Shown piece by piece: positions 1-64,000 of a stretch of 64,000 nucleotides of DNA. The first letter of the stretch is position 1; every line of letters starts with the position of its first letter. A program made the translations under genes and the position numbers. The notes under the pieces are model-generated. The model did no database searches, had not been told where the DNA came from, and worked only from the letters and a program-made list of their open reading frames with translations. The DNA is from Eledone cirrhosa (lineage: Eukaryota), in the NCBI GenBank assembly GCA_964016885.1, contig OZ024740.1:301816001-301880000 (forward strand), given 5' to 3'.

Positions 1-344
1 AAGGCTTAACGGGCAAAGAAAAATATAAATAAAAGTAATGCAAGAGATATATAAAAAAAATAAGGAAATATAGTTCGTGTATGTGTATAAATGTGTGTAT
101 ATTTATTCACAAATGTACATAAGTGTGTATATAAAAATGCATGTGTATAGTGAGAATATGTGCGTAAGTACATATATGAGGGCAAGCATATCAGTGTATG
201 TGTGACCACAATACGTATATAATATATGTTGAAAAAGGAATTGTAAGATAATAGAGTTAACGTACATCCAGATACAGGTATTAAATATACACACATGAAA
301 GTATGAAAGCACGCGTATAAACACACACACGCGCGATCACACAC

Positions 345-1149
345 AAGCTATTTTCAATAAGGCATCCGTCTACTATAATATAGCCCTTCAAAATAGCGGA
401 TTCAGCGAAACGATTAAGTACATACCCAACAATACTAACGCCTTTAAACATAATAATAGGAAAAGAAAATTAATCTGGTTCACACCCCCTACTCTTTAGC
501 AGTTAAAACTAATGTATGCAAAACATTCCTAGAGCTCTTAGATAAACATTTCCCTAGAACACATAGATACTATAAGATCTTCAATAGAGACTGTTTCAAA
601 ATTAGCTACTCCAGCGGTCCCCCTATTAAATCTTATATCCTCAATAAGAAAACAATCAGAGAACATCAAAATTGCTCTTGTAGTGTCAAAAGTGAATGCC
701 CATTATAAGGTATATGCAACACCAAAGCCATTGTATATGCGGCTAAAGTGACAACCATCAGCAACAACCTACCAGCCACTAGCGAACGATATGTGGGTAT
801 GGCACAAGACAAATTCAAAACGGGTTATTACTCACATGTCGCATCTTTTCGACATCCGGAAAAAAGATTTACAACAGCTCTGGCTAGCAGAATATGGGAT
901 TTGAAAGACAAAGGTATCCAATATAAATTGGATTGGTCAATTTTGAACCAATCTAAAGAATATGCAAGAGGAACAAGAAGATGCACACTCTGCATAAGTG
1001 AAAAGTATTGGATTTTACAGAACCTTAAATCACCAAAAACCTGCCTAAATGCAAAAATAGAAATTTTCACCAGTTGCCCACACATGAAATCACACTTGCT
1101 TTCCAGCTCATATAAACTTAACTCACTTTCAGATACTTATCCTCCATAA
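345..1149 (+). pseudogene. Penelope-like element 3' fragment: RT thumb/linker plus GIY-YIG endonuclease (decayed)
   Basis: Upstream frames give RKLIWFTP…, FPRTHRYYKIFN and CSC…ECPL*GIC…IVY. ORF 748-1149 has RYVG…FK…H…SF…TALA..IW.LK…C.LC..EK..I…LN.K.E…C.H, typical of the PLE GIY-YIG region. Confidence 0.85.
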
Positions 1150-2230
1150 ACTTTTGTTCATCACTTTCCTTAAATTATCCTCTTTACAGACTTCTCTTTC
1201 TGATTTATTTTTAACTTTATTTTTATTTTTATTTTTACTTCACATCCACCAGTGACCCTCCTCCCTACTTTTTGATTCACTTACCTAATATCTTCACAAT
1301 TCCACATTTTACTTCCGCATTTTCTTTCACTACCTGTTATTACTTGTCACTTTCGTTTTCGACCTCAGATATATTATGTTGCTTCGCAGCCGCTTTTGTA
1401 TTTGTACTCCTTTATTCATACGGCTGGTTTATAATTTGTATCTATGCGTGTGAGTGTGCATGTATGTGTGTATATGTATATATATATATATGGTCGCGTA
1501 CATACGTGTGATTAGATATATATGTGCCGATATATATATATATGTGGTTCGTGTGTATGTATGCGCGCCTCTGTATGTATGTACGCATGTATATGTTTTT
1601 GTCTGTACGTATTTATATATATATATATCTTTATATATATATGTGTGTACATACGAAGCTATGTTTGTTTTCCTTTTTCTAGTGTTAATTCATAATTGAT
1701 AACCCTTCCCTCCTACTTTCTCTTTGATTTAAACATTTTTATTCTCTTATATTGTTTCATTTTTATATGTATCGAGCCTCAGACTGACACCACTTTGACT
1801 GATACACTCCCTTCCCTGTATATATCACTCGCATGTATGTGGTCGTGCGTGTGTGTGTATATACGCGTGCTTTAATACTTGTATGTGTATATATTTCATT
1901 CCTTAATACCTGAGTCTGGATGTACGTTAACTCTATTATCTTACAATTCCTTTTTCAACATATATTATATACGTATTTGTGGTCACACATAGACTGATAT
2001 GCTTGCCCTCATATATGTACATACGCACATATTTTTTCACTATACACATGCATTTGTATATACACACATATGTGCATTTGTAAGTGAATATACACACATT
2101 TATACACATACCTAAATATATTTCCTTTTTGTTAATCTATCTCTTGCATTAATTTTATTTATATTTTTTTTTGCCCGTTAAACTTTTGCCTTTTTTGAGG
2201 AGATTTTTCAAACATCTCACTATGTTTTAA

Positions 2231-2306
2231 ATTGCCTTGTCCGACGAACGAATGAGGACGTTTTTCGTATTCGTCTTATTTCGGAAACCTCTGGTAATGA
2301 GGTAAT
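2231..2306 (+). ncRNA. Type I hammerhead ribozyme (CCGACGA core variant) in a PLE pLTR
   Basis: Stem I attgccttgt/atgaggtaat; core ccgacga; stem II; GAAA; stem III cc-tct-gg; GUA site. Confidence 0.7.
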
Positions 2307-2330
2307 TGTATTGTATTGTTTATTATATAT

Positions 2331-2454
<124 letters not shown>

Positions 2455-3238
2455 TGTGTGTGTGTGTGTGTATGTGTGTATAATAGAAAAACCACGTTTC
2501 GTTTACATATGAAAAATATTTATTGCGCATCGCACTTTTACGCCCGTTTCGCAGAGGATTGGCTCAATTTGACCCACAGGAGTTATGGACCCGACTCCAG
2601 TATTGATCTGCTCTTTAGACGGGTTCATAACTGTTATGGTTTATCTTGAGCTAAATATCTGCTAAATGCGCGTAACAGGTCGATACGCAATAAATATTTT
2701 TCATATGTAGACGAAATGTCCTCGTTTTTTCTAGCATATATACTCTGCCTCTGCATAGAGTGCTTGATTTGGTCCCACCATCATTCTACACACTAATGTT
2801 TCTGGGTATTACCCTTCATCAGTACAGTTCAACTGCCAGAGCTAGTGAAAATATATATTTTCTAAAATATACAGTGACTCAGCTCTGTTTAGTTACCAAC
2901 ATAATAGCAAGAATGAAGGGCTCATTCTACTGACATGACTTTAAAAATGAGGCTTGTTTGTATAATTGCAAATGAATCGAATATTATTATTAATATTCCA
3001 AAAACTCAGATTACATGTATTGTATTCAGCCATGTATGGGGAAATTTATCTTTATTTATTTGAATGTGGCAAAGCCGGCCATTTATCGCCTGTATACAAG
3101 AAAGTGACTGGCCAATCTGCTGATATGCAAATCTGACTGATCAGCCAGTCTGCTAATATGCAAATCAGGCCGATCAGTAACTGTATATTTTAGAAAATAT
3201 ATATTTTCACTAGCTCTGACAGATGGCAGGTGAACAGT

Positions 3239-3288
3239 GAACTGTACTGATGAAGGGTTATACCCAGAAACCACAGTGTCTGCAGTTC
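3239..3288 (+). ncRNA. Type I hammerhead ribozyme, with a degenerate inverted copy at about 2788-2830
   Basis: gaactgta CTGATGA a-gggt-tat-accc-a GAAA ccacagtg TC tgcagttc; 8-bp stem I. Confidence 0.75.
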
Positions 3289-3769
3289 TGTTTACATGCC
3301 AACACAAGAGCAACAATGAAGGGCTCATTCTACTGGCATGGCTTTAAAAGTGAGGCTTGTTTGCATAGTTGCAAAGGAATGGAATGTTTTGGCAGTATTG
3401 ACCATACGGAATTGACCAGCTCTATCCAGTGGTGAACCTTCAAACCTGAATAAAAAATATATATGTATATATAACGAAGGAGGTGTGGTAAGGAACCATA
3501 ACGCACCAGAGTACTCAATATTTAGGGTAGTAGAGTGGGTAATAGGAACATTTTTAACCTCGACAGCAGAGCTCAAAGCCGTGGAAACGGATTAAATCTA
3601 GGGTAACCACAGTAACTAAGGTAATCAATACAAAGCAGAGTATAACTATTTAATATAGAAATCGTTTCTACAGGAATAGAACTGTGTCATTCGGGAGAAA
3701 TCATCAGGAGGCCGACTTGATGAGTTCTCCCGAATGAAGCAGTTCTAGTCCTGTAGAAGCCATTTCAGG

Positions 3770-3960
3770 GTGGTGGAGTAGCAGTATCGGTAGAGGGCCG
3801 GACGCCATTCGTTCCCGCATAGTTACGTCCCTTTACGACCTGAGTTCAAATCCCGCCGAGGTAGACTTTGCCTTTATTCCTTACGGGGTCGACAGAATAA
3901 AGTACCAGTAATGCACTGGGTAATGGATGGCCTTGTGCCTAAAGCAGAAACAATTATTAA
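3770..3960 (+). mobile_element. tRNA-derived SINE (octopod-type)
   Basis: B-box-like gagttcaaatcccgcc followed by the conserved gccttt..cctt.cggggtcga..gaataaagtaccagt body and a ggccttgtgcc…gaaacaattatt tail. Confidence 0.75.
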
Positions 3961-4012
3961 TATTCGAAAAACTCAGATTACATTTATTGTATTCAGCCAT
4001 GTATAACAAAAA

Positions 4013-4051
<39 letters not shown>

Positions 4052-4281
4052 CGTTTCTGAATTTGTTTAGCAAGATTCTTTATCTGAAATCGTGTGTTGA
4101 AACCAATATTGTTATACTTTGGGAGGGTCATGTTGCCAATAAGAAACACACGCACCAGTTGCTTTCACTTCAATTTATTATATATTTATAAATTTATAAA
4201 TTTACAAATTTACAAATCTGCAAACTTATAAATTTCTGGTTGGTTGGTTGGCTCCACAACCAGATAGTTGTTTATATATAT

Positions 4282-4325
4282 AGTCATAGTCCTTTCGTCA
4301 CACACTCTGTGACCTCTTCAGTGAC
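4282..4325 (-). ncRNA. Minimal type I HHR in a solo pLTR (about 4050-4350) of the 8.4-13 kb PLE family
   Basis: Minus strand: agtca CTGAAGA g-gtcaca-gagtg-tgtgac GAAA ggac TA tgact. Confidence 0.7.
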
Positions 4326-5039
4326 TGGGGATTCCTTTCTTCGTTTCTGTGCCTTTCCTTTCTTCTATCCTACGTAGGATATATTGTTTTGGGGAAAAGT
4401 AAACAAGATATGTATGAAATGTTTACCTATTCACAGAAGGGTATTGGTAGGTAGACAATGGCAGGTGACCGGCTGCTCAAAAAAGCAGTCTGATTCACCC
4501 ATATTTGTTGCTCTACCGTAGGGAAGTAATTACCAATTGAAGATATATATTAAATATACATGTTAAATATACAATTTGAATATACAAACCTCTATGTAAT
4601 ACATATTGAGATGTGATATAACCGCAGCTGCTAACTCTTAAGTATTTTGTGCTGGAAGTTCTTGTCAATTGAGTGGCTGAGCTGTCAACTGTTCACTATC
4701 TAGTTGTATGCAACTTGAGACTAATTTCAGCCAAATAAGCACTCAAAGATGATTGGTTCCATTCAACTTACGTTGTATTTGGATAAGGAAGTCAGAAGGG
4801 ATTATGCAGATGTTTTTCCATTCAAATTCAGAGACCTCCCGAATCGAACTGGTGACTTTGAAACGGAGCGAAGATTGGTCACCTCGGCAGTTTCTGTTTC
4901 AGCTGTTAAATGCTTTGAGTGACGAGACTTTGTGTGGTGCTCTAGTGGAACACCGACCCCTTGTTTCAATCAATATTTCAAATATGCCAGGAAAGGCAGA
5001 ACAGTAGAGCTACAAGTAGGCCTTAAAATGGAAATGAGT

Positions 5040-5650
5040 TCTTGCAGATACAACAAAGACGTCCGCAGTTAGGACATAATTTAAGGTTTAAGCTGGAATC
5101 CTGTTTCACTTCAGAAAATAAATTTTTCATAGGGACCAGCCGTGGACATCATAACAAGAAGACCTACTCCACAACGATTATCCGAAACGCGCCTGAGGTT
5201 TTCTCTCTGTGGAGAGAATCATCCTCACGAGGCTGAGGGAATACATTAATGATCGCCTAAACCCGATTAACGCAACATTTGATTGTGCGTCTAGGAACGA
5301 TATTTAATCTATCGATGGTTAAGCTTACAAGTGCAGTTAAAGAGATCAAATATGGCAAGGCCGCAGAGGAGGAGGATATTCGGCATTAGATGTTAAACGC
5401 CTTATATATAGGTGTCCTCCGGAAGACTCGTGTGCGCCTGTTCGACTGTATTTCTTGGAAGGCATCTAATCAATTGCTATCAAGATTGAAAAATCACAAT
5501 TTTGAAATCTACAGACGGGAATGATTTCTCTAAATACAACTAAATATACTTGTTAAGGCTACCCGTTTAGATTCATGCTAAGTATCTCACAAAGAGATGT
5601 AGGGAGGTTGTAGTGTCTAGGATAGTTGACGAAAAGTGTAGTTTATGCGT
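5040..5650 (+). pseudogene. Highly decayed RTE-type LINE RT fragment
   Basis: SAVKEIKYGKAAEEEDIRH*MLNAL at about 5330-5403 resembles the AVK.L..GKAPG.D.I..EMLKAL motif preceding non-LTR RT. Confidence 0.55.
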
Positions 5651-6537
5651 ATATTTTTAATGCAATGCATAGCACCTGATGATTTCGTCTGCATCCGTTT
5701 GTTATTCTCAACGAATTTTGAAGTAACTAGATGTATTATGAATTCCAGGTTTCAGTTTATTATGCAGTACTTATGACTTTAATTTTATTGCTTGTTCTTG
5801 TCTGTTTCATGTTGCCAAATTATCCGTAAATACATATCATTTCCATGCAAAGATCTTTCATTTTTTTGCAAATGGAACTGAAATTCGTGGAACCATCTTG
5901 GAATATCAAACAATTATTTGTTGAGAAGCTACCATGGAATGTTTTGATTCCAGATACCTCGTAGTAAAGTAGAGAACATGCAAGAAAATGAAACTTGCGA
6001 CCAACCACATGGGATGCATCATTTTTCTTTTGAAGAAATCGTTTTCCAGTTGATTTACCTGCTTTTCGTTAAATGACACCCATTTCAAGTATTTATTTCA
6101 TTCCATTTTAAAACGTTTTTAAATAATCAAACGTCACTTCGAATGAAAGATTTCAAGATGTGTTATTCTATTATGCAAGAGCTAATAATTTACCGTTACG
6201 TTCTATTTCAAAGACAATGCACCAAACGTACATATTTCCAGAAATCTGTGACACTATGCTCTGTATGCAAAAATATATTCAGTTTCTTTTTGATAGTTAC
6301 TAACGTCTCTTGAATTTCGATTTGCGATGTAGGATTAGCAATATCACTTGAAGAGGGAGGTGGAGACTAAAAAGTAATATGTTGCATAATCATTTGAATT
6401 TTAACGATGAGGCTTAGGGAAATAAATCAGGATTCGGATGGTTTATTCAAGGTTCAATTTAACGATGTACGTTTTAATGAGATCGCCCTATATACATACA
6501 CACGCACATACATATTGACATGTTCACACAAACACAC

Positions 6538-6569
<32 letters not shown>

Positions 6570-6583
<14 letters not shown>

Positions 6584-7421
6584 CGGCGATGAATTAGTTT
6601 TGCGAGGTTTTTTATATGAAATCGTGTGTCGAAACAGATATTGTTATATTTGGGGAGGGTCATATTTGCGTAATATTGCCAGAATTAATAACAGAACACA
6701 CTCACTGTTTGGTTGGTTTTCGCTTCTCGCTGTCTTTTATATATATATATCTGCGATCTAACTTACTCGGTCCTCAATGTTGCCATTGACTGACCGGCGG
6801 TCAAAAATAATACAGATACAATATAGACAAACACATATATATATAGTTTACATAATTTACATAAATCTTTCGTTGCACATCTGCAACATCGTCAGTGGTG
6901 TTATATTCATTGTTCCTCCTGTTGTGTTGTATGTCTACGCCATTTTTTCGTACCCTTTCAAAATGCGCCATTGACGTACCCTTTCAAAATGCGACCGTTA
7001 CTTTTGGAAGACAGTTCCAAAAGTAGCGTTCGCATTTTGAAAGGGTACGTCAATGTTTATTTATAAAACTGGTATATATTGTATTTTGTCTGATGAAGGC
7101 ATACTATAATTTAACTTGGTATCCTTGAAAAAATGGCGTAGACATACAACACAACAGGAGGAACAATGAATATAACACCACTGACGATGTTGCAGTGTGC
7201 AACGAAAGATTTATGTAAATTATGTAAACTATATATATATGTGTTTGTCTATATTGTATCTGTATTATTTTTGACCGTCGGTCAGTCAATGGCAACATTG
7301 AGGACCGAGTAAGTTAGATTACCGATATAAAAGACAGCGAGAAGCGAAAACCAACCAAACAGTGAGTGTGTTCTGTTATTAATTCTGGCAATATTACGCA
7401 AATATGACCCTCCCCAAATAT

Positions 7422-7430
<9 letters not shown>
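6570..7430. mobile_element. Non-autonomous pLTR-like inverted pair (arms about 6640-6945 and 7130-7430); same family at 39205-39935
   Basis: Long reverse-complement match between the arms. HHRs at 7177-7216 (+), 6859-6900 (-) and 39408-39450 (-): CTGACGA t-gttgca..tgcaac GAAA gatt TA. Confidence 0.7.
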
Positions 7431-7491
<61 letters not shown>

Positions 7492-7771
7492 TATACACAT
7501 ACTAATGTATGTATATATATATATTCATATATATATATATATATCGTACCTCACGCAATCGATAAAATAATTACCAAGCTTTAATAAGTACTGACAACCT
7601 AAGAAAAGAACAGACGACAATGACCAGCATGGTCGCAGTCCAATATCTGAACTAGAAAAACATATATATATAACACATAACATAGATGGAAATCTGTCAC
7701 ACATTGCCTCCTGCATAAACACTCAATCGCGAGAGTGATATATGTATATATATATATATATATACACACAC

Positions 7772-7842
<71 letters not shown>

Positions 7843-7843
<1 letters not shown>

Positions 7844-8278
7844 GATATTAACAAATGGAAACTATATTTATAAAACCATATTTATTTCATTATACATATT
7901 TCAAGGATACCAAGTTAAATTATGGTATGCCTTCATCAGACAAAATACAATATATACCAGTTTTATAAATAAACATTGACGTACCCTTTCAAAATGCGAC
8001 CGTTACTTTTGGAAGACAGTTCCAAAAGTAGCGTTCGCATTTTGAAAGGGTACGTCAATGTTTATTTATAAAACTGGTATATATTGTATTTTGTCTGATG
8101 AAGGCATACTATAATTTAACTTGGTATCCTTGAAATATGTATAATGAAATAAATATGGTTTTATAAATATAGTTTCCATTTGTTAATATCGTATATCTAC
8201 TCCAAATACTTTGCGAGTGCTTTATATCAGTTATAAATATATTTGCTTGTTGTATCCCAACAATTTAAATAGAACGTT

Positions 8279-8285
<7 letters not shown>
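7843..8285. mobile_element. Hairpin pLTR-like element with two outward-facing HHRs
   Basis: Arms about 7843-7998 and 8034-8195 are reverse complements and are flanked by (TA)n. Confidence 0.75.
8087..8151 (+). ncRNA. Minimal type I HHR; same family at 7883-7947 (-), 13271-13336 (-), 40372-40435 (-) and truncated at 7082-7130
   Basis: tattttgt CTGATGA aggcatac…gtatcctt GAAA tatgta TA atgaaata. Stem II sequence varies among copies but still pairs. Confidence 0.75.
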
Positions 8286-8326
<41 letters not shown>

Positions 8327-8354
8327 GATACATATATATATGTATATATATATA

Positions 8355-11300
8355 TTGTTATACTTAGGGAGGGTCATGTTGCCAATAAGAAACACACGCA
8401 CCAGCTGCTTTCACTTCAATTTATTATAATAAATATATAAATTTAGGAATTTATAAATTTCCGGTCGGTTGGTTCCACAACCAGATGATTGTTATATATT
8501 GTCAAAGTTCTTTCGTCAGACATTATGTGACGTCTTCAGTAACTGGGGATTCTTTTCTTTGTTTGTGTGCCTCTCAATTATTCTGTCCTTCGCCATCTTT
8601 TTTCTGTGTGTGTGTTGTGTGATCAGTCTGCGCATGCGCCACATCCGGGTGTCTGTTTTTTTATATTCGTTTATTTATTTGTTTATTTACATGTTACTGG
8701 TTGGTTGTTTGTTCTATGTGCGTGTGTGTTTTCATTTTGTCCTTAATTGTAAGTTGTGATGTTGCTGTTCCACTCATGTTTTCTATTTAATTTTGGTTGT
8801 AATTCTTTTATATTTATTGTCTCTGTGATTTGTCTAAACATTGCGTCTTTTCTGTGTGTAGATTCTATTTTTATTTCTATGTCCTCTAATTTACCCTTAT
8901 GTTCTATTTTAGCATGTTGGTAGAGTACAGATGATTCTTTACTATCTTGAAGGTCTCGCCAGTGTTCATTTATCCGTTCCCCTTCACTACGAGCTGCTTA
9001 CCTCTGTACACTATATTTTTATCTCTACATTGTCATTCAGTACATCTTATGCTATATACTACATTTCTAGTTTTACAGTTAATATGGGGGCTTAATTTAC
9101 AGGTTATACATTTCTTATCTAGACAGGGGGGTTTTTGAAAAGGGTATGTCTTGATAATAAGTGTTTTTATGGAGGTACCTGGTCTTTCTACTATCTTAAT
9201 ATAGAGTTTATGTTTATCTATGGCCCTTCTAAATTTGTAATCTAATTCACCTCTAGGGGTTGTATCGATGAACATTACACTCTATTAGCCTTATTCCTAG
9301 TTCTTTCTATTCTATTCCGAAATTTGCTCCTATACAAAGGGCAGGTCCCATTTGTGTCATTATTTACCATTTTTTCCCATTTGGTTCTGGCTCCTCTATA
9401 CACTCTGATTTTATCTCTCTGATTGTAACCAGAGAACAGCATACGGTGGATGCAGTGTTGTATGTCTCTCTCTAGTTCTTCGGAGTTGTACATGCGGGGC
9501 ACGTTTCTCATCACCCGCACCAAATCCGCAATCAGTATGTTAGTTTTGGTGTGGTCCGAAACAGCTGAGTTTCGGTGGATCAGTTATTTGGAAGTCATGG
9601 GGTTGGCATAATGGGAATGGAGGATTTGTGTTTTGTTATTATTGGTATCTAACCAGAGCTCTGTGTCTAGTACAGGTAATCGATGGTTGGGGTGTTTGCT
9701 TGGGCAGTCTATAGTAACTCTAATACTCTGGTGGATGGAGTTAGCTATTTGCTGGATGCTTTCCATTGTGTTTTTCTTTTATTCCTGACTGTTCTCTTAG
9801 TGGGGGTGTTTTAACTACGATGTTTATATCATCAACATAGCGGGAGTACATTATCAGGGTTAAGAGGTCTTCTAATTGTTCTTTAAGTTTAAGTTTAAGT
9901 CTACTGTCACACCATACCATCAATAAGTTAGCTATGTCACCTGCAATGCTAACACCAATGGCTGCTCCCTCCTCTTGGGCATATGTATTTCCATTAAATT
10001 TGAACATATCTTCCTTAAGGGTTAATTTTATGCTGGCCCCCACCGCATGTGCAATCATTTTCTTTAGTTCATCGTGGTTTTCGAGGGTCCGTATGGCTCT
10101 GGTCCACCGGTTCCATCTATCTGTGTGGGTTTTCTTGGCCATTGAGGTAATGGTAGGTGGTCTGCCTCTTGCTGGTCTTGTAGGGCATAGGTTACTAAGG
10201 TCATATGTGTCTAGATAATTATTACTATAGGTAAGTTTAAGTAGGAATCCCAGCTCACTGGTATCAATCCCACGGAACTCAACATTGCTCTCAATGATCA
10301 TTTCTACGCATTTCTCCACAGCAAAATCCACGTCACTAGATGGATACAGGGACACAACATCCATACTACCTATTATGCAGTTTGTTAGGTCCTTCGATCG
10401 GTTACTCTCGCCGATTCTGCTGAGGAGGTCCTCCGTGCTGTCACATACATTTGGGGAAATTTCAATGCTGGGGCGTATGCTCAGGGAGAGGAAGTAGGAC
10501 AGTCTGTAGTTACTAGTAATGTTAGCTCCACAGACTGGCCGTGTTGGTGGTCCCGTGACAGGGTCACTGCCCGTTTTGTGGTCTTTTCGAAGCCCATACA
10601 ACGCTGGCACGTCGCTGTTCCAGGCCTGCAAGTTGTTGGCAGTCCTTTTGTTGGGCTGCATTATATTTGTCCACATCACCATATGGGCATTGAGGGCTTT
10701 TTCTCTATACTCATGCTCTTGTGGTGTTACTTCTCTTGTGTTAGTGATGTGGGGTTGCATTGCCTGGATGAAATTTGGCAGACTGTCAACCGACATTCTG
10801 CCAGACTTGTCCGTTGGAAAGCATGCTATCTCTCCATTACGCGAGCGCTGCATGAGCTTACGCAATACATTTGCAGATTTTTCGCCCAGTTGCTGGGCCT
10901 CCATTCTATTATACGTCTGGCTATACTGTTCTATAATATTTCTAAGTTTAGATCTAGCTATACTAAATTGTGCTTTTGTTTGTTTATCGACCTGCGACGG
11001 CAATTGCGTGCATTTATTAAAAGCTAAAGTCGTGGCGTGGACTCGTCGCAGGTCGAACGACTTATCGGAGGGATTATAAAAAGTAGAGTTCCAGGCTGCT
11101 ACTTTATGTGTACTAGTGCTATTGTTATTGTTAGTTGTGTTGTTTCTATTTCTATTTCCACCAACAGCCTCATGGTTGTTTCTATGTCTCTCATTATTAC
11201 TCCCGTCTCTTTCCTCGGGCTCATTGTTATTATCTACTCTATGTTGTGTGTCTGTGTGTTCGTCTTCGTTATTTTCTCTGTCCATAGTCTCCCTTCTCCT

Positions 11301-11520
11301 TTCAATCCTATTACCTTTCATTATGCCTGTGCTACTGCCATTACCTGTTTTCTGTGTCTGTGTGTTTGTTAAGATTGTGATGTTGGTGAGAGGCATTGAA
11401 TGTGTGTGTTGTTGTTGTTGTTGTTGTTGTTGCTGATGTGTGCTCTTGTTGATGTGTGTTGTTGTTGTTGCCTCCATGTATGTTATTATTGTTGTGTGTG
11501 TTGTTATTGTTGTTTGTGTA
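8355..11520 (-). mobile_element. Penelope-like retroelement (Naiad-like RT), frameshifted, with 3' pLTR
   Basis: ORF 9741-11477: PTDKSG, LYGLRKDHK, PTRPV, GSMDVVSLYPS, QEEGAAIG, RYVDD. Continues in ORFs 9584-9766, 9275-9523 and 9033-9275, with GIY-YIG to about 8750. Confidence 0.9.
9741..11477 (-). pseudogene. PLE reverse transcriptase ORF (578 aa, truncated by a frameshift)
   Basis: RT motifs DVVSLYPS, G.AIG and YVDD after an N/Q/T-rich N-terminus. Confidence 0.85.
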
Positions 11521-13080
11521 GGACAGTAGACTTTAACTTAAACTTAAAGAACAATTAGAAGACCCCTTAACCCTGATAATGTACTAACGCTACGTTGATG
11601 ATATAAACAACGTAGTTAAAACACCCCAACTAGAGAACAGTCAGGAATTAGAGAAAAACACAATGGAAAGCATCCAGTAAATAGCTAACTCCATCCACCG
11701 GAGTATTAGAGTCACTATAGACTACCCAAGCAAACACCCCAACCATCGATTACCTGTACTAGACACAGAGCTCTGGTTAGATACCATTAATAACAAAACA
11801 CAAATCCTCCATTCCCATTATGCTCAGCTGTTTCGGACCATACCAAAATCAACATACAGATTGCGGATTTGGTACGGGTGATGAGAAACGTGTCCCGCAT
11901 GTGCAACCGCGAAGAACTAGAGAGACACATACAACACTTCATCCACCATATGCAGTTATCTGGTTACAATCAGAGAGATACAATCAGAGTGTATAGAGTA
12001 GCCAGAAACAAATGGGAAAAAATGGTAAATAATGACACAAATGGGACCTGCCCCTTGTATAGGAGCAAATTTTGGAACATAATAGAAAGGATTAGGAATA
12101 AGGCTAATAGAATAAACTCATGGTATGATAGCAATAAATACCAGAGTGTAATGTTCATCGATACAACCCCTGGAGGTGAATTAGCTTACACATTTTGAAG
12201 GGCCCTAGATAAACATAAACTCAATATTAAGATAGTAGAAAGACCAGGTACCTCCACTTATTAGCAAGAAATACCCTTTTCAAAGACCCCCCTGTAGAGA
12301 TAGGAAATGTAGTATATAGCATAAGATGTACTGAAGGACAATGTAGAGATAAACATATAGTGTACATAGGTGAGACAGTTCGTATTGTAGGGGAACGGAT
12401 AAATGAACACTGGCGAGACCTTCAAGATAGTAAAGAATCATATGTACTCTACCAACATGCTAAAATAGAACATAAGGGTAAATTAGAGAACATAAAAATA
12501 AAAATAGTATCTACACACAGAAAAGACGCAATGTTTAGACGAAACACAGAGGCAATAAACATAAAAGAATTACAACCAAAATTAAATAGAAAACATCAGT
12601 GGAACAGCAACATCACAACTTACAATTAAGGACAAAATGAAAACACACACGCACATAGAACAAACAACCAACCTGTAACATGTAAATAAACAAATAAATA
12701 AACGAATATAAACACACACAGACACCCGAATGTGGGGCATGCGCAGACTGAGCACACAACACACACACAGAAACAAGATGGCGTAGGACAGAACAAAGGA
12801 GAGGCACGCAAACAAAGAAAAGAATCCCCAGTCACTGAAGAGGTCGCAGAATGTGTGACGAAAGAACTTTGACAATATATAAACAACCATCTGGTTGTAG
12901 AACCAACAAACCTACCGGAAATTTATAAATTCCTAAATTTATAAATTATTGTAATAAATTGAAGTGAATGCATCTGGTGCGTGTGTTTCTTATTGGCAAC
13001 ATGACCCTCCCAAAGTATAACAATATCGGTTTCATCACACGTTTTCAGATAAAGAATCTTGCTAAACTAATTCAGAAACG
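11521..13080 (+). mobile_element. Inverted partial copy of the same PLE (RT C-terminus, GIY-YIG, pLTR)
   Basis: Reverse complement of about 8355-9906. ORF 12360-12629 has YIGET.R…ER..EH…H…EA..I….P.LN. Confidence 0.88.
12831..12873 (+). ncRNA. Minimal type I HHR in the pLTR; mirror copy at 8501-8543 (-)
   Basis: gtca CTGAAGA g-gtcgca-gaatg-tgtgac GAAA gaac TT tgac. Confidence 0.7.
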
Positions 13081-13143
<63 letters not shown>

Positions 13144-13419
13144 AAAGTTTTATTTAAAAGTGTTGGGTTACAACAAGTAAATATTTTATAACTGATATAA
13201 AGCACTCAACAAGTTTTGGAGTAGATATACGATATTAAACAAATGGAAACTATATTTATAAAACCATATTTATTTCCTTATACATATTTCGGGGATACCA
13301 TATTAAAAATATGGCATGCCTTCTTCAGATAAAATACACTATATAAACAGTTTCATAAATAATTTTGGACGTACCATAAATATTGATCAACTTTTATGTA
13401 AGAAGTTGGTTTGGTAGTG

Positions 13420-14425
13420 AGATGTTCATAAATATTTAGTGTTAAGCACAGTTAAAAGGAAAGACGGAGAAAAATAAGAGATGTATGTATAGAAAAACAG
13501 AGAGAAATAGAGAGAGATAGGGGAGAGAGAAATAGTGAGGAGGTGAAAAAAGAGATGCAGCTGAGGCAACAGATGAATAATAATAATTCATCATACAAAT
13601 TGAGAGATTTAGGAGGGAGGGAGTACTGTACTTATTTAGTTATAGTGTTAAGGAGACGGAGAGAAATAAAAAATGAAGAGAAAACAGAGAGAGAGAAAGA
13701 TAGAGGTGGGGGGAAAAAAGAGGTAGACCAAATAATAATAATTATTATATATGGGGAGGTGAGAGAAATAGGAGAGAAGTAAGAGAGAAAACAAGAGAGA
13801 AACTGGAGAGTTAAAGTTAAAATAACCGATACTTAGACTTCATCAAATATAAAGAGGGAGGAGAAGAAAGAGCTATATCTAGAGAGAGGGATGATAGATT
13901 TACATCTTTACGTTATGTCCTATCAATTTGAATTATCAATTCATATGAATTGGGTATTATAATGTAAATATCAATATTCATGAATGAGACATAGATATAT
14001 AATGTGTGAAAAATAATGATCATATGTTTAGTTTAAAAATTCTGAGGTCGATGTACCAAAAACTTCTCTCCTATTTCTCTCACCTCACCATATATAATAA
14101 TTATTATTATTTGGTCTACCTCTTTTTTCCCCCCACCTCTATCTTTCTCTCTCTCTCTGTTTTCTCCTCATTTTTTATTTCTGTCCGTCTCCTTAACACT
14201 ATAACTAAATAAGTACAGTACTCCCTCCCTCCTAAATCTCTCAAATTGTATGATGAATTATTATTATTCATCTGTTGCCTCAGCTGCATCTCCTTTTTCA
14301 CCTCCTCACTATTTCTCTCTCCCCTATCTCTCTCTATTTCTCTATGTTTTACTTTACATACATCTCTTCTTTTTCTCCGTCTTTCTTTTTAACTGTGCTT
14401 AACACTAAATATTTATAAACATCTC
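13420..14425. repeat. About 360-bp inverted repeat (13420-13780 vs 14065-14425)
   Basis: ORFs 13543+ and 14116- translate near-identically, and the DNA arms are reverse complements. Confidence 0.8.
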
Positions 14426-14625
14426 NNNNNNNNNNNNNNNNNNNNNNNNNNNNNNNNNNNNNNNNNNNNNNNNNNNNNNNNNNNNNNNNNNNNNNNNNNN
14501 NNNNNNNNNNNNNNNNNNNNNNNNNNNNNNNNNNNNNNNNNNNNNNNNNNNNNNNNNNNNNNNNNNNNNNNNNNNNNNNNNNNNNNNNNNNNNNNNNNNN
14601 NNNNNNNNNNNNNNNNNNNNNNNNN
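14426..14625. other. Assembly gap (200 N)
   Basis: Run of n characters. Confidence 1.
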
Positions 14626-14858
14626 AAACTCAGATTACCTTTGTTGTATTCAGTTATGTACAGTGATAAGCTATATATATAATTAGCTTGATACGGTGGC
14701 TGATGGCTTCACAACCACTGTTTATATTTTATCTGGCCTTTATAATGCATGTTAATTACACTGGTTTCTTCTTAGTTCATTGATCGCCTGCCACATATCT
14801 CAGGGATTGCGTTTCGTTTTGTTTTGGCTACCGCCGAAATACGATCTAGCTGAAATTA

Positions 14859-14896
<38 letters not shown>

Positions 14897-15126
14897 TTAG
14901 AAACACACAGATACATGCGGACACACACATATACATGAATGCATCCGCACCCAACCGTGAGTTAAGGGTGCCAACTTCACCGATGTTGCTCAATGAATGA
15001 CTGTGACAGACCAATCCGGTTGAACTAGACTGAACCAGTATCAGAGTTAAAATACATTATGAAGAGAGAAGAAACATTTAGATATAATTAGTAATAAAAT
15101 GTATCATACTTAAACTGCTCCTAGAT

Positions 15127-15216
15127 TCCTCGACTACGTAGTTTCGTGGCATAAACAAAAACAATACATCATAAAGATATAGAGTCCTTGCGAGGTCTGC
15201 CGACTTATCAAGAGGA
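15127..15216 (-). ncRNA. Type I HHR with U3-A8 core and long stem II
   Basis: Minus strand: tcctc TTGATAA gtcggca…tgccac GAAA ctacgtag TC gagga. Confidence 0.7.
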
Positions 15217-15842
15217 TACCTCATTTTACTAGTCTCAAGAACGCGTCTACACGACGTGAGAAAGAATCCCAAAAGGCGGAGGGGGAGATAGTCACGCGAT
15301 ATAACGGTCGAGAAACAGAGCTAAGCCTCTTATAACCCCGAAGAAAATACCACGGAGGCGGAGGGGTATGATACATTTTATTACTAATTATATCTAAATG
15401 TTTCTTCTCTCTTCATAATGTATATATATATATATATATATATATATCAAGGTATATATTGAGTTAGAAACTCAAAAAATAGTCTCTTACAATTAAATAG
15501 CTCAAGGAAAGAGTTATTTCCGAGCCGTATGGTATAAATGAATATAAAAAAGAGATAAACACAGATATATACATATATGTTTTCCAATCGTAAGGGACCG
15601 GTCTCGCTAGGGCGAAAAAATACTAACTATGGACAATAGGGTTTGCCAGACTCAATTTAAGTATAAATCAAGAAAATAATTACAAACCGGAATTGTGGTA
15701 ACTACCAGATACCAAGACAGCGTTTGGTGATGCTTTTGGCAATTTAATTGTGAAGGGAATTATCAATTGTTATTGTTCATAAAATTAGTAAACTCTTCAC
15801 TTCCAAGTAATTTGGCGTTGTGCACCACATGCTTTCGCCAGG

Positions 15843-15874
<32 letters not shown>

Positions 15875-15876
<2 letters not shown>

Positions 15877-15905
15877 TAGTAGCAGGACCCGGCGTTACAC
15901 AGGGT
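15875..15905 (-). mobile_element. Helitron-like 3' terminus
   Basis: Minus strand accctgtgtaacgccgggtcctgctaCTAGt: GC-rich hairpin followed by CTAG|T. Confidence 0.5.
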
Positions 15906-16232
15906 AGTTAGCGTGTATATATGAATGTATATATATATTGTATTTGGTAATACACTGTATGCTTAATTAAAGTTTGTTGAAAAAGAAGTAAGTGACATAG
16001 TCACTACTTTAAAACAATAGCGTAAGGTCTTCAAAATGCTTTTACTTAAGCATACAGTGTATATAGAAGATCCAAATACACTATATATAGAAGATTCATA
16101 TATACATCGCTATTTCAGAGCACCAATTCTAATTTTCAATTTTTGCTGGTCCGGCAACCGCTCTGTATAATCAGTTCCTGATTATTACTGGAATTCTATA
16201 AGAATCCAACATTCATAATTTTCACCAGACAA

Positions 16233-16296
16233 GGGGAGTGCTAAGCTCTGAGGAATACCAACAGTATGAAACAGAGATGTGTCAGCTTATCTCCCC
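16233..16296 (+). ncRNA. Extended type I HHR with canonical core, in a diverged monomer (about 15910-16300) of the 316-320-nt repeat family
   Basis: ggggag-tgc-taagct CTGAGGA atac-caaca-gtat GAAA ca-gagatg-tg TC agctta-t-ctcccc. Confidence 0.85.
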
Positions 16297-16853
16297 AGTG
16301 CTCTAAATCAGAATTGTTAGCGTGGTAATAAATAGCCGAACTTTTCAAGGGGTAATTCCTTATATGGGAAGATTGTAGTTGTCAAAACAATTGGTCAACA
16401 TTTCTTGTAAACACAATTAAGTCTTTCTTGGTGGTAGGTGTCCATTGGGCATTTGTAGCCCATTAAATTCTATATAGCATTGGCCGAAAACGCAACACCA
16501 GCTAAAAATATAATAGCTGCTTTAGACTCTAGGGATATCTTATAATTTGTTACCATTTAATTATTTATTATTTTTTTTATTTATAATCTCAATTTATTAA
16601 CCTTTTAATTTTATAACGTCCCACTCTCAAATTCCCCCAGAATTCTGTTTCGCCTGCTTTCTACCTAGCCTAATTTAATACACACTCGTTAGAATTTACT
16701 GTATAGAATTCACTTTCAACGCTTGAGCTCATAGTTCTACAGGCAAGTTCAGCGTCCTCCACTTCCCACCTACCACCTAGAAGGACTTAATTCTGTTTAC
16801 AAGAAATTTTGACCAATCCTTTTGTCAACTACAACCTTTCCATATAAGGAAAT

Positions 16854-16948
16854 ACTCCGTGAAGAGTTCGATAATTTATTAACGCGCTAAATATTCTAAT
16901 TTAGTCCAGAAATAGCCGTCGAAACGGCTTGAGCTCTGCCGTCGGGGT
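16854..16948 (+). ncRNA. Degenerate type I HHR; 3' halves of the same family at 55101-55215
   Basis: actcc GTGAAGA …aaatagccgtc GAAA cggct-tgagctc-tgccg TC ggggt. Confidence 0.5.
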
Positions 16949-17015
16949 TAAAAATTTCCCTATATATATATATTTATATATAGATAGTTATGTAATAAAG
17001 AACATAAGATAATTA

Positions 17016-17076
17016 TTTCATTTACCAGTGGTTTCTTGAATGCAAACAACATTTGCTTTCAGTCATCAGAATGAAA
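17016..17076 (-). ncRNA. Type I HHR; second copy at 25947-26007 (+)
   Basis: tttcatt CTGATGA c-tgaaagcaaa-tgttg-tttgcattca-a GAAA ccactgg TA aatgaaa. Confidence 0.78.
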
Positions 17077-17270
17077 ACATCCTGGTGTATTTATTGACAG
17101 TGGATTTTAAAACCAAAAATATAATCTATATGAAAGTGAGGTTGGAAAAGAAAGATAGAAAGGAAAAAGAATAAATATAAAAGTAGATAAACACACATGC
17201 ACACACACACACACGCACACACACATATACATACACACATACATATATATATATATACATAAATATATAT

Positions 17271-17860
17271 GGTGGCTGCCAACTCGTTTTCGAGTACGGC
17301 CACTACTTTATATCCATGTAGGAAAACCCCTATCGATGCGCTGAACGAGTGTGACTTTTTAGTTCAGCAAGCGACTTGAAAACTCTGGTACAAATTATTC
17401 ACACATAGTGCTGAGCCCTTGGTACCATGTGACGACAAGTGCAGAGAGATCTCCAGATATAAAGCAATGCCTGTGCCGTGAAGCTTTTATAGTGAGCAAA
17501 AGCACTGAACAAAGCCAGTCCGACTCTCTTAACCAAGATGATATTTACGAAAGGAAAGAACATGTCAACATCATTGGATACCATCAGAGTTGCAGGTGTT
17601 ATATCAGAATTTTCCTTCTCCTAGAATTCTGCCTTAACAAAGGCTAAGGGGTCATCTCTCCCGGTGATTTTGGATTGCCATTGACTCTTAAGAGCTCCTT
17701 TGCCCTTTGACAGGTTTTGTTTTTAGTCCTGCAGGATGTCCAAAGTCACCATCCTCACCAGGAAACCTTGGTGGGCTTGCCAGTTTAGTCGCCAACGACC
17801 CGACCATGAGGCAGGTTGTACTGGGATACATGTTACCAGTAGCACCAACTGGTGACCTGA
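17271..17860 (-). mobile_element. Internally deleted non-autonomous RTE derivative (5' UTR fused to the last zinc finger and 3' tail)
   Basis: Minus strand has ttctaggagaagg…ctgatataacacctgc…gatgttga…cacaggcattgc (matches 31110-31337), SLAELKSHTRSAHR* (cf. SLAGLKSHIRSQHC*) and gtggccgtactcga…ggcagccacc (cf. 35410-35444). Confidence 0.75.
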
Positions 17861-17861
17861 C

Positions 17862-17892
<31 letters not shown>

Positions 17893-18027
17893 GATAGATA
17901 GATATATACATGTACATATATATACACACATATATATATATATATATATAAATATATATATATATACATGTATATATATATATATATACACATACATACA
18001 TATATATATATACATATATAAATATGA

Positions 18028-18838
18028 GAATTGGAGCTCTGAAATAGCCCTATATATATGAATGTATATATAGTGTGTTTTGCAATACACTTTATGCTTA
18101 ATTAGAAGCATTTTGAAGACCGTATGCTATTGTTTTAGAGTAGTAACAGACTCACTGACTTTAATCTCAGCAAACAGGGGGAGATAAAGCCGACAAGGCC
18201 TTTTTTCTGCATTTGTTGATGCTTATCAAGGCTAACTACTCCCTTCCGTCTGCTGAGATCACTGATGTTATATTCTTATAGAATTCTAGTAAATAATCAG
18301 GAACTGATTATACTCTAAAACAATAGCATACGGTCTTCAAAATGCTTTTAATTAAGCATAAAGTGTATTGCAAAATACACTATATATACATTCATATATA
18401 TATGGCTATTTCAGAACTCCAATTCTAATTTTTAATTTCTGCTTGATTGGCACCCGCTCTGTATAATCAGTTCCTGGTTATTTACTAGAATTCTATAAGA
18501 ATATAACATCAGTGATCTCAGCAGACGGGAGGGAGTAGTTAGCCCTGATAAGCATCAACAAATGCAGAAACAAGGCCTTGTCGGCTTTATCTCCCCTGTT
18601 TGCTAAGATTAAAGTAAGTGAGTCTGTCACTACTCTAAAACAATAGCATATGGTCTTCAAAATGCTCTTAATTAAGCATAAAGTGTATTGCAAAATACAC
18701 TATATATACATTCATATATATATGGCTATTTCAGAGTTCCAATTCTAATTTTTAATTTCTGCTTGACCGGCAACCGCTCTGTATAATCAGTTCCTGATTA
18801 TTTACTAGAATTCTATAAGAATATAACATCAGTGATCT
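18028..18838. repeat. 320-nt HHR-bearing repeat: inverted copy (18028-18312) then about 1.6 forward units
   Basis: ctctaaaacaatagc recurs at 18313 and 18633. HHRs at 18166-18257 (-, TTGATAA) and 18517-18607 (+, CTGATAA). Confidence 0.85.
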
Positions 18839-18842
18839 TATC

Positions 18843-18945
18843 AGGTTAACTTTGCCTTTCATCCTTACGGGGTCGATAAAATATATTACCAGTAATGTGC
18901 TGGTTATTTGCTGGCCTTGTGCCAAAATTAGAAACAATTATTATT
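18843..18945 (+). mobile_element. SINE 3' half
   Basis: ggttaactttgcctttcatccttacggggtcgataaa…ggccttgtgcc…aattatt. Confidence 0.7.
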
Positions 18946-19079
18946 AAGTTGACAGCGATACAGGAAAGGACACAAATAAATAAACTAACACACGTGGTAA
19001 ACAATACACACATTTACACATACACATACATATGAATATATACATACACACACACACATACACACACATATCTATATAT

Positions 19080-21030
19080 AGAAAGGATAAAAAGGACGAT
19101 TGATTATTCCTTCATTGCATTTATTGATAGGTGACGCGCGTTTCGCCACTGATCAGCTCAACGTTCGATCTATATCGATCCTACCCGACTCAATAATCGG
19201 CAACTCGACGGACCCTCTTAAAATGCTATGAGACAATGAAATACATGCTATGTGGTAAAGTCAGAGTTTCAAGAGTTTGACAAAATGAGTTGTTTTGATT
19301 GGTGGGAAGGATCAAGGCGATGTACTGGCCTGTAGTGTATATGGTGGTGGGTGTGATGGTGAGATGTTGGTGACGGTCTGTGGATGAGGTGGGCTGTGGT
19401 GTGTTGGTGGTGGGTTGGCCTTGGCGTGTAGACTATGTCCACAACACACATCGTCGTACGTCCATAAACGCTTTTCCCTCGCGTTCCCTGTCACCTTTTA
19501 ACCGGTATTCGATCTGGTATATATATGTTTGTCCCTCACAACTCCACCACCACCACCACAAAACACAACTCCATACTTCATCAACACCGACAACTCATAC
19601 CTCCACTCCCCAACCAACAATAGTGTGTGTGTCTGTGTGTAAGTATTTTTACTCATACGGGCGTTTAGGTGTGCGTGCGTGTACGCATATTTATGTGTAT
19701 GTGTGTGTGTGTGTATGTGAACACATGTGTATGCATATGTCTATGTGTGTGTATATATATATCTGTATATATATATGTATGCGTATGTGTATGTGTGTGT
19801 ATATATGTATGTGTATGTATGTGTGTGTATGTGTACGTCTGCATATATGAATATGGGTAAATCTGACTGTATGTGTAGGTGAGCTTATATATGTGCATGT
19901 ATGTGTATAATATGCGTGTATGTGTGTGTTCTCTGTACATGTGTGTGTATATATATATGTATATATATATATGTATGAGTATACGTGTGTGCGAGTGTGT
20001 ATGTGTATATCTTGCATACATGAGTGTGAGTCCATGTGCCTATACCCATGTGTATGTATGTGTATGTATATATGTAAAACACCTTGTACATTGCCTCTCA
20101 CCTTCCCCCCATCTCTGTCGTTCGCCACCCCCACCGATACTCCCCCACTGTCCATATTCGTATCCGCATGCGCGCATACACATACATGTGTGTACATATA
20201 CATATGGCTGTGTGTGAGCGTATGTCGATATGTGTGGGCAAGGATGTGCGTATGTGTTTTATGTTGTGTGTGTTTATACAACAATATATGTGCACATATA
20301 TACATATATGTGTGTGCGTATACGTATATACAAGGTATCTGTCAGATGAAGAGCGTCTAACTATGTATCTATGTAAGGACCTTGACGCCACCAATACATC
20401 CACCACACCACCACAAACGCCGCTACCATAGACAACGGCACCACTACCACACCCCCACCCACACGCCAACCCGTCTACTGACAATCCACTAACCTCATAC
20501 CACAGCCCATCCCACTAAATAACCTTAACCACCACCATATCATCACATCCACCCCCACATACTCTACACGCCAAGGCCAACCCACCACCACCACACCACA
20601 GCCCACCTCATCCACAGACCGTCACCAACATCTCACCATCACACCCACCCCCATATACACTACAGGCCAGTACATCGCCTTGATCCTTCCCACCAATCAA
20701 AACAACTCATTTTGTCAAACTCTTGAAACTCTGACTTTACCACATAGCATGTATTTCATTTTCTTATAGCATTTTAAGAGGGTCCATCGAGCTGCCGATT
20801 ATTGAGTTGAGTCGGGTAGGATCGATATAGATCGAACCTTGAGCTGATCAGTGGCGAAACGCGCGTCACCTATCAATATATACAATGAAGGAATAATCAA
20901 TCGTCCTTTTTATCCTTTCTATATTTTGCACTCTGTATAGGTCTACACATCATCACAGAAGTGAACCTAAACATCGAGTGCTCACCCGGGTGAACCTGCA
21001 GTAACTCCTAGTTACACCCACTGGATATAT
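19080..21030. mobile_element. pLTR-like element with about 360-bp inverted arms (19080-19440 vs 20560-20925) and degenerate HHRs
   Basis: The arms are reverse complements. GAAAC-gcgc-GTC at about 20856-20867, with a relative at 38925-39017. Confidence 0.65.
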
Positions 21031-21097
21031 ATATATATATACAAAAAGTTACGTCACCACCTTAATAGAAATACACACCGCATATAAACACACACAC

Positions 21098-21142
<45 letters not shown>

Positions 21143-21418
21143 CATCTACATACGGATATATATAGAATTATATACACATATATATATACATATATACACA
21201 TATACACAACACATACATACACACAGAAATAAATATCTATAAATAAAAAAGGGTGGGTATGTAAAGGGTAAGATAGAAAGTAAGGGGAATAAGGAAAATA
21301 AATAACATAGGATAAAGTTTAAATATAAGAGAGAAAAAGAATATAAGGGTAAAGAGAGTGAGTTCAGAGAGTAATGAAAATCGTAGTGGATGTAAGGCGT
21401 AAAGAGCAGAGAAGAAGT

Positions 21419-23105
21419 TCAAGGTGGTTGAGTCATCGTAGGAATTTCAATCCAGTTACAGAGCAGATGTGATTTCAGGTGAGGACAACATCTGAAGATC
21501 TCGGTCTTGGAGTTCAGGCAAGTTGAAGTGGCTTTCAAGTTTTGTAGAATTCTAAATTTTTCAGTGGTACACAAAGAACAATTCTTTGTGCCCCTTTGAT
21601 ATTCTCTCGAATGGTCTAAAATAGAACAATCGATAGAGTACGGGATGTATTTAACCTTGAATTCCCACACCTTATCTGCGAGAGCCGTTGCTGTTCTTTT
21701 AACAGAGTGTTTAAAAGAAGTGACATGTGCATAAAAGCTGGTTTTGAACCTTCCCTGAGTCATGCCAACATATCGTTCACTCCTGGTTGGCTGTTTGTTA
21801 ATCAGAGGTGTCACTTTGGCCTCATATACAACGGATTTGGTATTAGATTTGCCCTGTAATGGTCATTCATCCGGCTTCCTGCAACTGCATCCTTGATTTA
21901 TTCTCGTACGATTAGAATTGGTGATTTTAGTAATCATTGTTGGGCTGCAATAGTAAGTGATTTTAACTACAATTCTATTAAATATCTTATAATATCTATG
22001 ATTAGGGGGAAATGTTTGTCTAAGAGGTCAAGTAATTTCTTTTCTATATTAGTTTTGACAGTTAGAGAGAAGGGGTGGGGGGGGGGGGGGTTGTAAACCA
22101 AATAATTTTCCTTTCCTATTATTGTGATTAGTTTTAGGGGGAGGAGTAGGTAAATATTTAATATGTCCTGTAAAGCCGTTGTTATTAAGGGCTTTATTAT
22201 AATAAGGGACAGCTTTGTTCAAAATGTCTAGAGATGAAGATAAGGTAGAAATCCTACGGCTAATATTGGGAATAAGATTTTTTTAAACTATAGGGGGGAT
22301 GGCAAGACTCTTTGTGTATATATCTTAGATTTTCGTTAGGTTTATGATAAGGTTTAAAAGAGGCAGTAAGTAGATCAAGATTAATGTCAAGAAAGTTAGC
22401 ATTGGTAAGGTTCGTATCTATAGTAATTTTAAGGTTTAGGTTAGCAAAAGTATTGATTAAATCTTTACGGAATTCATGAAGGTTATGGCCGTTGGTGGTA
22501 TGAGAAACTGCCAATCCGTATCACGGTATAAACCGATATTATGGGAAGGAAATATCTCTTTAAGGGTGTGGAGTAGGAATAATCCTACTAAGTTACACAC
22601 ATCCGCACAGTCATATGAACCCATTGCAACATCAAAAGAGTTTTCAGGGCTTGAATGTTTAACCCAAATACTTTCATTAGTAAATAATAGAGTTTTCCTA
22701 GCATGAAAGATAATGTCTTCTTCTAATTTAGAAACATTGATGAAGGGTCTTGCAAAATCTAAGGCTTTAGTTAATAAGGAAACAGTAATAGAGGGGTAAA
22801 AATCAACAAAATCAAATTGGGAAAATTTATTTTTACCTTGTATATTATTAAACCAAGAAATAACACAGGATGTATTTAACCATTGTGATAAGTCAGTCTT
22901 AGTTCTAATTTGGAGAATTATTTTTCTTAACATTTTTTTACTTGCAAGACCAACTTTGGAGTTAGCAGGGTTAATCTGTCTACAGCTAGATCGATTAGTA
23001 AAGTCTAATTTATGGTCTTTAAAGGTAATATAAGCTTGGCTTTCAATCCGGTTGTCTATTTTTAAAGAACTAGCTAGTTTTTAGCTTCTTTATTAATAGT
23101 ATTGT
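21419..23105 (-). pseudogene. Penelope-like element (YRD-type RT plus GIY-YIG), frameshifted; related to the element at 345-1149
   Basis: FDFVDFYPSI, FDVAMGSYDCADVCNLVGL, GLYRD, NFLDINLDL, YIHKESCHPP and ERYVGMTQGRFK…CSLCTTEK. Confidence 0.88.
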
Positions 23106-23568
23106 AGGTGCTATTGTTAGCTAATTGATATTTGTTGGTGATACTATTAGTTGAAAGTTGGTTATACAAAATACTAATAACTTCAAACAGATTTTTAGTT
23201 TTATCGGAAAGAACAAAAGTGTTTGTAGAATTTTTAAAATTAGAAATATCGTTAGAAAGATTAGTTTGAAAATTATTATTGTACTTACGAAATTTGACAT
23301 CACTAATTAAATTAATATATATTTTATATTAATTAAATCTATATATATATATATGTGTATGTATATGAATAATTACATAGAGTGATTTAATGTTTATTTT
23401 CATTGATTATTTGCTCCAGGAACTTGTTGATTGCTCTAAATCAGCTATAAAATTTATACCTTTATCTATTTAATTATTTATTTATTATTTGTCGTATTCC
23501 CAACTATTTGTTTACCCCTTCCACCTTTTTATATATATATATATATATATAAAATATTTATGTATTTC

Positions 23569-23611
<43 letters not shown>

Positions 23612-23709
23612 TTGAAATTTCCGTTGAAAACAGAAAAGGTCATAGAAGTGAAGAGTGCTCTATGTAAGTATCAGAGCAAAATTTAATGTATAAAAATCAA
23701 TACAATATA

Positions 23710-23787
23710 ATTACCTCATTACCAGAGGTTTCCCGAATGAGGCGAATACGAATGAAACGTCTTCATTCGTTCGTCAGACGAGGCAAT
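23710..23787 (-). ncRNA. Type I HHR in the upstream pLTR of the 21.4-23.1 kb PLE
   Basis: attgcctcgt CTGACGA a-cgaatga…tcattcg-g GAAA cc-tct-gg TA atgaggtaat; 10-bp stem I. Confidence 0.8.
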
Positions 23788-24574
23788 ATAAAACATGGGT
23801 AAATACTTCGAAATTCTCATCAAGAAAAGCAAAAAAACCCAAAAGGATATAGACAAATGAATTAGAATATGAAATATATAATAATATTTCAAGAAATATA
23901 GTTAGGTGTGTGTATATGTATGTATATACGCTCACAGATGTGCATATATGTGTATGCACATATGTATACGTATAGTGAAAAAATGTGCGTAAATATATAA
24001 TTTATGGCAAATGTATCTGTATGTCTGTAATCTACAGACAGAATAGATACATCATAAGAATATGAAGGCACGCGCATAAACACACCTACACACACGTACA
24101 CTTAGATGCGGAAGTAAAAGAGGTAAGGGAGTGTAATAATTAAAGGGAAGTATCAATCTCGATATATTTATAAAAATGGAACAATAATTTAGAAAGAAAA
24201 AATTAAAGAAAAGAAGACAAAAAAGGTACATACATACACACACACGTATATCTCACAAAAGAAACGCAAAAATATACATGCTTATATACACACGCACACT
24301 TACACATCAATACGTTCGATACGTACACACACACAAACACACATACTTACACTCACGCATATTGACCTGTTTGCATGCACACGCATAAAAATGAGTAAGT
24401 AAAAAAAGGGGGAGAAGAAAAAAGGAACAAAACATAAAACCTAGATGTAAAAACACGGATATAAAGACACATACACATACGCATACATATATATATATAT
24501 ATATTATATTTTGAGAATAAACTCTCAGTCGTTTACAATAATTAAGCTCCAGGAAGGGGCTCTCCCGAGCAGTT

Positions 24575-25040
24575 AATACATTTAAAGTATATGATAAACA
24601 CGAAATGTGTTTACATTGCAACAGACAAAGTTAGCTATTAATGAAATAAACTAATAAAAGTGAATACAATGTGTCTGTCTCGATACATGTCAATAAAGAC
24701 AAGCTTATATTGGCAACTGCCATGATTCCTGGACATATTTAAATTTCAAAATTCAAACCTGTTCTGTAGACGAATTTGAACCTCGAAACCCAAATAAGTT
24801 TCGCAACGGTGGAATGTGGATTGAAAAATATTTGGGTTTCGAGGTTCAAATTCGTCTACAGAAGAGGTTTGAATTTTGAAATTTAAATATGTCCATGAAT
24901 CATGGCAGTTGCCAATATTGTCTTTATTGACTTGTATCGAGACAGACAAATTGTATTCACTTTTGTTAGTTTATTTCATTAATAGCTAACTTTGTCTGTT
25001 GCAATGTAAACACATTTCGTGTTTATCATATACTTTAAAT
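24575..25040. repeat. About 215-bp inverted repeat (hairpin insertion)
   Basis: 24575-24795 is the reverse complement of 24830-25040. Confidence 0.8.
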
Positions 25041-25041
25041 G

Positions 25042-25146
<105 letters not shown>

Positions 25147-25553
25147 GTGTGTGTGTGTGTATGTATATATTTATATGCATGTATGTGTGAACGTGTGTAT
25201 TGCTTACAACGTGTGTTTGTTTATTTATTTGTGTCCTTTCCTGTATCGCTGTCAACTGAATAATAATTTTTATTTCTTAAGTCGTATATTTTTTTTTTTA
25301 TTTTTTTTTTATTTTTATTTTTATTTTTTATTTTACTTTTTTTTTTATTTTTATTTTTTTTTTTTTTTTATTTTTCATTTTTATTTTTATTTTTTTTTTT
25401 ATTGTTATTTTTATTTATTTTTTTATTTTTATTTTTATTTTTATTTTTATTTTTATTTTTATTTTTCTGTGACGGCCTATTGCATTATATGTTTGTTCAT
25501 TGTTTTTTTTTTAATAATAATTAATTGTGTGTGTGTGCGTATGTAGGTGTGTG

Positions 25554-25584
<31 letters not shown>

Positions 25585-25612
25585 TTGTATTTATGTGTAT
25601 GTGTATGTATGG

Positions 25613-25659
<47 letters not shown>

Positions 25660-27039
25660 TGTGTGTGTTTGTGTGTATATATGTGTGTATGTATATATAT
25701 ATATGTATATATGTATATATGTATATATATATATGTGTGTGTGTGTGTATATGTGTGTGCGTGTGTGTGTGCGTGTGTGTGTGCGCATGTGTGTTTATCT
25801 ACTTTTATATTTATTCTTTTCCCTTTCCTTCTCACTTTTCCTTTTTCTTCTTTCCCTTTCTTTCTTCCAGCCTTCTTCCAGCCTCACTTTCATATAGATT
25901 ATATTTTTGTTTTTAAAATCCACTGTCAATAAATACACCACGATCTTTTCATTCTGATGACTGAAAGCAAATTTTGTTTGCTCTCAAGAAACCACTGGTA
26001 AATGGAATAATTAAATATCTTATGTTGTTTATTACATAACTAATAAGCTCTGTAACCTATATAGAGCACTCTTTTATCCTGGACCTTTCCGACGGAATTA
26101 CTTCATTCATATATATATATATGTACGTCATGTACGTCAATACTCATCTTTTTCCATTTCTCCGAGGGTTCTTAACCCCACTATCAGGCTAAATAATTTC
26201 TTCAATTTCTTTAGTCAAAATACGGCGATAGCTTACATTTCTAATAATTTCAAACCCACTCGCTGTTTCGAAAATATTCTTACTTCATATATATATATAT
26301 ATATTATATTATATTATATACATTTATGTGTACTTAACTGCAAGTAGTTGCCTTGGTTGTTATATATCAGAAATCAGAATGAAATGAAAATGAAGACAAT
26401 GGACACTTAATCAATATTTATGAAATACCATACCTAGAATATTTCCACGTGATATATCCGTTTCTTGTGTAATACATCCAGCGATGAACAATCACCATAT
26501 GTCTTACATATATTTATTGTGACATCGACATACGTAGAAGCTATCTATCATACATGTCACTTAAAAGTCCGTACTTCATACCACAAATATATACTCCTAC
26601 CCCATTTCATAAGGTGAGAGCGCTAGTATGCGTGTGCATGCGTGTTTGTATATGTATGTGATTGAGTATGAGAGTGTGCGTGTGTGTTGTGTATATGTGT
26701 GTATTTACGTTCGCTGGTTGCATCACATATTTTACATATATATATATATTAGATTACGTCCTCAGTAAATTAATCAAAAATAAGCTTAAATATATATAGC
26801 TTCATGAACATATATTTAGAGTGATTATACGCACGTATATTTCTACACACATATATGTATGTATTTTAACACGTCTATAATTTCATATCGTATACGTGGG
26901 CGCACGTTTCCTACTGTACGTATATTGAAACTACTATCATAATGTCATGTGTCGGACTCCCGGGCTTGTTTGCCTGTTGTGTCTTGATGAAAACATTTCT
27001 TTTCAGGATGCTCAAGTATACCCAGCTGAAAGTTAGTAC

Positions 27040-27150
27040 CGGTAATAGCTGGTGGAAAGGTGTAACCCTTCGACAGACTGGTCTCCTCTTCAGGGTGGGT
27101 GGTCGTGTACTTTCAGTCGCTTCACCTCACGAAAGGATGGGCCTCCTGGT
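27040..27150 (+). mobile_element. Degenerate SINE central domain of a second SINE type
   Basis: gtaacccttcgacagactggtctcctcttcagggt…tcagtcgcttca resembles the aaccctgcgatggact…cagggg…agtcgcttca domain of invertebrate SINEs, as recalled. Confidence 0.4.
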
Positions 27151-27424
27151 CTGAAACACAATTTAGGCATATACTTAGATATTTTCATTTAATAAACTAA
27201 TGTTTTTGAGCAGCACTTTTATTTTCTTTATTCCTTCACAATCGAAGACAGCATTAGGCTTTGAAGTTACCCATTTCGGCTGATACTTCAACCTTCAAAG
27301 AGCAATAACGTGACATATACAACGTGCACAACTAAAAGCTCAAAAGCATTCCAACTCATTCCGTTTCCAGCAAAATATTTTTGGAATTCATATATAAGAT
27401 ATTGAGAAATTCCATCATTTTGCA

Positions 27425-27605
27425 AATAATTGTTTCTACTTTAGGCACAAGGCCAGCAATTACCCAGTGCATTACTGATACTTTATTTTATCGACCCCGT
27501 AAGGATGAAAAGCAAAGTCAACCTCGGCGACATTTGAACTCAGGTCGTAAAGGGACGTAACTATGCTGGAAAGCATGGCGTTCAACCCTCTACCGATATT
27601 GCCAA
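27425..27605 (-). mobile_element. tRNA-derived SINE
   Basis: Reverse complement of the 3770-3960 family. Confidence 0.75.
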
Positions 27606-28489
27606 ACTAAAATTAAGCTGAAATGTACTGACAACGTCTCCATTGTACAATTAATTCTTTGTACTACAAATCATTTATATGTGCCGAATTAATTGCCATA
27701 TGTTGAGTAAATATCATGTTGTAAGCCTCTTGATTTGTCTTTCTTACACTCAGTTCTGATCAGACTGATATGCCATCAAAATCTTTCGCTGTATAATTAT
27801 TCTCATAATTTCCTTTTCCGAGAAATTAAAGTGTAATATGAAGGAAATTTCACTGCTTTTTTCTTTACTACGTTAGTTTGTAGTGTGAAGTGTTTGATGA
27901 ATATCCACTATCAAATACAGTTGCTAAATATATTTAATACATAACAATGAAAGAGTAAGAAGATATGCTCGAATGATCATAGACCATATATGGAGATTGT
28001 TCACAAACAATTTCATAACAAATATAATTTAATGAAATTATACATTCGCCGCATTGATAAGTCCACAAACCCACAGATAATGGATAGAAATATAAAGCAA
28101 CGAAGAAACAAAACATATTTAAATGAAAACTATTCATAGTTTCCAACGCAAAGCATTGAAAGAGAAGGAAAATCATTGTAGGATGACCCGTTAGAATATG
28201 CACCAGTGTTTATCAGTGTTACTAGTTTTGGCTGGTGTCTTTGTTTTACATTCTGTTGCAGAAAACGCATATTGAAAACCTTTCAGTGACTGAAGATGAA
28301 TAAATGTCAACGTGTTTGACGTTTGGTCACATGTTCAAGTAATATTTTCTTTTAAAGACGAGTAAATTATTCACGGATCATATTTCTCATGTTGTCTTTC
28401 AGGCCTTCATATTGAACCTCGTAATTGCGCTACACTACCCCTACAGGAAGCCTAATGAGATTTTTATACATTAACAAAAACTATAACCG

Positions 28490-28960
28490 CGCTCTATAAA
28501 AGCAAGCATGCCGAAACATATAGCCATCCGGATATCTCGGTTATCTGCAAAAAAGCAGAGTGTCTGGGAGCAGGCGGAATAAATATAGCATTCCCTGTGC
28601 CAAATTTTAATTGTTGCAACCAAGATGCATGCCACCTGGATACCTTATGCCTCACTGCAAATGCAGTATACACGTGCAACATCAACGCAAATGAGAAACG
28701 GGGGGGGGGGTGTTATGGCGGTGAACACTTTCCAATCTCTAAGCCATTCCTTCCGACACCAGAACAAAAATAAGCCAACACAGGTTTGTCAGGTGTCTAC
28801 GTAAATAAGGAATGCTTACAACCTTAGCTGGAGCATCATCACAAAGATCCGGCAATACAAGGGAGTCGTTTTCTTCTGTAATTTGTGGTGGACCTAATCA
28901 CTCTGCCTTCACTCACAAGCAAACTATCGTAACTACTTACCAAATACAGACAGCAAATCC
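28490..28960 (+). pseudogene. Very decayed PLE GIY-YIG region
   Basis: NCCNQDACHLDTLCLTANAVYTCNIN resembles the CNC…CPL.G.CL…VVY linker. Confidence 0.5.
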
Positions 28961-29722
28961 AGAAATCGTAACTCTGCTGCAACCCTATATACGACTCTGG
29001 AAGATAATGAACTATACCATCTTAACATCGACAACCGAAGTCCCAGCACCTGAATCTGCCCGAGAGGAAATAAACCAACTTACCTACCTCTCCAAACCTC
29101 GTCCCCATACGCACGCTACCCCACCATCTACAGATTACCCCCAATTCTGAGCCCACTGTCCCATCGCTCTAATTATTATTCATACGCGAGTATTCGCTTG
29201 GTTTCTCCTATCTCTCGCCAAAACTGTACATCCCCCTCCTATTTAAGATTTCAGGATCATTTTCTTTCGCTTGAATTTTAATTTAATTTAATTTATTTAT
29301 TTATTCATAATTTTGCATCAATTTGTTATATCAACTTTATCTATATATGTATATAAAACTGATGTTGTATGTGTGTGTGTCCTCATTTTTGCAAAGTCTA
29401 TACAAATCGACATTTCTACTCCGATTGACTTCAAACTTGCATTTATATATTCCTTGCGGTCTAAAGATATTAACTGCAGCTTTTATTTTTCAATTTTCTA
29501 TTGTTAAAGGGGTGTTAGGCGCCGGTTATCCATCTTCATCCTGCTCTTATAACATCTGTCTGCATCGCGACATTCAGACGAACTTTGATGACGTATTATG
29601 TTCGCTATTATCCGTTCACTGCCGAGGAACGTCTTCACGAACCAAAGTATCGTCTTCCTGTTTACCTTCGGTTGCAACGTTTTCCGAAATATTTACTTCT
29701 GTGTTCACAGTTTGATGTTTTT

Positions 29723-29773
29723 AGTTTCAGAAGATCCCGTTAGTGGTGAAAGCAACGATTCTTTGTTTAAACT
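29723..29773 (+). ncRNA. HHR-like motif with CAGAAGA core; family also at 40113-40163, 54988-55038 and their inverted arms
   Basis: agttt CAGAAGA …GAAA gca…tg(c/t) TT aaact. Confidence 0.5.
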
Positions 29774-30537
29774 TTAATCTATTATTTTAATCTATATATG
29801 TATATATATAAATCTGAGGAAGGATGTATGTATGTATGTATGTATGTATGTATGTATGTATGTATGTATGTACACGCTGTCTCTTCGTGGGGTAAGTTTT
29901 TAATTAATTTTTGTATTCTGAAACATCAAAATACAACAATTTGTTGGTTACTGGACTCGGGAATGTCACGACAGAAGTTTGTGGAAGTTACACAAATATT
30001 TTAGTATATTTTAGCAGAGCAATCCTTATTTATATTTTACATTTACTTACATCTCAATATAACATGGCTAGAATTCAAATTTTGCTAAGAGAAGAAAACG
30101 GTCAAATGAACTAGATACATCTCACTGTCCACACCACCACAATAACGTCTACACTCTCTCCCCACCATCACATGTCATTACCATACCATACCCTATCGAG
30201 ACTAAAGTCATCGACCTGTTGTCAAACTCTCTACTCTCTGATGAATGTATATATATATATGTGTGTGTATGTATATGTGTGTATATACATCACTCAGTCA
30301 AACAACCAGATTTCAACCCCAACATCTACAACAACAACAACACCGGCACTAATGTTTACAGCAACAACAGCTTCAGAATGAACTGAAATGAACATTTACA
30401 ACAATTACAACAACAACAACAACAGCGGCATCAAAACATAAAAAAAGGAAGGGAAAAGAAAAAAGAAAAGGGAAGGGGAAAAAAAAAAAAAAAAAAAAAA
30501 GGAGAAAAAAAGAAAGGAAAAAAAAAAAAAAAAACCT

Positions 30538-30590
<53 letters not shown>

Positions 30591-31027
30591 CAGAACAACA
30601 ACATCAACTGCCGCCACCACCACCACCGCCACCGCCGTCGCCATCACCATCACCAGCGACCTTAAGAACAACTTTAATAATAATTTTTCTGCTTTTGGCA
30701 CGGATCCAGCGACTGGCCAGCGCATCACTGGTACTCTCTTTTGTTGACTCCGTGGAGAGCCATAACTCTATGCTGTAAAGCAATTATAGTAATACTGGAC
30801 TGTAATACGATCGGCTTCAACTATACAAACTCTTGAAAGTCAACAGTTGACATAATCTGGTAATCTTGTATCAGTAATGACGGTAATATATATATATATA
30901 TATGTGTGTGTGTGCGTGTAAGTGAGTAGAGTAGCGTGTGTGTGTGTTTGTTGTGTGTGTGAGTGTTGCTGTGTGCACGCATATGTATGCGTGTGTGTGT
31001 ATGTCGTACGTATAAGTGTCAATAAGT

Positions 31028-31061
<34 letters not shown>

Positions 31062-31064
<3 letters not shown>

Positions 31065-31363
31065 GCGGGGACATAGAAATAATCGGGCTGGATGCCCGAT
31101 CGCGCAGTTAAACCACTGGGAGTGAAGAACCCCTAGCCCATGTCAGGGTATTCTTCTAGGAGAAGGCATCTCAGGAAACTGGGTTAACTCCGATATAAAA
31201 CCTGCGGCTCAGTAGTTACCGATGATGTTGATCTTTTCTTCTTTTCGGGTTATAGCTACTGTCGCTCAGAGAGTGGGATTGGTTCAGTGCACAGTCTTTC
31301 CTCACTTTAAAAATATTCGTCACGCACAGGCATTGCACGAGTGCATTAATAATTATTAATAGT

Positions 31364-31400
<37 letters not shown>

Positions 31401-34400
31401 TATTATTACTTTTTTTTTTTTTTTTTTTTTTTCCCAATTCAATGATGTTCCAGAACAATGTAAACGAGATAATTGCCAATTTGGGTTCTGGAACAAAAGA
31501 GATCATTGGCAATAAGGGCAGGGGCCCCAAGTTATCACAACCTGGGCCCGCCCGTCATCGTGCCATTGTAATAGAGCCAAACAGGGCATTTAGTCTTGGC
31601 TGCTGGAACGTACGGACGCTGCTTGACAGGGATTCTTTGGAGCGTCCTGAACGAAGGACCGCTCTTGTTGCGAAGGAGCTTCGACGTTACGATCTTGACA
31701 TCGTGGCTTTGTCTGAGACGAGGTTAGCTGGAGATGGTCATCTTACGGAATTTTGTGGAGAATATACATTCTTCTGGAAAGGAAGAGATGAAGGAACCAG
31801 AAGAGAGGCTGGGGTAGGATTTGCTGTTAAGACTGTACTGGTGAATAAATTAGAAGAATTCCCAGTGGGGATTAGTGAGCGTCTTATGTCCATGAGAGTT
31901 CCGCTGGACAAGGGAAGATATGCTACCCTGGTGAGTGTGTATGCTCCAACTATGAATTCTGTCGATGAAGAAAAACTGTCCTTTTACCATGCCTTGAAAG
32001 GTGTTTTAAGAAATATCCCTCAGGCAGACAAAGTCATCGTGCTTGGTGACTTTAATGCTAGAGTGGGTAGGGATTTTAACACATGGAATGTAATCGGAAG
32101 GCATGGGGTGGGAAAGTGTAACAGCAATGGTATGCTCTTGCTGCAGATGTGTGAGGAGCTGGATCTGTGTGTTACCAACACCATGTTCCAACAAAAGAAC
32201 AAATTCAAGACCACATGGATGCATCCTGCATCTAAGGAATGGCATCTTTTGGACTACGTCCTAGTCAGGATGCGTGACAGACAGGATGTGCGGTGTGTTC
32301 GTGTTCTTCGTGGAGCTGAGTGCTGGACGGACCACCGCCTGGTACGCGCAAAAGTGAATCTAATCACCAAACGTAAAATCCGGGCTCCTGGTGTTACCCT
32401 GCCCAAAAGATTGAATGCTGCTCGTCTTAAGGATAAAAATGTGAAGAGGACATTGGAAGAAGAGATGCAGGCTGCAGATCTTGGTGAGGATTGGCCGACC
32501 CTTAAAAAGTCGGTTTATGATGTAGGCAGACGTGTTCTGGGATTGGTGCAGAGAAAACATCAGGACTGGTTTGATGAGAAAGATGTGCATATAGATGACT
32601 TGTTGGCTGATAAGAGGCGCGCTCTGTCACGCTACTTGACGGCAAGACCACAGGAGAGGAATACGTTGCATGAGGAGCTCAGGGATGTAAAATCACGTGT
32701 TAGGCGGAGTCTTTCTCAGATGAAGGATCAGTGGTGGAGTGAGAAGGCTGGTGAGATACAAACTGCGTCTGATTGCAATAACACAAAGCTGTTGTACAGT
32801 CTCTTGCGTGAGGTTTATGGACCGTCTTCTTCTCTGGTGACACCGATTCGCAGCAGGGATGGCAAAGAACTTCTTCGTGACTCACAGGGAATTCTACGAA
32901 GGTGGCGAGAGCACTTTGATGATCTTTTGAATCAGCCGTCTGTCGTCAGTGAAGATTTCCTCAATCTCATTCCGGAAAGTCCTGTGAAAGTAGCTCTCGC
33001 AGAGCCTCCGACACTTGTGGAGGTTGCAGTGGCTATTTCGAAGCTGAACAGTGGAAGATCTCCAGGTATGGATGGCATACATGCTGAGCTCCTACAATAT
33101 GGTGGTGAGAGACTCCTGCAACATCTTCACTCTCTGTTTGGAAGGATATGGGTTAATGAATCCGTGCCTGAGGACTGGAGAGATGCAGTAATGGTGGTCT
33201 TGTACAAGGGAAAGGGTAACAGGAATGATTGTGGGAACTACAGAGGTATATCATTGCTTTCTGTCGTGGGGAAAGTTTTATGTAGGGTGCTTCTGGACCG
33301 TCTGCTGACACACATTGCAGATTGTGTCCTTCCTGAAAGTCAATCTGGTTTTCGTGTTGGACGCGGCACTACTGATATGATCTTCTCAGCTAGACAGCTC
33401 CAGGAGAAGTGCATTGAACAGGGCTTGGATCTGTATCAGGTTTTTGTCGATCTGACAAAGGCTTTCGATACTGTCAACAGAGATGCATTATGGAAGGTTC
33501 TCCAGAAACTTGGTTGCCCTGATAAGTTCCTTGCTTTAGTTAGGTCTTTCCATGACGACATGAAGGCTTGGGTTAATGTCGGAGGTAACATGTCGGAGCC
33601 TATCTCAGTAAAAAATGGAGTGAAACAGGGGGATATTCCAGCACCGACCCTGTTTGCCATATACTTTGCAATGGTTTTCTGTATTGCATTCAGGAATTGC
33701 GAGCATGGTGTTTACATCCGATATCGAACCTCAGGCAGCATATTTAACATCAGGCGCTTTGCTGCGAAGACAAAAGTATTTACATCAGTCATAAGAGACC
33801 TCTTGTATGCAGATGATTGCGATCTTGTAGCGCACACAGAGAGTGATATGCAGCACATTTTGAATGTATTTTCTGACGCTTGCACTGCCCTGGGTTTGAC
33901 TGTCAGTCTCAAGAAAACCGTCGTCATGTACCAACCTGCACCTGGTAGGCAGTACACTGAACCAAACATCTATGTGTATGGCAAACGACTTGGAGTGGTT
34001 GATCAGTTTGTCTACCTGGGAAGCACTGTCAATCGATACGGCAACCTTGACAGTGAAATCTCACTTAGGATTAGGAAAGCAAGTGATGCTTTCGGAAAGC
34101 TAGAAAGGCGACTCTGGGGTCGGCGAGACATATGCAGGAGGACAAAGGTAAAGGTGTACAGGGCATGTGTACTCTCTTGTCTTCTTTATGCCTGCGAGAC
34201 CTGGGTCACATATCGACGCCACCTTAAGCAATTGGAGCGTTTCCATCAGATGTGTCTCAGACGGATACATGGCGTTCACTGGAGGGACCACATCAGTGAT
34301 GTCGAGATTTTGGAAAGCTCTATGTGTGACAGTATAGAAGCTCTTGTGCTTAAGCAGCGACTCCGTTGGAGTGGTCACCTTGCCAGGATGAAGGATTCTA

Positions 34401-34995
34401 GAATACCAAAACAACTCTTCTATGGAGAGTTGGTTAAAGGAAAACGACCGCCACATAAACCAAAAAAGAGGTATAAGGATTCCTTGAAGGCCTCTCTGAG
34501 AGACGCTAACATCTCTGCTGATACATGGGAAAATGTTGCTGCTGATCGTAATAAATGGAGAAAGACTGTATATGAGGGAAAAGTTGCCTTTGAGGCATCT
34601 CGAATCGCACACGAGAAAGTAAAGCGGGACGTGAGGAAGGGTATTGCTGTTGCACTTCCAGACGGCGAGGGTCCTCCTATGTTTCTGACATGCAGCGTCT
34701 GTGCGAGACTCTGCCTAAGCAAAGCTGGACTCGAAAGTCATCTTCGCAGTCATAAAGTAAGACCAGTGGTTGACTACCAGGCTGCTGTTGGAGATGCTAC
34801 TCATCATGCTTGCCAAACATGTGGTAGAGAATGTAAATCAGCAGGAGGACTCAAGCGACATGCAAAAGTACACGAACTCCAACCACAGCCGACTATTCCC
34901 AGTAAATGTTTTGGTTGCCGACTCTGTGCAAGACATTTTGGATCATTGGCTGGGCTAAAAAGCCACATTCGATCGCAGCACTGTTAGTTGCTATC

Positions 34996-35039
<44 letters not shown>

Positions 35040-35118
35040 GCTTATGTGCGTGCGTGTGTGTGTATATATATATGAATATGTATATTATTATTGTTGTTGT
35101 CGTTATTATTATTATTGC

Positions 35119-35170
<52 letters not shown>

Positions 35171-35292
35171 GTTATTAATGTATGTGTGTATATATGTGTG
35201 AGTGTATGTGTATGTATGTGTGTGTGTATATATGTATGTATGTGTATGTATGTGTGTGTGTATATATATGTGTATATATATATATATGTATA

Positions 35293-35325
<33 letters not shown>

Positions 35326-35444
35326 CTTTTTTTTTTTTTTTTTTTTTTATTTATTTATTTATTATTATTATTATTATTATTTTTTTTTTTTTTTTTTTTT
35401 TATTGTGCAATGGCCATACTCGATAACGAGGGGGCAGCCATCAT
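31062..35444 (+). mobile_element. Apparently full-length RTE-clade LINE; the 5' end may extend to about 30760
   Basis: 5' UTR shared with 17271-17860, a single long ORF, and a 3' terminal tggccatactcgataacgag…gcagccatcat. Confidence 0.85.
31442..34987 (+). CDS. RTE retrotransposon ORF: APE endonuclease, reverse transcriptase and three C2H2 zinc fingers (1181 aa)
   Basis: GCWNVRTL, LSETR, SVYAPT, LGDFNARVG, LDYVL, TDHRL (APE). NYRGISLL, QSGFR, FVDLTKAFD, GVKQG, LLYADD, YLGS, LRWSGH (RT). CxxC-x12-HxxxH twice and CxxC-x12-HxxxxH once. No internal stops. Confidence 0.95.
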   Translation: MMFQNNVNEIIANLGSGTKEIIGNKGRGPKLSQPGPARHRAIVIEPNRAFSLGCWNVRTLLDRDSLERPERRTALVAKELRRYDLDIVALSETRLAGDGHLTEFCGEYTFFWKGRDEGTRREAGVGFAVKTVLVNKLEEFPVGISERLMSMRVPLDKGRYATLVSVYAPTMNSVDEEKLSFYHALKGVLRNIPQADKVIVLGDFNARVGRDFNTWNVIGRHGVGKCNSNGMLLLQMCEELDLCVTNTMFQQKNKFKTTWMHPASKEWHLLDYVLVRMRDRQDVRCVRVLRGAECWTDHRLVRAKVNLITKRKIRAPGVTLPKRLNAARLKDKNVKRTLEEEMQAADLGEDWPTLKKSVYDVGRRVLGLVQRKHQDWFDEKDVHIDDLLADKRRALSRYLTARPQERNTLHEELRDVKSRVRRSLSQMKDQWWSEKAGEIQTASDCNNTKLLYSLLREVYGPSSSLVTPIRSRDGKELLRDSQGILRRWREHFDDLLNQPSVVSEDFLNLIPESPVKVALAEPPTLVEVAVAISKLNSGRSPGMDGIHAELLQYGGERLLQHLHSLFGRIWVNESVPEDWRDAVMVVLYKGKGNRNDCGNYRGISLLSVVGKVLCRVLLDRLLTHIADCVLPESQSGFRVGRGTTDMIFSARQLQEKCIEQGLDLYQVFVDLTKAFDTVNRDALWKVLQKLGCPDKFLALVRSFHDDMKAWVNVGGNMSEPISVKNGVKQGDIPAPTLFAIYFAMVFCIAFRNCEHGVYIRYRTSGSIFNIRRFAAKTKVFTSVIRDLLYADDCDLVAHTESDMQHILNVFSDACTALGLTVSLKKTVVMYQPAPGRQYTEPNIYVYGKRLGVVDQFVYLGSTVNRYGNLDSEISLRIRKASDAFGKLERRLWGRRDICRRTKVKVYRACVLSCLLYACETWVTYRRHLKQLERFHQMCLRRIHGVHWRDHISDVEILESSMCDSIEALVLKQRLRWSGHLARMKDSRIPKQLFYGELVKGKRPPHKPKKRYKDSLKASLRDANISADTWENVAADRNKWRKTVYEGKVAFEASRIAHEKVKRDVRKGIAVALPDGEGPPMFLTCSVCARLCLSKAGLESHLRSHKVRPVVDYQAAVGDATHHACQTCGRECKSAGGLKRHAKVHELQPQPTIPSKCFGCRLCARHFGSLAGLKSHIRSQHC

Positions 35445-35962
35445 GTGTGTATGTGTGTCTGTATGTGTGGGTGAAACCCGAGAAGTACCCAACCGATCTT
35501 TTTCAAACTTTACATGTGTATTACTTATATTTCAGGGAGTGTTATGCACATAAAATTCAACTTTTTGAACCCCTAGGGGTGTTTTGAGGCGTTTCGTCAG
35601 ACCGATTTCCTTGAAAGTGTAACTGTGTATTAGTCAGTCTCTACTCCGTACCGTGAGCAAAGAAAATCCAACTTTTTGTTATGGCATTAGGTGAAAAACT
35701 TCATTTTTTTCAGCTTTTTAGGGCTTTTTTCAGGCGAAATTTCAAGGCATATTATGCACATAAAATGAAAATTCAGTTTCTTGATCCCCTAGGTGAATAC
35801 CTGCCTTCTTCTTGCTTCATCGAGGAAAATCTTAGATTATCCAGCCATCAGAGTATTTTATTTACATATTGTCCAGGCATGCAGTTTTTCCACGATTAGG
35901 TCTGTTGGCGGCCCGCGTTCCAAAATACCTTATCCCGTGCAACGCCGAGTACCACTGTTAGT
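35445..35962 (+). mobile_element. Non-autonomous Helitron-like sequence
   Basis: Ends in cccgtgcaacgccgagtaccactgTTAG|t, a hairpin plus CTAG-like terminus similar to 15875-15905. Confidence 0.45.
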
Positions 35963-36404
35963 ATACTACTAAAACTCTGTGATTGTGTACTTGTCTGTAA
36001 TTTAATACAGCCAAAACGGCGCATAGGACGAAAGGAAGTTGCCCCTGAGATGGGAATAAAAATAGAATAAAACAACGGGTTCCTGAGATTCGAATATTTC
36101 CGTGTAGCTTCATAAACAGAGAGAGAGAGAGAGAAATATAGAGAAAGGGATAGTAGTTGTGAGAGAGTAAATTGAAAGAGAGACATATATAGATAGAGAG
36201 GGTGAGAGAGATTAGGAGAGGGAGAGAGAGAGAAGGAGACAGAGAATGAAAATAGAATAGAGAAAAGAGAGATGGAGGTATTGCTGAATAAAATTGTAAG
36301 ATGTGACTTCAAATGATCGAATACATCATTACTGTATCTAGCTCGAATTTGGTGAATGAATATTTCCTGCTAAATAGGAAGGGTTTCTAAGTGACCGTGC
36401 ACAA

Positions 36405-36446
<42 letters not shown>

Positions 36447-36570
36447 TAGTTAAGCAAAACAAGACAACAAATTTCACAAGGAAGACATTATTAAAAGATT
36501 GTCAACATATTTTAGTTTGATGTAAGGAATGTAGAGAATAATAATAATAATATTAATAATAATAATATCC

Positions 36571-36690
36571 GTTTACAATTGTTTCGCTACTCCATATAAT
36601 ATTTCTGGATCAGATGACTATATATCATAATAGATCTGGTTCAGTTGAAAATAATTAACATATTTAAAAAACAGAGTGGCTCATCGGAAC
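36571..36690 (-). ncRNA. Minimal HHR with CCGATGA core and very long stem II insert
   Basis: gtt CCGATGA gccactc…(~85 nt)…gagtagc GAAA caattg TA aac. Confidence 0.55.
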
Positions 36691-37233
36691 TTCAAAGTAA
36701 TATAAATTAAAATAATGGGATAATGTTACATAATATAATATTCCATATATTGGTTTTTACTATGGTGTCTTGGTTGCATCAGTTGTCAGCCATAATCAAG
36801 CAGTATTCATCTTTCGGGGCTACATTGTATGAGATCTGCTGCTTATTGCACATTGAGCACATGCCTTTACGCTTTGGCTTCTAACTAACACACAAATCTC
36901 TCCTCTCATATCTCCTCTACTATCTCCATCTCTCTCTTTAAGATTGGTTACTCTTGAACTGTGTATATATATATATGTAAGAGGTGAGTTTTATTGTAGC
37001 ACAATAAAGCAATGCAAGTATCGGATAAGTAGCACTCAACAGTTTATAGGACTGGAGTATAAATAATATAAGATCAAAAGAGGTTTAAAAGAGTTCCATG
37101 TATTTTATTATGCGCATTTCAAAAACAAATATCATCATGGGATGATATTTGCGTTCTCCCATGATGATATTTGTTTTTGAAATGCGCATAATTATATACA
37201 TGGAACTCTTTTAACCATCTTTTGATCTTATAT

Positions 37234-37282
<49 letters not shown>

Positions 37283-37317
37283 GTGTGCGTATATAGAAAC
37301 ATACACACACATACACT

Positions 37318-37412
<95 letters not shown>

Positions 37413-37648
37413 AGTATATGTTGGTTGTATACCAACACCTCAGTATGCATCTGGAGCACTCGACGAAGTGCGCAGGTTGGTTTGGTTACTCCGGAGTAAT
37501 GTAAAATAAAGTAAAATAAAAAGTCAAATGTTTAAAATTTAGCTTCGTTTATGAAATAACAACCTAACCAGGAACTGGGCATATCAGAGTATTGACAAAA
37601 TTATACACCTCAACAACATATGTACTTGTCTATACCACACTAATTCGG

Positions 37649-37703
37649 ACTACCTGAAGAGGTCACAGCCAAAGATGGCTGTCACCGAAATATATATAGC
37701 AGT
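37649..37703 (+). ncRNA. Minimal type I HHR inside a short inverted-repeat element (37500-37760)
   Basis: actac CTGAAGA ggtcacagcc-aaagat-ggctgtcacc GAAA tatata TA gcagt, followed by aataaa. Confidence 0.7.
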
Positions 37704-37748
37704 AATAAACGAAGCTAAATTTTAAACATTTGACTTTTTATTTTACTT

Positions 37749-37789
<41 letters not shown>

Positions 37790-37834
37790 CAATAACATGA
37801 GGCTGGACTTGTGTAAATCCTTGAGAGGTTTATT

Positions 37835-37892
37835 ATACTATGAAAATTTCAATGACCGGGTTCCTTATGAATCCGGTGATATCATCAGGTAT
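37835..37892 (-). ncRNA. Minimal type I HHR
   Basis: atac CTGATGA tatcaccggattc-ataag-gaacccggtcatt GAAA ttttca TA gtat, followed by aataaa. Confidence 0.65.
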
Positions 37893-38867
37893 TCGAAATA
37901 TAATAAATGAATGTAACAGATGAAATCCATGGGGCTGAAAATCATAGATCCGAGGACGACCGACCAGCTAGCATCTTCCACTTTAGCCGGTCGCCCTCAA
38001 CTGCTGCCCATTCGGCCTACTTAAGGCTATCTGGTGAGGGGGCTAAAGCTTATAGTGTGCTACTAACCTCCCGGTCAAAGAGAAGAAAAACAGAAAGGAA
38101 GAAGACGAAAAGTCAGCGTTAATGTCATGCTACAAGAAAAAATACAGAAAGAAAGAGGAAGAAAAGTCAGCATTAATGCCATGCTACAGTCAGGCCAGAA
38201 TTGCCGCGAAAAAAGTTATTCTAAAGGACCCGTATCTTAACAGAGGTATATATTATAACAGAGGTATATATAGTGGGGGTCTACATGGTATAATGTGTGA
38301 GCAGAAGATCGGAACGTTAAATTTTGTTTAGATTTATAGGATGAAGTTAAACAAATTAAAGATTAACATTATAACTGTTTCTACAGTTGGCACAAGGCCA
38401 GCAATTAACCAGTGCATTACTGGTACTTTATTTTATCGACCCCTAACATTATAACATTAAAAAATTAGAAAATTGAAAATTAAACAGTTTAAAAAAAATG
38501 TTAAGGTTTTTGCGATGCGAGGGTTAGTTAAAGAAAGAGTCTTTTATGAAGAAATTTTAATTGTATTATAAAGATCCTCCATAAGTTATCCGAGTGGGAT
38601 GTAGAGTAAAGATTATGTCGTTGTTGAAAATCCAGGATCTCGCTACTGTCGTTTACCAATAGATTAATTGGTGAAATATATTTCTTTAATGGAATATATA
38701 CAAGGAAGATTAGTCAATTTAGAAGGCGTCTATTGTAGAAGTTCTAGTTAAACTTTATTTAGTTACCTACATAGTTATGTGTGCTTACAAACTTTTACAA
38801 ATTATCCCCTGTGATTGTTTCTATATTTATTTTAGATATATTTATATGTCAATCAATTTCTAGTTAA

Positions 38868-38907
<40 letters not shown>

Positions 38908-39061
38908 CAAATATATATTACTACTACAGATGTCCCACGAGCTATTGATTCGAGAGTCGGGCTAGATCGATACAGATCGTACCTTGAGTTGATCAGTAGC
39001 GAAACGAGCGTGTCATCAACCAATAAACGTAATGAAGGAGTAACCATTCGTCCTTGTATTG

Positions 39062-39202
<141 letters not shown>

Positions 39203-40179
39203 TATATTGTTATACTTGGGGAGGGTCATATTTGTGTAATATTGCCAGAATTAATAACAGAACACACTCACTGTTTGGTTGGTTTTCGCTTCTCGCTGTC
39301 TTTTATATCGGTAATCTAACTTACTCGGTCCTCAATGTTGCCATTGACTGACCGACGGTCAAAAATAATACAGACACAATATAGACACAAACACATATAT
39401 ATAGTTTATCATAAATCTTTCGTTGCACATCTGCAACATCGTCAGTGGTGTTATATTTTCCTCCTGTTGTGTTGTATGTCTACGCCATTTTTATTCAGTC
39501 TGTCTATATATTTATTTATTTATTTGCTTGTTTGTTTATTTTATTTTGTCTTCTTTGCGCATGCGTTTGCGTGTGTGTATAGTGTTTTGTTTGCTGTGTG
39601 ATGGGTGACTAGTGTGTGTTTATGTGCTTGTTGTTATTGTGCTTGTGTGTGTATTTATTTATTTATTAATTTTATTTTATTTACTTATTTATACTTCTCT
39701 TAGGTCAGTCCTGTTTGTTTGGGTGTTGTTATTCCATTCATTCTTTCTGTTTAGCCTTGGTCTTCTAGAAGACCAAGGCTAAACAGATATAAAAGACAGC
39801 GAGAAGCGAAAACCAACAAAACAGTGAGTGTGTTCTGTTATTAATTCTGGCAATATTACACAAATATGACCCTCCCCAAGTATAACAATATTTGTTTCGA
39901 CACACAATTTCATATAAAAAACCCTCGCAAAACTATATATATATATAGTAATAATAATAACATTTGAAGACTAAAATCCAAAGGGGGTTCGATAAGGATA
40001 AATATATATATCAAATATATAAGAACCGTAGTGCAAATATTTATGAAAATAACAGATTAACTTTTAAGCAAACAATCGCTGTTTTCACCCTTAATGGGAT
40101 CTTCTGAAACTCAGTTTCAGAAGATCCCGTTAAGGGTGAAAGCAGCGATTCTTTGCTTAAACTTTAATCTGTTATTTTA

Positions 40180-40240
<61 letters not shown>

Positions 40241-41747
40241 GAAGTTATATTTAATTTGTAGGAATTCCGACAAATATAAATGTTCATAACTGATATAGAG
40301 CACTCAACAGTTTACTGGAGTAAATATTCCAAGATATTAATAAATGAAAACTATATTTATAAAACCATATTTATTTTATTATATATATTTCAAGGGCGAC
40401 CGAACATACTTGGTGCGCTTTCATCAGATAAAATACAAAATATGTTTTATAAATAACGATATACCCATGAAAATCAACTTTAATGGTCGGAAATTCGCTG
40501 GATAGTGGAGACCTATTATTTGTAATTCAAAATTATGTGTGAATATGCAAATTAATGTATGAAAAATTGAAAAAGACAACCGTTTATTTAAATTACGCTC
40601 GTGAAAGATAGGGAAGAAAGACAAGGAAGAGAGAGAGAAAAAACTAGATACAGAAAAAAATTACTGTTATGAGAGAGATAGAGAGAAGAAAGAAATTTAT
40701 CAGAGGATGAACTCAAGTAACGTAAATACGTCTTAAGTTTTTATTAATGTTACGTATCTTTACTAATTATTGTTAGAATTCTAATATATTACGATATAAT
40801 ATTTAATAATTATAAGTATATAGAAAAAATATAGATATAAAGATATATTGAAAAATAAATTGAAAATAAATAGATATACAGTAGAAAATAGTAGAATCAA
40901 TATATAGAAAAATATAGATAGAAAAATAGATATATGAGTGGATAAATGGGTATATCATGTTATAGATAAATGTTTTAATAAGTTATGAGGGATACTGGTT
41001 TATTTTTAGTGTAAGTAATACAATTAACTGAGTTAATAAGATTATTTATATGTTTTTAATGTTTTAAATTGGGAAGATACTGAAAATCCAAGTTTTGTTT
41101 ATTTATGAGACCATTTTGACGAAGATATATATGTTGAAAGATATATTTAGCCATAATTAGTTAATTATTGGTTATAACTCTAATATTAAATAATTATAAA
41201 ATATTAAAAGTATTAAAAAATATGAAAAAATATGAAAAAATATTAAAAATATTAAAATATTAAAATATTAAAAGTTTCTGAATTCAGCCGAACAAAATGT
41301 GTTTTTTTCTCAATAATGGCTTTCCACTATTTTAGACGTCACATATCACATCTTAAACGGCAAGTATCAAGTTAACATTATCTTCAATTTGAAGAAATCA
41401 TGTGGGGAAGGGCAATCCTGTTGAATACCCGCTGCAGGCCGATTTCATATTATCTTTGATATTAAACACTTATATCACTATATAACACTTTTAAAAAACA
41501 ACTGTAATAGACAGAGGGCTGAGAGGGAAAGTGATCTATTCAGCAATTTGATACAGAAGCATTTTTACCAAAACAGTGCATCTTATTTATTGATTAACTA
41601 TTGTGTAAACTCTGACCATAGCTTGCGTTTATTCATTTGCGAGCATATTAGCTCCTAAATAAGAATGTAATGGCTGGAGCTCACTGAACTAAATTTGGTG
41701 AACATCGTAAACTGAATACACACACACACACACACGCACGCACACAC

Positions 41748-41788
<41 letters not shown>

Positions 41789-41839
41789 CATATTTATATA
41801 TAAAATCCAACATTAAATAGAGTACTAGATTCTTCATAT

Positions 41840-42660
41840 ATGTCATCCTCATCAAACTCCCTGAGCAGGCACATGCAGGCTCTCATTAGAGTACCCTTCT
41901 CACCGCTTTCGTTGTCACTTGTAGCCACATATCTCTATTCTACGTTACGTGTAATGGGTAGCAGTAGTGTGATCTGTCCAGTATTTGATGTTGTTCGAGC
42001 AGGATTTCCTTTCACTACATCTTTTTCGCCTCCCCTCCACTATGCTCTGAAAGATAACTTTAGGCAGGATAACGTGTTGATATTACCAGACAAGTTGCAA
42101 GCCTATTTTTGACTTGTTGCTTATTTGCTTTGTCCTCTGAATACTGGATGCATATACAGTGCTTCAATGTTCTTCGTCCCACCGTCTTGTACGGTTTCAG
42201 CCACGTTGTGCACCACTGCAATTGCTTTTTCTTCATATAATTTATAGATTCTTTATGGAAGAAGTGTACTAACTTTTCCTCATCTCCTTCTTGAGTTCTG
42301 CCGTATTATGATTTAGTTTGCTGTATTCTAGTTATAACCAAAACATTGCTATTATTCTCAGCAGATTTCCATTGTGTGTGCTTCTGATACCTATTAATGT
42401 CTGGTAGTGTGATCCTTGGGATCTACTTTACTGATTCTTAAAGGGTGAATAACATCAGCATATCTCGGGTTGAAAATGGGCTGTGCTCCAATGAAAATGA
42501 ATATGTAGAATTCTTCGAATGTTTCTTGAATGATTTTCATAAGAATCATGATAAAAGACGGTTGAGATAGAAGACATCCCTGCTGAAATCCTATAGTGTT
42601 CATAAAGAATTTCCCGATGTTATTATTCACAACTTCACTGTTTCAGTTTTTATACAACAA
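41840..42660 (-). pseudogene. Decayed RTE-like LINE 3' part
   Basis: IGFQQGCLLSQ…IGAQPIFNPRYAD (cf. VGVRQGCLLSP…IGG..I.NLRFADD), with a downstream LSFRA*WRGG…GNP region. Confidence 0.7.
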
Positions 42661-45600
42661 ATGAATTACGCTGCTCAAATTGCTATCGAATGTGTAGTCC
42701 TGTATCGCCTTCGAAAAGTCTTGTGCCAAACTTAAAAAAATCTTTTGACCGCGTTATGTATGTGGAAATACTATTCGATATACATAAACCCAAGTTCATT
42801 TTTGATAATTCTTATCAAATGTTTGCTTGATTAAACAATTTGTGTGTCTGTATGAAAAGCCATATTTTATGGTATGGTACATTTGTACTATAGCATTAGT
42901 GATATATTGCAGCTGGCATAGATTGTGAATGATGTCGATTGATACTACAATATATTAATTGCAACTTTGATGTACCTGCTTCCTAAAGGATCGTCCTGAC
43001 TGAGGGCTAGCTTTTGCACGTTACGACTTTGATCAATAAATCCAAACACTTCTTTTATTTGATCAACACCATACAAAGGCTCTGCATTCCTATATATACG
43101 GCTGTTGATGGGTAATATATATATTTACACCACCATATTCATATGTGCATCTTGACTTGCTCTTCACGAAGAATGTTTTGGCAATAGTAATTATTTTAGT
43201 TTTCTGTATATTGCCAAATGGGAAATTATGGGTTTTAGATTTAAGCAGTTCGAGATTTTTAAATTCTTAGATACTATGATTATATTTCTCCATGTTTCTG
43301 ACAATATTTGTGCATGTTATATGTTAGAGCTAGACATTTTCACATTCTCATTTCCAGCTGCATTTGATTTTGTTTTTTGTATTGAGTGGAGTAAACCTGT
43401 TGTTATTATATCTTTCCATTTATGTTTAGGTAGTGATACATATACTATGTACAGGCCCTACCCATCCAAAACAATTCTCAACTACTGATTTTAACCTAAT
43501 TCAGAGTAATTCGTTAATCTTAGTTCAATACATATTGGTGCTTTCATTAACAAAACATTTTCACTTTACTTAATCATGTCTGTTTAAAACGAATAATAGC
43601 ATTTTTAATTATGTTATAATATATTCTCATTAATATTTGTGTTACTAAATATACTATTAAGGGTTGGGTATTGGCAAAACAGCTAGATTATCTGATAATC
43701 GGTAAGCAATATATGATCCACTCCTGAGATCAAATCAGGCCTAGCTTCCCTTTTCCCTTCATCCTTCCAGTTTCGATAAAATAAAAAAGCGGTAAAAACC
43801 TAGGGTCGATGTAGTCAACTTTCCCTTTCATTTCAAATTGCTGCTCTTATTGCAAAAGATGAAACAATTATGAAATGGCTTGTTATGGTGTGGGAATGGC
43901 GAACCCATTTGAGATTCGGACACAATGCTTTACAGAATTCAGATGCGGCTTCTTAGGTTCTATATTCCATCATTTTGGGTTTTATAAAATAAAGAACCAC
44001 TGAAGTACTGGGATCGATACAATCGACCTTCGCTTTCCAAAACATTGATGCACGTGTGCCAAAATTAAAGCCACCACTTAACGTTCAGACGAGAAAATAT
44101 CGGCAGAGTGTTTAGGGGTGATTTTAATTATTCACACATAAATATGTAAGTATTCACGCGAATTCATTCATTTGTTAAACAATTAAAGATATATTGAGAA
44201 TGTACTCAGTCGACTATATTTCCCCTCATATATTTAGATTTTATATCTTGAGGGGATACAAATGAATCACTGTTATTATCATTATTCTCATTAATTGTTA
44301 TATTATAGATGCTAGTTTGACGTAATTTAGCGCGACTGACAGGTGAAGTGATGCGAAATATGAACGATATAATGTACCGTTTATGGAGTATTTAGAAATT
44401 GACACGCTACATAAAACTGAATTCACTTCTGTTTATCTGAACGCATATCATGTCATACTATGCGACATATATTGCAATTGCATTTCTGAACAGTAGACTC
44501 ATAAGCTTGTCTTGCTAAACATGATTTTCTCTTCATTGACGTGTACGGATATAATAATAAAAATAATGGATAGTCACTACTTCCAGAATCACTGCAGAAG
44601 AAATTGTCGAAAATATTTGGATTGGCATAGCTGTCTCATGAAATATCTCTTTATTATTTTCCTGGTGCCATCATGGAAATTACTTGGCAATGCATGATAA
44701 CATTATTGGGTATTTTCTGCTGCAACAGTTTTAAGTGACATTTTTTAAAAGGATTCTACGATTTTATTTGCAGCATATAGCAATTTAGATTAAAACGATG
44801 CTGTCAGATATCAGAGTATTTTCACTAATCGATTGCCATCATTTTCATCATTCTGATTGCCATTAAAATACACGTCTATTGTTCACAGACAGGTAACAAA
44901 ATTTCATTCTAAATGCATTGAATTACCACGAGTTCGTTTACTTTGTAACCACACACCAATATACAACACATATATATAAATACACACACACTAGCACAAA
45001 TGGTGTGTAGTTTTATACGTACACACACTATATTGAGAAACATTCAAGGATATAAATATTAAGAAGTACCAGTATCAAGTATGAACTAAGGGTCAATTTT
45101 CTTTACAACAAATCAATAATTAAAATATCTTAGGCTTTATGACGTTGACTCTTAGTTTGTGATGTGATACTTGTGTCAAATGAATGGACATGTGCTCTTT
45201 CTTTGAATAACATCGTTGGTGACACGGGCTTTGCGTCTACACCATTTTTAATAAAGTAGTGCTCTAGAGAGAACTCACCATTGTCGTATCAACAATTTCT
45301 ACTAAGATTAACCGAATCATCTGTTTCCAGGAAAATATATTTTGTCACACAAGGTTATGTACCTCTCATGTAATTAAATATATGATTAACACTATATAAT
45401 TCATATTATAATACTACAAAGTATAAGGAATATTTTTAATTCTTGAAAGGTGACTTAACAAAAATATTGCTTAAACCCTTGTCAAAAGTGTGGGAGAGTC
45501 ATATCGTGTGTGATACAGAATCGATAGAATGAAATTAATAAATAAGCAATGTTAAATATATATATTATATATGTGTCTATAAATGACGAGAGGATTAGGA

Positions 45601-48394
45601 TCATTTACTGAACTTTATATGAATAGCATACTAACCTGGTCATGAATAATTTTATTTGATGGATGCCAAATTATGATGGGGGTAGTTTACCAGTATAATG
45701 TTTCAAAACATTAGCGCGTCTACTCCATGAATCTATGATTCAGGTGAGTTAAATACCGTTTGACTGGGATATCTAATATATATTTTTAGAATATTGGTTT
45801 AATGATGCAAAGACGTTGGAGAGTGCTACTCAACAAATATATAACCTTTTGGGAAAGAAAATTAAATATTATAATATACATACATGAAAAATAACAATTA
45901 AAACCTGCCCTAGTAGAAATGTTTAAAAACACGGACACTAAACCTTTACCAAATTCATACATGGATATGAATTATCATGACATAACAAACTCTCGATTCT
46001 GGCTATTATCTGTTTCGTTATAGTGAAGTGTAGTTGTAATCGGAGTTTAAAGTGTTTTTACCGTTATCAAACCAGTCATGGAATTCTGAAATCACCCATG
46101 GCATACGTCTAATTCATCAACCTGCATTAAATGCACCTGCTTCAGCTAAAGCATTACATGGTTTATTTTACTCGTACAATGCCTTTAATATTTTGAGCAT
46201 ATTTGTGCTTTATATGTGCTTCGATACTTTGACGCATATCTTCTATTATGTGCCAAATCTTCGTAACAACTTAAAAAATCACCTTAGTGTCGGTAATTGT
46301 AAAAGCGAGTTGTTGAATGTTTTCGTTTGACAATCGTTTTCAAACCATTAAGAAATCTAACATCTCTTCGAGGAGATACTGGCCTGTAATGCATATAATT
46401 ATATGAATGTTGCAATTGATTAACCGCTTAGAAACCATGGTCTGTTTTGTTATTAATGACATCTACTTGACGTAAATGACCTTATTAAGCTACGTAACGT
46501 AGCGCTCTGCCAGATAGAGTAGGTGAAATCGTGGTGGTCATTGGTAGATTGTAAGTTTAATAATGAGAATCATGGGATTTTGCTTTCTTGTCAGTATGCA
46601 GGATAATATTAATATTTTGAAGAGCTTGTAATTTAACAGCTGCGCGTTATACGTGTGTAATCGTAGCACAAACATTTTTTCTGAATCTTTATGTTATCAT
46701 AATCATAATCATTATTAAGATGAAGATATGTGTCATAAAAGTAGCATCATGCGAAGAACTATCACTTGAACCTAGTAATCATATAATGTGACAACAGTTA
46801 TAATAAGCATTAGATTTTAGCATTTTTGCAATTAACAATCTCTGATGTCAGCACATAGATGTAGAATACTATATTATTAAAAAACATTTTTTTGCGTGTG
46901 CAATATATAAACACCTCAATTTAACGTGTTTTACATCATGGGCTGAGATTCATCTTCTTTTGTACCTAGGACTGCGAGGACCGCTGGACCCCATGTGTCT
47001 TTACGCTAATTGTAGGCTATGATACCGTACATAGCCGACGGTGTTCCATGATGTTTGACGGAGAAGTGAGGCTAACTCTGTTTGAACTAATCCCTTCCCT
47101 CGTGGTCACTATGACCGTTTCATTTTTGCTTGCAGTTCTTGCAAAAAGGACATTTGTTCTTGCGCTGCCCTTGATGTTGTAGTTGTTATTCTTAGTGTTT
47201 CTGTGTGTTTTGTGTTGTTGTTGTTGCTTTTCATGTTATTGTTCTTGCCATTTGCGTTGTCGCTCATGTCGACCTTACTGTTATTACTATTGTTTGCTTG
47301 TGTTATATTTATTGTTGCCTTTTTAGTGGTGTGGCTGTTATTGATATTGTTGTTCATGTTGATATTACTGTTATCTTTGTCCTTCTTCTTATTATTTGTG
47401 TTCTTAGGGTTGTCTGTGTTGGTTTTAAATTTGTGTGTTCGTTTCAGTTATTATTGTAGGGGTACTGTGATGGTGCACAAGCGGCGTTCAAATAGTTAAA
47501 TATTGGCGAAGGCGGAAAATCTATTTTTTAGCAGTTGCCGCACGGGATAACTTTTGGTTATTGTTGTTTTTGTCAACGATGCCGTCTACAGCGTTGGTAA
47601 TGATAGCACCGTTCATAATGGGTGTTGTGGGAGCGGTGTCAATGTTTCAGCCGCTCTCACGTGGAAGGTAACTCAACAGGGAGGGGGGGAGATTATTGCA
47701 TCCATATTTTTTAACCTTTTCCTTTTTTCAAGAATAAAGTTCAATTATTTGGGCCCAAATATTATGAACTGTCATTTTTAGAGAGCAATATATATGAACG
47801 TATCAACAGTCAACAACAAAAAAGCTTCCATAACTAGCAATTGAAACAACATAAAAAGAACAATACTTCTAGAGGTGATATCAATACGTCCGTCGAAAAT
47901 GAGAAACGAAATAATAATAGTATTAATAATAATAATACTAATATATTAAAATGTTTCGCATCACAACGTCAATCTAAAATGCATTTATGGAAATAAAAAC
48001 AAAAAGTTTATACTGAGAATTGTCATAGAAATAAATCATGAAATTCAATGGAGAATTCACCGAGTTGAAATATAGCACCGCATTCGAAAGTTATCTCTAA
48101 ACCTAATATATATATATATTTAAAGAGTAGTAACTGAAAAAACAAATAGTAAAGCAAAATTGAAGACATGATTGTCCAAGGAATACAATATTTTGTAAAG
48201 ATTCGAAAATATAGAATCTTTGAAGAGAACGTATGTAAATCATCTTTTCTTACATTTGAAGTAATGGCAATTGGATCTTTTAATTTAATGTCCATATATG
48301 TGTGCGTGGTTTTGGTCTGCGTGTATCTCTTTGTTTGTAAGCGTGTGTATACACTGTATATCTGTGTTCATCCCTCTCATATATCCACTTATAT

Positions 48395-48790
<396 letters not shown>

Positions 48791-48920
48791 TGGATATATG
48801 AGAGGGATGAACAAAGATATAACTTTACATGTGTTCCAATTATATTACACGGCTCGTAAAGATTCCCTTCTTTCAGCTATTTAATTGTAAAAGACTATTT
48901 TCAGTTTTTAACTCAATCTA

Positions 48921-49007
<87 letters not shown>

Positions 49008-49199
49008 TTAAGGTCAGGTACTATAACGGCACCATACCAATTAAGAATGATTTGTTAGACCTGAAGACCAACGTATTAGACCTGTGCCGATGAAAATGGC
49101 ACCGTTGTGATAGCTAGCTTCATTAATTATATTCAAACTAGCCCTACAGACTTGAGTTATTTTTCCCAACCTACTATTGAATATATGTATATATATATA

Positions 49200-50880
49200 T
49201 ATTACTCTCGGCGTGTGGCCTCCGACTCACCTAGAAACTTATTCGACGCCTTAGAGAAAAACTTCCCACCCAACCATAAATCCAAAAAAATCCTCAATAA
49301 GAATAACATTAAAATATCCTTCTCCACTACACCTAATCTAGCTGACCTCATAGCGATAAGTAACTACAGCAAGATCACTAACACACAGCATCCTAGCAGA
49401 GACAATCTTAGAAAATACGGCAGATTGGGTAACCCTAGCGATTCCCTAGCCGCATTCGGCAATATTGGTGGTAACCTTGACCGGCAAGCTCGGCGCTGGA
49501 GTAGTACGGCCGAGGGCTGCGATACGGACCTCAACAGTGCGAGCAACCGTGGTAGAAGGCGCAGTAATATACAGCGTACACATGGTACTACCCTGTGCGT
49601 CCCTAACTTTGGTAATACTAACGACAACAATCGAAGCTGTGGTCCCTATAATAATAATAATGTTAATAACATTATCGCGGTGGGTAATAACAATAGCCGT
49701 CCCGAGGTGACCGTGGTAAGCACTGCAACTGTCGTGACCCCTCTAACTGTCCGCTACGGGGCCAATGCCTAACTAGAAATGTTATATACAAATGTACTGT
49801 TACTAGCCACAATAGTGTCAAATGCTACATAGGAGCCACTTCTGGGTCGTTCAAGACTAGATTTCGAGCGCATCTTCACTCTTTTAGAAATAGGAAACTA
49901 AAGCACTCTACATCCCTCGCCAATAACATCACCAGTTTAAACGACGCTAGCACCAGCTTCTCCACTTATTGGGAAATTGTCAACCTCGCAACACCCTACA
50001 ACTTCAAGAAGAACTGCCAGATTTGTCTCATGGAGCTTTACTATATCGTACAAGCGCCCCCTGATCACATCAACAGGCGAGTCGAAACCGTCATCAAATG
50101 CGGTCATAGACTACAGCAGTCGTTCTACAGATGGACCCCGGATAATACCCAAGCACCATAGTACCAGGGCATGTTACACCGCACCCTGGCTTGTCTTAAA
50201 ACGGTGGACTAAAAAATTAAACATCTGTGAACTATACTATTATCCAGCGACCGTCATCTCTCAAGGGTGTTGCACTACATGTGTCCGCACTTAATTGCCT
50301 CGTCATACTCCTCCACACCAACGGAATAAATCTTGAGTATCTCTACAGGATCGATGATTGTGCCATATAAACACCTCGGGCATATAATCATGTGACTATG
50401 CAAGACCTGACGTTTAACCCTTTACACTTTCCGGAGTGTATACCCTTGTCGAATTTACTACCTCATACTAAATTAGACTGTACATAAGTCTCACCGACCA
50501 TTATTTTACCGAACACTCACATTCATACCTTAATTGTGCCTCTGCAAAGTGGCTTAACAAAGCATTATTAAATTAGCATATAGTAAATAGACCCACTGGA
50601 GTAAATGAATATTCTATAATAGTGGAACTGAATTTTAGCAGAGAACTCCGAAATTAACACCGGAATTACTTCCCTTTTTTACACAAGTCTGAGCAGCTAA
50701 CTCTGTAGCAGTTAATATGAATTTCGATGTGAACAATGTATTCGTACACATACATGGTTCCTAATTAAACCCTTTATTTCCCTCAGAGCCTCCGACGAGC
50801 CCAACTTGGACGTAATATGTGTAAGAACTCCTTATAAATTATATTTTAACAGTCTGCTTCTCTTTCTTCAATTTCTTCGA
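49200..50880 (+). mobile_element. PLE 3' fragment (thumb plus GIY-YIG) with a degenerate pLTR HHR at 50786-50830
   Basis: LEKNFPPNHKSKKILNKNNIKISFSTTPNL, CPLRGQCLTRNVIYKC, CYIGATSGSFKTRFRAHLHSF. Confidence 0.8.
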
Positions 50881-51099
50881 GTATATATATATATATATAT
50901 ACAGTATATATATATATATATATATGAGTGTGTGTGTATGTGCGTGCGCGTGTATGCGTGTGTGCGCGCGTGCGTATGCATTTAGTTTGAAATGGGGAAA
51001 TTCCAAATCAAAGTTCACAGGTAAAAAAGTAAAAGTGATAAATCAAAGGCCTATATTTCAATATTTTTTCTTTAACCCGACAGAATGATTATTATTTGG

Positions 51100-51280
51100 A
51101 TTGGAAGTATCGCTAGAGGGTCGGACGCCATACTTTGCAGCAAAGAGTTACGGCCCTTTATGGTTTGAGTTCAAGGTTAATTTTGCCTTTCATCCTTACG
51201 GGGTCGATAAAATAAAGTACCAGTAATACACTGGTATAATTGCTGGCCTTGTGCCAAAAGTAGAAACAATTATTATAATT
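51100..51280 (+). mobile_element. tRNA-derived SINE
   Basis: Same family as 3770-3960. Confidence 0.7.
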
Positions 51281-51616
51281 GTTACATTAATCAGAATACC
51301 ATTTTGTCAGCTGTTACCGGTTTCGATTGGTATATCAAACTTATCATATATTCCAATATGGTTGTAAGCTGTTAGAACATATGTTAATTTTCTGTCAAAA
51401 TCTTTTCTCATATATATTTTATTTATGAAGGTAACGTGGTGATGGCGAAATTGATGTTCAATAGATCAGGATTGAATTGATTCACTAAACAATTCTGTCG
51501 TTTAAAATTTAAAATTCTTTTTGTATTCACAATAATAGTCCAGATGGCATTTCTTGTTGTGTGTCTGTTTACAGGTATATGCATTTATCTAGTATTAGTA
51601 GTAGTAGTAGTAGCAA

Positions 51617-51693
<77 letters not shown>

Positions 51694-52569
51694 ACACCGC
51701 AACAACAGCAGCAGTAATATGTCCGGGACCTCAAAACTACGGCACAAAAGCATAAACGGTTATAAAAATTCTGGAATCTTATGAAAGAATGTTCACACAT
51801 TTCACGCTTATCTGGAATGACAAAATATCAATATTCAAAGATAAATAATCAATATTTTATCATCTCATTTACATAAATCTTATTGAAAATATTTGTCACA
51901 TTCTACAATTGTTGTAATCATTTCAATTGACAACAAATCTGCCACACACTCACATATTTGTAATCACTCCTTACGCGGTATTGTTCGCTCAGTCGATGGC
52001 ATGCTTCTATGTTGCCATATCAAATTATGTCAGGTTTTCAGTGTCGTACCCGTCGAATTCTATTTGAATATTCCTCACAATATGCGAATTTACGTATTAG
52101 AGTAACATGGCACAAGAACGATTATTATGCGGTGGACAATCACATGCATCTAGTACTTATTGTGATACTGTCAACAATATTTAATGGCATGTAGTTTGGA
52201 AGATTTTCATTCGGTATAACACAATCCTTCAGGACATGTGTCCACGTGGAGATTCGGATAAACGACTTCAATAATAGGAGAGGACGATCTCGAGAAATGA
52301 ATAATGCAAATATTTAATCAATTCACAATAACAAATAAATACTTCACAGATATTTTTAAACACATGCGAAGAAAAGGCATATCTATCGTGTAAGCTTAAG
52401 AATAGATTTTAGGAGCTTTACAGCATTGAAATAATTACGTTTTACTAGACAAAACCCATATTCTGCAGAAGGGAGCAAAAGCACCGATATGTAAGATTTT
52501 ATTATTTAAAACGACATTACATTCTTAAATAAGATACTCACACACATGTGAGCATTAACAGCACATGGT

Positions 52570-52910
52570 TATGGCCCTTTACGGTCTGAGTTCAAATTCC
52601 GCCCGGGTTAACTTTGCCTTTCATCTATACAGGGTCAATAAAATAAAGTACAACTAATGCACTGGGGTAATTGCTGGCCTTGTGCGAAAAGTAGAAACAA
52701 TTATTAACAACACATGGGCGATGGATTGGCAGTATCGGTAGATGGTCGGACTCCATTTTTTGCAGCTTATTGCTACAGCACTTTACGGCCTCAGTTCAAT
52801 TCCAACCAAGGGTAACTTTGCCTTTCATCCATACAGGGTCAATAAAATAAAGCACCAGTAATGCAGTGGTAATTGCTGGCATTGTGCAACAATGAGAAAC
52901 CATTATTAAT
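52570..52910 (+). mobile_element. Two tandem SINE copies
   Basis: gagttcaaattccgcc…gcctttcatc…gggtcaataaaataaag occurs twice. Confidence 0.7.
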
Positions 52911-53411
52911 AAAATATTGTGACAAAACACACTTATGAACAAAATATGCTTAGACCCAACTCTCACGCGCATGCGCAGACGCACATTTACTCTCATATAT
53001 ATATATCGCATTTCGGCGGGTAGAAATTAGCGAAACGCAACTTCCATATTGTGCTGAGAAGCGCTCCATGGATATGAAGAAGATACCAGAGCTATAAACA
53101 TATATATATATATATATATAGATAGAGAGAGAGAGAGAGAGTGAGAGATGGAAAAGAATGAAACGAAATTTCATTTCTCACTCTTAGTACGGCTGATACC
53201 TAAATGTAAGTATGTATACGTACATACATATATGTGTAAAGACGTACAGTAGTATGTATATATAAACATACATGCACACATATATAGATGTACGTATGGG
53301 TTTACCGAACATTTATTATAATATTCGGTTTGTTTGTTAACAAATAGCCCGAATTACGCCGTACAGTGCTCGGCAACCATCGTCGCCCTTTTGTTCAACA
53401 CTGACACAGAA

Positions 53412-53454
53412 ACGATGTACTACTTTCAAGCTTATTAGCTATCGTCAGCATCGT
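53412..53454 (-). ncRNA. Minimal type I HHR within a rearranged direct/inverted repeat cluster (53147-54075)
   Basis: acgatg CTGACGA t-agc-taataa-gct-t GAAA gtag TA catcgt. Confidence 0.7.
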
Positions 53455-53762
53455 ATACCTTTCTGTCAGATGATTGACCGTACGTTTGAAAGTATATACT
53501 TTCCTTATGCATATTAACGGCTGAGTAGCATAATTTGCACATCGAGCGAGTTGGTCGTCCGGGCGCACCGACAACGATAAATGGAAAAGAATGAAACGAA
53601 ATTTCATTTCTCACTCTTAGTGCGGCTGATACCTAAATATAAGTATGTATAAGTACATACATATATGTGTACGACGATGGTTGCGAGCACTGTACGGCGT
53701 AATTCGGGCTGTTTGTTTACAAACAAACCGAACATTATAATAAATGTTCGGTAAACTCATAC

Positions 53763-53841
<79 letters not shown>

Positions 53842-54102
53842 CATGTATGTATATATATATATATATACTACTGTACGTCTGTACACATATATGTATGTAC
53901 GTATACATACTTATATTTAGGTATCAGCCGTACTAAGAGTGAGACATGAAATTTCGTTTCATTCTTTTCTATTTATCGTTTTCGGTGCGCCCGGCCGACT
54001 AACTCACTCGATATGCAAATTAGGCTGGTCAGTGGTTAATATGCATAAGGAAAGTATATACTTTCAAACGATCAATCATATATATATATATATATGTATA
54101 TA

Positions 54103-54360
<258 letters not shown>

Positions 54361-54731
54361 TTGTCATCGTGTGATATTCTATGTGTTATTGTTATGGCTT
54401 AATTATTATAAGTTGTGGTTTTGTGTTGTTTCTTAGTCCATGGTTCGGTGATTTGACCTGTGTCAGACGCTGTGACCCCTGGTGAACCAGCAATACCGAC
54501 GGTAGGAGCGAAACTGCCAAAGTATATCTCAACGGCCGATGAGCCTGGAGTTCTGTGTCTTCCATTTGGATTTTTATTTTCAAAAATAATTTTTTAAAAC
54601 TTCTCCTGAGAAATTGTTTTCATTTTTTCATTTTGCTTTTGTTATCGTTCCTCGTTTTATCCTGTCTTTGTCGTTTCCTACACCCCACCCCTCACACACA
54701 CACACATACACACACGCACACACACACACAC

Positions 54732-54829
<98 letters not shown>

Positions 54830-55049
54830 ATAATAATAATAATAAATTTGAAGACTAATATCCAAAGAGGGCTCGATAAGGAGAATATATATGAAATATA
54901 TAAGAATCGTAGAGCAAATATTTATTAAAATAACAGATTAAAGTTTAAGCAAAGTATCGCTGCTTTCACCCTTAATGGGATCTCCTGAGTTTCAGAAGAT
55001 CCCGGCAAGGGTGAAAGCAGCGATTCTTTGCTTAAACTTTAATCTGTTA

Positions 55050-55103
<54 letters not shown>

Positions 55104-55305
55104 AACGAGTAGGAACCCGACGGCTGAGTTCAAGCCGTTTCGACGGCTAATTCTGGACTCCAGTTCTGAGTCCAGAATTAGCCGTCGAAACGGCTTGATC
55201 CCAGCCGTCGGGGTCCTACTCGTTCCTATTACCCACTCTACTACCCTAAGTATTGAGTACTTTGGTGCGTTATTGTCCACCTGGTTCCTTACCACATTTC
55301 CTTCG

Positions 55306-55371
<66 letters not shown>

Positions 55372-55377
<6 letters not shown>

Positions 55378-56570
55378 ATAATAGGCTGCCCGTTGCAAAT
55401 GGTGGGGCATGTGAAAAAGTAGGTCCTTCATCAGTGACCCTCCAACCGTCCCAGGCATTTCATCGCTTTAAGGGCCATATGCCTCAGGTTGGTGCGAACA
55501 ACGGCTAAAAAAAGTCGTTGGGACACGTAAACAAAGGGGACGCCAGGGTAACAAACAAAAAAGTTTAAGCAACGGAAAGTGAGAAGAAATAGACAAGTCC
55601 CAGATCTCTATGAATATAAACTCGGTGAAATCGTGAACAAGAGACAAAAGACCATCAAACCTGGTTGAAATGTGAGCAAGGAAAGAATTTCGCCCAAGTT
55701 TGACGTGGGGGAAAAAAAAGAGAAAGAAAAGAGAGAAGAGGAAGAAGAAGAAGAAGAAGAAGAAGAAGAAGAAGAAGAAGAAGAAGAAGATAAAGGGGTC
55801 TGGTCTACGAATTCGGTAAACGTAAGTTTTGTGAAGTCGCAGACGAAAGAGAGAGAGAAAAAAATTTCCATACCAGCTTGGTCAAGACCGCGCGAGAAAA
55901 GAATTACACACAGGTAAAACTTGAAGGAGGAGGAGGAAAGAGGAGGAGGAGAGGTAGTGACAGAGAATGAGTGAGTGAAAGTTGAGGAGGAGGCTAACAG
56001 AGAAAGAGACTGCTAGAAAGGGTAAAAACGAACAGACGAGTGGCAGCAGAATAAAAATTATGTGTAAATATGAAAATAATAGGCTGCCCGTTGCAATTGG
56101 TGGGGCATGTGAAAAAGTAGGTCCTTCATCAGTGACCCTCCAACCGTCCCAGGCATTTCATCGCTTTAAGGGCCATATGCCTCAGGTTGGTGCGAACAAC
56201 GGCTAAAAAAAGTCGTTGGGACACGTAAACAAAGGGGACGCCAGGGTAACAAACAAAAAAGTTTAAGCAACGGAAAGTGAGAAGAAATAGACAAGTCCCA
56301 GATCTCTATGAATATAAACTCGGTGAAATCGTGAACAAGAGACAAAAGACCATCAAACCTGGTTGAAATGTGAGCAAGGAAAGAATTTCGCCCAAGTTTG
56401 ACGTGGGGGAAAAAAAAGAGAGAGAAAAGAGAGAAGAGGAAGAAGAAGAAGAAGAAGAAGAAAAGAAGAAGAAGAAGAAGAAGAAGAAGAAGAAGAAGAA
56501 GATAAATTCGGTAAACGACGAATTCGGTAAACGTAAGTTTTGTGAAGTCGCAGACGAAAAAAGAGAGAGA
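55372..56570. repeat. 698-bp near-identical tandem duplication containing (GAA)n
   Basis: atgaaaataataggctgcccgttgcaa at 55372 and 56070. Confidence 0.85.
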
Positions 56571-57086
56571 AGTTATTATATATTGGTAAACGGAATAGAA
56601 AATGCTGACAAATTGTTCTCAGTGAAAAATAGTTTAATTAGGAATAAGTGAGAATTAGTAATTCTATTGGTTAGTATTCAGTTTTGGTTTTAAGTTTTAC
56701 CGGTTGCGCATTTCTAATGCTTTTCAAAAATAATTTTGAGATAGAGCGTCCGTCATGTTTGCTCTGATCTGATTAGTTTTGGGAATTCTACCTGTTTTTA
56801 TGTTAAAAAAGTGGCTCCAGCGGTATTAAAATAAGTTTTGAGCCAATTCATGTTGCAACAATTCTTGTGGTCAAAACAATTTTTATTGGTCGGTAGAGGT
56901 CATGTGAATGTGAAAAATTGATTTTGCGCCAAATGTAGGTTCGTGTCGGCAGACTGAGAAATGACTTTTCACAACAAATATGTGTGTGTGTGTATAGGAG
57001 TAGTAAAGTGTTCGTTGTTGTGATAATGGTCAGCAGGGATGTGTGTGCGAACCGCAGCCTGTTGATAGTTCAAATGCCTATTAAGA

Positions 57087-57177
<91 letters not shown>

Positions 57178-57559
57178 CAGAGAAATTCGTGGTAGAGGGA
57201 TGGTCAGTAGGAATGTGTCTGTAAGTGAGTGGGGATATTTTAACATGCTAAAATATATTTTTCAGCTCTTGTCTTATACGGAGAAATGTGTGTGTGTGTG
57301 TGTGTGTGTATGTGTCTATTTGTATGTTAATGTACTCGTGTGTATGTGTGTGTGTGTGTGAGAATGTGTGTGTGTGTGTGTGTGTGTGGGTGGACCAGTA
57401 TTTTTTTCCTGGTAAAATGGTGTATATTATTCGATATTTTCAGTAAAATCGATTCTCTCAATAGAACATCAAAAACCTTAATAATAAAAGGTGTGAAATG
57501 ATATATAGTATTGGTATATACCAAGGTGTGTGTGAGTGTGTGTGTGTGTGTCCATATTG

Positions 57560-57915
57560 TACGTACTGAAAAGGGGATCCCTTAGGCCTTGCCGTATTGG
57601 AATACCTGTGCACAAATATGTATCTGAGTGTGTCCAGAAATTGTATACCTGTGCACAAATATGTATCTGGAGTGTGTCCAGATTGTAAGGCCTTGCCGTA
57701 TTGGAATACCTGGGCACAAATATGTATCTGGAGTGTGTCCAGAAATTGTATACCTGTGCACAAATTGTACACCTGTGCACAAACTGTACACATGCATCTG
57801 GAGTGTGTCCAGAAATTGTATACCTGTGTACAAATATGTATCTGGAGTGTGTCCAGATTGCACGTACTGCAAGGTGAATTCATTAGGCTTTGCCGTATTG
57901 GGATACCTGTGCACA
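57560..57915. repeat. Minisatellite built from atacctgtgcacaaatatgtatctggagtgtgtccaga units
   Basis: Five to six imperfect units are visible. Confidence 0.8.
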
Positions 57916-58136
57916 AAAATGTATGTGCCCATCAGTGTGCAATGCATGTGTGCGTTTATGTATGTGTGTGTGTCGGCACGTTTATATCTATAGACATCAA
58001 AAGGTATGCAAATTTGTGTATATTTGCGTTGCACCATAGAACATGTGTGCTTACGTATGTCATTGTGTTTATATGTGGGTAGAGATGTGTGCTGATGTAG
58101 GTATGTATGTTTACGTGTGTATGTTGTAGGTTCGTC

Positions 58137-60360
58137 TTAGGGAGAAGTGTTTAGACGGGGTCCGTATTTGTTAATAAAGTAAGATTCCTTGCTGATGCGC
58201 TGGGTGTGGGTGGCATTATCTTTAAATTTGTAGAGGGGAAAGATTCTGAAGTTGGGATGATTTTGGGCGGCACAGGTATCAATGTGTTCACTCAGTCGTA
58301 TTTTCCTGTATTCCCGTATTTTAATTTGGGATCTATGGACAGTCATGCGTTGGCGGAGGCTGTTTTTGTCTGGCCTATGTATTGTTCTTGACAACCTGAG
58401 CAAGTTAATACATATATTAGATTTTCCGATGCACATGTGAAATTGTGTTTTACTATAAAACGTTGTCCTTCTTTGAAATAGAATTCCGAACCCTCTATTA
58501 GGTTGATGCAAATGCCACAGTTGGTCTATGGCATTTTTTTACTGTGGGTTTCGTTGTTGTGGTTGGCAGTACTGTGGCATGTGTCAGGTGTTTTTCATTG
58601 ACTTAGATTGTCTTTTGCTCTTTATGATATCGTGTGTTCGTAGGATTTGGTTCATGCTATGGTTCATTTTCAACACAAGGATGTTCTGAACGATGGTGTC
58701 AAAGGCCTCATTGTTGAGGGGGTTGTGTGTGGAGATATATGGAAGAGCTTTTAGTTTCGGTTGATTTACTTTAGGGTGTCTAAGGTCCTGGGTACTGAGT
58801 TTTAGGGCACGTTGGATTCCATTGTCAATTAGTGATGCAGGGTAGTCCCTGCCTAGGAGTGTGTCCTTTAGTTCTTTTAGCCGTAAGTAGCAGGTGTTTT
58901 TATTGGAGGCTATAGTACAGATTCTCTTGGCTAAGTTGTAGGGAATATTAATTTTAACGTGTCTAGGGTGGCAAGAGTTGAAAGGAAGATACTGCTTGGA
59001 ATCTGTGGGCTTGTAGTATATGTCTGTTTCTATTATTTGTTATGGATCTTAATGGGGATGTCGAGGAAGGGGAGTTGTTGATGGCTGTATTCCATCGTGA
59101 AGTTAATATTCGTGTTGAGCCCATTTATAAGGGTGTGGAATTCTTTAAGTTTCTCGATGTTTTCGTGCCAAAGGATGAAGCAGTCATCCAGATATCGCTT
59201 CCAGTTCCTTTCTATGTGTAAGTGGAGAGTGTTTCCAAATTTGTTTAGGACTTTAGTGTAGAGGGTGATTTCCAGGTATCCCATGACTAGGTTGGCATAA
59301 GTGGGGGCTGTTTTCGTTCTCATAGCGGTCCCAGATTTCTGCCTGTAGGGTTTGTTATTGAAAACAAAGTAAATGTTCTCCAAGATAAATTTGAGTCCCT
59401 CTATCACGAATTCTTTTTTGGTGCGTTGTGGGAGTTCATTGTGGTAATTATCCAGCCAGAATTGGATAGCTTCTATTCCTAGGTCGTGGGGGATTTTGGA
59501 GTATAGGTTGACTACATCGAACGTCACTAGTAGGGAGGTGATTGAGCATATCTAGGTCGTCCCTTATATAGCTTTTGATGTGTTTGAGAAAAGGCTTGAG
59601 AAGGGTATCAATGAAGTTGCTAAGGCGGTGGGTTTCGCAAGCGGGGCCTGCTATAATAGGTCTTAATTTGAGATCATTGGGTGAAGGGACATTGATGACT
59701 ATGTCTGTGTGCCTTACTTATTAATTCGCTTTTATGTACTTTAGGGATACCGTAGAAAAGGCTGGATTTACTTGTGAAGTCTGTGATGAAGTTGAATTCC
59801 TGGTTAGTGAGTCCTTCTTTGTATTGGTTGATCAGAGTTTTAAGGTTTCTCATAATTTTCTGTTGATTGTAGTGTTCAGCATATTCGTAGTATGTTTCGT
59901 TTTCCAAAGTGGAGAGCGCTAAGTTGATATAGAATTCTGTCTCCATTAGGACTACTGTACTCCCTTTATCAGCCTCTTTAATTGTAATGGTTCTGTCGGT
60001 TTTTAATCTATTTAATTCTTCCCATTCTTTCTTGTTGAGGTTTGGCTTGTGTTTTTGTCTGTGCAAGTGTTGGTAAGGGAAGTTTGTGATGTGTTCACAG
60101 AATGTGTCCAGGATTTTATTTCTACCTTTTGATGGGGTGTAATTGCTTCTATTTCTGGCTAATGATTCTTCCTCATTGTACTGGTCGAATAGTTGTTCAC
60201 TGCGTCGTAACTTTCTACAGAAGTCTGTGATGTCTTCCTTCATTTCATAGTAGTTAGGACGTAGTGGGGTCGGTGTGAATTTAAGACCTTTGGAGAGTAA
60301 GTTGATAAGATTGGGTGTTGGTTCTGCACTAGTTAGATTGATAATTTTTATTACTATCGG
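58137..60360 (-). pseudogene. Penelope-like element (Neptune/Poseidon-like RT plus GIY-YIG), frameshifted
   Basis: LLSKGLKFTPTP, IKEADKGSTVV, FYGIPKVHK, FDVVNLYS.IP, QKSGTAM, RYLDD, LPFLD, YKPTDSKQYL…SCHP, LIYVLTCSGCQEQYIGQT. Confidence 0.9.
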
Positions 60361-60944
60361 TTTCTCCTCCCTGTCTTGTGTTATTTTGTTTGCCTGTATA
60401 TGGGTGCGGTGTCTAAAAAATGGTTGGGGTAGAGGGGTTGTCTGCTGATGTTAAGTGGTCTCCTGTGTTTGTTATATTCCTTGTTGTTGTAAAATGTGGT
60501 TCAGGTTGGTGGTTGTTGATTGAATGGGGTGTTCCTGTACTGCGAGTATGGGTGTGTGTTTCTATGTGCCATGTTGGATTGTGGTGTTATAGGTGGCCTA
60601 CGTTGTTGGTTGTATCGTGTGGTGTGGGTTTGTTGTGTATTGTGGAAGCGAGAGTTGAGAAAATGGAAATTACCTTGCTGTCCCCTTGATATATATATAT
60701 TTATTTATTTATGTATGTACATATTTATTAGTATTGGTACACTGAAATAGCGATGTATGTATGAATAATATATTTGATGATATACTGTATATTTAATTTA
60801 AAATAATTCGAAGACCATTCTCTATGAATTTTTAAGTTGTGACTATGTTACTTACTTATTCTCAGCAAAAACAAAGGGGGGTAATTGACAGTCCTGTTTC
60901 TCGCTCAAATATACTATGCATGGATATATATATATATATATAAT

Positions 60945-61045
60945 TGTTTCTACCTTAGGCGGGATTTGAACTCAGATCATAAAGGGAGGTAACACTATGC
61001 TTCAAAGCATGGCGCCCGACCCTCTACCGATACTGCCAATCCATA
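60945..61045 (-). mobile_element. SINE 5' (tRNA-like) fragment
   Basis: Minus strand tggattggcagtatcggtagagggtcgg…ctgagttcaaatcccgcc. Confidence 0.6.
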
Positions 61046-62257
61046 TATATATATATATATATATATCCACTCCACCCCTCATCCGACGACCCTTCCCCAA
61101 CTAACATACTAATATCCCTCCCTTCTTCTCCTCCTCCCCCCTCCTTATCAACGCACACACCCACCGGCATATATATACACACGCTCACACTAAACACACA
61201 CCCTACTACCACCACTAACCCTCACCCCCACACCTCCATCCCACCACCCCGCAACTAACCTCACTAACACCCCCTGACCCCAAGCGCACGAACACACGCA
61301 CCCACTTACACCACCCACCCCACACGCAACTAACATCACTAACACCCCCCAACTCCACGCACACGTACCCACACACCCTCGCTCCACACTCACTCATCCC
61401 ACTAACACCTCTATTATTACACACACACACCCTCCTCACTCCAACTTTCACACCTACCCATCCTCGCCCCTTTACCATTCCACCGACTGCTGCTATGCCC
61501 TCTGACCACCTCCCAGCACAAACAGACACACAGCACTCCCACCGCTTGACCACTTCCTGTTGCGCGCGCACCCCACATCTCTCCTCTTCCGACCATCTCT
61601 TCATGGAATACTCGTATGTGGAACTTGACCACCACGGAATCTACTAAACATCATAGGAATTTACCAACATTTCAACCATCCTCTTACGGAATCACCTATA
61701 TAACTCACCCACACACACACCCAAAACATTTTTTTCTCCACACGCCACCTACACCCACATCACGCTTAAACCCCACACACACGTGCTTTCCACCACATAT
61801 TTACACCCTCAGCCTCCTGATTCCTCTCTCCCCACCCCTCTATCCACACACGCACAGACACTCCGACCTACAACCCCCCCACACACACCTCTTCCTGAAC
61901 ATGCACCCCGTTCTTTCCCCAACCCTTACTTTCACATACACACACACATACATACACACATACACCTACACACACACACCACCTTCAGCCCTCCCCGCTC
62001 GGACACCCCGTCTCCCTCTCCCCACTCCACCCGCCACCACCCCTACACACCCCACATCCTTCCACCACCTGTTTTACCCCTTTTTAATTTCAGTTTATTT
62101 TGATCATGCTTTTATATTTAATTTTATTTCATTCCTTGTATTTTGATCATGCTTTATTTTTATTTTTATTTTTAATTTCATTCGCACGGTTTCCTTTCGC
62201 TATATGTCTCTCCACCACTCCCCTACACACCCTTTGAACTCTATTCCCACACACTTG

Positions 62258-62292
62258 TCACCTGAGGAAGGCCTTATGCCCGAAACGTCGTT
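62258..62292 (+). ncRNA. Candidate minimal HHR in a pLTR-like tail
   Basis: CTGAGGA aggc-cttat-gccc GAAA cg TC; stem I is weak; aataaa lies downstream. Confidence 0.45.
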
Positions 62293-62380
62293 CCCCACCA
62301 CCACCCACTCTCCAGAGCGTGAAATTAATAAACATTCGTTGTACTGCCTCTCTGTTTTGTTCCTGTTCAAATGTTTCCAC

Positions 62381-62422
<42 letters not shown>

Positions 62423-62653
62423 CATGTGTCTTTGCGTGTGTGTGTGTGTGTGTGTATTCATTCATTATATTAAGGCCGAATAGTGAGTCTTGTTACTATG
62501 GTGTTTCACATGATTATCACAGGGTCATTATATATATTAATAAAAGTAATTCCAACTTTGTCTGTTTTACTCGTTTTATTTACAATCCTTTAAAATTTAT
62601 AATGGTATTAGAATGAAATAGTATGGTAGAATATTAAATGTTAAGTGTTAATT

Positions 62654-62690
62654 GAACAAGTACTTTCATGCTTTCGCAATCTTCAGGTTC
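62654..62690 (-). ncRNA. Minimal type I HHR in an inverted-repeat element (62535-63145)
   Basis: gaac CTGAAGA t-tgc-gaaa-gca-t GAAA gtac TT gttc. Confidence 0.72.
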
Positions 62691-63200
62691 TTATTCTGTG
62701 GTGACAGTCAAGTTTGCAATTTTCAACTGTAATGAGATGGGTAAATGTTGTGCCTTATATACAGTGAAAAGCGGCTACAGAATGCTATATTTGGCAAACT
62801 TTATTTCGACCAATCGGTGTGTAGTTTCACTGGATTACTAAAGCTGATTGGTTGAGCATGTCTAACGACTACTATTTGACCTTATCCATAGCATCAATTG
62901 TTTTGATATTTTTAGAAATGATGAAAATAGCATTTTCTAGTAATCATCACCATTAACATCACTTGTATTATTATTATTGTTGTTATTGTTATACAACAAT
63001 AATAACAACAACAACAGATACTTGTTCAATTAACACTTAACATTTAATATTCTACCATACTATTTCATTCTAATACCATTATAAATTTTAAAGTATTGTA
63101 AATAAAACGAGTAAATCAGACAAAGTTGGAATTCCTTTTATTAACATAATCTTCTATACACGATCATACACACCCGTGTATATTTATATATATATATATA

Positions 63201-64000
63201 TTAGAATTGGAGCTCTGAAATAGCAATATATATATGGATGTATATATAATGTATTTTGCAATACACTTTATGCTTAATTAAAAGCATTTTGAAGACCGTA
63301 AGCTTTGTTTTAAAGTAGTGACAAAGACGGCTTATCTCCCCTGTTTGATCAAAGTGAGTGAATTTGTCACTACTTTAAAACAATAGCTTACGGTCTTCAA
63401 AATGCTTTTAATTAAGCATAAAGTGTATTGCAAAATACATTATATATACAGACATATATATATTGCTATTTAAGAGCTCCAATTCTAATTTTTAATTTCT
63501 GCCTGACCAACAACCGCTCTGCATAATCAGCTCCTGATTATTTACTAGATTTCTATAAGAATATAACATCAATGATCTCAGCAAACAGGTGGGGTAGTTG
63601 GCCTTGATAAGCTTCAATCAAAGCGAAACAAGTCTTGTCGGCTTATCTCCCCTGTTTGCTGAGATCAAAGTGAATGAATTTGTCACTACTTTAAAACAAT
63701 AGCTTACGGTCTTCAAAATGCTTTTAATTAAGCATAAAGTGTATTGCAAAATACATTATATATACAGACATATATATATTGCTATTTCAGAGCTCCAATT
63801 CTAATTTTTAATTTCTGCCTGATCAACAACCGCTCTGCATAATCAGCTCTTGATTATTTACTATATTTCTATAAGAATATAACATCAATGATCTCAGCAA
63901 ACAGGTGGGGTAGTTGGCCTTGATAAGCTTCAACCAAAGTGAAACAAGTCTTGTCGGCTTATCTCCCCTGTTTGCTGAGATCCAAGTGAGTGAATTTGTC
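63201..64000 (+). mobile_element. Retrozyme-like 316-nt tandem array with a 5' inverted arm; runs off the window
   Basis: Predicted GUC cleavage sites at 63639 and 63955 (316 nt apart); no ORF; arm 63201-63325 is the reverse complement of 63363-63488. Confidence 0.85.
63577..63663 (+). ncRNA. Extended type I HHR with U3-A8 core; next copy at 63893-63979
   Basis: ctcagcaaacagg…ggcc TTGATAA gctt-caatca-aagc GAAA caag-t-cttg TC ggct…cctgtttgctgag. Confidence 0.85.

Follow-up and report, generated by a model that had tools for sequence, protein, structure and literature searches.

We searched the window (the whole 64-kb stretch of DNA analysed here) with a descriptor scan and with a covariance model of our own, and found five complete type I hammerheads that belong to one repeat family. 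The features are listed below, with the subfamilies of this family designated by letters.

15844..15875, no strand: a (TA)n run beside the outer 3' end of the 16-kb element, likely its insertion target.
15909..15971, minus strand: short inverted arm belonging to a subfamily A insertion; its end lies close to the 3' end that the family prefers, and the same geometry occurs in 144/255 loci.
15972..16295, plus strand: subfamily A unit of 324 nt with a C3-G8 core, the long arm; it stops just behind the ribozyme, at the start of another element.
16226..16301, plus strand: subfamily A type I hammerhead, with C3 at 16248, G8 at 16253 and G12 at 16268 (74.9 bits with our own covariance model).
16255-58/16264-67, plus strand: stem II of the 16-kb hammerhead, with A10.1-U11.1.
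16283, plus strand: predicted cleavage site of the 16-kb hammerhead, after C17.
18019..18313, minus strand: inverted arm of a subfamily C insertion; its hammerhead (18174-18251) has U3-A8, with an additional A preceding G12, and is privately changed at 15.2.
18311..18844, plus strand: forward arm of the subfamily C insertion, ~1.7 units; its hammerhead (18522-18600) has a private C3-A8 core and the extra A at 18566.
60725..60915, minus strand: subfamily H copy, truncated at its 5' end; H is the oldest of the sampled subfamilies and roots the trees, and complete relatives of this copy have U3-A8.
63200..63322, minus strand: short inverted arm of a subfamily B insertion.
63328..64000, plus strand: tandem 316-nt units of subfamily B, the youngest, with U3-A8 (hammerheads 63582-63657 and 63898-63973); the array continues beyond the window edge.

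The family is a non-LTR retrozyme, characterized by a type I hammerhead, units of 316-324 nt (GC 0.34-0.35) and Penelope-style inverted insertions. Dispersed monomers as well as tandem dimers and multimers are found in the genome, with tandem runs up to 6, and the subfamily B array at the window edge holds four ribozymes in the extracted locus (L031). The core residues U4, G5, A6, A9, G12, A13 and A14, the A15.1-U16.1 pair, H17 and the three helices are present in the family. No protein is encoded: among the 40 longest of 216 open frames from 233 loci, those touching the element extend into TA repeats or neighbouring elements. The organization of an autonomous Penelope-like element, with a reverse transcriptase and GIY-YIG frame between pLTRs, is likewise not that of these ~320-nt non-coding units. 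Rfam yielded a single hammerhead match, for one copy only, at 25.1 bits against a gathering score of 52 (RF02275, clan CL00010), and its microRNA matches in the window were rejected as microsatellite artefacts.

Non-LTR retrozymes have been defined previously, with cleavage and circles demonstrated in mussel (PMC7229834), and have been linked to pLTRs (10.64898/2026.07.22.740005). Like the metazoan elements described in these two sources, the present family consists of low-GC non-coding units of ~300 nt with one type I hammerhead each, occurs as dispersed monomers, dimers and multimers with predicted self-paired circles, and is numerous (the mussel family has ~5,000 copies). Unlike them, it has 86% U3-A8 cores, which canonical C3-G8 descriptors skip, head-to-head inverted arms in 144/255 loci and a ladder of ~14 subfamilies, and it is known here from sequence alone.

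The original prediction regarded the 16-kb insertion as a diverged monomer with a canonical core, sharing its body with the 18-kb and 63-kb arrays. The C3-G8 pair (16248/16253) was recovered by both the descriptor scan and the covariance model, and the body is shared at 78-84% identity. The core is canonical at positions 3 and 8 but carries A10.1-U11.1 instead of G10.1-C11.1; in the family, this pair is G-C in A1 and from D to B, A-U in A and A2 (the 16-kb copy included) and mismatched in H, and some A2 copies have U10.1-U11.1. Loop II has 5 nt in the 16-kb copy, compared with 6 nt in the U3-A8 subfamilies. The other core states had also been read correctly, namely U3-A8 at 63604/63609, at 63920/63925 and on the minus strand at 18229/18224, and C3-A8 at 18545/18550, whereas the positions assigned to them (18166, 63577, 63893 and 18517) are segment edges, 27-63 nt from the cores.

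The description as a diverged monomer did not hold. All 40 scored matches (of 1,687 candidates) were 96-100% identical to it, and the other ribozymes in 30 loci related to the 16-kb copy had C3-G8 in 31/33 cases; the 16-kb copy is a decaying member of an older C3-G8 subfamily (A). Its two-pair stem III, taken earlier for a family variant, arises by a substitution at 16279 that is near-private (present in 0/33 other copies, with one further copy carrying it found later), and stem III of the subfamily is a 4-bp near-palindromic helix. The C3-A8 core at 18 kb, also part of the earlier comparison, has no counterpart in its subfamily: of 40 subfamily C copies in which the 5' arm is intact, 37 have U3-A8 and this one alone has C3-A8; the extra A between 11.1 and G12 seen in both 18-kb ribozymes is the majority state of that subfamily. 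The C3-A8 core and the two-pair stem III of this window are private decay. It is very improbable that the 16-kb copy is a diverged monomer under selection at its own locus, for the host or for itself. Its intact C3-G8 core would fit such selection, but the copy is 96-98% identical to many dispersed copies, has a substituted stem III, is cut off by another element and has a ribozyme that folds no better than shuffled sequences (z -1.14), compared with far better folding in the subfamily B copies (z -4.73 and -3.62).

Directly behind the 16-kb unit lies a MITE-like element of ~600 bp (16303-16904) with 138-nt terminal inverted repeats (85% complementary), which likely replaced the 3' part of the unit. 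Long near-perfect hairpins were also observed at 6970-7054, 7975-8059 and 54940-55040, the first two identical and 1,005 nt apart.

We then counted cores throughout the genome (3.0 Gb), using a single pattern in four versions, one for each combination at positions 3 and 8, the extraction pattern having been made from ribozyme letters. The exact counts were 685 for C3-G8, 4,624 for U3-A8, 49 for C3-A8 and 50 for U3-G8 (phi 0.92), and reversed control patterns gave 0, 1, 0 and 1 matches; a few pattern matches belong to a related family, G. A Watson-Crick 3-8 pair was present in 5,309/5,408 cores, the copy at 18545 being one without it, and U3-A8 accounted for 4,624/5,408 (86%). The covariation of positions 3 and 8 that had been proposed was confirmed, and their independence refuted, since mismatched cores made up 99/5,408 (1.8%) compared with 23.5% expected. 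On the stem background of subfamilies B and C, 2,305 U3-A8 and 0 C3-G8 cores were found. Candidates numbered 1,687 for the 16-kb ribozyme region, 1,280 for the 63-kb type (98-100% identity) and 2,008 for the 18-kb type (92-100%). Contigs of a second sequence set (organism B) hold A-type and B-type ribozyme stretches as well, and were excluded as independent support.

We inspected 60 mismatch loci (30/49 C3-A8 and 30/50 U3-G8), 12 of which lacked an intact 5' arm or belonged to another family. The remainder were scattered over all subfamilies, as expected of neutral decay, with one exception: 10/50 U3-G8 matches are subfamily C' copies at six loci, three of which group at 95/79 and one of which also holds a U3-A8 copy. 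These U3-G8 copies likely share one source. A C3-A8 source lineage, for which three loci were candidates (L229, L230 and L234), was ruled out, the second arm having G8 in L229 and L234. The 3-8 counts go back to two events in the lineage and not to thousands of independent changes, and the 3-8 pair alone is therefore thin evidence.

Other hammerhead repeats were encountered in addition. Family G (L212, L289, L294, L303, L304 and L305) has an unrelated body and a similar ribozyme, and its two copies that were picked regardless of mismatch are U3-A8; U3-A8 may be common among the hammerhead repeats of this genome. A further family forms an inverted pair in the window (2787-2821, minus strand; 3225-3298, plus strand) with C3-G8 and with A opposite A at 10.1-11.1; L277 and L281 hold the same type. 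A third family at 53400-53469 (minus strand) has C3-G8 and a 4-bp stem II, with a similar motif in L028 near 987. A hammerhead-like motif with U3 and G8 scored 16.6 bits (L356:2713-2791, minus strand).

The order of the subfamilies was obtained from loci taken in genome order through a motif of the body (4,618 matches), by core state, and as relatives of the truncated 60.8-kb copy, with trees computed on the body only and the ribozyme excluded. In an 84-locus tree with a midpoint root, C3-G8 and U3-A8 parted at 98/91; the reading taken from it, with U3-A8 as the plain ancestral state and one reversion to C3-G8, was dropped once the tree was rooted on subfamily H. Family G was not used as an outgroup because its body does not align. 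With 131 of 184 loci usable and the root on H, the subfamilies form a ladder from H (U3-A8) through A2, A and A1 (C3-G8) to D, F, C', C, B0 and B (U3-A8), subfamily E grouping with D. U3-A8 was found in 17/17 subfamily H ribozymes, the 3-8 state changes twice along the ladder by parsimony, and a single clade for C3-G8 was rejected (p-AU 0.003; 61 rows, for a group named after the tree was seen). Two coupled 3-8 switches in the source lineage are likely. The median divergence from the subfamily majority falls from 0.051 in H to 0.039 in A2, 0.021 in C and 0.005 in B, with overlap in mid-ladder and some best-hit bias. It follows from the ladder and the falling divergence that the 16-kb copy represents an earlier stage of the lineage from which the arrays came, and that C3-G8 to U3-A8 was likely the direction of the last switch. 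The extra A before G12 in C' and C was gained and later lost along the same ladder.

We further analyzed changes at paired positions between subfamily majorities and within individual copies. Stems I and II differ between copies and remain paired, as had been noted. Among 13 subfamily majorities joined by 12 steps, 16/16 changes at paired positions keep pairing (9 two-sided, including the 3-8 pair, and 7 one-sided). The only other core change between majorities is at the free position 7, twice; U4, G5, A6, A9, G12-A14 and C17 are unchanged, which is partly ascertained. In contrast, the 190 private stem changes in 327/336 classified copies (9 dropped as truncated or misparsed) comprise 91 broken, 91 one-sided and 8 two-sided cases. 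Broken pairs were thus found in 0/15 majority stem changes and in 91/190 private ones (Fisher P = 1.6e-4; two-sided changes, P = 9.5e-7), a count that omits H, G and 34 unclassified ribozymes. Because both the subfamily labels and the extraction pattern were derived from letters of the ribozyme, paired majorities and an unvarying core are favoured, and the constancy of part of the core and of the stem III base is partly built in; the same subfamily order emerges from the ribozyme-free trees. In an alignment of 17 natural copies, 97.3% of 219 cells were paired, 9/13 pairs changed on both sides and the score was reached in 0/500 shuffles, with slid controls paired at 19.5-42.3%; these copies are kin, and the pairing score is not a probability. 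Because majority changes keep pairing while private changes often break pairs, the pattern indicates that selection acts on a few source elements and not on genomic copies. The earlier claim of selection on the catalytic structure therefore stands for the source elements, whereas the genomic copies decay.

Could such paired changes arise without selection? A reverse transcriptase switching templates might copy one hairpin arm onto the other, and recombination between coexisting subfamilies might move the 3-8 states as a block. At the step from A1 to D, positions 3, 7 and 8 and the length of loop II change together, toward the states of H, on a short branch, and inversions and junction artefacts are common in this family (12 of the 60 inspected mismatch loci had no intact 5' arm or were of another family). 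On the other hand, D retains stems II and III of A1, not of H, so that the exchanged tract would be tiny, and a cassette model still requires one original coupled change. Arm copying does not yield the 7/15 stem changes that are one-sided yet paired, and hairpin-templated repair would not explain the 3-8 change because this pair lies outside any hairpin. We regard an origin without selection as quite improbable; structural selection on the source lineage of the retrozyme, with two coupled core switches, appears likely and well supported by these comparisons.

What is selected might be a shape recognised by a Penelope-like protein, or one that stabilizes the RNA, with cleavage weak or vestigial. 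Imperfect cores have indeed spread: H without the 10.1-11.1 pair, C' and C with the extra A, some A2 copies with U10.1-U11.1, and C' copies with U3-G8. Insertions do not begin at the predicted cleavage site, the hammerhead fold is less stable than the predicted MFE structure by 0.7-8.7 kcal/mol in 17/17 copies, and Naiad elements spread without canonical hammerheads (PMC8557442). However, the tertiary 3-8 pair is Watson-Crick through both switches, the residues U4, G5, A6, A9, G12-A14 and C17 are constant between subfamily majorities (partly by ascertainment), and U10.1-U11.1 is reported as the best-tolerated mismatch (PMC3088659). A need for shape alone is accordingly rather improbable in our view. 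That cleavage by the ribozyme is needed for propagation of the repeat, as originally proposed, is no more than likely, given that cores with the U3-G8 wobble, the extra A or the 10.1-11.1 mismatch were amplified as well.

The insertions themselves are informative about the mode of spread. Two arms were head-to-head in 144/255 loci and tail-to-tail in 0. Outer 3' ends fell into two 20-nt bins, ~126-145 or 166-185 nt behind the cleavage site, in 349/399 cases, although some ends at 126-145 nt reflect BLAST stopping at an internal TA run. TA-rich flanks were found at 255/399 outer 3' ends and at 9/111 5' ends. Penelope-like elements show 5' truncation, partial tandems, inverted arms and microsatellite targets (PMC8557442), and all four are seen here. 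Unit circles are predicted to be well folded, 4/4 units folding better than 40/40 shuffles (z -3.5 to -6.9).

A young, very abundant Penelope-like family is present in the genome (69,320 candidates; many open frames of up to 713-732 aa among 144 scored places), and a fragment related to it scores GIY-YIG. In this family, the one Penelope-like family compared, 0/29 further loci share sequence or a related ribozyme with the repeat. At five loci (L076, L077, L089, L139 and L175), 5'-truncated Penelope-like reverse transcriptase/GIY-YIG fragments lie 19-147 nt behind the 3' end of the repeat on the same strand. These fragments were not taken as evidence of a partner: the one family followed up shares no sequence with the repeat, and a common TA target fits equally; a template-switch chimera is another candidate explanation.

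We propose, with a probability of about 0.7, that the 16-kb element is a decaying copy of an older C3-G8 retrozyme subfamily, whose source lineage likely switched its 3-8 pair twice and was likely kept catalytic by selection because self-cleavage is likely needed to produce the RNA from which new copies are made. Transcripts, tandem or read-through, would undergo self-cleavage at C17 and circularize as single units. In trans, a Penelope-like reverse transcriptase/GIY-YIG protein would prime at a TA-rich target, and reverse transcription would begin ~130-185 nt behind the cleavage site and continue around the circular template, from which monomers, tandems and inverted arms would result. New subfamilies would be founded only by sources with a ribozyme still able to fold and cut, and inserted copies would drift neutrally. 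Against this proposal, there are only two 3-8 events, one of which could be a cassette exchange; the imperfect cores that spread, the hammerhead's position above the MFE, insertions starting away from the cleavage site, the absence of shared sequence in the one Penelope-like family compared and the uncut Xenopus dimers also weigh against it.

Closely related core changes are known. The Cercyon Penelope-like elements of Schistosoma carry ~1,300 U3-A8 minimal hammerheads (PMC4209133), and like the present family they combine C3-G8 to U3-A8 covariation in a retroelement ribozyme, a high copy number and C3-G8 forms in the same genome. Their hammerheads differ: helix II is 7-8 bp long, helix III is missing, A9 is followed by an additional base, and the ribozymes lie in the pLTRs of coding elements; the parts of PMC4209133 considered here report no lineage order of the 3-8 states. 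In our family, to which no coding element could be linked, helix II has 4 bp and helix III 3-5 bp, unlike the minimal hammerheads of metazoan Penelope-like elements (long helix II, helix III absent or of 1-2 bp, extra base after A9). Natural U3-A8 covariation has been reported, with in vitro activity cited and U10.1-U11.1 listed as tolerated (PMC3088659). Both of these variants occur here, whereas those in that source are scattered examples, not successive states of one family, and the portion considered names insertions but none that places a base between 11.1 and 12. For the pDo500 cave-cricket satellite hammerhead (PMC2837043), selection was likewise argued from within the family, on the basis of compensated stems and a conserved core; unlike here, C3 and G8 are nearly invariant there, with no coupled switch. 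The portions of PMC2920678 and PMC6155905 considered hold nothing specific on a 3-8 switch. In the literature searched, we found no retrozyme lineage that switches its 3-8 pair, although subscription papers and supplements of the cited papers may list such cores. The element class and the U3-A8 variant were thus already known, and the ordered within-lineage series is the new part.

It is also conceivable, though unlikely, that the ladder records a ribozyme that was tuned and not merely kept. C3-A8 is strongly impaired, and U3-A8 is slower than C3-G8. The lineage would then have moved from C3-G8 to U3-A8 and tried the U3-G8 wobble and the extra A, so that cleavage slowed and multi-unit templates were left. 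Loci with tandem runs favour this idea in 39/138 post-switch U3-A8 cases compared with 3/74 for C3-G8, whereas the oldest U3-A8 subfamily, H, is contrary at 0/18 (age and locus clipping confound these figures); in the genome-order sample, tandem runs were found in 5/22 U3-A8 and 0/9 C3-G8 loci. If tuning were true, a slower ribozyme would be the better transposon, and searches with C3-G8 descriptors would have missed the bulk of the retrozymes of some animals.

A search for C3-G8 only would miss 86% of the cores in this family. Most animal retrozyme copies that have been tested cut poorly or not at all, as with the Xenopus retrozyme dimers, for which no in vitro cleavage was seen in 8/9 and cleavage in 1/9 (10.64898/2026.07.22.740005), and the present series bears on whether transposition needs the ribozyme. 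In ~5,400 predicted ribozyme copies of a ~320-base repeat, the two halves of a core pair have changed together, likely twice. The ladder provides a natural series of ~14 source ribozymes, one succeeding another, that includes two coupled core switches, a side branch with the wobble and a core insertion gained and then lost, and in which cleavage rate can be compared with copy number, age and tandem length.
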